Shown here in pieces: positions 1 through 64,000 of a stretch of DNA of 64,000 bases. Within the stretch, counting starts at the first letter, position 1. Each line of letters starts with the position of its first letter. The position numbers and the translations under genes are program-made. This stretch comes from Podarcis liolepis (taxonomy: Eukaryota): assembly GCA_965112155.1 (NCBI GenBank), contig OZ218114.1, one strand, 5' to 3'. The notes below the pieces were generated by a model. That model was not told the DNA's origin and searched no databases. It saw nothing but the letters and a program-made list of their open reading frames with translations.

Positions 1-119
1 GTTTTCAAGCATCTGCTGCTGGGAGGACTGTGTGTGTGCTCCCTCACATGATTTTACCTATGTATTTATTTAGAAGAGATTGCAGAGAACATTACAAAGC
101 CGCAGGGTAAAATGCATAG

Positions 120-589
120 AGACATCACCTTGCCAACAAAGGTCCGTATAGTTAAAGCTATGGTTTTCCCAGTAGTGATGTATGGAAGTGAGAGCTGGAC
201 CATAAAGAAGGCTGATCGCCGAAGAATTGATGCTTTTGAATTATGGTGCTGGAGGAGACTCTTGAGAGTTCCATGGACTGCAAGATCAAACCTATCCATT
301 CTTAAGGAAATCAGCCCTGAGTGCTCACTGGAAGGACAGATTGTGAAGCTGAGGCTTCAGTACTTTGGCCACCTCATAAGAAGAGAAGACTCCCTGGAAA
401 AGACTCTGACGTTGGGAAAGGTGGAGGGCACAAGGAGAAGGGGATGACAGAGGACGAGATGGTTGGATAGTGTCTTCGAAGCTACCAGCATGAGTCTGAC
501 CAAACTGCGGGAGGCAGTGGAAGACAGAAGTGCCTGGCGTGCTCTGGTTCAGGGGGTCACGAAGAGTCGGACACGACTAAACAACAACA
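120..589 (+). mobile_element. BovB (RTE-clade) LINE, 5'-truncated 3' end
   Basis: Translation VFPVVMYGSESWTIKKADRRRIDAFELWCWRRLL is typical of the BovB ORF C-terminus. Tail GAAGAGTCGGACACGACTAAACAACAAC. 11-bp TSD AAAATGCATAG at 109-119 and 590-600. Confidence 0.93.
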
Positions 590-1602
590 AAAATGCATAG
601 GCTGGTTTGGGGCTCAGAAAGGAAGCACAGTGCTCTGTAGCTGCGCTTGAACTCTTACAAGCCAGGAAGTCCAAAAAGGTTTCCACATGATGGCAAATCG
701 AAAGGGCCAAAGTTTCTTTCCATTGCACTGAAATAAGCAGACATGAATTCTGAGAATGCCCATTTGGAGCAATACTAAAGGAGTCCAAGGAGAAGGCAAG
801 ACAAAATGCTGACAGGAGTGAAGTTGGGAGGGGTGGGAAGGAGAAAGAAAGCTGTGGGCACTAACCCGCCTTTTAGGTAGAACTTGGTGGTTTGGCAGTT
901 TGGCATTTAGCTAGGAGAAAATGCTCCCTGACCAGCCCTCAGCCCTGCTGAGTTGTGTGCTCTGCACAGTGGGCTCATTTGTACCTCACTCTCAGCAGAC
1001 CTGCACCTTCGAACAGCTGCATCATGGGAGAACAGCTAGGGAAAGCAACTTTTTCGAGCGTTTAGAAGAGTTTGTTTCTGTCTTAGTATTGATTAAATAA
1101 AGCCAAATAACACACACTTCCTGCTCTTTGTGTTATGTATATGCCCTGCGATTAAACAGAAACATCGAACTGAAGATATACCCAAGCTGGAGCACTTCAA
1201 CGGCTGCTCTAAGAGCAAGGGTGATCTCCAACTCTTAAGCCCCGGCAGCTCGGAAGCCTGAGTCAGTTTTAACAAATAAGATGGGAACAACGTTATCTTT
1301 CTCTGGTCACTGCCCCAGGGTCTTCCTTTTCCTCGGGTGTCATTTCCTGTTGTGACTAATTTTAAGCCATCTGCTCCCTTTGGGCTCACTCGCTACTGCA
1401 GCTGGTCGCAGGAAAGTTGCCTCATTTCACGTCACCCAGCAGATGCAGTAACGGGAAAGCTGAGCACCAGATGACAGAAATGAAAAAGTCAGGCGTCTCA
1501 GCCCAAGGTTTCTGCCCAGTGCCAGTAAGTTAAAACTACTGTGTTCAGAAGCCATGGTGCAAAACTGCACAGGCACAGATTAAAGGGCACAGGGACCCTG
1601 TT

Positions 1603-1896
1603 GAGAATGGGCCTTGCATCTCCACCCTGCCTTATTTCACTTGTGTGATCCCCACATCCTAACGTGCAGCATTCCAGAAGCCCTGGTTCTCTCAGGATGG
1701 GCAAATCTGCTACAGTCAGAGCTTATCCCCCAGCTTCAAAAATCACCATCACCCCCATTTCTTTTGATGAGGGAATGTGAACACCCACCCACAGAACAAG
1801 GCTGGCACTGTCTTCACAGGGAGATGCTTCATCACAGGTCAGACAATTTGTCCACCTAACCTAGTATTGCCAGCTCTGGCTGGCAGTGTCTCCCCA
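1603..1896 (+). repeat. Left copy of the 294-bp direct duplication flanking the L1
   Basis: Identical to 4486-4779 except at 1625/4508 (C/T) and 1699/4582 (G/A). Confidence 0.95.
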
Positions 1897-4485
1897 CTGA
1901 AGGAATGGTTGACTGAAGGAATGGTTGACTCAACCACTAAGAGAAGTTTGTAATGAGATCCTTGAGGGAAAAAGGGCACCTGAATCGTGGAAAGAGGCAT
2001 ATATTTCACTCATACCAAAGTCAGAGACTGAAAAGACCCAACTCAAGAACTACCGCCCAATATCACTCCTTAATGTGGATTACAAAATTTTTGCAGACAT
2101 TTTGGCAAAAAGATTTAAAAGAGTTTTGATGGAGAAGATTCATAAGGACCAAGCAGGTTTTCTCCCTAAAAGACACCTGGCAGACAATGTAAGGAATGTA
2201 ATAGACATTCTGGAAAAGCTAGAGGTGAATATAAACACTAAAGCAGTATTGATTTTTGTGGACGCGGAGAAAGCCTTTGACAATATTTCTTGGAGTTTTA
2301 TGAGGAAGAATCTTCATGGGATGGGGGTGGGCCAGGGTTTTGAGAATGGTATGGCTGCAATATATTCTGAACAAAAAGCTAAACTGATTGTAAACAATGT
2401 TGTGACTGAGGAACTCAAGATAGAAAAAGGAACACGACAGGGGTGCCCGATTTCCCCATTACTTTTTATTTCAGTTCTGGAGGTGTTGCTGAATATGATA
2501 AGAAATGACCAGCAGGTCAAAGGTGTGCAGGTCGGAGCTAAACATTATAAGTTAAGAGCGTTTGCAGATGACCTAGTATTGACTTTGCAAGAGCCAAACA
2601 CTAGTACGAAAAAGGTTTTAGAAATAATACAACAGTTTGGCCAGGTAGCTGGATTTAAGTTGAACAAGCAAAAAACTAAAGTCTTAGGGAAAAACTTAAC
2701 AGATATGGAAAAGGAGAAATTTCAAGAGGAAACAGGTTTGACTGTGGTAAAGAAGGTGAAATATCTAGGGGTTTACTTAACATCTAAGAATGTGAACTTG
2801 TATAAGGACAACTATGAAAAATGTTGGTCAGAAATTAAAAAAGATCTAGAAATATGGTCAAATTTGAAATTGTCAATGTTAGGCCGAATTGCAGTAATTA
2901 AAATGAATGTATTGCCTAGAGTGTTATTTTTGTTTCAGACCTTGCAGATTCTTGACAAGATGGAATGTTTTAAGAGGTGGCACAAAGACATTTCGAAATT
3001 TGTCTGGCAGGGCAAAAAGCCCCGAATTAAATTTAAGATATTGACAGATGTTAAAGAAAGAGGGGGTTTTGCCCTGCCGGACCTAAAATTGTACTATGAG
3101 GCAGCAGCTTTTTGCTGGCTGAAAGAATGGATGCTCCTCGAGAATACGGACATCTTGGATCTGGAAGGTTTTAATAACGCTTTTGGTTGGCATGCATATC
3201 TTTGGTATGATAAAGTTAACAGTGCCTTTAAAAATCATATTGTCAGAAAAGCATTGTTTAATGTTTGGATAAGATATAAAGATCTATTGGAAAATAAAAC
3301 CCCTAGATGGGTGTCACCAGTGGAGGCTAAAGCAGTGAAGAAGCTCAATATGGAGGTCGGATGGCCGAAGTATTGGGAAATTTTAGAACAGGATGGAGAT
3401 AAGTTCAAACTACAAAGTCAGGAGAAATTGAAGCATAAAGTAGAAAATTGGTTCCAATATCGTCAAATAATGGAATTTTTTAAACAGGACAGGAAAATCG
3501 GTTTCCAGGTGGAAAAATCAAAATTAGAAACCGAACTGTTAGAACCCAATACTAAGAATTTATCTAGAATGTACAACTTGCCGTTGAAATGGAACACACA
3601 GGATGAAACAGTTAAATCGGCTATGATTAAGTGGGCTCAGGATGTTGGACATAACATTATGTCAGCTGACTGGGAATGGTTATGGAACACCGGTATTAAA
3701 TTTACGGCATGTAATGCCTTAAAGGAAAACATTATGAAAATGGTATACAGGTGGTACATGACCCCAGTCAAGCTGGCAAAAATCTATCATTTGCCCGATA
3801 ATAAATGTTGGAAGTGTAAAGAGACTGAAGGTACCTTCTATCACCTTTGGTGGACATGCCCGAAGATTAAGGCCTTCTGGGAAATGATCTATAATGAAAT
3901 GAAAAAGGTACTTAAATATACCTTTCCTAAAAAACCAGAGGCCTTTCTCTTGGGCATTGTCGGCCAATTGGTGACAAAGAAAGATAGAATCTTTTTTATG
4001 TATGCCACAACAGCAGCAAGAATACTCATCGCAAAGTATTGGAAGACACAAGATTTACCCACTGTGGAAGAATGGCAGATGAAAGTGATGGACTATATGA
4101 CACTGGCCGAGATGACAGGCAGAATCCGTGACCAACGAAAAGAGACGGTGGAAGAAGAGTGGAAAAAATTTAAAAGCTATCTTAAGGACTACTATAAACT
4201 TAATGAATGTTAAAATGTTGTGGTTTCTAGAAGCAAAAGGGTACAGGGATACAAGGCTAGACTATAAAAGAGGACTAAGATGATAAAGATTGGAAAGTAA
4301 CAATTGGGAGTTGCTTGTTGAATTTTGGACATTGGGATGCAGAGAGGGGGGGTATGGGGAAGTCCAAGAAAAGAGGTTTATGAAAATATGTTTGAAATTA
4401 TACGTGTATGTTTGTCATTTTTAGTGTTTGTTTGTTTTTCTTAAAAGTGTTGTAAAATCAATAAAAATTTTATAAAAAAAAAAAA
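1897..4485 (+). mobile_element. L1-clade LINE, 5'-truncated, young, antisense within JAM3 intron 7
   Basis: Uninterrupted ORF2 remainder, 3' UTR, AATAAA at 4460-4465, poly(A) at 4474-4485. Target site TT/GAGA. Confidence 0.95.
1925..4213 (+). CDS. L1 ORF2 fragment: reverse transcriptase plus C-terminal CCHC; endonuclease domain missing
   Basis: Motifs YRPISLLNVDYK, DQAGF, DAEKAFD, GTRQGCPISPLLF, FADD and CWKC...HLWWTC. 762 codons without a stop. Probably not expressed, since the 5' part is missing. Confidence 0.9.
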   Translation: MTQPLREVCNEILEGKRAPESWKEAYISLIPKSETEKTQLKNYRPISLLNVDYKIFADILAKRFKRVLMEKIHKDQAGFLPKRHLADNVRNVIDILEKLEVNINTKAVLIFVDAEKAFDNISWSFMRKNLHGMGVGQGFENGMAAIYSEQKAKLIVNNVVTEELKIEKGTRQGCPISPLLFISVLEVLLNMIRNDQQVKGVQVGAKHYKLRAFADDLVLTLQEPNTSTKKVLEIIQQFGQVAGFKLNKQKTKVLGKNLTDMEKEKFQEETGLTVVKKVKYLGVYLTSKNVNLYKDNYEKCWSEIKKDLEIWSNLKLSMLGRIAVIKMNVLPRVLFLFQTLQILDKMECFKRWHKDISKFVWQGKKPRIKFKILTDVKERGGFALPDLKLYYEAAAFCWLKEWMLLENTDILDLEGFNNAFGWHAYLWYDKVNSAFKNHIVRKALFNVWIRYKDLLENKTPRWVSPVEAKAVKKLNMEVGWPKYWEILEQDGDKFKLQSQEKLKHKVENWFQYRQIMEFFKQDRKIGFQVEKSKLETELLEPNTKNLSRMYNLPLKWNTQDETVKSAMIKWAQDVGHNIMSADWEWLWNTGIKFTACNALKENIMKMVYRWYMTPVKLAKIYHLPDNKCWKCKETEGTFYHLWWTCPKIKAFWEMIYNEMKKVLKYTFPKKPEAFLLGIVGQLVTKKDRIFFMYATTAARILIAKYWKTQDLPTVEEWQMKVMDYMTLAEMTGRIRDQRKETVEEEWKKFKSYLKDYYKLNEC

Positions 4486-4779
4486 GAGAATGGGCCTTGC
4501 ATCTCCATCCTGCCTTATTTCACTTGTGTGATCCCCACATCCTAACGTGCAGCATTCCAGAAGCCCTGGTTCTCTCAGGATAGGCAAATCTGCTACAGTC
4601 AGAGCTTATCCCCCAGCTTCAAAAATCACCATCACCCCCATTTCTTTTGATGAGGGAATGTGAACACCCACCCACAGAACAAGGCTGGCACTGTCTTCAC
4701 AGGGAGATGCTTCATCACAGGTCAGACAATTTGTCCACCTAACCTAGTATTGCCAGCTCTGGCTGGCAGTGTCTCCCCA
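4486..4779 (+). repeat. Right copy of the 294-bp direct duplication flanking the L1
   Basis: Begins immediately after the poly(A) and matches 1603-1896. Confidence 0.95.
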
Positions 4780-4928
4780 GGGTTCTCAAGTAGAAACAGA
4801 CTTTTCCCATCAGCTGGCAAACAGATCCTTTTAAACTAGAGATTCTTTGAACTGGACCTGAGACTTTCTGCATGCAGAAGAACACACTCATTGCCACTGA
4901 CTTGTCGTCCCTCCCACACTTTGAAATA

Positions 4929-5170
4929 CAGTGGTACCTCGGGTTACATACGCTTCAGGTTACATACGCTTCAGGTTACAGACTCTGCTAACCCAGAAAT
5001 AGTACCTCGGGTTAAGAACTTTGCTTCAGGATGAGAACAGAAATCATGCTCTGACAGCGTGGCAGCAGCGGGCGGCCCCATTAGCTAAAGTGGTGCTTCA
5101 GGTTAAGAACAGTTTCAGGTTAAGAACAGACCTCCGGAACGAATTAAGTACTTAACCCAAGGTACCACTG
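4929..5170 (+). mobile_element. Tc1/mariner-type MITE, family A
   Basis: TIRs CAGTGGTACCTC...GGTACCACTG, TA flanks, internal CTTCAGGTTA repeats. Siblings at 19708 and 51297. Confidence 0.88.
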
Positions 5171-5172
5171 TA

Positions 5173-5432
5173 CAATCATACCTCATGTTACGTTTGCTTC
5201 ATGTTACGTTCTTTCTGGTTACGTCCCGCGGCAACCCAGAAGTACCAGAAAGGGTTACTTCCAGGTCTCGCCGCTCGTACATGCGCAGAAACGCAGAATG
5301 ACGTAATGCGCATGCACAGAAGCAATGAATTGCAACCCGTGCATGCGCAGACGCGCCACTGCAGGTTGCACTCTTTTCATGTTGCGAACGTGCCACCGGA
5401 ACAGATCCTGTTCACAACCAGAGGTACCACTG
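5173..5432. mobile_element. Tc1/mariner-type MITE, family B, abutting family A
   Basis: Ends CAATCATACCTC / GAGGTACCACTG, TA flanks, internal GCGCATGC palindromes. Relative at 51541. Confidence 0.8.
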
Positions 5433-5800
5433 TAGCAATATCGTCAAGGATCGTTTCCTTTAATGTTTCTCCAATGTTTTAATGTTTCTCTCCATTCAAA
5501 GTAGGGAGAGTAGGCCACTGCTTGTGCTTCTGTCGGAAGGCAGCTGCCTATGTGAGCTGACTGTCCTGCAGCCATTGGGAGTGCCCCTTTGTTAGAATTC
5601 TTTTACCTTGTGTAATGAGCGCTCAGTTCATTGCACCAGATTTGAGGCATTTGCTCTTTAAAGCAGTTGGCCTTACATGCAACCCAGTCCCATGTGTGCA
5701 TGCAGATTGGCTTTAATCACATGGTCTTTCGCTCCCTCTGCTGAGAGAAAATCACCTGGGGGGAAAGCAGTGAGATGAGGAATCAGTTGCTTAGGCTTAC

Positions 5801-5930
5801 CTATTTCCATTTTGCTTGTTATTCACAAATAATCCCTTCCTGTAGGCGCAGCAGATTCCCACCGTAGTCAGCAAGAGGACAGCGAGGACCACCATGACCC
5901 CTCCAACAATCCCAGCAATGTTAAGGTCAT
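5801..5930 (-). CDS. JAM3: JAM3 exon 7 (transmembrane and juxtamembrane: YDLNIAGIVGGVMVVLAVLLLTTVGICCAYRKGLFVNNKQNGN)
   Basis: CAG acceptor, GTAAGC donor, 130 nt. GICCAYR and NNKQ are characteristic of JAM-C. No exons for the PDZ-binding tail were found in the window. Confidence 0.97.
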
Positions 5931-6041
5931 CTGGAGGAGAAAAGACAGCCATGAACATCCAGCCCCTGCTTGTTTGCAGGGGAAAGAATGCATCCTGAAC
6001 ATCAGCAAAAAAAACACCCCTGCCCCACTTCCTAGACTCAC

Positions 6042-6141
6042 AGACTTCCATCTCCATCTCCTCGCACCAGGCATCGCCCACGGCATTCGTCGCTCTACAG
6101 GTGTAACGGCCCGTGTCTCCTTTTTGCACTTCGCTGAAGAC
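6042..6141 (-). CDS. JAM3: JAM3 exon 6 (VFSEVQKGDTGRYTCRATNAVGDAWCEEMEMEV)
   Basis: CAG acceptor, GTGAGT donor, 100 nt, DxGxYxC motif. Separated from exon 7 by a 111-bp intron. Confidence 0.97.
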
Positions 6142-7419
6142 CTGCACAAATACAAGTTGTGATTCCCAGTAATAGGTGGTATTTATGAAAGCTTTCCGCA
6201 AGCACTCAGTGTGTTTCTTGCACAGTACATCCTATGAGATTGTACCCTTTCAGAATGGGGTGTTGGGGTGGTTGGAGGGGGGGTCACATATTTGAAGGCT
6301 CCTTCCATCAAAAAAAACTCCATGCGTGTAGAAAAAGCAGCACTTAAAAGAGAGGAAGGTTTAAGCCTAGCATGCTTTCTGCATACAGGGACATTTTCTA
6401 CATGAAGAGCGTGAAATAAATGCATATCCCTCCCATTTCCTTCCTCTCATCTCCCCACTGCACTGAATTATATACCAGGAGGGGCTGTCCTCTTGTATTT
6501 TGTAAAGCACAATGCATGCCTATGGATGACAGAGTAATACCTATAATATCCCCCCCCCATCTGCATTCTGAAATGGCACAGTCCCAGATGTCTGCACCAC
6601 ATGCCTCCCCCCCCCCCCCCGAATGTGTAAACTGGCTCTGAACTCTACCTAGAGAATTAGAAGCTACAAGTGGGGCCTGAACCAGAATGTGGCAGTGTGT
6701 ACCCTTCCTCCTAATGGGAGCATTCGTTTTCAGGGATCCAGACATTGAGCTGTACCCCCTTTCCAAGGCACTCCATTCAATTTCCAACACCTGGTTTTCT
6801 TTTCCAATTGACAGGTGAACATTCCAGGGCTACTGACCATGCTTAGTCGTCAGTCAGATACTTTCCCCAGTTTTTGTATTTCTGGAAACCTCTGGGTTCC
6901 ACAGAGCCTTGCTGGTGATTCCTCCCTCCTGCTTCTCAGTGGCCACTCAAGTTCACCATTATAAAAATTGATGGGGCTGAGAGCGAGAGCACAAAAAGCC
7001 GATCTGCAGGGAATACAGAACATTCCCCCAGCCTGCTAGGCCCATGGAATGCAGGAAGCCCCAGAAATGACCTGGCACTTTGACTGTCTCTACTTGATAT
7101 GAATAATGGAAGCATTCCCCATGCTGTGCTAGGCCGGTGGTCCAGGAACGAACCAGCAACCGGTTCTCCCCTGGCAGAAAACTGCTGAGGAAGCCCTCTC
7201 TTGCCAAAGTGTAAATTGAGGCTGGCAGAGGACATCGTGAGTGCCTGCTGAAGGGACAGAAGTGTCTCCTACGTTTTGTACCTATATTTAGCACTTGGAA
7301 GAACTACTGAACATTTTAAGGAGGGAAAGATCAAAGAGAGGCTGGCAGCTCCTTCGCTCTCTTCGTGTGCAACGTTGGGAAAAAGGTGCTCCGCTACAAA
7401 TGCTAGTGGGGTTATAGCA

Positions 7420-7860
7420 TCAATTAGTAAAATGGAGAAAATGAATGCCGGCAGGGAGGGCATTTTTTCTTCTCTTGTTAGTGACTGGAACTCAAGAGTA
7501 ACCCAATGAAACAGGCAAGCATTAAGGAAATCTTTCTCCCCTTTATTTGACGCACAATTAACTCATAGGAGTCGCTGCCACAAAATGAGGTAATAGATTG
7601 ATCATACATGGCTTGCAAATAAAAGGACTGGCCAAACTAGTGGAGGGATGGACTATCGTTTAGCTACTATGATAGCCTAACAGAGCCTCCATGCTCAGAG
7701 GCAGTCTACCTACGAATACCAGGATGCTGGGGACAAATAACAGAGGAGGAAAGGTGGTCTTTGCCATCCTGTTTGTGAGCTATCACAAAGCATCTGCTGG
7801 AGCAGGGAGTCCTCATTGTTTGAAGCAGAATACTGGACTAGATAAAAGTTCACTATGAGC
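7420..7860 (+). mobile_element. Old CR1 LINE 3' fragment
   Basis: Degenerate similarity to the reverse complement of the CR1 3' end at 29430-29900. Confidence 0.5.
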
Positions 7861-9906
7861 CACCGAGGCAATGCCCTGTCAGTTCCCTCCAGACCCCAAG
7901 TGTGATGAGTTGTATATCAGCCATTATTGCTAAGGTTTGGCCAGCTTGGCATCACCAGCTCCCATTAGGAACACAGGAAGTTGCCTTATACTGATTCATG
8001 CCCCTAGTCCACCTAGCTCTGTATTGTCTACACTGACCGGCAGCATCTCTCCAGTGTTTCAGACAGCACTACCTGGAGATGCCAGGACTTGAACCTGGTG
8101 CCTCCCACATGCAAAACAGATGCTCTACCACTGAGATATGACCCTTCTCCAAAAGTGAAACACTGCTCTGAGTGACAGCCATCAAAGCAGCAACTTGAGT
8201 GCCTATATGGTTCTTTGGCCGGGCTGGGTAGAGCTGAAAGGGCCTGAGTGCAACAACATCTGGAGGGTACCAGTCTGTGAAAGGCTGACCTAAACCGTAA
8301 GAATAAGCCATTAGTACAAAGAGCTTTCTTTTAGAAACAGATTTTCTTTTCTTTTAAATTTCTGAATGAGTATTCTACATAAAATATAACAGCACCCTGT
8401 CTTGCAGCATTATAATATGCGTTCTGGTACGCATTAAAAAGGTAATGATTTCTGGAAAAAGGAAAAAGCTCTACAGAAATCATCTCTGCTCCTGCCCCCC
8501 AGCATCTGTTAATCTAGCAATTTGTGCTATTTCTAAAGTTCTTAACTACCATCCCAAAAAGGTGGGCGGCAACACCATATACCATCATTCAGTCAGAAAT
8601 GAATTTGCAGCCACCGAGAAATAATATATTTTAGGCTTTGCGGTTGAAACAAGCTGGTTTCTTAAGAATAAGCATATTTCTTATTAATGATACTAATTTG
8701 CCTCTGGATTTGAAACTTCTGTGCTCCCTTGCACACTCAAATGATACGTTGTGCAATAAAGCGCCTGCTTAAAAGATACTTTGGATTTATAGGACAAACT
8801 GAGGTGCCTCTAAAATGCATGAAGGGGCGCTATTAAAATGGCTGGCTGCCCAATTTTTTGTGATTTTTTTTTTTTTAACATTTTGGGGAAAGATCTAAGT
8901 GTTCAAGGCCAGGTGGTTGGTTGAAACAACAACCACGCTTGGCCTCAGGTTTCTGTCACCAGGCATAGAGAAGCAGACCGTTGTTGTTTTTCAAATATCA
9001 TCAACCGTGAACCATCAGTCATAAATGTACAAACTTCCCATCCCTTCTATGAGAAAGGAGGTGCACATACCCAGCACAGACATCCTTAAAAAGGCAAGAA
9101 CTTAAGCCAGACCAACTGCAAAGCAGGAAAAAGAGTTGCTACCACCTTCCTGCTTTGCTTTGCTACAGCTTTCAGAGTGGAGAGATGTTGGAGTATCCCT
9201 GGAGGAGGATGCTGGACCCACCCACAGCTGATTTGCAATAGCTGGCCTGAAACCAGCCTTTTGGGTGGAGCAGGAGGTTAAAATGGGAATAAAATAGTTG
9301 TTTATCTGCTAATTAGTGGGTCAGAGCATTGTTTGTTTATTATCTGAGTGTGGTTTGCATGGCAGGTGTGTTCTTTCATAAATGTTAACATTAGGCAATA
9401 TATTGATGATGCAACCCTCCCCATGTTATTTTTGTGTGGGTGTCGCTTGGAGACCTTTTCCAAGAAAAAAATGATCGTGCAAATCAGGTGTGTCTGGGTA
9501 CACATTTATGCACATCAGCCACATTACTTGTGACATTGTGAGCATCAAAGGTAACGGTGAAGGACCCCTGGATGGTTAAGTCCAGGGGGATGCCCGTATG
9601 TCCCCACTCCTCATTGAAAATTTCCATTTCAGTGAATGTCTGAACAAGTTAATAGCATTATAGTTATGGGTGAACAGAGGAACATCCAATTCAGGGGTGG
9701 CTAAACTGTGCCCCTTCAGATGTTGCTGAACTACAACTCCCATAATCCTTGGCCACTGACCGTGCTTGATAGGGCTGACAGGACTTTTGGTTCACAACAT
9801 CTGGAGGGCACCAACATTGGCTAACCCTGATCCAATCCAACACACTGCCCCAAAGATAGGACAATCCACCCTTCCTCTGCCTGCCTGCCTGCCGCGTGAG
9901 ACTTAC

Positions 9907-10109
9907 CAACGTGCCCGTTTTTGTGTTCACAGTGAAGGAGGAATTCTGGAATTTAGAGCTGGCTTTGGAGTCAAGAGGCAAAGTTTCACCATTACGGTAC
10001 CATTTGTAAGTTGGTTCGGGGAAGCCTTCCTTTTCCTGGCAGTGGAGAGTAGCAGATTTACCCACGGGCACTGACTGGGGCACTCGGCACTTTGGGGCCA
10101 CTGGTTTCA
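9907..10109 (-). CDS. JAM3: JAM3 exon 5 (second Ig domain: [40 protein letters not shown]...TGTL)
   Basis: CAG acceptor, GTAAGT donor, 203 nt. Close match to JAM-C [29 protein letters not shown]. Confidence 0.97.
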
Positions 10110-11137
10110 CTGTTGGGGAAAGAGATGCCCACTAGGTCAGTCAGACTGGTTAATCATTTGCCACTATTCACATCCCACCCAACATGTGTTTCATTCACCC
10201 CTTCGTGCTGAATAGAGTAGAAGCTAAACCACTCCAAGTCGGTTACAAAATAAAGACAAAGCAGCGCCACTCCAATGAACAAAACATGCACAATGCTTGG
10301 GTGTGGTTTTGCCCCCCAGTCTTGTGAGCCAGAGAGCAGGGCAGCAACAGAGCAAGGCAGAGACAGGCCACAGCTGCAGGCCTCTCACTCTGCGCTGTAA
10401 TTAGCCCCACAGATCACACCAAGCCGGCTCTCAAGAAGCATGATCTGAGAGGATTGGGAAATTGGTGATTGGTTGATTTTTAGCACATTATAAGATCAAG
10501 CTGCTTTAAATAATAGCAACAATAATGGCTCCCTGCTCCTGGTCTCAGAAGCTAGGCAGACATCAAGGCTGAATAGGGGACCAACATAGCAAGCTTGCCA
10601 GGCATCAACTGCTGTCTCACTGTCCGTTTGGCATCCATCAGCCCTTATCGCAAAGCGGCAGAGCAGAAGTTCTGCAGCTGAGCTCCTGGGACTTCGGGTT
10701 AAGAGGATTCTCAGGTGACAGGGCTGGAAGAAACCTCCCCTTGAGATTGGGAAGACTCTTCTGCTTAAAGTAGACAGCAGTGAGTTAGACTGGTAAAAGG
10801 TACTTTCATGTACTCATATAGTTCTCCTTCTCCAAAGAATTTATAGCTAATATAGTTTACATTTTTAAAAAAGCTGCACATCTTAAGGGGAAATGCATTG
10901 AAAAGCACTGGAAAAGCTGCAGTTTATGGGGAAATTGCTCACAAAATGCGTACAATTAAATGCAGGCTTTTTGTGCCTATTGAAAAATCTGCACATAACA
11001 GGATGTGCAGGTCTATGACTGAGCGCCAGCGGGAATGGAACAGGATGGAACGAAGCCATTCCTAGCACCAAGTGATTTGAACAAAAGGCATCCAATCCCC
11101 GTGTACGTGCACAATGTGAGGATATCTAGGCTTATAC

Positions 11138-11290
11138 CATGAACTGTCAGGTTGATGTTGATCTCAGCTCCAATATGCGTGTCTTCAGGAGCCGCAACCT
11201 CGCACCGGTAGATGCCTTTATCTGCACGGGTCACATTGTGGATGATCAGTGATGTCCTCCCATGGAGCTCTGCACGGTCAACCCAGTCTC
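11138..11290 (-). CDS. JAM3: JAM3 exon 4 (Ig V domain second half: GDWVDRAELHGRTSLIIHNVTRADKGIYRCEVAAPED...NLTVH)
   Basis: AG/GT boundaries, 153 nt, DxGxYRCEV Ig motif. Confidence 0.96.
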
Positions 11291-11499
11291 CTACAGAAAG
11301 GCAAGGAAGAAGGGTGGAAGGTGTCCCCTGATACATCCGGCCCCCTGGAAATTTTAGTTAGCCCTCATAGCTCACAAAGCCTTAAGTGGAAATGGCAAAA
11401 AGTTCTAGGCACCCATCTGCTTTTTTGAAACTCTGAAGAGAAAGTTGCTCAGGGTTCAAATGAAACCTCAAGAAGAAAATCACTGCAAACATTTCCTAC

Positions 11500-11613
11500 C
11501 CTGCATCTTGTGGTCAAAATACACGTAGCTTGTGTCCTTGCCCGCAATTTTCTTCCATTCAATCCTAGGATTGACTGTCTTGGTGGAAGTGATGATGCAG
11601 GAAAGCTCAGCAC
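11500..11613 (-). CDS. JAM3: JAM3 exon 3 (Ig V domain first half: [37 protein letters not shown])
   Basis: TTCTGCAG acceptor, GTAGGA donor, 114 nt. Contains ELSCIIT and the JAM dimerisation motif PRIEWKK. Confidence 0.96.
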
Positions 11614-12221
11614 CTGCAGAAGGAACACACACAAGCACAGATTAAGGAGGAACATATTGTCATTTACGTAGCCTTTCCAGGGAAAAGCCTCGCCCGGTGA
11701 AGCCAAGAATCTCGCCTTCCATCTGCCTCCCAAGTAGAGAAAAATCTGCTGAACCTCAGAAGCTGCTGGACGGGAGATTGTGGACCTGAGCCAGCAAGTG
11801 AGCAGCCAACACAGATAGCAACTACTGGGAGAAAATACAAAAACAGTAGTCTAGTTCATGCCAACAATTTCTTGCAACTGGCTGGACATGCTGGGTGTGA
11901 GGTGACAGAGGGGGTGTCTCTTAAAAGGATCAGAGGGTTGGGGTTTGGGAGAAAGTGTGCAGGGGGGGGGGGGTTGGAACTCTCATTTTATTGTAACATT
12001 TGTGTATTGCCCATTAAAGGCATAGGAGCCCTGATGAAGTTGCAGTTCGGAACTGTTTGGTTCCTGCAAGCACTGGCGGGGTTGGCCAGTGTGGTGCCTT
12101 CTAGATGGTGCTGGTCTGCAGCTCCAATTATTCCTGACCATGGGCAATTCTGGATGAGGCTGATGGGAGGTTGAAGTCCATCTGGAGGGCACCACATTGG
12201 CTGCTCCTGTCCCAATGAGTA

Positions 12222-13673
12222 CAGTGGTGCCTCGCAAGACGAAATTAATTCGTTCCGCAAGTTTTTTCTTCTTGCGGGTTTTTCGTCTTGCGAAGCACGG
12301 TTTCCCATAGGAATGCATTGAAAATCAATTAATGCGTTCCTAGGGAAACCGCTTGCCAGGCTGGCGGTGCGGAGAAGGGCTTTTCTCCGCACCGCAAGCC
12401 TTCAGCACAGGTACGGGAACAGAGGGGAAGGGGCGCAGCGCTTTCCCTCTGTTCCCGGGGCTTGCGTGGGAGGAGGGTTTTTCCTCCCCACCGCCAACAT
12501 TCAGAACAGCATTCAGAATGTTGGCGGTGGGAAGGAAAACCCTCCTCCCACCCCAAGTCTTCAGGAAAGCCATCCGATGCCGGGCGGCGGGAGAAGGCTT
12601 TCCCCCTCCCGGCATCGGAGCTTCGTCCCGATGCCGCGCGGCGGGGGGAGACGTTCCCCCTCCGCCGCCGGGCATCGGGGCTTCGTCCCGATGCCACGCG
12701 GCGGGGGGAGAAGTTCCCCCTCCGCCGCCCGGCATCGGGGCTTCCTCCCGATGCCGCGCGGCGGGGGGAGACGTTCCCCCTCCGCCGCCCGGCACCGGGG
12801 CTTCGTCCCGATGCCGCGCGACGGCGGGAGGCTTTCCCCCTCCGCCGCCCGGCACCGGGGCTTCGTCCCGATGCCGCGCGGCGGCGGGAGGCTTTCCCCC
12901 TCCGCCGCCCGGCACCGGGGCTTCGTCCCGATGCCGCGCGGCGGCGGGAGGCTTTCCCCCTCCGCCGCCCGGCACCGGGGCTTCGTCCCGATGCCGCGCG
13001 GCGGCGGGAGGCTTTCCCCCTCCGCCGCCCGGCACCGGGGCTTCGTCCCGATGCCGCGCGGCGGCGGGAGGCTTTCCCCCTCCGCCGCCCGGCACCGGGG
13101 CTTCGTCCCGATGCCGCGCGGCGGCGGGAGGCTTTCCCCCTCCGCCGCCCGGTACCGGGGCTTCGTCCCGATGCCGCGCGGCGGCGGGAGGCTTTCCCCC
13201 TCCGCCGCCCGGCATCTGGGCTTCGTCCCGATGCCGCGCGGCGGGGGGAGCCGTTCCCCCTCCGCCGCCCGGCACCGGGGCTTCGTCCCGATGCCGCGCG
13301 GCGGCGGGAGGCTTTCCCCCTCCGCCGCCCGGCACCGGGGCTTCGTTCCGAAGCCGCGCGGCGGCGGGAGGCTTTCCCCCTCCGCCGCCCGGCACCTGGG
13401 CTTCGTCCCGATGCCGCGCGGCGGGAGGAGGCTTTCCCCCTCCGCCGCCGGGCATCGGAGCTTCGTTCCGAAGCCGGCGGCGGGAGGAGGTCCGAGGACA
13501 GTGGGGAAGACGCGCTGCGCTTCCCCGCTGTCCCTGAGATTTCCCTATGGGCTGTCGTCTTGCGAAGCAAGCCCATAGGGAAATTCGTTTTGCGAAGCGC
13601 CTCCAAAACGGAAAACCCTTTCGTCTAGCGGGTTTTCCGTCTTGCGAGGCGTTCGTCTTGCGGGGTACCACTG
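12222..13673. mobile_element. Tc1/mariner-type MITE, family C, carrying a GC-rich minisatellite (JAM3 intron 2)
   Basis: TIRs CAGTGGTGCCTCGCAAGACGAA / TTCGTCTTGCGGGGTACCACTG with TA flanks. Same ends as 44069-44483. Confidence 0.92.
12573..13490. repeat. 60-bp GC-rich minisatellite, about 15 units
   Basis: Unit TCCGCCGCCCGGCACCGGGGCTTCGTCCCGATGCCGCGCGGCGGCGGGAGGCTTTCCCCC repeats in exact register with the 60-nt sequence lines. Confidence 0.97.
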
Positions 13674-14352
13674 TAGCTTGATGGCACCTGACAATGTTTG
13701 GCACTGAAGCAAAAGAGGATCAGGCCTGGTTAACATCCGGGTGAAGACTGGCTTTCCTGACCATCCAGTTCTTCAGAAGGGTCATAACTCAGGGACAGAA
13801 CACATGTTTTGCATGCAAAAAGTCCCAGGTTCAACCTCTGGCATATCCGGGTAGGGGTGAGGAAGACTTCTGGTTCAGTTTACACACAAGCCAAGGCATG
13901 ACTTGGTGCAGAAGCATGGACTCCTGGAAAGTAGATCACAGTAACTTCGGCCTTCTTCCAATACTGCTTCTGTTGCACGGCTGTGAGCTAAGCATTGCTT
14001 TGGCTTAGGCTGCCATCCGAACCCAGGCTTGTGATTTGTCCCCAACCCAGAACAAACTTTGGTTGCAGCTTGTGGTTTATCGGGAACAAGATGAACCATG
14101 AATCTGGTTTCGGCCTACACGCTAAGCCAAGCCATGGCTTGGCTCACAGCAGCAGCAGGACCAAAAGGGGAGCAAAGCGGCCATTATCTCCTCTCCAGGA
14201 GCCCCCACGTTTGTGCTAAGCCGTGTTTCGACTTTCTTTCAGAGACTGTGAACAGCCTCTGCTGTTCAGTGTAGACAATATTAAGCTATATGGAACTAAA
14301 GTATTGACCGCAAAAAGTAGCTTCCAATGTTTCTTTGCCTTGCCACACTTAC

Positions 14353-14418
14353 GGTAAAATTCCTGCACCACGGGGTTCAAGTCAGTGGAAAACAGCTCTA
14401 CGGCCAAGATTCTGTAGC
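14353..14418 (-). CDS. JAM3: JAM3 exon 2 (RYRILAVELFSTDLNPVVQEFY)
   Basis: AG acceptor, GTAAGT donor, 66 nt, phase 1-1. PVVQEF matches the JAM-C N-terminus. Confidence 0.93.
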
Positions 14419-16477
14419 CTATGAAAAACAAACAAGCGGCAGCATAAGAAACAAGAAAGGCACCTCATACATTTCTGGCCTGGAAACATTCACTTGAAGC
14501 TCTGCACCACCCCATCAAATCCCTGGAAATAAAAAAGGGGCGAGTTTAGCAAAATCTGATGTAATCCTTGCTGAACTACCTACTCAGATTTAGCAGGGTT
14601 AGGGTGGTGGTAGTTATGTACAATTATATGATTCTGCTCTGCAACAGGTGGCCCAATACTAATTTAATAGAAGTGATTGACTTCTCTTCCACTTGAAAAT
14701 ATAGTAGCAGGAAAATAATTGTTCTACAATATGTCATCAACAGTTCAAATTAGACCTCAGCACCTGCAGGGTGTGAAATAGCAGTCTGTGCACTGCATGA
14801 TGCCTTAGGTCGTCATGCATGTGCATTTATATTGGGTGTGAAATGTTGTTTAGCCTGGCAGACCAGGTCCTTAGCTCCCCAACGGGACATCAGGAAACTC
14901 GCTTCCTTTGCTGTGCAGCTTAAATTCAAGCCATGCTGCAAAGGAGGATCCCAGGTGATCCAAGAAAGGCTTGATCAAGGCCTTCAAGCCCAGCTTTTGG
15001 CGGGAAAAGGTGGTTGGGATTGATAGCTGTGGGCATCCAACAACATCTAGAAGGCCACAGGCTCCTCATCCCTTGGTTACAGGAACCTGATGTAGATACC
15101 TCACTGAAGCTAAGCAGGTCTAAATCTGCTTATCTAGGAACCCCAAGTATACCATCCTTTTTTCCATCATGGTAGAGGGGGGATGTAAATGTAACAAATG
15201 AAAAAAAATGAATTAGAAGATGGAAGCGAAGAAGGCAGCCAGCACTGTATTATTGTAAGCTCAGCACTTCAAAAACAGGCTCCAGGCCACACAGAAGCTC
15301 CTTTCATTCCTCCAGCTTTGATTCCAATCTACGACTTAAGAGAATCTGTCTTTTTTTATACCCTCACTTTCCTCCCCCTTCTGAGGTAAATACATCTCGC
15401 TAATCCCAGCAAAAATCCAAGGCATTAAAGCAACTCGCTGAAAAGAAGCCCCAGAGTAAGCAGAGGAAAATCCCTCTGAACTCCTCCTGACATTTCTACA
15501 AAGATGTCACCACAGAGACCAGGCAAGGAGAGAGGGCGTTTTGCTCACTGTATTCCGTATGTCCCCTCCCGGAGGGAGGCTGCCAAGCAAACACTCGCTT
15601 TTCTGACCTAAAGAGTTACATAGTGCTTTTTGGAGAGCTTGAGCAACTTGCCAACTCTGGTGGTGAATCTGTGGTGAAATCCCAGCAAGAGGGGCAGGAG
15701 ATTTATTTGTGTCCGGCATTTCCTCCTAAGAAGCTCAAGGCAGCCTAGTTGGGTATCTTTCCTCTCCTCCCCTCTATTTATTTGCACAATACCCTTGTGA
15801 GGTAAATTAGGCGATGTCTTGATAAATTGTCTGAATCTGGTATGGCGTTCAGATCGCGATACTGGTTGTCAGACAATTTGAACTGGCAATGCATTGCGCC
15901 AGCTCAAATCGCCTGCGGATGACAAAGGTGCAAACAGACAGACAGACAGAGCCTGAGAAGGTTGTGGGTGAGCACCTTCTCGGGCTCCGTCTGCCTGCCT
16001 GCACCTTTCAAACATCACAAGTCTCTTCTTTATTTTTGCCACGAACAGTCCAATATGACTTACCCTCTGGTAATAATATATGTGTTGTCCAATAGCTGTG
16101 AGGATGGAGTGAAGAGCCACTACTGCAGAACACCCCAAGCCCTACCTAGCGCAACCTGAGAACCTCTAAGGCAAGGGAGTCTAGCGCCGCTCGATCTCTG
16201 GTTGCTTCAGTTTAGAGCACACCCAAAGTGTGACAGTGTCACAGGATCACTGGACACAGTGCAGCTCATTGCTCTTTTGGCTGCTGCTCTGTGGGCAGCG
16301 CAAGCGCCTTTCAGAGAGAGAGTGATACAAATCAAGGCATCCAGGCCGTGTCAAACTGGACGCACATGGACATCGAGGTTTTTTGCGGCGGCTTGCTCCA
16401 ACAACTGCCCTGTGGCATTGAAAGCACTGGCACGAGAACACAGACTTGTCCCTTTCTGCCTGGATCCACCCCAGAAC

Positions 16478-16665
16478 CATAGCTGTCAACCTTCCCTTTT
16501 TTTGCAGGAAATTCCCTTATTCCAGCGCCGTTTCCCGCTGCTTCCCGCTGCTATCCCAGATTGTTAGATATCCCGTAGACTGTCCCCGGGACAGGTGAGG
16601 CTGCTGATCCCTTATTTTCAAGGCTGCCGATCCCTTATTTTCAAATTTGAAAGTTGACAGCTATG
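16478..16665. mobile_element. hAT-type MITE
   Basis: TIR CATAGCTGTCAAC / GTTGACAGCTATG. 8-bp TSD CCCAGAAC / CCCAGAGC. Confidence 0.85.
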
Positions 16666-19600
16666 CCCAGAGCGCAACAATTTTTGAACCAGCTCTTGCA
16701 TGGCACTACATTTGAAATTCAATTACTCTACACTGTTGAGCAGGCCAGCTCTTACCTGCCTCCCAGAGGTACTATCTAAGCTTAATACTACAGGGTGGAT
16801 CCCTTGCCCAGGGTCGTGGCAAGGATAAAAGTTGGGGGACCCACCTTGCAAGATAAGATGCAATACATAAATTAATGTAATACAAAAATTAAAAATTCTC
16901 CCTATGGACTGAATCACCCCTTGCTCAGCAAGAGCAAAGGACTACCGCTTACAAACGAACAACCACATAGGAAACAGACAGTCACCCTGTACACTGATAA
17001 GGAGTTATAAAAAGCCCACCCTCCCACTACAGCCCAGCAGCTTCAAGAAAACACCCCATCCATCTTTGCTGCAATTACAGGACACCCACACTTGCAAGAT
17101 ATTTATTTTTACCACCCACACACAGCAGCAGGACACAATCAGAGACACGCGTTTCTTGCTGCTTGCTTGTGATGGAGGCAAGGACCCCACAGGGCCCTGC
17201 CAAACAATTAAAAAAACAAAAACCTGTCAACAAGTGGCAAGACACGCATGCAACAAGAGAGGGCAAGAACCTGCTAAGCAATGAGCAAAAAGTTTTTTGT
17301 GGCATCCTCCTCTGCTCCATCTCTCATCCTTCCCTTTTCACATACATATGTAAAAAAACAAAAAACAAACTGCCTTGCTGAACCCACCAGGTTAGATCTC
17401 CAACTACAGCTGGTCAGATGCTCCGAAAGCTCATTAGCAAGGCATGCGGGCAACAGGCGCTACACCAGCCTCATCTGACTCTCCTTTTGCAAGCAGAAAC
17501 TCCTCTATCAGCATATCTTGTACTGTCCACCTTCCTTTTTTTGCTTTTTTTATTTTGTTAATGCTACTGCCTCCTTTCCTCCCCCACCCATGCACTAGGG
17601 TTGCTGATGGGAAGCAGGAGGGATTGGGCAGATGGCAACAATAAGGGTCAGGGGCCGGAAACATCAAGGGAGACAATGGATTTCCCTCCAGTTTTGTTTA
17701 GTTTTCTCACACGTAAACACAGCATCCCCCCAACCGGGCTCACTGGTTTCTTTTTGTACTCGGGGTGGGGGGTGGGGGTGGGTCTGAACAGCTAGGATCA
17801 GGAGAAAGGAAAATTCCAATTACATGCAAGAGAAATCGACCAGGTGTGTGTCAGTTTTGGATCACACATGACAGGATCTGAAAATGGGGCTAGTAGCTCT
17901 TGGTGGAAATCTGCAGCGGGGGGGGGGGATATTTGGGGAGGGGCTTATTTCACTCTTCAGACCCCCAGCCAGTGAAAAACCTAGAGGGGGGGGGGAAACA
18001 AAGATAATGGTGGCACTTTCCCCTCCATCCTTTTTGCTGGTTCACACACATACATGTCAATTCCTTGTGGTTTACAACATCCAGTGGTGCCTTGTATATG
18101 TAAACGAGCCATCCCTGTGGTGTAGTGGTAAATTTCCAAGGGCTCGTCATGCCAGCCCCCACAGCCAGGCCGCTAAAGAGAGTCCAAAAAAAATTAGGCA
18201 GATGTGCTGATATGTTGATGCATGCACACAAACAAGATACACACCCAAAGCACAGCAGCACATAGCACAATATCCAGTTTATTAGGGTCAGTAGACTGCA
18301 ATCTTAAACACAATGGTGCTTACTTCTGGGCTGCCATAGGTTCAACTTGAAAAAACAAATGGAGCTTCAAATGTAACCTGTAGCTTTTAATTGGAAATGC
18401 AAACCATCTTGCAAAGACTGTTACTATTTAAGTTGGTAGCACGAAAGGGAATAAATGGACAGCCTCCGATTACTATTTTCTCCATTCTCCCAATGTGTTC
18501 TATGCTCACCTCACAAACAATAGTAAAACTTGAAAGCCTCACTCATTTTCCAGGCCCCAGAAAGTCTGTAAATCATCCTGATATTCCAGAAGATGCTCTA
18601 GCAGATCACATAATCACTCCTGCTCTGAAAAAAAAACCCCGTCCTGGAATCAGTGGTCTTCCCCCCCCCCTCCCTGCCCAGTCTTGAAATTGCAATCCAA
18701 TATACCATCGGCTATCACAGTTCAAACACCATAAACGAAACGAAACTTTCATGTTACCTTCTAAGCAAGGCTTTTCGATTAAGGTAGCTTATGCATTCAT
18801 CTGCCAATCACCAAATGCATCATGAAGGACAGAGAAATCAAGTGTGAACTGGCTTTCAGCCTATAAAAAGCAAAGGTAGCCATGTTGTCCCATAAGGGGG
18901 AGGGGACCAAAATCAACAGTTGGGCAATGTTTTCTGGCCCAATTGTGGATTTTGGAAGTTTTTTCCATTATAAACTGAAAAAGATGTCATTAGTCTGCTT
19001 CAGCTCTGATGGGCAAAATGCATTCCTGCCTGTGCCAGCACTTCACAGGATAAACTCTCTCACACACAGCAAAATGTGAAAGCGGAATATCTTCAGTTCA
19101 AGGACAATGATCCTGTACCCTTCTGGCTTTTCAATATTCGTTAGTGTGTGCCTGAGTTCCAAGCAATAACGAAGGACTAAAATGTCAACGTTTAATCCCC
19201 AATTCCTATGCGTACTAACCTCCTGCATCTCTATTTCTACCCATCACAATGATGGAATCGCAAAGTGTCAGTGCCGGACTGCAAGGCTGCAACTTCTCCC
19301 TCTCGGGGGTAAAATACAAGATGCAAAGTTTAAAGGGGTCAGCATTCTTGGGCATCTGCCAATGCCTGCCCCAAGCCCCCCTCTCGTTACTTTTTTCTAA
19401 CCCTTAAATCCAATCAGCGTGAGGCAGCTGGGTCTAGCCACCTTTCTGTTTCCCACAATGTCCCTGTCCTAGCATCACTCTGGAGCATTAGTAAAGCTGC
19501 CACCCCCTACTGGTAAGGCTACCAAAGATAAGTTTACCCAGAATCCGCAGCATTATTATTACTTTAAATCAAGAGTGGCAATACCCACTGGCATTAATCA

Positions 19601-19707
19601 TGTTCAAATAACTGTGCAAACATGGACACACAGATTTTGTCAAATCAAAGCTGGCCCATTCTCATGTGCACTGCAAAATTACATGCCCCCCAAACTTCCC
19701 ACAAATA

Positions 19708-19938
19708 CAGTGATACCTCAGGTTAAGAACTTAATTCGTTCTGGAGGTCCGTTCTTAACCTGAAACTGTTCTTAACCTGAAGTACCACTTTAGCTAATGG
19801 GGCCTCCCACTGCCGCCATACGATTTCTGTTCTCATCCTGAAGCAAAGTTCTTAATCCAAGGTACTATTTCTGGGTTAGCGGAGTCTGTAACCTGAAGCG
19901 TCTGTAACCTGAAGCATCTGTAACCTGAGGTACCACTG
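19708..19938 (-). mobile_element. Tc1/mariner-type MITE, family A, inverted relative to the 4929 copy
   Basis: Reverse complement aligns with 4929-5170. TA flanks. Confidence 0.88.
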
Positions 19939-21442
19939 TACAAAATCACATATATATACATACACACACACATGCATGCATGCAAAGATCTTTTCTGGGC
20001 TCTTTTGTTGTCTGGAAAATATTACAAATCAGATATTCATGCCAAGAACCAGAAATCCATCAGAATAATCTATGAAAGGAACATCAACAGCAGGAAAAGA
20101 AATTGTTAGGAAACAAAAAGAGCTTTCAAGCGGAAAGAACTTGGGAAAATGAAAAGTATTTCCTACTCAGTTGTGGACCCCACCCTGCCTGACACTCCTA
20201 TATTAGGGCTGTGTTCCCTGCCAGAAATCCCATAATTAGTCTAGCATGAAAGGAGTTAAAAACTGCCTCACCAAAGCAAAGTCAAAACAGAGCATTTAGC
20301 AATAGAGACAAATTCTTCCAAATCCTCAAGCTCCTTGTCCCCTTGCTCTCTCCTGCTATTTTTAGCCTTGTGTTTTCCAAATGTGCCAAGTGTTCCTTAT
20401 GTTATCACTGTCAGAGGCCCCCTTTTCCCACAGTCACTCGGCTCGCGCCCTGGGATGAAGCAAAACTACCCCTGCGTTCATGGTTTGGCCTCAAATGTTG
20501 AGGTGCCGTCATTACTTAGCGAGCAAAGGGCATTTCAGCAAATCCACATCAGCGCTATGATCACATTTATTTGACAGTTAATTCTAAATGCATGCATAAC
20601 CCCGGTCAGCAACTCATTATTAACCTGGCCATGTTTTGAATTGTAAAGGGGTCATAGGAAGCTGCCTTATACTGAGCAAGACCACTGATGTATCTAGATC
20701 AGTATTGCCCACACTGGCTGGCAGCAGCTCTCCACGATTTCAGACAAGGGACCTTCCCATTCCTATCTTATTCATTTATTGCATTGCATTGTATTGCACC
20801 CTTTTCTCCAAGGACCTCAAGGCGATGTACGTGGTCCCTCCCTCCTTCATTTAATCCCCACAACAACCCTGTGACGTAAGTTAGGCTGAGAGACAGTGAC
20901 TGACCCAAGGTCACCCGCTGAGCTTTGTGGCCAGAGCTGAGATCTGAGCTCTGGTCTCCCAGGACTTTAACCACTACATCATACTGGATCTCTGGAGACG
21001 CCAGAGATCAAACCCGGGACTTCCTGCATTAAAAGCACTAAGTTTCAGCCTTCCTCAGGACAGCCGAAGAGCAGACACAGCTGCCAACTGAGTCATTCTC
21101 ACACAAACTGAAGTGGCACAAAGGACTCTTCAACTCCCCACGAACAGCAACAGTGGTTTTGGCACAGAGGCCTCCCTCCCTGCTGTGTGCATCACAGCTA
21201 TGGAGGCTTGTAAACAGCATCTTGTTCTCACAGCGGCCAACCAGATGCCTGTGGCAAAACCTGCAAGCAGGACCAGAGTCCTCTCCCATCGTTTCCAGCA
21301 ACTGGTCTTCAGAAGCATTGCTGCCTCCAACTGAGGAGGCAGGAGGCAGAGAATAGCTACTGTGGCTAGTAGCCATTGATATCCATTTGTCTCATCCCCT
21401 TTTAAAGCCATCCAAGTTGGTGGCCATCATTGCTTCCCATGG

Positions 21443-21762
21443 GAGCTTGAAGCGTCTCCACCTCCATCGTTCTGCCCGGACACTGAGGTCCAGCGCCAAG
21501 GGCCTTCTGGCGGTTCCCTCGCTACGAGAAGCCAAGTTACAGGGAACCAGGCAGAGGGCCTTCTCTGTGGCACCCGCCCTGTGGAACGCCCTCCCACCAG
21601 ATATCAAAGAGACAAATAACTACCAAACTTTTAGAAGACATCTGAAGGCAGCCCTGTTTAGGGAAGCTTTTAATGTTTAATAGGTTATTGTATTTTAGTG
21701 TTCTGTTGGAAGCCGCCCAGAGTGGCTGGGGAAACTCAGCCAGATGGGCGGGGTATAAATAA

Positions 21763-21810
<48 letters not shown>
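21443..21810 (+). mobile_element. L2 LINE 3' end with (TTA)n tail, nested in a CR1 fragment (about 21200-21930, minus strand)
   Basis: RAFSVAPALWNALP...FRRHLKAALF L2 C-terminus, GCCGCCCAGAG...GGGCGG 3' stem-loop and microsatellite tail. Confidence 0.88.
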
Positions 21811-24084
21811 TCTTTGATCCATCCTGAATCTTCCAACTTTCATCTTCATTGGATGTCCATTGAATTCCAGAGCTACGAGAAAGGGAGAAAAACTATTCTC
21901 AATTCACTTTCTCCATTCCTTGCATAATTTTATAGGACTGTGTTAATAAAATAAAATAAGAAGACAATGAAGCATGGCTGAAGCCTTGTTTGCAGTCCGC
22001 GCTGGGAGCGATCGCTTTGACACGGTTGGGCCTGCCCTTGCTCTCCCTCACAGCATCAAGTTCAGCAGAGGTCTCGACCGTGTGAAATCACCACGCAATA
22101 TTTGACATCTGCCTTTGACGGCAGAGATGCACGCAGCTGGTAATGTGGGCACCTCTCCCTTTCGGTTTCCTTTGCAGCCTCCGCAGCTGCGAGGCTTGAA
22201 GGACCGGCATGTCCTTCTTCTCTGTGGCGTTTTCTGCAATCTAACACAAAGGGATGCCCTTATGCCACATCTCCCTTGGCCAAGGAAGTAAGGAAAACAA
22301 TGGGGCCTTCTATCTGGTGTCGGATCATAACGTCACTTCTACCTCACAGGGTGGTGTGAGAGAATTTAGTGGTTTTGCAGAGATGGCAACATGCACTTAG
22401 GTCTGTGTGGGGAATCATGGCCCTCTTGGGCCTCATAATGAAGAACATTTCCTCGCAAGTTCTGCCACACAGCTGCACCTGATGTGAGGTAACATTCAGG
22501 GTGGTGATTCAGACAACCAAGTTAACCCCGGAGGTAACCAGATCAATTGTCTGTATGGGTTCTCTGACAACAAGATCAACAATAAGGCATTGTTTGGGCA
22601 GGCTCAGCTTTTCCCATGAGTGCAGCTCTCCACGGTGAGAAGTGGCACGTGCCAACATTCTCACTTCTGCTCCATCAAGCGATCTCCGTCCCATATGGAA
22701 GATGACATTCCAAACCGTCTGAGCTCAGATGCTACTGGACAAAATTCACTGTGGGCATCACCAAAGATGCACTCCAAAGCGAAATGGGTGAAGCAGGCCA
22801 TGTGAATAATGCATGAGTTCATCTGGTAAGGGACCTCCTCTCCTTCCGATGGCCTGTCACATGTCAGATCTCTCCTCTACTTGGAGCCCTCCTAGGAAAG
22901 CGAGCAGATCTGGGAAGCTCAATCTAATTATGAGGAGCTAATGAGAACCGACCTGCCCTTAAGATACCCAAGGCCGACTCCACGGCACTCGCGGTACAAT
23001 CAGGGCAACTGACCTGGAATAGCAGGACAGCTCAGCAGGTCATATGGCCAAGGAGCCCAACTTGATTAGTGCTAATTCAATTGTGCCTGGGTGCCTTTCT
23101 TAGGCCCACCAAGGTAGTAGTTCTCATCCCCTCCTTTCTTTCTCCCCAAAAAAGAATTATAATAGCAGTTATGTTTCAAGGTGCCAAAGCACTTTGCATA
23201 CTTTCTCTCAAGCAATCTGCACAACAACCCTGTAATGTACAAACTAGTATTATGATCTCCACATTGCAAGAGGGAGGATCATGGCTTACTCAAGGCCATT
23301 TAGCGAGTTTGTGGGTAAGGAAGGGCTGCCAGGTTTTAACTGTTCCAGTTCGAGGGCCTTCAACACTCACTCAACACACAAAAATTAAGGAACTTTAAGC
23401 TTTCCTTATTATTTTATCCTCATGCCAGGAAAAGCTTTGTTCTATAAACTTCTATGTTGCTGTTAAAAACCGAGCTGAAGAGCTAGGAAAATGTTGGCAA
23501 CCCTTCCTTTGCTGGAACAGGAGTTCCTCCTAGCACTAACACAAAAATTATGTCAAAACAGCTGCATTCTCACTACATAAAATAACTGCACGCCGGTGCA
23601 ATGCAGCTACTGGCCGTATCTGGCGAAATAAAAGGGAAATTTGGGGTTAGGTGGCACAAAGCAGGGCAGGGCATTGAAGGAGTAGCAAGGAGCTGCCACA
23701 GAGGATTTAGCAGCAGATCCTACATTCCATTGCTCATGGGAAAATATGAAAGTGGGTGATGGGGCAAGTCTTTATTTTGAAAAAATAACCATCTCCAGAA
23801 TGCAGATGGTGCGATGGGAATGTCTCAGCTGCTGCCTTTCTCCCAGTAAGGCAGCTGTTCAAAAGTACAGGAGCCCAGTTAGGAAAGGGGTGGGAATATT
23901 GCAGTCAAACGGCAAAGAGGTAGTGGTGGAATTAAGCAACGCGGTTAGGTAACAACATTCCACCATCTTCCTTTCCCAGGGGATGCTGTGAGGCTCCATT
24001 ATACAGAAACAATGCAATGACTCAAGGAATCACTGCTCTATACCAGGTGTCCCTCTCTTAGCCACCCACCAGCTGCCCATTGGA

Positions 24085-24285
24085 GATGTCAATGAGATAA
24101 GTAACTACACAACTTTCAGAAGACATCTGGAGGCAGCCCTGTATAGGGAAGTGTTTAATGTTCGATGTTTTGTTGTGTTCTTATATCTGTTGGAAAAAGT
24201 CCAGAATGGCTGGGGAAACCCAGTCAGATGGGTGGGGTACAAATAAATAATAATAATAATAATAATAATAATTTATTTATTTATT

Positions 24286-24320
<35 letters not shown>
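24085..24320 (+). mobile_element. L2 3' fragment with compound AAT/TTTA/TTA tail
   Basis: Similar to 21600-21760. Confidence 0.75.
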
Positions 24321-25892
24321 GCTCCAGGTAGGGCTGGGAAAGGCTTCTCTATGAAGCCCTAGAAAGCCTGCCTGCCTATTTACATAATTCTAAGTTAGAT
24401 GGATAAGCAAACAGATTCTGTATGAAGGCAACTTCCTATTTTGCTTGCGACAAGGGCTGCAGCTCAGTGGCGCACGCTGATGGTTCCAGGTTTGGGCCCT
24501 GGCAGCATCTCCAGGTAGCACTGAAACCCTGGGGAGTTGCTACTAGTCTGTGAACACAATACTGGGCAAAATGGACCAACGGTCTGGCAGCTTTCTATGT
24601 TCCTATCTCCACCTTAGTGGTGTGACCGTTTTTAGACTGAAATGTGGTGTATGTACACACACTTTAAATAAAATAAGAATTGCCTCTCTGGTTAAGAGGC
24701 CATCTGGCAGAGAGGAATAAGTAAGGGGTTTTTGTAATGCTTCGCACCCACCCCTTGCTTATCTCAGGGCTAGTAACCAAACCACAAACAAAGGAAGTCT
24801 AGACTAGGAAAAACGGTGAAAAAGTAGCCCACAGATACCAAATCGCAGCTTGAAGGAATGCAGTACAAAGTGTTCTGTACCAGACACAGAAAAGCAGAAG
24901 TGTGTGCATTTTATTTATTTATTTATTTTAAATCTCCAGCTTTTCCCCCTTTCTTTTAAGAAAACTTCAAAGGGCTTATCCACCCCCCTTCTCCCAACCC
25001 CAAGTGGGAGAGAAGCTTATTAAATCACGCTGGGACTTTGGGTGAGGACAGCTGGCCTTGAGTCTGGCATATCAGAAGAGCCTTTATAGAGAGAGGAGAG
25101 GAACACGTTAGCAACCAGCATCAAACACGCACAGAGAGTCATGCACAACACACCCACAGAAGGGAGGCACGCTCTGGCCCCAGGCAGGCAACGCACAGAA
25201 GGCTACCTCAGCAGCCAAGTGAGATAATCTAGCCTGGTATTCCTCTACACCTCCTTGATGGCAGAACGAAAGCATTACATTGTAAAGTCAAGGCTTTCCG
25301 AAGATAAACAGCCTCCATCTGGAAGGATTACAAAGGGCCTGGGCCACAGAAGGCTTAGAGGACATACCAGTCAGCAAGCTAGAGAAGAACTTCCGTTGCC
25401 TCCCTCAAAACAAGAGCAGAACAGGAGCAGGGAAAACTCCTGATTTCACCTCAATAAAATTAAGTCCAGCGGCAGCTAAGGTGCTTCCACTCTAGTGGGA
25501 TTGCTATCCGCCGTTCACCTTCCTTTCTTTTTTTGGTGACTCCAGGATGCAGAACCTGCGACCCTCCATCTGCTATTGTCCTTCAGTTCCCATCAGTTCT
25601 GACTGCTGGCCAGGCTGGCTGGTGCTGATGGAAGTTGGGAGGATCACAAGGTGTCCATCATCCCTGACAAGATACCGTCATACAGTCATTGCTATTGTGG
25701 ATTTTATGTTCTCAGACCACCTAAAGCCCAACTATTTTTTTCAAAAGAACAGAAGGCCACAACCACCATGGGTATAAAAGCCCTTAGGGTTACTCTTCCA
25801 ACTGTTTAAGAGGTAGAGGTTTTTGATTTGGCTTGGTAAATCTGAAGAGGCAACATTTTCCAGGTCAGGCCACTTGGGAATAGGGATCTATT

Positions 25893-26032
25893 CAGTGCTA
25901 TTTTTCTAGAAAAAAGAGGTGCCAAAACTCACAATAAACATCTCATTTTTTTCTCTTATAATAGCAATGGCACCTACCTGAGAGGTGCTAGAACTCAGTT
26001 CCAGTGAGTTCTGGCTGGGGGAAAAACCTCTG
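25893..26032. mobile_element. hAT-type MITE (degenerate)
   Basis: Ends CAGTGCTATTTTTC / GAAAAACCTCTG. Imperfect 8-bp TSD GATCTATT / GATTTACT. Confidence 0.6.
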
Positions 26033-27954
26033 GATTTACTCCAGAGTTGAAATTGATCTTCCAATTGGTTTTCTCATTAGTGATTAGGCTTTATGGTTAT
26101 CAGTGGTGTTGGCCTGTAGTTTAAAAGAGCAATATATGTAGGTCACCATGACCCGAATCAAGCCTTTGCAGTCTTCACTAGTTCCCTCTGCTGTCCCGTT
26201 TGCTTGAGAATAGTGAGGGTTACGGTCTGGGGCCCCACGTGCATAAGCAAAAAATGTGTAAGTGGGAACAGCCTCTAAAAAGCATCCAAAACACCAATTT
26301 TCTCCTGCTCTCTGACTTTCTCTCCATACAACTCTCTAGAGTTCAGGTTCTGGGGCTGGCTGGAGGACTCATGGAAAAGAGGCTGCTGCTGCGCTACCCC
26401 ACAAGCCAGCTGCTAGGCAGGGAGGCTGAGCAGCCTAAACAAAGCCCTGCTGTACCTCCAGTCTCTCTGGGGCTTCCTTTGCCCTCACTGAAGTCCTCCT
26501 AAGGCTACAGGGAGGGTCTCCTCATGATCCATGAAGACTCTCCAGCTGTCTCCCACCATTTCCTGGTTTGAATCTATCAATTTGTTTGCTTCCTGGCGTC
26601 ACACGTATACGCGGTCGTGCGTGAGTCGGTTGTGCATAAGTGGGGGGGGGGCGCCTGAATAGGGTTGTTTTTAAAAACAAATAAATGTCCACAGTCACTA
26701 AAATTTTCTTTGTTACTAGAGCAGCATCCCAGAATGCAGAAATTAAGCACAAGATGCTCCTCACCTTCATCTGCATGCCTGATGTCTTGGGGTAATTTGT
26801 GAGTCTTAAGTTAATAGTTTCCCTTTGAGATTAACTTGTATGACTAACTGTGGCATATGTTCTTAAGCACCTGCAGGATCAAGGCCTTGTTTCCTAGAGT
26901 TGACAACCCAGCTATGAAATCTTTCCCCAGGCTAAACTTGCTCTGTTATATATAAATACAGCTTTGTTAATTTTAAAATACCTGTCTGCCTAGAGGATAT
27001 ATATATATTGGACAGAGTTCTGGTGCTCTTTTTATTTTAAGAGAGGCAAATAAAATATAATTAGTTTTATGCCGCCACTCCTCTGTTCCAGGATGGGAAA
27101 TTATTCCAGAAATCTGATCTTTTGCAAGAGATAATGAGAGGCCAATGTATTATTATGGAAAATAAAAGAAAACCACACCTACCCACATGAAATATCACAC
27201 TAAAAAAACCTGTTTGTTCACACATTGCAGGAGGTCACAAATGTAAGAATTGCCTTGATGAATCAGACCAAAGTCCATCAATGGGTATGTTCACACATCA
27301 TGCGATAAGTCAGGGTTGCTGGCTTCTTGTGAATGACAGTGATTTGGGGAAGAAAATTTTCCATTGCTTGAATTTTGACACAGAAGATTTGCTATGTCTT
27401 AAGTTCATTCATAACAATGAATGGCTGTCAATTACAAATACAATTATTAGGAAAGATTAATATTTCCAAAGCTGTAATTAATGTTTTCCCCCCCAGGTGA
27501 TTATCACAAGAAGGATGTGAGTCAGCGTATATGCACAATTCTTCAGGTTGCTAAAACATATTGGTGTGCCAACAATTTTCAATTATTTGCATTTTCTTAA
27601 ATATGAACAAAAATCCCCTCACACATCACTAGTAAATAAGCACTACGGTTGTATACATAGTCCAATCGTTCCTGCTTTTTTTCTCCCCAGCACAAGCAGG
27701 AGAAATAACCCAGGAAACTGCATTTAAGATAGAGTCACTAGGATGTTCACATTTTGTTATTCCTTTAACAAGTCAGGAAGGATCTCCAGCCAGCCTTGAG
27801 CCACGGTTTGTTATTGGCTTACAAATCCTAGCTTGATGGGGAGAAGCAAATCATGACATCAGGTCCAGGTGTGACAGGAAGCCAAACTTAACTGCAACTT
27901 CTGGTTTTGTTTCTCTTGCTCATTCTAAGCAGCAAAGTGGGTATGATTTCAAGT

Positions 27955-28320
27955 AATCATAGGGCTGGAAGGCACCCCAAAGGCCATCTAATCCAACCCC
28001 CAGCTAAAGAATCCCAGGCAGATGGTCATCCAACGCTTGTTTAAAAACTACCACCTTCCAAGGGAGTACGTTCCACTGTCAAACAGTGCTTGATATCAGA
28101 AAGTCCTTCCTATTGTTTAGTCAAAATCTCATTTCTTGTCATTTGAATCCATTGGTTTACACACAATGGATGTAAGTATTTTCTGTTTTCTGGATGTTTT
28201 CTGGAGCAGCAGAAAACAAGCATGCTCCGTCTTCTATGTGACAGCCTTTCATATATTTGAAAATGGCTGTCGTATCAGCTCCAGTCTTCTCTTCACCAGC
28301 CTAAGCACACCCAACTCCCA
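27955..28320 (-). mobile_element. CR1 LINE 3' fragment
   Basis: AATCATAGGGCTGGAAGG...ATCTAATCCAACCCC is the reverse of a CR1 3' terminus. Confidence 0.65.
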
Positions 28321-29429
28321 TTGGGTTTCATGTTCACAATAAACCAGCGTAAGCCAGTAATTCTGGTTTAGTGTAATGTGCAAACGTGGCAGTTCTGTAT
28401 TCAACAGTAGATGCCAAATATATCTGAACACCTACAACCAGGACAGGAAGGCAACAGCCCTCTCCTATTGGCTGTCTCTGCACCTAGTATTCAGAGGTTT
28501 TTGCTGCCTCTAGATCTGGACATTCCATATAGCTAGATTTTGGCTGCAAAACACAATAAAGGAACGGATAATGGGATGTGGCCATAGCTAACATCTAAGT
28601 ATAATACTCAGTAGATCTTTTAGAGGAAAACGACTGGGAGGCAATTATATGCATGTTGAAAAGGTTGTCATTTTTCCGAGATGAAGGATAAAAACAGCCG
28701 CTACTGATTTGCAAATGTTAAAGGGGTGTTTATTTTGAAATGCTAATTTTAAACACTGCTGTGGATGAGTTGCCAGCACACTGCACACACAGCATGAGGC
28801 ATGGTGTAGCTCAGTAGCAAAGCATCTATTTTGGATGGGGATGGTCTCAGGTTAAGGCCCCAACTTCTCCAGAAACCACTGGAATCGATTCCTGCTTGAA
28901 GACCTGGAGAGCAGCAGTCGGACAGCGGAGTAAGTCGCATTTAATTAAATGGAACTCACCTCCAAGCAGACCCTTACAACATTGCATTGTAAGCCCCCCC
29001 TCCATGTGTGCATTGTTAAGCAAACTAATAATTTGCTCCGGAGAAGAGAAGCAAGGAACGTCCAGCACGCATTGTCATTTCCTGACATTGAAATCCCAGC
29101 TAGGGAGTGGGGGCTTTGCGCCTACATCTGCCATTGGCAGGACTTAAGAAATCCTGCTTGTAACCATATGTCTGATTGTTTAAATGTCCCCAAGCTGAGC
29201 CTATCAGTCTTTTTCTTTTCTTTTTTTCAAGCTCTGGAGGATTATACTTTGGGGACTCAAAAACGGCAGGGGAAGATGTGTAGAAACACGACAGCCTTAG
29301 AGGTGGGAGAAAAAAAGTATTTCCCAAAAAAACTTCGCAGTAGGGATGGTTTTGCAGTACCTTTAGTCACTGTGCAGGAAATAATACTTGGGAAGTCTGA
29401 GTAGACTTTGACTAGAGATCCCTTCAATA

Positions 29430-29900
29430 GAGGACATGAAAACATAAGAAGAGCCTGCTGGATCAGGCCAGGGGTCCATGCAGTCCAACATCCTGTTCTC
29501 CGAGAGGCCAACCTGATGCTTCTGAGAAACCTGCAAGCAGGTTCTGAGCACAAGGGCACTCCCTGCTCCTATGGCTTCCAGCAACTGGTATTCAGAAGCA
29601 TACCTGCTTCCGACTTGGAGGTAGAGCATTGCCACTGTGGCTAGTAGGCACTGACAGCCTTTATCCTCCATCAATTTGTCTAACCTCCTTTCAAAGCCAT
29701 CCAAGTTGGTGGTCATCACTGTCTCTTGCGTGAGGAACTTCCATAGTTTAACTATGAGCTGCATTAAGAAGTACATTCCTTTGTCTGTTCTGAACCTTCC
29801 AACATTTGGCCTCGCCGGATGTCCCCAAGTTCTAGCATTGCATTATGGGAGAGGGAGAAAAACTTTCCCCTATCCGTTTTCTCCATGCCATGAAGAATTT
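29430..29900 (-). mobile_element. CR1 LINE 3' end
   Basis: Minus-strand translation YFLMQLIVKLWKFLTQETVMTTNLDGFERRLDKLMED resembles the CR1 ORF2 C-terminus, followed by a 3' UTR. Confidence 0.8.
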
Positions 29901-31423
29901 TCCTAAATAATAGGTTAAAAACTTCTCTTTTTTTGGAAGTGGGGAGGCAGAGAAGGTCCTCCTTTCCTTTCACTCTGCAGTTTTAATATGAAATCTTAGG
30001 CGCAGTATCACGCCCAGAGCTCAGAAACGGCTCAAGCTAATGATATTCCCTGTCGCAAAGTGCGCCTAGAAAAATGGGAGTTTTGAACACTAACTGGGCA
30101 GCAGTGATGCTTGGGCATACATTTCTGATGCAGTTATGGCAAGGAAACAAAGTACAGACAACTTGTGCTTTCTTGTCCTCTTGATCAGCAAGGAACAGCC
30201 GAAGCCGCTCTCCATGCCTCTGAAAGCTCAGCTGCCACCTGCTTCTGCATTCTACCAATCACCCATATTTCAGAAGCTTTGACCATAATAATCAGAAAGC
30301 ATTATGGGAAGTGTTTTGTCCGTCACAATGAACAAAAGGAGCTTCACATGAATGGCAAATCTGAGATGATGTATTTTTGCCACTTAGTAGCCTGAATTAA
30401 TCAGTACATCCTCGTTCAGTATTCTGCAACGCATTTCGCTATCGGCCTATGTTGTACTTTGGCAATAGTGTGTTGACATTGTCTTTTCCAGAAGTGCTTG
30501 TGCTGGCTTTGGCTTAAACAAATAAGATACCTAGTGTAATTATTTCAATGGAATGATGTACCTATGATTAAATTACAGTTACAATAAGCCCCTTGCTATT
30601 CTACTTGTTTTGTTCGTCTGATAGGTCAAACGGCTGTGGCACCCATAATCTGTGAAGACAAGTGGCGGCAATCTCTTGTGAAGATTGTTAGGGTTGGGGA
30701 TAACCTATGACGGAGTTGTTGTTTTCCCCTCCAACAGAAATATGCCTTATGCTTTTAATCTTCCTGCTGGAAGAGGAAACAGATTGAGAATGGAACCACG
30801 TTAATTAATTTTGTGTCTTTGCTTCATCAGCTTTTATGGGATGCGACTTCTAAACAAGCCTCCAGACAGCATTAAATGTTCAGCATCTCAGGCAGAGAGA
30901 GATTTAGTTTACCCCAAACCATTTTGCAACAAATGGTTTCGCATAACGGGAAGACGGAAGATGTGGGGGATTCTGAATCAGCACTTACTGGCCTATGAGA
31001 ATCGAGTGTCCTATCTCTTTCCCCCACCCCAACCCCACACTACAGCTCACCCCTGCTTTGCGGGGTGGGGGTGGGAATGATTCACTGACATTCCTTGGAT
31101 TAGTGGGGATGGGTGCAATCAGCTGTGAAACATTACTTCTAAATTTACAGCAGCATCCAGTTCTGCCTCAACACACATGCACAAAAATAAAGGGGGTTTG
31201 CAAAGAATGCCAAAGAAAAGATGTGGTTTGCTAAAGAGCAAAAGTTAGTACAAACAACTCACCATTGTTCTACCCCAGTGGTTTTTCAAACCGTGTTCCA
31301 GAGAATGTTGGTGTTGCTTGGCAGTGTATCAAGGGTTACTCAACAAGAAGATTAGTGATGGTAGACACTCTCCCACCACTGACTACAACGACTCATGCTC
31401 ATTGTTACCAACCTGTCCCAATA

Positions 31424-31627
31424 CAGTGGTACCTTGGTTTTCGAGCATCTTGGAAGCCAAACATTTCCGTTTTTGAACACGCCTCGGAAGTCAAATGGCT
31501 TCCACTGCATGTTTTTCAATTTTCTCAATGGACATTGCAGACAGCCCTTTGCACCTTGGTTGTCAAACGTTTCAGAAGTCGAACGGTCTTCTGAAACAGA
31601 TTACCTTCGACAACTGAGGTTCCACTG
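31424..31627. mobile_element. Tc1/mariner-type MITE
   Basis: CAGTGGTACCTTGGTT / AACTGAGGTTCCACTG with TA flanks. Confidence 0.8.
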
Positions 31628-33873
31628 TACACAGTGGTTTGGCAGTGTTGGGTGCCTTCTAGGTGCACTATTAGTTTGATGAGATCGATGAGGCCCGAAG
31701 GGAAACAGCGCCGGTTGTGACAAATACAGATCAGAATGGAAACTGCTGCCTTCTTACATCCCTCATGGCAACCCTTTGCTGCTCAGGAGGACACTGCAGC
31801 CTATAGCCTTGATGGATCATCACAAAGGACAGCTGTGAACAGAACTGGGGATTTCTAGTACTATCCAGAGAAACTCTTGACTGGGACGTGATGTGGGGAA
31901 AGTTGCCTTGAAAAGAGAAAATCTGAAAAACACTTTTAAAACTTGAAAATGGGACGGCTAAATGGACAGCAGACGAGCCTTAAGTGAACCACAAGTAACC
32001 CGAACGAACCTGGAAATTGGAAAGAAGTATATTTATACTTCAAAACCTCACAGACTTTGTTTTGTTTTGTAAGCAAAGCAGCGGTTATTTATAGCTCAAA
32101 TTATAAGCACGCCAATGGAATTGTCAATGAGGTAAACCCACCACCACTGGTAGCCATCCAGACAATGCAACATTAATCCTGGGCAATATTAATAAAGACG
32201 GGTCAAAAAAAGAGAAAGGAATCAAAGTTCATAGCTGGGTCACTTGACTTTCAGCACAGAGAAGGAAAGAGACATGGGCGGTGTTTGCACACACTTACAC
32301 ACACCTCTCCACGAATTGAGGCGTATTTGAGCAACAAAAAACAGTTGTGATAAATGTCAAGAGGGAGAGGCAGCTTGCTAGTATCACACATTCTTTGCCA
32401 ACAGCTGTAGAGTGGACCCAGGCAAGAGGAACGCACAGATGCTTCTCTTACGGTTTGACGAAGTTGCTGGTTATTTACTGCTGGATGAAAAACACCAAAT
32501 CCTGCCTAAAGGATGTTACTGAACTTGCCATTTGAAACGCCCAATTTTGGCTCAGCTCAATGAGTTTGTATTTGCATGCAACTGCCCTGGTTACTGCACA
32601 TTAATGATGCATGCAGCTCCTTGCCCTAATGACATTCTTGGCATTCAAGTCCCCCTTCCCAATTGAGAAGTCTGAAAGTCTAAAATCTACAACCCCACAA
32701 AAGCTTCCACGGGCCTAGACAGCTGGCTTGGAGCATTTGCTTGCTTGAACGACAGCTGGATGTTACTTTTTTAAAGAAGGGGGTGGTTGCAGGGACTCTC
32801 AAGATATTCTTACTACAACGCTACAAAAAGACCTTTGTGGACACAAAACCCACTTGTGACTCTGGAGAATTTCATGACTCTCAACTATCTTAGCACACCA
32901 TAGGATGCAAATCCTCACTGACGATTCTGTCCCAAGGTTGAGGAGTTGGTGGGGTTATAAGAAATTAGGAGTCCAGGGCAATGGCCAAACAGCTGGTTTT
33001 AAGTATAGGATACCCCATAAAAATCACTACTTCATTTAGAAGTTGTATGGAATGGGCTATAGCAAGTCACACACTTTTTGGCTTGAATTATCTGTCTTGC
33101 GGTTATAAAGAAGCAAAGAACAATAAAGCACTTTGAACATTTGTGCATGTTGACTTGCAGATCAGTCTCACGGATTCAGTAAAATTTACTCCCATGGAGA
33201 AGAGGATGTAGTATTTCTAGTAGTACTCAACATTTTTAAAGAATCTTGACAGAGGAGAGACAGAATTTAGGTAAAATTCCAAAACCCACATTAGGGCTGT
33301 ACTTTTTTGTCTGGCTGACCAAATTGTGACAGAATAATATATGCAAGCTTTCAAGTTCTCCATAACTCTTAATTTGGCTAGGTGCTATATAAAACAAGGG
33401 TGAGATGCTGGAAAAGAATGTGAGAATTGGAGCCATGGATGGCGTCTGCATTTAGTCACAAGATGGAATGTGGGAGAGGTAGCAGACATTCAACTGAGGC
33501 TCTGTTCATCGCTTTGCAGAACCTGCTGGAAATGAGGAGCACACACTGGCTGATCCCCCATATGGGAGGAAATATATAAACCAGCTTCATCAGATCTAGC
33601 CTGATAACCCAGAATTCCTCTTGGACACGGGGACACAAAACCCCTCCTCCACTTGATTGCTTTTATGGTTTAATATGGTTGTGATGGTTATGTATATGGT
33701 TATGTCTCTCTGTTCCCTCAAATCCCTCCTCAAAATCTGTTTTTTCTGTGAATCCATAATCTCTATCCCAAACTGAACCCAAAAGCCTGACATATGCATG
33801 GACCTTCTTCTATGTGAACTCATCTGATCCACTGAGATCTGAAACAAAGTGCCTTCTTCAGGAGCCCCCACCT

Positions 33874-33874
33874 C

Positions 33875-33925
<51 letters not shown>

Positions 33926-34020
33926 TTATTTATACCCTGTCCATCTGGACTGGGTTTCCCCAGCCACTCTGGGTGGCTTACAGCATATCTAAAAACAAAA
34001 AAAAATCAAGCATTAAAGTA
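33874..34020 (-). mobile_element. L2 3' end with (AAT)n tail
   Basis: Matches 43122-43260. Confidence 0.75.
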
Positions 34021-36363
34021 AGTGACTACACTAGTATCCTAATTAAAAAATAATTATTTCACCTATTATTTTTAATGGTTTTGCTGGCTGTCCGTATTTA
34101 AATTTATTTCAATTGTTTTTATCAAGCTTCTATGTAAAGGCCTGCTGCAGCTATAGATTTTTAGATGATGTTGGTTACCTTATTGTTTTATTGCTGCGGT
34201 CTGTATTTTGCTGTTTTGATTATTATAGCACACTCTGATTTAGGCTGCAATCTTACGCATATTTACTTGGAAGTAAAACTCACTGAACTCAGTGGGTCTT
34301 GCTTCTGCATAGACATGTATAAGATTCCACTATTAGAGTACTATTTGTTTTATAGTTGTGAACTGGTTTTTAGACTGGTAAGCAGAAAATTAGTATATAT
34401 CTATTTTAATTTATTAATTTTCTTGGGTTCATCCCTTATCTTCTCTTTCCTATCACTGTCCTTTGTTGGGAATGTAGATGTTTTATTTAAAATACATACA
34501 TGTATAGTATACATATAGATAATGCACACAGACCAGCATTTCTTGTCTTTTTGTCAGATTCAGTCTTCAAGGCAGCTAACAAAAAAGAATCCTAAATTCC
34601 AGAATTAACAAACTAAAAACCATTCAGTAATGTGGCATTGAATTATTGAGGGGGGGTTTCCCTCCAGTCCTTTCTTTTTCCATGGATCCCCCCTCCCCCC
34701 ATTTCATAAGGTCAGTAGTGACAAGGAAGGGCTTCAAATACAGTATTAGACAACCGTGGTATCAGAAACTGTTTTGATGCAAACTGAAAATATTTTGCTG
34801 CAAATTACCCTAGGCAAATCATTCTAATTTATGTACACAGAGATAACCCCCCCTTCACAGACTTTTTTCCAATTAAAATTGGAAGATTCAGGGAATACTC
34901 TGTCTCCAATATCCTCCAGGGCAGGAGCGATGATTCTAGCAAAATGCAAGTTTTATGGGAGAAGGTAGTTGTTTAGAAAAACTGGTTTTAGAATTATTTA
35001 GAGCTGTATTGGTTTTATTTTTATTTATTTAATTTATTAAATTTGTATACTGCCCTTCATCTGAAGATCATGGGGGCAGTTAAAACTAGCACCTTTAATT
35101 CTGTCCAGAAAAAAAAGCTAGTGAAGATCTTCAAATAATGGCAAATGTGGGTCCCATGTTCAGTAACCTGCCTGGCATTTACTGATGTTTGCAATTCACA
35201 CTGTAAAGAGCTTAGGGCAGGAACCTTTTAATGCCACTCTGTAAAAAACTATGAGTGCTGAATGCTATATGCGCCAATCTGGTATCAGTCAGAATTTTTA
35301 TAACTTGTTCCACAGTCTGTAACAGACACATTTTGGTATTTCACAGCTGTTTTGCAAATAAGCTCAGATGTGTTATTTAAACTGTTGTTACTGTCCCAGA
35401 CCAAAGGCATAATAGACTGTAGAAACTGAAATAAAGTTTGGAAAAGTAGTATCAGAAGATCTTGGAGAGCTACCTTTCAAAATGCCCACTCCAGAGGGAA
35501 ATTTCTTTGTAGAAAGAAACCTATGTGAGATTGTGTATTTTTCTGGCAGTTGCAAGAGAAGACGCACATTTGTGTGTGGTTATCGCAAGCAATAATTTAC
35601 ACAGGAGGTAAGTATTACTTCCTACACTGAATGATTTCGATGTAAGAAGCAGGATTAAAAACACCACATTTATCTCTATTTTGCCTGTCTGTCTGGGGGT
35701 GAGGACACAAATGGTTGAGAGAGACCCCCCCCCTCCCCCAAACTGTGACTGCCACTCTCCAACTCCCTCCCTGGGGCCTTTATTAATAGCCAGACAACAA
35801 GCAAGTCCCAACTCATTCGTGAATGGAATTAACAAATGTTTTTGCAATTAAAGCTGCAAACATTTGCGTGGGGCTCCAGGAACAAAGGGTGTCTCTGTTG
35901 CCAAGTGAATAGGATCCAGTATCAACTCTGCCTGCCTGGCCAACCATCACATTCCTGATTCCCTCATCCTCTGGAAAGGTGGGGGTGGTGCTTGAGTTAT
36001 GGAGAGAGTTTTAGGGAAGCAAGGTCCCTTATTTCTTATTGGGGTGGGGTTCACTGTCATATTCTTCAAAGGTACCAAGACAAAAAACAAGTCATTGGAT
36101 TGGGGAGGGGAGGAACACGCCTTTCCCTCTTGTTTTATAATTAAATCTTGGGGTTGGGGTATTTGTGTATGTGCATATATTCTGAATACACAAACAAATT
36201 ACATGCAGATGGGAGTAATGAGTGCTAATGCCAATTTTTAAAAGGGACACGAAACTTTTATAAAAATGGTGACCCACAATTTCCATTTTTCTACCTGTAT
36301 TGTACTAAAACAAAGTCTACTCACTTCCATCAAAACTCCTACCCCAACCCTAAAATAACTACA

Positions 36364-36492
36364 GGTAAGTAGCCGTGTTGTTCTGCTGTAGGCGAAACAA
36401 AATGAATAAAATTCCTTCCAGTAGCACCTTAGAGACCAAATAAGTTAGTTATTGGTATGAGCTTTCGTGTGCATGCACACTTCTTCAGATAT
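36364..36492 (-). mobile_element. Penelope-like terminal-repeat remnant
   Basis: Reverse complement of 49767-49890. Contains a CTGAAGA...GAAA hammerhead core. Confidence 0.75.
36455..36492 (-). ncRNA. Minimal type I hammerhead ribozyme motif
   Basis: Minus strand reads ATAT-CTGAAGA-A-GTGTGC-AT-GCACAC-GAAA-GC-TC-ATAC. Confidence 0.65.
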
Positions 36493-37159
36493 CTGTTTAC
36501 TTGGATGGGATAGATTGAGCTAGGGAGAATCTTCATTAGTACTTTATTCTAAGTGCAGGGAACCCCCCCCCCCAAAAAAAAAACCTTTCCCTTTTGTCTC
36601 AGTGTTTTTCAGATTATAAACCCAAGGGCAGGGACTATCTCATCCTTGACATTTGTAAGCAGCTCTGGGAGCCTTTTGGGGGCTGAAAAGCAGGATCAAA
36701 ACACTTTAAATAGATAAACACATTTTTAAGTGTAATAAATATGCGGAGGGACAGGGGACTCTCAGCTGCAGAAATGTTTCCAAACCTTACACCCCGTTCA
36801 CTTTTAAATACTTTGTTAGTACAATGTCTTTTACTCCAAGGCTGCTGTGAGGTTCCATACCACACAGACATCAACATCTTATTTTTAAGTACGGTCTTAT
36901 CAGCACAGAGCACCACCAAACAAAAGGGGAAAGACTTTCTCTCACCACTTTTTAAAAAGTGGGCTAAAACTTTCCCTTTCATCCCTCCCTTCTAGTTTGA
37001 ATAAATGTTGCTGCCCTCTCCGTTGCAAAACTCAACATCCCCCCCACCTAAAAACAAAACCCTCCCCAAGCCACACATTTGTGAATGCAAAAGCCACCCT
37101 CAATAGCCTCTATTGTCCCAGGCAGCCTTCGCTCCTCGATGATGGGAAGGGTGCAAAGC

Positions 37160-37830
37160 TCACGCATGACCCCCGCCCTGCTTGCACAGCAGCCAGGCAC
37201 CCCCGCCCCTTCAAATTTCCAACTCGTGGCTGCTGAAAACAATGATGGGCGGGGGAGGGGGCTGAAGTATAATCGCCCCACTCCGCTGCAAACCGCTCAG
37301 CCTCGTTATCCCCCCCGCAAATAAAAACCGGGGTCCCTCTAGGCAAAGCCCGCGCGACCCGCCGCCCCCAAACCCCGGACCTCTCCCGTTCCCCAGCCGG
37401 GCGAGACTCACGGAACATGGGAAGCAACAGCAGGAGAAGGAGCGCCCGCCGCCTGAGCGCCATGATGGGGATGCAACTAAGCCGTCCGCCTGGCCGGGCC
37501 GGAGCTTGCGCATTCCCCGTCTGGCCAGGTCCCAGCGCCGGGTGGGAGGAGAGAAAGGGAAGGAGGGAAGGAGGGAGCGAGCGGGAGATGCCCGCCTTAG
37601 CAGCACTCGGCTGCTCGGGCAACGGTTGCTAGGAGACGAGAGATGCTGGGGCTCCGTTGCCTCGGCAACCGCATCCACAGTCGTGCGGAGGGGCAGGAGA
37701 AGCCTGGAAAGGATGGATGCGGCGGTTAGCTCCATGGGTTTGTTTGTTTCTTCCAAAGCCCCCACCTCCCACAAGGAAACGGTTTGGGAACCTGGGCCCC
37801 GGGGTCGCGGGGAGTAACGGAGTCGAAGCG
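37160..37830 (-). promoter_or_regulatory. CpG island / JAM3 promoter and first exon
   Basis: Local GC- and CpG-rich stretch around the start codon, with a GC box (GGGCGGGG at about 37247) and X-box-like motifs at 37610-37669. Confidence 0.85.
37412..37463 (-). CDS. JAM3: JAM3 exon 1 coding part (signal peptide MALRRRALLLLLLLPMF)
   Basis: ATG in a strong Kozak context (ATCATGG) at 37463 and GTGAGT donor at 37411. 52 nt, phase 1, joins exon 2 in frame. The MALRR start resembles mammalian JAM-C. Lies in a CpG island. Confidence 0.9.
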
Positions 37831-40800
37831 AGTGGTTGAAGGTACCATCGAAACAGTATCCAGGTGACAAGAAATGCTAGGTCCGTCCCAGAAAGTGACC
37901 AGGAACTTAGGGAAAGTAGACTGTGAGAACTGGTTAGGGCGCTTTTACTATTTGTTATTACAGTTATTAATATTAATCGTGCATGTGTAGAGTTAAAAAA
38001 TACATCACACACATGCATATTTAGAATAACACAAACAAGCTTGTGTACTTGAAATTGTTTAAATTGTTTTTATATGTAAAATGGTTGTTGCCCCCTCTAT
38101 GTTTCATTGTCCTTTATTGTGGCATTGCTTTGAGATGCTTCATAGGAAGCAACTTATAATTGTAATAAATTAGTTTGAATATCATTCTAAAACTTATTCC
38201 AGAGCATCACAGGACCCTTTTCAGAAGAAATGAGATGTTTAATGTGGTTTAGTTAATTACTTTTATCTCACTTCTCTACACAAAGGGTGTTTCCAATGAG
38301 GAGCTTAATACTGTAAACAGGCCATTCAGATGTTGCAAACAGGTTGCTGTCAACAGGTGTGTGTATGTTAACTAATCATCCCACCCACCCTGATTTCCCT
38401 GGAAAGAATAAATCTGGATTAAATGAGGGAGTGGGAAATTACAGGCTGACATTTTGATGGCAATGATACCATCAAAATGGTGCTGCAAAAAAAAAATTGC
38501 ATCCTTGATAAGCACTGAGCTCACAGTAAACACCTATCTAGAAGCACCCAAATTATTTGAGAGTAGCTTATAAAATAGAACCTGAAATACATACCATAAG
38601 AGCAACAAATCAGAACAAATCAATAAATACCAATAAGTAATCCAAAATACAGACCCAGTATTGCAGCTGGTAAAATGTTAAATTAAACACCTATACAATC
38701 TCAGAATAAGTAACAGGCTTCTATTCAGCAATAGGCATGAAGGAGAGTTGCATCTAAACCTGGCTTTCTGTAAGAAGCACATATTTTTTACAAATTATGG
38801 GTTAGTCCCATTTCAAGTGTTCCTCATGTTTCATTTCATAATAGATACTCATCAAAGACAACATAATGCGTCAAATGGCCATTTGGGACAGGGGTCCTAT
38901 AGAACCTGATTTTTTTTCTGTGTAGCACTTCAACCCTGCAATGTGAGAAACAATTCTAAAGAGTGACTTTGAGCATGTGCAGTGTGCCATTCTTTTAGCT
39001 TATCCTTGATTAAAAATAGAACTAATCATCACACATCTCATTTTATGGAGAAATGACTCTAAATCAAAAGACATTATTTCTTGAAAGTCTTGAGGTCCAG
39101 CATATCTTATTTTAGAAATTAAGCATTGCTTACTAAGAATAAAATAGGATTTTATGTACCTATCTGATAAAGAGGATCCAAATATGAATGGATGTCAATT
39201 AACAACTATAGTCTCAGGGAAAACAGACCTGATCATAAGGATGTTTTTATACCTCATATGATGAAATGAAACTATTCAGCCATTTTGTACAAGTTGTAAT
39301 GGGAGAAGCAACATCACTTGGCAAGGGACTGACTATGGAGAACAAAGGAGAGAGAGAGAGAGAGAGATTCAGCCCAGAGACAGTTGAAGATAAAGCCAGG
39401 GTCATTTGCCTGTTCAACGGGGTGTATGATAACAATGTCAGTGGATAAGGAAAAAATATGAAGAAATGAGAGCTAGGGAGGAAATATTAGCTAAGTCTTA
39501 CATGCAGATTTCCACTTCTCCCATCATGGATATAAAACTTTCAAATAAACAAAATTAAATAAGTAAGGCTGCTGGCCCTTGAAATCTCATCAAATATTAA
39601 AAAGTTAGGCACTGTAGAGAAAGATTAACAAAACTGATCTATTTTAGTAGCGTCTAACATGCAGTTCCTTACAGGGGTAGGTATACAATTACAGGCAGCA
39701 ATAGTCATTTGCATCCCAAAGACCCACTTTTTGGAGTACAGACAGTGTAAACACATCTGATCTCAATGTTTACAAGATCTAATGGCAGAGCTAAGACTGA
39801 ATAACCGCTATTCTGGCTCTTGTCCACAGCACACACAAAAATGGACACTCCAGAAATATGATTGCACAAAGAAATGAGCAGATTTTGGCTAGAGGCTCTG
39901 CTGCACCTCAAGAGCCAAGAGTTAGAAAACTGTCCATTTGGGAGAGCTGTTTTCAAGTCTTCCCTCTTCCATATGCTCTTTGTGAGGTCCTGGACCAGTT
40001 GCTATTTCTAGACCTTAGTTTCCCATCTGAAAAATGGTTTGCAGGTTTGTTGCGAGGAGGAAACATGACAGAGATTATTGCAATTCCATCTGAAAAATTC
40101 AAAAAAGCAATGTGTGATAACAGTACCAAAGAACTCATTTAAACTAGCCATAAAAAAAGCAAACTCTCTTCCCTGTGATATCTCTTTCTCTTTCTCCCTC
40201 TTTCCTTCTTTCTTTCTTTCTTTCTAGGTGTAGATTCATTGGCCACAAAAGGGGGAGGAAAGAGTTTGATTTGGTCAACTTTCTTTAGACAATTGTTTTT
40301 TGGTATTTGCAGAGAATTATTGATGAGACTAAGCCAAGAAGTGCCTCACAGTGGCAAACTGAGTTTCCTTTAAAGTTTTGCTGCATACACTGCATTGTGA
40401 TGGCTTCCCATCAGCTTTTTTATGGCTAACTGAGGTTTATTGAGGCAGCATCAGACTTCTTTCCCATCTGTGTCTGCTTTCATACTCCACTTGCAAACTG
40501 AAATCTGAGTTCATGATAATCTACACGATGAGGCCCCCCCTTTCTTCCCAACCCTATACTGCATATAACACCAATGTCTCACAGCAAATGTAACTGAAGA
40601 ACCTGAAGAAGGAGACAATGCATGTGCTTTTGAAAACGAGGGGAAATTATTGTTTTTTTAAGAAGAAAAGGAGTGTGTGGCAGCCCCCAGTCTTTAAAGA
40701 GCCCCCTCCCCTATTACATCATTAGAACCAGAACATAAACCTATGAAACCAGAAAAGAGCAAAATAATAATAATAATAAAAATCAATGTTTGGTCCAGAT

Positions 40801-41418
40801 CCTAGGCATTGCACCCTCACTAAAGGAGGCTGTATGGATGATTCTCTAAATGATTGTAGGATGGCGTGTGTACCTGAGCTTATGGCCTCAAATTCTCTTT
40901 ATCGTACATGCTGCTTTATTACAAAAATGATGACTAGACTACTTATCCTAAACTGAATAGTTAGTAGCCCAACCACCCCCTCCAGAACCCACTGCTCTCA
41001 ACTGACTTTCAACTGCCTCACATTCAAACTCCCTTTCAAATCCTCATCCAATCATCACTCACCACCAGAATTCCACAATCTCTCTTTCCCCCTCCCTCCT
41101 TAACATTCCCTCAATAATTCTGATACAATTACCTTAATAACCCTATTACATTCAATATTTTATACACACTGCTCCCTGTAACCATACTGTTAGAAGAACT
41201 TGAGCTTCCCATTCCTGGTTCCTAGGAAATGGGGGTGAGCAAACTGCAGGTTCTCCATCCCTGTCCTGAAAACCAGGTGTCTTCCCCCAAACGATTGTAG
41301 TTTGTTAGGGGTTCTGGGGATTGTAGGTCTGTGAGAGGGAAGCCACAATGGCACGAATCATTTTGGGCGAAGTCATGTGCTTTAAAGGCGCATTGGGTGC
41401 TCTTTAAAACATAGCATC

Positions 41419-41816
41419 GGGTGTCAAATCAAAAGGTATATAGGGAATGGAAAATATTTAAAGAATACTTAAAAACGTGCTGTACGAACAATAAGATACT
41501 TGCAGAAATAGAGTGGTACTGGTAACCAAGAATTACATAAAATACAACAGTGGATTATATATCTATATACAAAACACAATAATATGAATCTGCAAGGAAT
41601 ACAGATAATACAAGTAGTATAATGAGAATTATTGGAAGTTATATATTTTAATCTGTCATGTAAGTGTAATATATTGTATTTGTCTATGTTTGTTTCTTTA
41701 TCTTTTCTTATTTCATTGTTTCTATTTCGTATCCTTTTCTGTTTTATATGTTATGTAATCCATGTATATTTGTTTATGTGAAAATTAACCAAGATTTTCT
41801 TTAAAAAAACCAAAAC
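41419..41816 (+). mobile_element. L1-like 3' fragment
   Basis: EWKIFKEYLK-like ORF2 end, T-rich 3' UTR and A-rich tail. Flanking repeat ACATAGCATC at 41409-41418 and 41817-41826. Confidence 0.65.
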
Positions 41817-41826
41817 ACATAGCATC

Positions 41827-42050
41827 ATAGAATTGTAGAGTTGGAAGGGATCCTGAGGGTTATCTAGTCCAACCCCCTGCGATGAAGGAATCTCAACTAG
41901 GTGATCCATGGCCGATGGCGATCCAAGCGCTGCTTAAAAACCTCCAAGGAAGGAGAGTCACTGCTTCGGGCCCTAAGGGCCTCTGGAGCAGGAGAAAACA
42001 AGCTTGCTCCATCCCCCATGTGACAGCCCTTTAGACTTTAGTTCTTGAAA
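41827..42050 (-). mobile_element. CR1 3' fragment
   Basis: ATAGAATTGTAGAGTTGGAAGGGATCC...TCTAGTCCAACCCC terminus. Confidence 0.7.
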
Positions 42051-42471
42051 GGGCTGCATGGTGTGGATCTCATATCAGTGTTACGAGAGTGTAAGCAACA
42101 CATTTCTCTCTCCTCTTTCTCCACACCATACAGAATTGCAATGGTAACCAGAAGGATGGAGTTTGCCTTGCATTGCCGGGGGTTTGACTAGATGACCCTG
42201 GGGATCCCATCCAACTCTGCCATGCTATGATTATATATCAAGCGACTAAAGGAACAAAAATATGCTTCTGAAACATTTGGGAATCATAGGAACACCCTCC
42301 CCACCAGTAGCTTCCAGCAAGAGCTTGCATCTTCCTTAGGAGAGAGGCAGTCCAGAACAAGGGAGGAAAGGCTCAGAGTTCAGGTAGGTTGAAACGTCAA
42401 TTGAGTGCCCTATATTATAGGAATGCTTCCTTCCCGTGTTCCCCACCCTCATGTGCCAGACTGGTGCTAGC

Positions 42472-42618
42472 CAGTGGCGTAGCGAGGGGGGTGCAGGGGG
42501 GCCCGGCCGCAACGGGCGCAACATCTGGGAGTTAGGTATAGGGGGCGCAAATCCACGGGTTAGGGGGCGCAAATTACTTGCCTTGCCCCGGGTGCTGACA
42601 ACCCACGCTATGCCACTG
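42472..42618. mobile_element. hAT-type MITE
   Basis: TIR CAGTGGCGTAGCG / CGCTATGCCACTG. Perfect 8-bp TSD GTGCTAGC at 42464-42471 and 42619-42626. Confidence 0.92.
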
Positions 42619-43121
42619 GTGCTAGCATGGCTGGGAGCCAGGCGCCTGCTGATTCCTCCATTTTCTTTGCAGGGAGGGGGGCCTTTCCCCAACATACACT
42701 TTGTTCTGGCCAAATCCCTGGAGAGACGTGACGACCCTCAGGTACTGAGGCAGAAGGAAGGAAGGGTTCCTTGTGAAACATGTTTGGGGAGTCTGTGGCT
42801 TCCAGCATGTGCTTTTCAGAAGCATGGCTCCCTCCAACAGGGAAGGCTGAGCATAGCCATCACGGCTAATTGCCTTTGATAGGCCTCTCCTCCATGCAAT
42901 TGTCTAGCCCTCTTTGAAAGCCATCCCATTCAAGGTGCTCTTGTGGTGCATCTGATTCTCCTATGCTTCCTTGTTCCTGCAAGATCCTTTGGTTAACATC
43001 TATCTGGGCTGGAAAATATTAAAGAATCAGAGGACTGGTGAGCTTCCCTTGAAACACAACTGATCAAAAGCAGGCAGATGTGTTAGCATCTTGATAAAGA
43101 TGCCCAAACGACAAAGCATGC

Positions 43122-43161
<40 letters not shown>

Positions 43162-43903
43162 TATACCCCACCAATCTAGCTAGGTTTCCCCAGCCACTCT
43201 GGGCGGCTTCCAACAAAATATTAAAATACAGTGGTCTGTTAAACATTAAAAGCTTCCCTAAACAGAGCTGCCTTCAGATGTCTTCTAAAAGTCTGGTAGT
43301 TGTTCTTCTCTTTGACATCTGGTGGGAGGGTGTTCCACAGGGTGAGTGCCTCTACCGAGAAGGCCCTCAGCCTGGTACTCTGTAACTTGGCTTCTCACAG
43401 TGAGGGAACCGCCAGAAGGCCCTCAGTGCTGGACCTCAGTGTCCAGGCAGAACAACGGGGGTGGAGACGCTCCTTTAGGTATACTGGACTGAGGCCATTT
43501 AGGGCTTTAAAGGTCAGCACCAACACTTTGAATTGTGCTCGGAAACGTACTGGGAGCCAATGCAGATATTTCAAGACCAGTGTTATGTGGTCTCAGCGGC
43601 CGCTCCCAGTCACCAATCTAGCTGCTGCATTCTTGACTAGTTGTAGTTTCCGGGTCACCTTCAAAGGTAGCCCCACATAGAGCACATTGCAGTAGTCCAA
43701 GCGAGAGATAACTAGAGCATGCACCACTCTGGCGAGACAATCTGCAGGCAGATAGGGTCTCAGCCTGCGTACCAGATGGAGCTGGTAAATAGCTGCCCTG
43801 GACACAGAATTGACCTGCGCCTCCATGGACAGCTATGAGTCCAAAATGACTCCCAGGCTGCACACCTGGTCCTTCAGGGGCACACTTACCCCATTCAGGA
43901 CCA
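43122..43903 (-). mobile_element. L2 LINE, 5'-truncated
   Basis: Translation LVRRLRPYLP...VHALVISRLDYCN...LQLVKNAAARLV. 3' end and microsatellite tail are shared with the 21443 copy. Confidence 0.92.
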
Positions 43904-44068
43904 TGGACACAACAGTTTTTTCCTTGCACCTCCTCCGCATGATCTCTTGTGGAGCCTTCTCAGACATACTGTATGCTGTGTCTCAACCAGCAGATCCCAC
44001 CAAACCAAGTAATCGAGGACCCAGTCAGAAAAGGAGTGTGCGCAGTCATACCAGAAATAAGCAAAATA

Positions 44069-44483
44069 CAGTGGTGCCCCGCAAGACGAAATTAATTCGT
44101 TCCGCAATTTTTGTCGTCTAGCGAATTTTTCGTCTTGCGAAGCACGAAATCCCATAGGAATGCATTGAAAATCAATTAATGCGTTCCTATGGTCAAAAAA
44201 AGTCCAAACAAAGCCAAATTTGGTACAACAACAGTTTATTAACTGCTCTTTAAAGTCACACATACTGTAAAGAGCAGTTCAAAAATTGAAGGGAAAATAA
44301 ATTAACTTTATAAACAAAACATGTCTTTGTTTTTAGACAAAGAAAACAAAGTCGCGAGACGTTTTCGTCTTGCGAAGCAAGCCCATAGGGAAATTCGTCT
44401 TGCGAGGCAAATCAAAAACGGAAAAACCTTTCGTCTAGCGAGTTTTTTGTCTTGCGAGGCATTCGTCTTGCGAGGTACCACTG
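44069..44483. mobile_element. Tc1/mariner-type MITE, family C, without the minisatellite
   Basis: Same terminal ~120 bp as 12222-13673, TA flanks, AT-rich centre. Confidence 0.9.
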
Positions 44484-46249
44484 TAACTACTGTAAACAGG
44501 TACTAGAAGACACCCCAGAACTGGCCCTACTGAACACCTTTCAAGATAACAATGCCCACCCACACTAGAAAGAGCTCATAACCCACCGACAGCATACGAT
44601 TCAATATGGCTAACTTAACCCAACAACCCCCCCCACCCACACAGAAACAAATCCCACTTCAGCCAGCCACAGACGATCAACCACACCCTAGCCCACCTCA
44701 ACCTCTCTCACCACCAAGGAAACATAAGAAGTGAATAGAAAGAGAACTTCTTCAAGTGACGCTGAAACAAAAACCCCAAGTATACACTAAATAAAAGAAC
44801 TTAAGCTTTGCCACCCCAGCCGCTCTCTCCCGTCCCCCGCCACCGCCCAAGGTCCCGTGCAGGGCTGTATTTCTCTGGAGAGAAGGGTCAACCAAAAGCA
44901 AACAGGGTTCAAAACAACTCTTCCTTTAGCAGTTGCCTCAAATATCCCTTACATAAGGAGGCATTTGATGTCACTGTAGGTCTCAGAAACCTCCCCCTGT
45001 ACCCAGGTGAACTGCTGTGTTTGCATTATAACAACACTTGGCCTTTTAATCTGCCATCCCTGCTGAGAGCCCAATTGAAATGTGGAACTAGACAAGCAAG
45101 CCCATTTGCAGTAAATGTTATACACAGGCCACGTTCTCACTTCAGCCATGATGCCAAATCACCACTGTGTGAAACATTGATTTTCACACACAAACGGAGC
45201 TTCTGTTCCATTACTTAATGCTAATACAAGTGACTGGAATAAAATATGAGCAGAGAGCCAGCCGCTGTGGGAAAGAGACTCTGTTGGGGATGAGGGGGTG
45301 GCGTAGATCTGTCTCTTTCTATTATGTTGCTTCGTTCTGATGAGCTGCTTGGTCCTCATTAGACTATACAAAGGGAGAGGAAACCACAGGAGAAATAAGA
45401 AGGCACCTCATATTATCATATTAGTATTTCCACCCACAATTCAAAGCTCAATGGTATTTGTTTGGGGCTGTCCCGTTACATCTTCATAACAGCCCTGAAA
45501 GGTAGGTTAGACTTGACTCACCCCATCAATTTAGAACATGGCATTTCAGCAGTTGCGCCATTATTGTACTATCCTTCAAAGTAGCGTGGGCCTGAGGGTT
45601 TTTTTTTGGGGGGGGGGGAAGGATCAGGGATGTTGAGCTATTCAGATTTGATTTGATTTAATTCAAACAAATCCCAAAGCGCTTACAAACAATAAGTAAC
45701 AGAACAAAACATAATGGAACCTCACAAATGATGTATTTTAACAGCGCCCAAACAGGCTGCTCCTCACCTCCCAGACAGTCAACCCACACCAGAAAGCTGC
45801 CCCTTGCTGATGACATGACCCAGCTCTATATCTGGAGAAAAGGCTATCCCTTGCAACTACCTCTATCTTTCTCTGGAAAAGGGTTCAAACATATAAATAG
45901 CAAGGGTGTCTAGGTTTTGCTTGTAACTTTATAGGCAATGACTTTTGAATACTTAGGCCTTCTTTTCTAACTGTCTGGTGCTAAACAGAAACTCAACAGC
46001 CTCTCTTGATAACATCATCCAGCTGGTCAACTCTTCTTTCAGCCGCACCCAGTGAGGTACGAGGTGGGTCTGTGGGGTGGAGTCAATGGCTTTGCAAGGG
46101 CAAGGCCCCACTGCTCTTGCCACCTCGTGGGGCAAAGGATCATCTTATGGAGTATGCAGGAAAGCTTCTCTTGCAAATTCCAACGATCTCTGTCATAACC
46201 TTTTGACACTTGAGGCATATACATTTTAGGACCCTCCCACCAGATTTTT

Positions 46250-46334
46250 GTGATTGTAAATTGTTTTGAACTGTTTTTAATATTGTGTTTTAATGTTGTA
46301 ACCTGCCCTAGGACCCTAGGGTGAAAGGAGGGCA

Positions 46335-46378
<44 letters not shown>
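46250..46378 (+). repeat. L2-like 3' tail with (AAT)n microsatellite
   Basis: TGTAACCTGCCCTAGG...GGAGGGC stem-loop followed by (AAT)n. Confidence 0.6.
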
Positions 46379-46379
<1 letters not shown>

Positions 46380-49300
46380 CATGGAGCAGGGTTTTTAGTG
46401 TGGCTTTCCCTGTTCTGTAGAGCAGCATTCTTCTCAAGATATGGCAGGTGGCCACTATACGCACTATCTGGAAACAACTGAATACATTTTTGTTCCGACA
46501 GGCTTTCCCAGCTGGGTAAAGGGGCCTTTGCCAGGAGAGTCTCTATTGCATTGTTTCAGTTTTGTTTTAAATGTATTGGCTGATTTTGTGTGCGCGCTTT
46601 TAACTGAGTTCTTGTTTTGTTTTCGTTGTACATCACTGAGGCATATGTGTAGAAGGCAACTGCAAATTTGATGGTGATGATGATGTCAAATGGGGGGGAA
46701 CCCTCCCCCAAGTTTAAAATATTTGGGTTTATTCAACAACAATCTGTGAAACCAAACTGGTAGCGAAAATACTGAAAGGAGCTGGCAAACTATTCGCCAT
46801 TTGACCTTCTTAGTAAGCACACAAAATGGCAGTCACAAAGGAAGAAAAGGGAGAAGAAAGAAGAGGCTGTGTATTTTGTCCGAGGGGATTCCTGTCTTGA
46901 TGCTGCTGGGGAAACAGATCCCTGCTTTTGCTGGGTCCAGGGGGCATTTTAAGCCTCCCAGAATATCCTCACATGCTGGGTTGATGTTGATAAGGCCACA
47001 GATTTCGAGACAGCTGAACCAGGTTCAGGCTGAGATGTGAGACCCTAGTTCTTTTAAGTGGTTCTTTAGAAGATAAGATCACAAGTGACAAAACAGGCAC
47101 AGGCTTTATGGGGGTAGAGCAAAAATTCACGAGATGTTCCAGGCACAAGTTTGTGATGGATATGTGTACAATGAGGTCTGTTGATCCCCTGTGGAAAGAA
47201 ATTGCTTCCACTTCCCAACATACCCTTCAGAATCTACAGATCCTGAGGACCTCAAACAAACTTCTAGGGGCAGCATACTGGTGGTGGACAGGGCCAGAGG
47301 CAAAAGTAGGCAGATAAGTTAATTCCCCCCTCCCTTTATATAGTAGGCTAGTTTCCAAGGGCATATTCCAGGCAGCAGGCAAAAACACATGACAAGCAAT
47401 GCAGGGCCAGTAAGGGGTGGGACATGGGAAGAGGTTCAAGAGCCAGACAGTGGCTTGAAGGGCCGTATTCGGCCTCTGAACCTTAAGCATCCCACCGCTG
47501 CCTTAAAACGAGTAAGGAAGGTAGTCCACTGATTATCATAAGATGAACACATCTTGCTCCAAATCTGAAATCAACAGTATGCTGGATGGGTCCAGTGGGT
47601 GGCTTTTGAGGTACCTTGTCTGTCTTCTAAGGAAACCCAAGAGGGCCAAACTACTAAGCATATGACACTGTGAAACCTGTGACTGGGTATCCCACCATGT
47701 GTGTTTATTATAATGCATTTGTTTCTCCGGGTTTATGGTCTTTAAAACACTGTGAGTCGTTTGGAGAAGTTCATTGTATAACAAACAAATTACATGTTTA
47801 ATAGTCGTGGTAGTAATAATAGTAATAGCAGCAGCTGCTGGAGACCAAGTTCAGATTCTGTTGGGACTGAGATGCTGGGGAAGTGAGGTTTTCACTGAAG
47901 CTGCTATTTTATTGTATTTATTTTTTTGCATTCATTTTCCACCTTTTTCTCCAAGAAGCCCAAGGTGGCGTAAACATGGCTGTCCCCCCGCTCCTCCTTT
48001 TGTCTGTAATGCTATTATTATTTTTTAAATCCTGTTTTTAAATAGTGACTGTAAGTTGCTTTCAGAGCTGTCAAACTGCTAAATGTTAGCAAGACAGAAA
48101 GGGAGAAGCCCATGTTTCTGCTCTTTAAATAACCCTTCCAGGAATATCCAACATGCCTTCATCTCTCAGAACAAACAACCTCTTCTCATAGCAGGCTCTT
48201 TCCCCTTCATTCCTTCTCTATGCACTATTATTCCTGGCAATTGGCAATCCAGAGAAAACATAAGTATTTTTTTGCTTTCCCGCTCAAAAGAAGAATGTTG
48301 CATTTCCCAAATTGCCAACTTCCACCATGGTTTCTGCACTGCCAGGTCAACCAGAGGTCTCCTACCACCCAAGCACAGGCTTGCGGTCAAAGGTGGAGCT
48401 TAGTTTCCAAATGCACAACCACAGAGCCGTGGCTAATTGCCTAATAAGCCTTTGGCTTATTAATGATGACTAATAGCTGGTGCCCCCTTGTTGGTTCTTG
48501 CTGCTTAGAAGAGCTGTGCCTGTGGTGAGGCTGTGTCATTCTTTCTGCATTGCCCATACAAATCTCAGTGGTAGGAAGGAAGGGTCAGTGGCAGCAGAGG
48601 CACAGGCAGAGCTAGTACAAACATTGTGGCAAATTAGGGCAGGTGCTTGGGGTCTCGATATTTCAGGGGAGCCTGCCTTGGCTCTGCAAATATCCTGGAA
48701 AAAGAACGAGTCCTACTTTTTAGAAGGAGGTGTAGAGAGGCAGCTTAGCATTAGTTGATGGTGGGATATCCCCTGCATTTGGAAAGTGGAGGAACAGCAG
48801 CAAGATATTTATGATCCTCACCAACCATCTAGAGAAGAGACTCAGGGCCCCAAAGAACGAAATCTGGGGCTGAATCTCCCAACTTTCTAAAAGTACATTT
48901 AAAGCCCTTGTATACAACTTTTAACAGTCCTGACTCTTCCCCCCCCCAAAGTATCATGGGAACTGTAGTTTGTTAAGGGTGCTGAGAGTTGTTAGAAGAC
49001 CTCTCACCCAAAGAGGCTGATTATTGCCAGTTCATACCCCATTAGTGTCAGGTGGCAGGATCTACTGCACCCCACTTTGCAGGGGAATTAAATATACAGC
49101 GTGAATCCCTGTGGGTCACATGTGTGGACGAACAACCAAAGAACCAGCTGCGTGTCTAGTTTCAAAATGTGGGGCTTGCACACAGAAAGCCCCAGCAGAG
49201 TCTAAAATCAAGTCACAACTTGTGCATTATGAGAATAGGCTGTTAAACCTGCTTAGATACTCTGTTCTGTCCGCTGAAACAGGACCCTCTTAGCACTGTA

Positions 49301-49699
49301 CAGACCACACACTGTTAAGTAAGTTTAAAATGCTTTCTTTACAGATTCAAAGGTTTGATACATGCATTGTTCCATGCAGCTGGAAGCAGAACACAGGCAA
49401 AATACTATTGGGTAGAAAATACAGTTCCAAACAAAGGCTCTAAGCTTGGGAGCAAGCTCACACACATCCTCCTTTGTTGGTTACAAGGTGCAGAGAGAGA
49501 AAGAACAGGGGAGGGAACTTGACTTCCTTTCTTCCAGGGTGAGGGGTGTGTGATAAACGCTTTGCCAACCCTTTCCTCTGAAGGAGATGGAGTGTGATCC
49601 AGCCAGGCCTCAGAGGACTTACACTATGAGCTTAACCCCTTCATGCAAGAAGTCGTCAAGAGGCTCTCTCAGCTATCTGCCTATCTCCCATTCCCACCA

Positions 49700-49890
49700 C
49701 CCTTCTCAGTAACACCCCTCCCCACCTTCTCACTATATAGAAGGATCTGGCAACTTCTGTTTCAGTGTATCTGAAGAAGTGTGCATGCACACGAAAGCTC
49801 ATACCAAGAACTAACTTAGTTGGTCTTTAAGGTGCTACTGGAAGGAATTTTTTTATTTTGACTATGGCAGACCAACACGGCTACCTATCT
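49700..49890 (+). mobile_element. Penelope-like terminal-repeat remnant
   Basis: TATATAG, then the hammerhead core, then ...AAGGTGCTACTGG...CCAACACGGCTAC. Second copy at 36364-36492. Confidence 0.75.
49767..49804 (+). ncRNA. Minimal type I hammerhead ribozyme motif
   Basis: GTAT-CTGAAGA-A-GTGTGC-AT-GCACAC-GAAA-GC-TC-ATAC: stem I GTAT/ATAC, stem II, palindromic AGCT stem III, UC cleavage site. Confidence 0.7.
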
Positions 49891-50951
49891 ACTACCCTTC
49901 ATGCAGTAACTAGCACTCATGCATAGTTATGTTTGGCTGCACTTTCCCACACACTCCTCTTCTGCTCCCTGTGTAGAAACCAAGAGGGCTGCCAAAGGAT
50001 AGAAGCCCCTTTCCTCCAGGCTTTGCTCTTGCTTCTCGTCCCTCTTTGTGGGCTGCCCAGAGGCATCGGCTTGGCCACTATGGGAAACAGATACTGGACT
50101 AAATGGGCTTTTGGTCTGACCCAGCAGCCAGGCTCTCCTTATGACCAAATTAAAAATGGAGATGGAAAAACAATATGTCAGTGAGCTCAGGATTTGGGTG
50201 AAGGCAAAACTTTAACAATGTGCTTACAGCAGCAAAAAAAACCCTCGGTCGACCTTGGACTCACGTTGCAGTTGCTATTCTGAAAAACACAAGGTCAAGA
50301 TTCACTATCAGTTACTGTTAAGGGTGAATTAAACAGTGGGGTTGTACAGAGTTTTATAGCTGCCAGGGGATGGTGCTTTGAAAGTTTGAGCAAGAATCTG
50401 TCGAATGATCTAAGACCTAGATTTAAATCTTGTCACCCATCCCTGCTGCACCAGGGCAGGAAAAGGATATTCCCACACCCTATCCCCATTCTCTGGAAGT
50501 TTGGTGGTGTGTCCAAAATCAGGTCAGCAGTCTCGAGCCAAATAATCCCTTTTTATTTTCCATCTTTTGAACTTTCAGATACGCTGCCCTAAATAGATAA
50601 TTTGATTTCTGCCGGTTTTATTTAACACAGCTGCATTTTTCATTGGCCATTTTTAGCGTGTTTTATTGTTAGCGTATTTTAATCTTTTAATGCAAGCCAC
50701 TTTGGTAACGTGGCTTAACAGCGGGACATACGCAGCTAGGAATAAATGTGGTTATTAATAACACGTAAGCTTGTCTGCCTGCAATTCCTCAGTTCCTATT
50801 AGGTCTGGGGAGGGGGCTATCAGGCCCCGCAATTAAACACTTGTGTGAGTCGTCATAGGCACTAAGGAATAGCATGCGGATGGGTGAGCAGTCTGGCAGA
50901 GAAGCCTCCTTCCTTCAGGCTCAGCAGAGAAATATAGCAGGATGATACTAA

Positions 50952-51094
50952 GGGGAAGAGCTATAGCTCAGTGGTAGAGCACCTGCTTTGCATGCAGAAG
51001 GTCCCAGGTTCAATCCCCACCATCTCCAGGTTAGGGCTTGGGGAGACCTCTGGTTAGAAACTCCTGAGTACCATTGCTGCCAATCAGTGTGGAG
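50952..51094 (+). mobile_element. tRNA-derived SINE head (related copies near 8070-8150 -, 13779-13855 +, 24450-24520 +, 28800-28870 +, 63010-63430 -)
   Basis: A box TAGCTCAGTGG, TGC anticodon-like loop, B box GGTTCAATCCC. No paired acceptor stem. Many diverged copies in the window. Confidence 0.8.
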
Positions 51095-51296
51095 CACAGA
51101 TCTTCAACCAGTGGGTTGGGAAGTACAGGTGGGTCGTGAGGCAATCCAAGATGGGTCACAGCAAAGCCACTGCTGCCATGTTGGACTCCATCTAAGGCTG
51201 ACCAAACCAAAGGACACTGCGTGCGGTGTCTGGGATATAAAATTTTACCATTTTTATCAATTATCTGTGCTATTAAATTTAAATCAAAAGTGAATA

Positions 51297-51538
51297 CACT
51301 GGTACCTCAGGTTACATACGCTTCAGGTTACATATGCTTCAGGTTACAGACTCCGCTAACCCAGAAATAGTGCTTCAGGTTAAGAACTTTGCTGCAGGAT
51401 GAGAACAGAAATCATGCTCCGGTGCAGCGGCGGCAGCAGGAGGCCCCATTAGCTAAAGTGGTGCTTCAGGTTAAGAACAGTTTCAGGTTAAGAACGGACC
51501 TCCGGAATGAATTAAGTACTTAACCCGAGGTACCACTG
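51297..51538 (+). mobile_element. Tc1/mariner-type MITE, family A
   Basis: Aligns with 4929-5170. Confidence 0.88.
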
Positions 51539-51540
51539 CA

Positions 51541-51802
51541 CAGTGGTATCTCGGGATGTGACCGGGAGCCCTGTTCTGGAGCCCCATTCGCATCCCAAAC
51601 AGAACGTAAGACGCGACAGCATGTCTGCGTGTGCGCAGGTCGGGTTTCACAGCTTCCGCGCATGCGTGTGGCATCATTTTGACCGTCTGCGCATGTGTGA
51701 GCAGCGAAACCCGGAAGTAACACACTCCATTACTTCCGGGTTGCCGCAGAGCGCAACCCAAAAGCACTCAACTTGAAGCGTATTTATCCCAAAGTATGAC
51801 TG
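51541..51802. mobile_element. Tc1/mariner-type MITE, family B, abutting family A
   Basis: Ends CAGTGGTATCTC / AAGTATGACTG-TA. Opposite orientation to the 5173 copy. Confidence 0.78.
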
Positions 51803-53839
51803 TATGTGAAAGTGGGTCTCATGGTACAGGTTGGGAGTCAGAGGTGGGTCTGGGGCCTGGACCAGTTGAATACCACTAGTGTAAGTACTTACCTAGCTGG
51901 ATTAATGGTCTGACTCTGACACAGTATAAGGCAGCTTCCTGTGTTCTTGTGGGGAAATGGTGTTCCCTTAATCTGCAAGCTCCCAGCAGGCTAGTGGACA
52001 TTCTTTGCAGCATATTTTACAGGATTGTTTACAAAGGGTGGCATTGATGTTATCCCCATTTTGCAGATAGGAAGCTTGAGAGAACAGCAACATTCCTAAA
52101 GTCTCCTTGCAAGTTACCAACCTAGCTGAAATCTGAAAAGGAACGCTGCTCAGTGTCCACCCTTAGCTCTGTGAAATTCTGGAAATAGCACACTCCAAAT
52201 TATGATGAGGCCAGCTTATACACAGAGGGGGGCAGGCAACCCTACTGAGAAGCCTTCCTGTTACTGGATGCCCTGTGGTGAGGAAGGAGCCAAACGCTAT
52301 CTCTCACACACGGACACAAACACAAACTGAGTGTCTGTTTCACTGCTGCATGCACCTAGCCCTCTCCTCTTCGCCTTCAAAGTCTTGGCAACGTGGTGTG
52401 GATAACAAGCACTCCCCTCGCCCTGAAAGCTGAGCTCAAAGCAACAAGGGATAGGAAAATAAAGCTCACAGGGGGTTATTTGGATTGGCCATTCTACCGT
52501 TCTCTCTGCACAAGGTATTGGCAGAGCCATAAGCCAAAACTCCCTAGGGGTTCATTTGCTATAGACACTCCTATAAATACCTCTTATGACAAGCAAACCG
52601 GGCTCAATGGCATTGGAAGGAGCCACTTTGGTATCATGATGCAGCCACCTTCAGTCTTTTCTGAATAGCTTGCAAAGTCTTCAGCTGGTCCAGACCCACC
52701 TCTGACTCCCAACCTGCAACATGAAACTGTCACATATTCATTTTTGTTTTATACTTAACAGCGCTGATAAGGCACATTATTAATCCTAAAAGGGAAATTC
52801 ACAAAGCAATATACGTAGCTCTGCTTTAGCATTCACACTACAAATGAAAACCCGTGATTTTTACACTTGATCTTAATCACAAAGGTGAGAAGCTATTGAA
52901 AACCAGTGGTTTATTATTATTTTCAAAGGACATTTTTGATGAGACTCCTGGGCAAGTTAATTCTTCCAGATTTCATTCCATTGAGGGGTGATATCAGGTT
53001 AACTTACAACTCATTGCATAAGGCTAAACTTTTATTCTTTTTATTTTTTATTTTGAATGTCAGTGTTGTTGAGGAGCCTTGCTCAGAAAGATGCCAAATG
53101 GCAGCAGGTGGGTGATGGTTTTGCCTGCCAATTCTGGGTATTCTTTAGTAACTGAAATCCAAATCTTTGGAAAATGGTAGTTGCTGAAATTGCACTTTTA
53201 AGGTTGTGTCACAGGAGAGCTCAAGGAATCGTTTCTGCAACTCATGTTAATTCCAGGTAACTCTATGTCCAGTGAATGATGACTGTACACATACCCTCAA
53301 GCAAATTTGATTTTTAGCTTGTGTTCTTGTACCAGGGAAGGATGCTGTGCTGAGCTCTGTGTGTGTTTGTATGTGGTGGTGTAGATTTCAGCCTGTGAAG
53401 GATTTCTTGTTGTTTCTTTTTTGAAGAACATAAGATATGTCTGCATTCTATAATCTGCAGTGAACTCTTATGTCTTCTCGTCTCCAATATCCTTCCATTC
53501 TGGGAGAAACGTCAAAATCCAAAGACATGGTGCAAGCATACACACATACATAATTTTATTTGTATGCTCCGTTTCCACAGTTCAAACCATGCTCAAGGCA
53601 GCTTGCAACATGGCAAAAATACATAACTGCAACATAACAAAAATAGTCATAAACAATAAATAAAACATTTAAAAACATACAACCAAACTGAAAAGTTTCA
53701 ACACAAATCACTAGATCTAAAATTAAACACACACACACTAAACAACATCCCAGCCCAAGAGTCTGTTCAGCAGCCTCGGCTTTTGTAGCTGAAGTCAATC
53801 AGCACCTCACCCAGGCCAGGTAGAAAAGGCGTGCAAGGC

Positions 53840-55991
53840 GGACTTCCGGGTTAGCGCCTCCGGCAATGGCGGATTTCCTCTGATCGGGAGGAATCCGCTC
53901 CGTGGAAATTAGGGTCTGGACCGCCATGGCGAGGCAGAGACCCATCCAAAACCACAGGCGGGAGAAGCCTGTGGACATGGGATTCGGCAGGCACCTTTTG
54001 CGCCTCCCCTACTCGCAGGGAAACCTGGTTTCGGGGATCCGGAGCGACGTGGGGTGAGCGGCGCGGTGCTTCGAATCGATTGCTCTTTTCACGGAGTGAA
54101 GCCGCATTGCTGTTGCCAGGGAGCGCTGACTTTTTCCTGTGGACAATTGGACTTTAAACAACTACCCGTGAGTAGAACGGAAAATTGGACTATGAAATAT
54201 CTTAATTTGGCACCGAAGCGGGAAGGCTCTAAACAGGAAGTCCGCCTTCCGCTTTTGTAAATAGATTGAAGCAAAGACATTGCAAGCTAAAGTCTGGAAA
54301 GACTTTTGTAAAGAACCAAATCTCCATCGGCTGAAACTATTAAACCCCCCATGGAAGCAGGAGAAGAGGGGGGAAATTTTAGATTGTTCAAGCCTGCAGG
54401 AGAGAGAGTAAAGAAAGATAAATTTCTACTGCCTTGAACCTGGGAACGGGTTGCTAGGAAGACAGACATTTCGGGAAAGTCCATTGACTGTGAATAAAAC
54501 GTCTGCTGATAGATAGTTAAAAAAGAGAAACATATTGATTCCAATGTTTCCTTTTGCATTTAAAAGGAACAAAATATTTGAAAAACGAAAATAATTTTGT
54601 TGCTGGATCTGCTTTTAAAAGGACGGATACAAACAGAAATTGTTTCCCCTAGAGGGAGCTTTGAAAACTGTTGTTGAAGTCGATCTGGGGGATTCTCCAG
54701 CTGTAGAGATTAAAGATCGTGAGAACCAGACATTGACCTTGAACAAGAATGTGTCCAGAAGAAGCCTTAGTGATTGCTGTTTGCAAGACAAGTGCTTTAT
54801 TGGAACAGCTACATGAGAAGATGGATTTGATGACTGTTGCAGTTAATAATTTTGGACAAACAGTGAATACCTATATAGAAACCACTCAGGAACCGACCCA
54901 GGAATTTGCTTTGACAGGGCAAGTTGTGTAGAAGACAAAGGAGGAGGTTGCTGATGAACCTCAAGAAATACTTGTGGAGAGAGCCGAGGCTTTGCAGGAA
55001 CATAAGCTGCTGTTTTTGATGACCGAACTTGGAGAAAGTCAGATTTGGAGAGATGGAGTCTCGTTTGGATTGGAGATGGGAAATTGGATAGATCCTCCTA
55101 TGCAGGGCTGTTCTGGCCTCTGGGATCTGGTTTTGCGCCAGGGGGAGATTGGAGTTGTGGGGGCCTTTAACTTTGGAGGGACTTTGAAACATGCCTTGAA
55201 ATATCTTTTGGATTTTAGTGCTGACTATGGAGATTGGGCCGACCTGCCGAGAAGGGATAAAGACATTGTTAGGTTGGAGTCTCCCTGAGATCTACTCCTC
55301 AGTGATAAAGGAAGGAAACTAAGAACAAGATCAGCAGAAGACAAAGTAAGGTGCAGGTATAAATACAAAGAAGACCTGCAGAAGGGACATGGAAGAGTGT
55401 TAAGAGCCTCGGATAGAAGATCACCAGGTTGATGGGCTAAATGGAATGGATAGAAAGGACTGACAGAACCCGAGACCAGGAAGAAGAGACGGTGGATGAA
55501 GATTAGAAGAAAGTTTAAAAATTCATTTAGAGAAATATTGTAAAATTAATGAGTGTTAGAAAAAAATGTTGGAATGAAACTATTTGGCTTTAGTAGAAAT
55601 GCTATAAGGAGTTATGTACAAATAAGTTTTAAGTTTTAGGGCTTTTTATGGCAAGATAAGGTTAAAATAAATTAAGATAATTTAATGACAGAACATAGTG
55701 AAAGACAGAAAGGATTTCCTGAGATAATTAATAACTAGAATATAAAAAAGGGAGGTGTGAGGAGGTCGATGAAACAAGATAACGAAAGATAAAGATTTGG
55801 GAATATTGGATTTGTTTTTAATTCTTTGTTTGCCTTTGTTTTTAGCTTTGGTGTATTGTGTGTTTTGTTCTCTTTTTTCTTTTTATTGACTTGTATTGTT
55901 TAATTTCTTTTTTCTTTTTTTTCTATTTTTCTTTTTTTTCTCTGTAATTTTAAATTCTCAATAAATATTATTTTTTAAAAAAAGAAAAGAA
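53840..55991 (+). mobile_element. Non-autonomous L1 derivative (half-L1/HAL1-like), apparently complete at both ends
   Basis: 18-bp TSD AGAAAAGGC(G/C)TGCAAGGC at 53822-53839 and 55992-56009. CpG-rich 5' end GGACTTCCGG. ORF2-tail homology at 55460-55559. AATAAA at 55960 and A-rich tail. Confidence 0.85.
54749..55288 (+). pseudogene. Decayed ORF1-like frame inside the half-L1
   Basis: ORF calls 54749 and 54974 share a frame and are separated by one TAG (54929-54931), about 180 codons in total. The N-terminal part looks heptad-like (LLEQLHEKMDLMTVAVNNF). Confidence 0.45.
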
Positions 55992-58087
55992 AGAAAAGGC
56001 CTGCAAGGCAAGGAGCAGGTCTTCCAGGCCTCACAGCTAAATTGGTGCAGCCACTGAAAAGGCCCTCTCACTTGTGGCTATGTGACTAACTCCCCCTGCC
56101 AATGGAAGTCAGAGAAGGGCCTTATCTGAAAATTTTAATACGCACACAGCTATCCCAGGGGACAAGGGACAAGGCAGCTTTCTGGAAGGCTGGGTAAAAG
56201 CAAAAAGACAGTGAAGGTAATTGATTCCGAAATTTGATTCTGCCAGTTTAAAACAAGGCTGTTTGCTTGACCTTTTCAGCACAGCATGCCAAGATAACAT
56301 TTGGATCTCACGTGTTAAACCTCTGTAATGACCAAAGGCCTTCTCCTGCGAAAATAAAGCCACAAAAATTGTCTGGGGGCGGATCAGGCCACAGTGTTTT
56401 GTTCCGCTTAATGCCGCAGCCATCTCGATGCTTCTCTGTTTCCTTTCTGCTAGCTCTTAAAAATCTAGAAGCAGGACTGTGACTTTCAGCGATGGAGCCC
56501 TATCTGTGGAATTCTCTCCCCAGAGAGGTACGCCTGGCAATAGCATTAGCAAGTTTTAGGCGCCAGGCAAATTCCTGTTTAGCCAGGAATTTGGCACTTA
56601 ATTAGGATCATATGGCACGATGATCTTTCTTGTTACAGTGTTCATCTTTTTGTAGAGCAAGGTAGGATTTGTCCTTCTCTCTCTAATACTTCATGGTGAA
56701 TACTTTTAGTAAATAATACTGGTTTTTATGATTGCTTTAAACTCATGAAAGTGTATGTTTGCTTGGCTTTTAGCAACTGTAAGCCACTTCATGACAACTT
56801 ATGTAGTAGATAATTAATAAATGTAATAAATAATGACAATGCGATGGAAGTCACCACCTCTGGTGCTTTTAAAGAACGTGGCTCCTGTAGCATTGTGAAG
56901 AAGAGGGAATTTTAGCAGGCAGAGTTTGTCCTGATAAAAGGCATCTATGACCTATGGAAACTTCGTCTGCTATAAAAGCATCAAAGAAATGGGGGGGGGG
57001 AGAAACTGCTCCTCCTTTTTGCATCTGGTCACTCTATCTATCTGTCTGTCTATGCCAAATTAACATTCTGCACACAGAACAGCTGGATTCTGCGACCTGT
57101 AACAATGGATGCAATTTCAGCAAGTTGCAAAACTTCCATCGAACTTTGAACAATTAATTCTGCCCTCCTGGTGTCTCATTTGTTTTGCTTTTTTATGCTC
57201 TGCGCTCTTGATGACATTGGGGCAGTTATATGCGATCCTGCTTTCAATATTGTTTGGGGGCAAAAGTTTTGGGGCAGAAACCTGCTGTTTCATTTCCAAT
57301 CAATGCATGTCCTGTAACTTCTTGCTGTAATCCTGTAACTTTTTTTTTTTACACCAATGTTGCAGAGATGTGTGCGTTTTGTCTTGCTATGGTGCTAGAG
57401 TGATCCTCCAAGATCACAATAATGCAATGACATTGGGGAAGCATTGCAGAACAACCAAGAAAGCAGAATAGCGTGTGGAGATTGCAGTACAAATCCACCA
57501 CTGATGCACTATTACTGTGTCAATAAAAAAATGACAAAAGAAAAATACCAGTCTGAAGGGGGTCCTGTGCTCCTAAAATTTCAAATTCACCCCCTTCCCA
57601 GCTACTAGGAACTATAATTTAAACACATCTTACTGGCTCTTGAGATTGCAGCATGCATTGCCAACCCACTTCTAAGCATATTTTTGCATACATAAGGACT
57701 AGAAACTTGGTTTTTTTAATTAAAAAAATGAACAGTGAGGTTTTCAGGAAGTACTTTTTCTTCAGCCTGCTCCAGACCATGCTCCCCTCCCACTTTATGT
57801 AATCCCGTAGAAATGCATCATGTATCAACAACCCTGAATATATGCTCTAACACATACTTGGGAATTTCTCAATGGTTTTTGAGAAACTTAAAAGATGGGG
57901 GGGTCAGGGTGTTTGTCACCACTCTGCAATGATTCCCCCAAGAAGGCCTTTTGGGACCCCCTTATTAGGGGGTCAGTCATGTCAGGTGTAAATACCGGAG
58001 GAAAAATTCATTAATTGAAAGGCGATATCAAGATCTTGAGGTTTAGCTGTCATTTATGTTTGCAACGGTCTGTTTCTGTCAGCGCCA

Positions 58088-58106
58088 TGGCTCCCCCTTG
58101 TGGCCA
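58088..58106 (-). promoter_or_regulatory. Candidate CTCF site
   Basis: Minus strand TGGCCACAAGGGGGAGCCA versus consensus TGGCCACCAGGGGGCGCTA. Confidence 0.55.
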
Positions 58107-58828
58107 TGCCGTTCACTTGTAGCTCACCCTCTCAGCAGGGAGCGCTGCAGTGAAGTTCTTTTTTCAAAACTAGCTGGTTAGGAATAAAGAAATGTCTTCT
58201 AACGTGCCTCATATTTGCTTATTGTTTAGATTTCAACACGCACAGCCCCCCCCTGCAAAAAAAGAGAAAGGGTATTGAAGTAACTAATCTTCCCCATTTA
58301 AAACAACTTAAGAAAAAAACCAACCCACTATCATTTGCAATTTGCTAGCTCTGGCAGCAGCGAATCCTGTTTTGCCTAATTCAAAGAGACCAACTCTAGA
58401 CACAAAAAGCCCAATCCAATGCATGCATACTCACTAAGCCCCCACTTCAACTGGATAAACTTGGGCTTCTGTCACTCTTCAGTAGCTGCCACCTCTCACT
58501 GACTTCCCTATGTCTTTCTTGAGGGGCACAGAGACCCCTCTGGCTGACTCCTGGGGTTTGGAGATGAAAACCCCTAACTTTGGGTCTCTCCTGGAGGGTT
58601 GGCACCTGCACATTTTTGCGTTTTTCCCCTCCCAACACCCTTCTTAAGGCACTGGTAGTGGGCAGAGCAGGGGAGACTCTGTGGTCACAGCACCAGACTG
58701 GGCTTTTAAGCAAATAACAAATATTTTCTTGACTATCTACAAGTAACAGGATTTTAAACACAAAAGGCACTTTAAATTAAACACAGATAAGGAAAACACC
58801 ACAGGGCACAAATAAAATAACACAAAAC

Positions 58829-59092
58829 TGTTAAGTTGTGGGTGAACATATCAGACGACACAGCGATTCTTCAAACAGCTCTTGTTTATTCACAGGCCAG
58901 AACAGAACTGAACTGAAGGGTTCAGCCAGCCTGCTTATATAGAGCTCCACTAGAATGCAACAGTAACCATTTTCTGTAACTATCCAATCACTGAACGTCA
59001 CTTTCAATCCCTTATTTGCATATGTGGACCTGAGTGAAAACTATCTACAGTATCCCCCTGCTGGCCCAGGGTGAGAACTTCAGTACATAACA
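58829..59092 (-). mobile_element. Solo LTR (264 bp)
   Basis: TGTTAAGT...ACATAACA termini and 5-bp TSD AAAAC. On the minus strand TATATAA precedes AATAAA. CCAAT and octamer ATTTGCAT lie upstream. Confidence 0.85.
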
Positions 59093-60210
59093 AAAACACA
59101 GCTCTTCTGACCCTGAACTGATCTCTATACTTATTTCCCCTTGGGATGAGGTCCAGTTACCAACCTGCAGCCTGGTCGCCTGCCTTCTACAGGTAGTTCT
59201 TTCCACTGCTGCCTTCCCTGGTCCCCAAGGCCACTCTCTGCCGGTGGGCAATTTACAGTGCATGCTGGAGGCACCAACAGGGCTCTGTGAAGTGTGAAAG
59301 ACAGACTTCCCTGCCTGGGAGGGGTGAGGCCAGTGCCAGTCACACGTGCTTGCCTTGCTCTGTTCAAGCCAAGGAGGAAGGAAGGACTGGAAGAGACCTG
59401 GGAGAGCTTGCTTGCCTGGTCTATCTGCCCCAGCTGGCCCCCCACTCACACTCTCCCACTGATTAAAGTGCAGCACATACCACTACTGACCTGACCCTTG
59501 AGCTGGGGAAGGCTGTGCAGCTGGGTGTTGACTCTGGGCCTGCGGACTCTGGCTTCTGAGATGGAAAATTATGGGGTGCGAGGATACTCAACAGCCCAGC
59601 TGGTCGGGGTGCAAGTCCCTGCGGGTCTCTGCAGTTAGCAGAAGAAGGAAGTTCCAGGCAAATACAGGAGCAAAACAGTGGTCAGTAGACCACAATCTTT
59701 ATTGTTGTGCAACAGGTCCCCACATAGAGTAAGAACCCTGAACATGGGTTACAAGCTCTTTGAAGACCTTCCTTCCCTACCCAGAATACATTTCCAGAAC
59801 CACCATTGATACATCACTGATACATCATCATCATGTCACAAGGAGGGAGGAGAGTCATGAGGTTACCCAAGTTCATCAACTTGCCCCTGTCATGAATGAT
59901 CCAGCTGCCAGGGAAGGTTTGCAGCCAGCTCCCAGTGAAGGAAATAGCCAGGAAGAGAGAGGGTTAACTGCCAGACAAGATGAGCATAGCCTAGTGCCAA
60001 CTCCCCCGCCCTTAGGACTGGCAGTTGATAAGAGAAGGACGCTGGCCTGGCCCAGACGAAGAATGCCTGGTCAGGACGCCAAACGCCTGGTCAGGACACC
60101 GAACACCTGGCCAGGATGAAGAAGGTGGTCTTCTTTGCGACACGCCCAGACAACTAGGGCTGTCCATCGATGGTTCGCATTTCTGGGGGGTGGGGGCGGT
60201 CTAACCTCTT

Positions 60211-60646
60211 TGTGGGTAACCCCAGCCTCTCCACTAAGTTCACATTCATAAAGTCTGTAGATGCTCCAGAGTCTGTGAGTGCACACACTTGCTCGCTGCT
60301 CCCCTGGGAGTCATATTGTGGCTCACACTGTAATTCCCAGAATCACTGGTCCTGGCAGAGGCCCTTCTACTGCTTTTTCTCCCAGCCCTGGACCTCCGGA
60401 AGGGGCTGGGACTGGTCGTTTCCCAGCAACACATCCTTGCGCTGGGGTCCACACTCATCCCTGACAGGGATCCCTGGGTCTTCCTGTCTGCACACTGTCA
60501 GGCCAAGTGTGTCTCTGAGCTGCAAACAAAACACAGCTGTTTTCTGCCTCTCAGCTGGCCAAACTCCAGGAAAGCACCTCCCCCTGGTGGCACCCAGTTG
60601 CACAGGTTCCTCCCCCTCCTGATCCCCTTGGGGCCAGTGGCTCACA
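60211..60646. mobile_element. Probable solo LTR (436 bp) nested in an older element
   Basis: TGTGGGT...GCTCACA termini with near-TSD CTCTT / CCCTT. Confidence 0.6.
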
Positions 60647-62269
60647 CCCTTAGGAATGGCAGTTGATAAGAGAATGACGGAGGGTGAGCCAGAGCACTGC
60701 CAATGCTCTCAAGAAGAGCAAATTACCGCAAATAGAGAAGGAAGCAGTTCATCAGGTCGGAAAGAGCGAAGAGACAGTCCCTCAGAAAAGGAGGAAGAGA
60801 TGGGTGCTGACCCTCTTAGTCCCAGGTCTTGGCGAATGGGAGGGCTACAGGTTAGGAGACAGGGCAAAAGACGTCAGCGAAAAAAGTTCAGTTGCTTCTG
60901 GGACGAGCGCCACTCTGGGTACCGGAGCAGGTTGCTTCTCCTTTGCCCGCTGGGGAGCGGGCGGGCTGGTGAGGCCCCCTAGATTTAGAGGCCCTAGGCT
61001 TCAGCCTACTTAGCCTATACATAAATCCGGCACTGACAGTGATGTAGAGTGGGTTGCTGGTGCCCAGGGCTTCACGGGGAGGGTGGAGGGTGGGTGGGAG
61101 CGAGGAAAACAGCTGGAGTACGCATGCCCATTTAACTGCGTAATGGTGTCTGTGTCACCCAGGAGATCACAGTCACAGAGTTAGAGGGGTCACTTCCTGG
61201 TTCGCAGAGAGAAGTTCTTTTCAACAGAGCCCAGTGACAGAAGCGCACAGCTGTATGGAGACAACACTGGGTGTTAAAATTTTGTGCCCCTAACAATTCT
61301 GAGCCTGAGGCAACAGCCCCTGTGCCCCCCCTCACATACTATGCCACTGGTCAGGGATGATGGGACCTGTGGTCCAGCAATCTTCAGAGGCCCACAGGTT
61401 CCTTGCTTCTGCTTGAACAGCTTAGCAGGAGGCAGAAATCCAACTGGGGCAGCTTCCTGCATTTCCTTGTGAACAAAATCCCACCTGCTTTTTGCACAAC
61501 AGCTGAGTGCTCTGCATGGGAAAAGTGGCACTGCTATCGGCTTCCATACGGAAACTGCCACCACGTGGAGGAGTATTGGGTGACACCGCATGCCTCATCC
61601 CCAGCGAGGTGTCTGTCCCCCTAGGGTGCATGTCGTGACTGCACATGGTCCCATGCAGCCTGTTCTTGTGCCTGAGAACTGAGCAAATATCACAACAGTG
61701 GAGATGAGTGAGTCAGTGTGTTTTCCCCTTTAATCATCCATGATGTTTCTTGGCTGCCTGAACACCACGCTTGGTTCTCTCTCGCTCCCCAAGAGGGATG
61801 ATGGTTATCTAATAACTGTATTTGGGGAGGATGCTTAGTCACCAAGCCTGATGTGAACCCCTATCTGGCTGTCACAGGGAGAGGAGCGCAGCAGTTAGGA
61901 GGGAAGTGTCCTTAGAAGACTTGGAGGGTTCCTGCTGCGCTGTTCTTCTCAATTAGGTCAACAGTAATAGCAACATCAGGAGCTACTGTGGAAGGGGAGA
62001 CTCTATTTCCCCCAGAACTGATTGGAACTGCTGTCTGAAACTTGAACTTACAGGTACACCAACTTTTTGTTTGTGTTGGTATTTTGGAGGAAGAGAGAAA
62101 AATGCCCCCACAGAAGCTGGTTGAAACTCACATGGTTTAAAGATACTGCATTGGGTGTTCTGCATCTTTTCAGTAATGCTCCTCCCAAAAACCATCTCAA
62201 TATAATACGGACCTTCTCTGGTCAGTCTGAGCCCTCACTTTACCTATGAGATCACCTTACTTCATACAT

Positions 62270-62645
62270 GCCCTCGGACTGTTTTGATCAATGGAACTGG
62301 CGCCACGTAATACCCGTTCCGCAATTGTAAGAACTCAGTCATCTAGTGTGGCTGCACTTTGGAACTCCCTGCCTATTGATATCAGGCAGAGGCCTTCGCT
62401 GCACTCCTGTTGGTGCCTGCTAAAAACATTCTTGCTTAGATAAGCTGGCCTAGATTTTTAGAAAGTTGATATGAGTTCCAATCTATTTTTCATCTATTGT
62501 TATTGTAAATGTTCAAAAGCTTTAAATTATTGTTAATTTTTCCTATTGGTTATTTTTATTTTTCAATCTTTTTTGTGTTTTGAGACTTTTTTTTTGCAAG
62601 CAAGCAGTGTATAAATTTTATGAAATAAAACAAATAATAAAAATA
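62270..62645 (+). mobile_element. Old L2-like 3' fragment
   Basis: GTGGCTGCACTTTGGAACTCCCTGCC (ALWNSLP) followed by an AT-rich tail. Confidence 0.55.
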
Positions 62646-64000
62646 ATTGGGTAGGTGTGAAACTTACAGCCCCAACATCACATATTTTTGTCTTGTCCCT
62701 CCAAGAAACATCCACATCATTAAGGCGTATTTTACTTATTATTAGCATGGTTAATAATTTTACTAAAAAGGGGCTATTTCATTTTTGCACTTCATAAAGA
62801 ACCTAAGGAGAGTCTGCCAGTTCAGGCCAATGGCCCATCTAGTCCAGCATTCTGGTCTTATACGTAGTGGCCAACTGGATGTCTATGAGAAGCCCACAAT
62901 CAGGACGCAAGCACAAGAACACTCTCTTCTCCTGCAGTTTCCAGCAACCGGTGTTCAAAAGCATATGGCTTCCAGCCACAAGGTTTTAGACGAGGGACGT
63001 CCCCAGCCTACCTGGAGATGCCAAGGATTGAAACAGAGGCCTTCCACATGCAAAACGGATGCTCTTCCGTGGAGTTCTGGCCTTTCCCAAATAGGAGCCT
63101 AGGAAACCTTCTACCAAGTTAGACCACTATTGCATCTAGAGCAGTACTGTTTACGCTGACGGAAAGCAGCTCCCCAAGATTTCTCTCAACCCCTACCTAA
63201 AGATCCTGGGGATGGAAGCTAGGACCTTCTGCCTGCAAAACGTATCTTCTTCCACTACAGCTCTCCTCCCTGCCTGCTCTCTTGCAATAAGCACCAAATT
63301 GTAGCACACAATATTTATTCCTCTGTGTTCCCTGCAGTGAGGCTTGAAGCCCATTTTGGGGGTTGTTTGTGATGCTAGGGATTGAACCTGGGAACTCCTC
63401 CATGCAAAGCACATGCTTTGCCACTGAGCTAATGTCTCTCTGGGTTTCTTTGCCTGCCTGCCCTAATAGGGCTTTTCCAGTTCAGACGTTGGTAGTGCTA
63501 TAAAACTCGCATGAGGTTTGAGTTGGGAAATAAATAAAAGAAGTACCTTACAATCATCTTTCTCTCTCTCTACCCCCCAACTTTCTTTAGAAAGTCCTCA
63601 GGCACCTGGAGCGAAGCAGAGAGTGCAGCTCTGCATCCCTTCTTAGCATGAGGGAGTCGCTTTAAAGGCAAGATCCCGCATCTCATTCCCGCTGGGGCCC
63701 ATCCTGGAGGGATCCAGGCGGCTGGGCTGAGCTCCGCGCTTGCAAACTGCAGAGACAGCTGGCCTCTTTTGCAAAATAGCAGCCGCTGAGCACCCCCACC
63801 ATCACGCTGACATCACTCAATGCTTGCCTCGCTGTAGGCAGGTGATATATAAGACAGATGCCACCGTGCCTCTGCTTAACACGTGAAACGCATTTCTTAA
63901 TTTCGTTTTCGCGACGCACGAGTGGCACAGCTCCTGTAAGCGGGGAGGGATCACAAGCTGCGAAGTAAGCGGCGAGCACTTTAAACTGTTTGCTTCTGTT

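Follow-up and report, generated by a model that had tools for sequence, protein, structure and literature searches.

Structure of the locus

The window, i.e. the whole 64,000-nt stretch of Podarcis liolepis DNA analysed here (contig OZ218114.1), contains no N letters and lies within a contig of 45 Mb; the assembly totals 1.57 Gb in 290 contigs. All nine JAM3 exons mapped to the minus strand, and the exons near the L1 had lacertid JAM3 as their top protein matches. Exons 6 and 7, with a short intron between them, occupy 5803..6141 (minus strand). Since exon 7 ends at ca. 5803 and exon 8 is situated shortly before position 1 of the window, the L1 was inserted in intron 7 of JAM3, where the preliminary description had placed it. 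It is antisense to the gene, and nothing in the data points to an effect on JAM3.

The L1 is flanked by a 294-nt direct repeat, the left copy of which lies at 1603..1896 and the right copy at 4486..4779 (both plus strand; 99.3% identity). Comparison of the copies confirmed the two differences reported previously, both of which are transitions (1625 C / 4508 T and 1699 G / 4582 A). The left copy carries a private T>C change at 1625, and the right copy, which runs on into the native flank, carries a private G>A change at 4582. Among 10 matches in a genome search, the full 294 nt was found at these two places only, and the other eight were 46- to 72-nt pieces of its last third with 78-87% identity. 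As full-length matches are confined to the two places, the repeat is neither a chance match nor a dispersed repeat. The end of the duplication falls within an old dispersed repeat (window ca. 4720-4900), presumably SINE-like, whose paralogous pieces are 78-87% identical.

The preliminary description had the two copies abutting the L1 5' junction and the poly(A), and both contacts proved to be exact. The end of the left copy (1896) directly adjoins the L1 start (1897) in the assembly, and the end of the poly(A) (4485) directly adjoins the start of the right copy (4486). The insert (plus strand throughout) begins with 16 additional nt at 1897..1912 that repeat the L1 5' end and had been overlooked before. 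Sequence comparison and TRF (1896-1930, period 16) showed that this L1-derived stutter is identical to 1913-1928; none of 85 other truncated copies of the L1 family has such a 5' tandem. An open 766-aa remnant of L1 ORF2 follows at 1913..4213 (residues ca. 478-1243; reverse transcriptase (RT) and C-terminal part), then the 3' UTR at 4214..4473 with AATAAA at 4460-4465, and a 12-nt poly(A) tail at 4474..4485. No microhomology between host and L1 was found at 1896/1897, where the L1 family reads ...AATCG upstream and the host ...CCCCA. The repeat and the insert are an insertion scar, for which there is no evidence of a function.

Other repeats were observed in the window. MITE-like short elements with terminal inverted repeats (TACAGTGGTACC...) occur in several copies (4925-5174, 5196-5433, 19706-19940, and 51293-51779), one pair of which lies 150 nt to the right of the duplication. 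A GC-rich 60-bp minisatellite of ca. 15 copies, 94% alike, is located at 12523-13490 in JAM3 intron 2. An RT-coding LINE 3' fragment with an AAC repeat at its end occupies 95-590, and we take it to be Bov-B/RTE-like.

The L1 family and the age of the insertion

A full-length copy of the family is ca. 5975 nt long, encodes ORFs of 342 and 1243 aa, and has an A tail. The 1243-aa ORF2 of the full-length sister L041 contains PF03372 at residues 6-227 and PF00078 at 512-765, and aligns with human ORF2p from residue 5 to 1210 (E 3e-180). The family thus shows the features of the L1 clade, namely endonuclease and RT in ORF2, two ORFs, a length of ca. 6 kb, and poly(A), while no Pfam domain was matched by the 342-aa ORF1 at E 0.01. 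The best 39 other genome matches to the window L1 were all 98-99% identical, indicating that the family is young, in agreement with the preliminary description. The window L1 starts ca. 3.4 kb into the element and lacks the promoter, ORF1, and the endonuclease; it is therefore unable to move itself.

Nine diagnostic variants between 1925 and 4447 were all shared with the sub-lineage of L041, L042, and L046. Three scattered variants were shared with L059, and the other L059 variants were absent. A chimeric L1 was considered and rejected, as no breakpoint pattern was present.

It had been proposed that the divergence of the two copies dates the insertion. The two private changes are real, but they amount to two changes in 588 sites, i.e. 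0.34% per copy with a 95% range of 0.04-1.2%, and the date is correspondingly wide. The window L1 carries 11 private changes as compared to 38 sisters. Of the nine private changes that are coding, six are synonymous (33% expected), and this excess suggests that part of the changes predate the insertion and arose in an active parent. Counting all 11 as insertion age was therefore rejected, and they give an upper bound only. If 3 to 11 L1 changes postdate the insertion, 0.7 to 2.5 differences between the 294-nt copies are predicted, and two were observed. The agreement means that insertion and duplication can be one event, although the test is loose since part of the L1 'age' precedes the insertion.

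Alleles without the L1

The preliminary description had set a test beforehand, namely that an empty allele should hold the 294 nt once. Seven of 24 runs were compared with two stretches containing one repeat copy each; six of them were compared as contigs (X15, X16, X1, X2, X17, and X4) and one as raw reads (X21, shallow short reads, with zero reads on the unique part). In X16, X1, X2, X17, and X4, one uninterrupted contig each ran from the left flank through a single 294-nt segment into the right flank; two of these runs bear the same species label as the window, and three are from relatives. No tandem allele was observed, and the expectation was thus borne out. The empty allele of X15 was covered by two contigs overlapping at 1603-1632: the contig of the left flank runs into the T form of the 294 nt, and the next contig starts exactly at 1603.

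At offsets 23 and 97 of the 294 nt, all six contig runs have T and G, respectively. Each window copy therefore carries one derived letter (1625C and 4582A). At offset 46, both window copies have A, as do X15 and X16, whereas X1, X2, X17, and X4 have C; the shared A indicates that the duplication arose on a local haplotype.

X15 was the best-matching run (0.98 of words) and may be the source sample of the window, so it is not independent, and X16 is the same sample. Positions 1350, 4879, and 4902 distinguish both from the window. A 53-nt contig of X15 (depth 9.65) joins the poly(A) to 4486-4515, with 22 and 30 letters on its sides, which is under the 31-letter rule applied to bridges. The letters in X15 fit three copies of the 294 nt (T-G, C-G, and T-A). 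The contig over the 294 nt had a depth of 27.4 and the left flank 24.5, where 28-29 was modelled for two copies and ca. 22 for one; contig depth is not copy number, and this is a weak hint towards two copies. No contig leading from 1896/1897 into the L1 was found among those listed for X15, X16, and X1, and the 5' junction is known from the assembly alone. This absence is evidence neither way because X16 also lost the poly(A) branch that was retained in X15. Since the junction contig of poly(A) and right copy occurs in X15 alongside an empty allele, the sample probably carries one empty and one filled allele, i.e. the insertion is heterozygous.

The suggestion that the long repeats would permit excision by recombination was also considered. 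No such excision was observed, and the one empty allele of the likely carrier has the pre-insertion letters. A single crossover between a C-G and a T-A copy cannot yield T-G, and we infer that this allele predates the insertion rather than resulting from excision. These observations indicate that the locus is a real, unusually long, and probably polymorphic duplication of single-copy intron DNA linked to the L1 insertion.

Target-site duplications across the L1 family

The family-wide survey of target-site duplication (TSD) lengths called for in the preliminary description was performed on other copies of the L1 family. We examined 142 copies, picked by similarity to pieces of the L1, as 10-kb stretches; one match at a contig start was left out. 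Removal of L051, L123, and L183 as duplicates of other loci left 139 copies. The TSD was 9 to 23 nt in 119 of them, with a median of 17 nt. Five copies were ambiguous owing to tandem repeats (L049, L052, L058, L155, and L163), and nine gave no call. Six copies had TSDs of 51 to 587 nt, which abut both ends of the element and consist of non-tandem DNA: L177 (51 nt, contig C2), L168 (55 nt, C14), L151 (69 nt, C18), L170 (178 nt, C9), L197 (ca. 331 nt, C2), and L145 (587 nt, C1). These six are known from the assembly sequence, and their paired copies are identical except for one mismatch in L151. TSDs of at least 50 nt thus made up 4.3% (CI 1.6-9.2) and those of at least 100 nt 2.2% (3/139, CI 0.4-6.2), in a survey blind to duplications above ca. 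1.5 kb at full-length copies and above 2.5 kb elsewhere. Their frequency did not differ between full-length (2/54) and truncated copies (4/85). The 294 nt at JAM3 lies outside the usual 9-23 nt but within this long tail.

L049 and L163 were rejected as long duplications because they sit in 185- to 186-bp satellite arrays, and the L1 of L058 lies within a telomere-like TAACCC array. Other irregular loci were also observed. L116, L117, L188, and L189 are 5'-inverted (twin-priming type) with ordinary TSDs. L123 and L150 (C20) are a duplicated locus ca. 3 Mb apart, and the L1 of L123 is split by an insert of ca. 6.5 kb with a 9-nt overlap. Near-identical pairs of L1 and flank were L050/L051 (C8), 19 kb apart, and L165/L183 (C20), ca. 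40 kb apart; these are either recent segmental duplications or assembly duplicates. L054 (C262) and L185 (C15) share the same target site with 99.7% identity in the 3' flank, and the L1 belongs to subfamily A in one and to subfamily B in the other, which may be read as whole-element gene conversion or as parallel insertion in a duplicated region.

Subfamily B is 96.4% identical to subfamily A, to which the window copy belongs. Long TSDs were found in 5 of 50 B copies vs 1 of 89 A copies (Fisher P = 0.023; 0.054 if L145 is left out; 0.097 if the window copy is included), a post hoc contrast in that B was sampled after L145 had been seen. The last 16 subfamily-B loci sampled yielded no further long duplication. 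Comparison of ORF2 between 27 A and 18 B copies revealed 14 near-fixed residue differences, of which five lie in the endonuclease; the RT core contains none of them. It is conceivable, though doubtful, that a tendency to long TSDs is inherited with the L1 enzyme and does not stem from host accidents only, with ca. 10% of germline insertions affected in B, full-length copies among them, and ca. 1% in A, and that the 14 differences include determinants of the second cut site. If so, A and B would together offer a natural experiment for the second-nick step of L1 insertion.

Sequences at the break sites

The preliminary description likened the cut site TT/GAGA to the TT/AAAA target of the L1 endonuclease. 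A first-nick matrix was built from 48 sister sites with leave-one-out scoring. The family prefers a pyrimidine followed by a purine- or A-rich run, which is looser than TT/AAAA. The top strand at the putative first (bottom-strand) nick, 1602/1603 (1600..1608, plus strand), reads GTT/GAGAAT and scored 4.83, as compared to a leave-one-out median of 2.84 for the sisters, equalling or exceeding 77% of their scores. As judged from its sequence, the putative first nick is typical for this L1 family; the likeness thus holds for the loose motif of the family and not for strict TT/AAAA.

At the far end of the duplication (offset 294), no endonuclease motif was found (rank 129 of 691 top-strand positions), and normal TSD ends in the family have no clear motif either. 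The lack of a motif is consistent with, but does not prove, a top-strand break made by something other than the endonuclease. A second nick by the L1 endonuclease at an inverted TTCTC/AA, 8 nt past the duplication end, was examined and rejected, since its rank (19 of 691) is at chance level within 10 nt.

Origin of the duplication

The duplication was, in our judgement, probably made during the insertion itself, by normal target-primed reverse transcription (TPRT) that started at a bottom-strand nick and ended at a break in the top strand 294 nt further downstream, where 17 nt is the usual distance. The bottom strand would have been nicked at 1602/1603, the cDNA primed at the poly(A) end, and its synthesis halted inside ORF2. 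The top strand may then have been open at 1896/1897 because of a nick or gap that the L1 endonuclease did not make, such as a repair or replication intermediate, and the 294 bp between the breaks would have been unwound and filled in on both sides. End joining of the host 3' end to the cDNA, with one slip back over a 2- to 3-nt match (CT/ACT), could account for the 16-nt stutter. The allele would then have entered the germline, where it is probably still segregating, and each copy would have gained one transition since. We infer the steps after the first nick, and distal breakage and strand invasion are inseparable from the sequence.

The same product is expected if the left copy was made by synthesis. 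In this case, the end of the cDNA or of a broken fork would have invaded the sister chromatid or the duplex itself 294 nt downstream, been extended by copying back as far as the nick, and been rejoined, with no staggered distal nick. The 16-nt stutter, which shows a slipping and re-priming polymerase at the 5' junction, and the far end devoid of an endonuclease motif fit such synthesis, and the accessible text of PMC11702581 names end processing as the cause of small tandem duplications at L1 sites. We nevertheless regard it as unlikely, since the host/L1 microhomology usual for invasion is absent at 1896/1897 and each copy carries one of the two differences, rather than the newly made copy carrying both. 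Template switching onto JAM3 pre-mRNA was rejected on strand grounds, as the transcript of a minus-strand gene does not offer the plus-strand template that the cDNA requires.

An assembly artefact, in which haplotypes were merged through the L1 or the 5' join is false, draws on the 5' junction being supported by the assembly only and on a divergence of two differences in 294 nt, which resembles that of haplotypes. It appears very unlikely: a false join requires homology, which is lacking at 1896/1897, the flank of X15 running into the T form represents an empty haplotype that offers no second L1 for a merge, and X15 also holds the poly(A) junction contig and the letters of three copies. It is highly improbable that two separate L1 insertions 294 nt apart recombined between homologues or sisters, or that two intermediates were joined, thereby duplicating the DNA between them. 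Recombination of L1 intermediates has been shown in cells (PMC13526784, in the part accessible), and the three scattered variants shared with L059 point in this direction, but the nine variants from one sub-lineage spanning 1925-4447 and the absence of the other L059 variants leave no clean chimera, and it is implausible that 7 of 140 loci were each hit twice at neighbouring sites. A pre-existing 294-nt tandem duplication, with the L1 landing exactly on its seam, is a formal possibility and nothing more; it is largely refuted by the single copy in every empty allele observed, and it would require the seam to coincide with a family-typical nick site and the same exact abutment at six other loci, making it the merest outside chance.

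Comparison with known systems

Of the steps of L1 insertion, the cutting and joining of the second strand is understood least, and duplications of very great length have been observed mostly in cultured cells. The duplication at JAM3 was inherited and is well polarised, and an initial, approximate germline rate for an L1 family of a lizard comes from the survey. The marker bases make excision testable, as 1625C or 4582A on an L1-free allele would point to an excision product. Pipelines limited to TSDs of ca. 30 bp would miss the long class, through which genomes gain small tandem duplications. A long TSD is in itself a known outcome of human L1 in culture, and the addition made here is modest, namely the germline rate for the lizard family; the family-wide long tail and the possible A/B contrast matter more than this one locus. 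In the literature searched (subscription papers and supplements lay outside it), we found no survey of long L1 TSDs in the reptile germline, which is not a claim of absence.

The papers compared below are cited from their accessible portions. Ordinary germline L1 insertions (PMC2912911 and PMC12350158) follow the same route, with a primate TSD peak at 14-16 bp as compared to 17 in the lizard. Most insertions in the human long-read cohort of PMC12350158 have TSDs of 10-20 bp, and the portions consulted give no rate for a long tail. Kojima 2010 (PMC2912911) collected TSDs of 5-30 bp only, long ones having earlier been attributed to peculiarities of HeLa cells. The zebrafish element ZfL2-2 in DT40 cells has a rare class of long TSDs of >20 bp (PMC2666801). 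It resembles the lizard family in that the target is altered according to where the second strand is cleaved and long TSDs are rare, but it belongs to the L2 clade and was studied in cultured cells. Polymorphic HERV-K (HML-2) sites with TSDs of 250 and 111 bp (PMC5488345) are likewise inherited polymorphic insertions with TSDs of similar size, but they arise by integrase-based retroviral insertion and not by TPRT.

The closest description in the accessible text is that of Servant et al. (PMC5223499, citing Gilbert 2002/2005 and Symer 2002), who reported TSDs of >100 bp in <10% of L1 events in HeLa cells and in 57-91% in NER-deficient cells, put forward a distal-nick model, and already suggested loss through recombination between long TSDs. 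The human events share with the JAM3 locus the poly(A), an endonuclease-type first nick, 5' truncation, and a duplication of hundreds of bp. The frequency of TSDs of >100 bp in HeLa cells (<10%) compares with 3/139 in the lizard family (2.2%, CI 0.4-6.2). Unlike the human events, the lizard events are inherited, the window insertion is old enough to have gained substitutions, and two of the six other long cases flank full-length elements.
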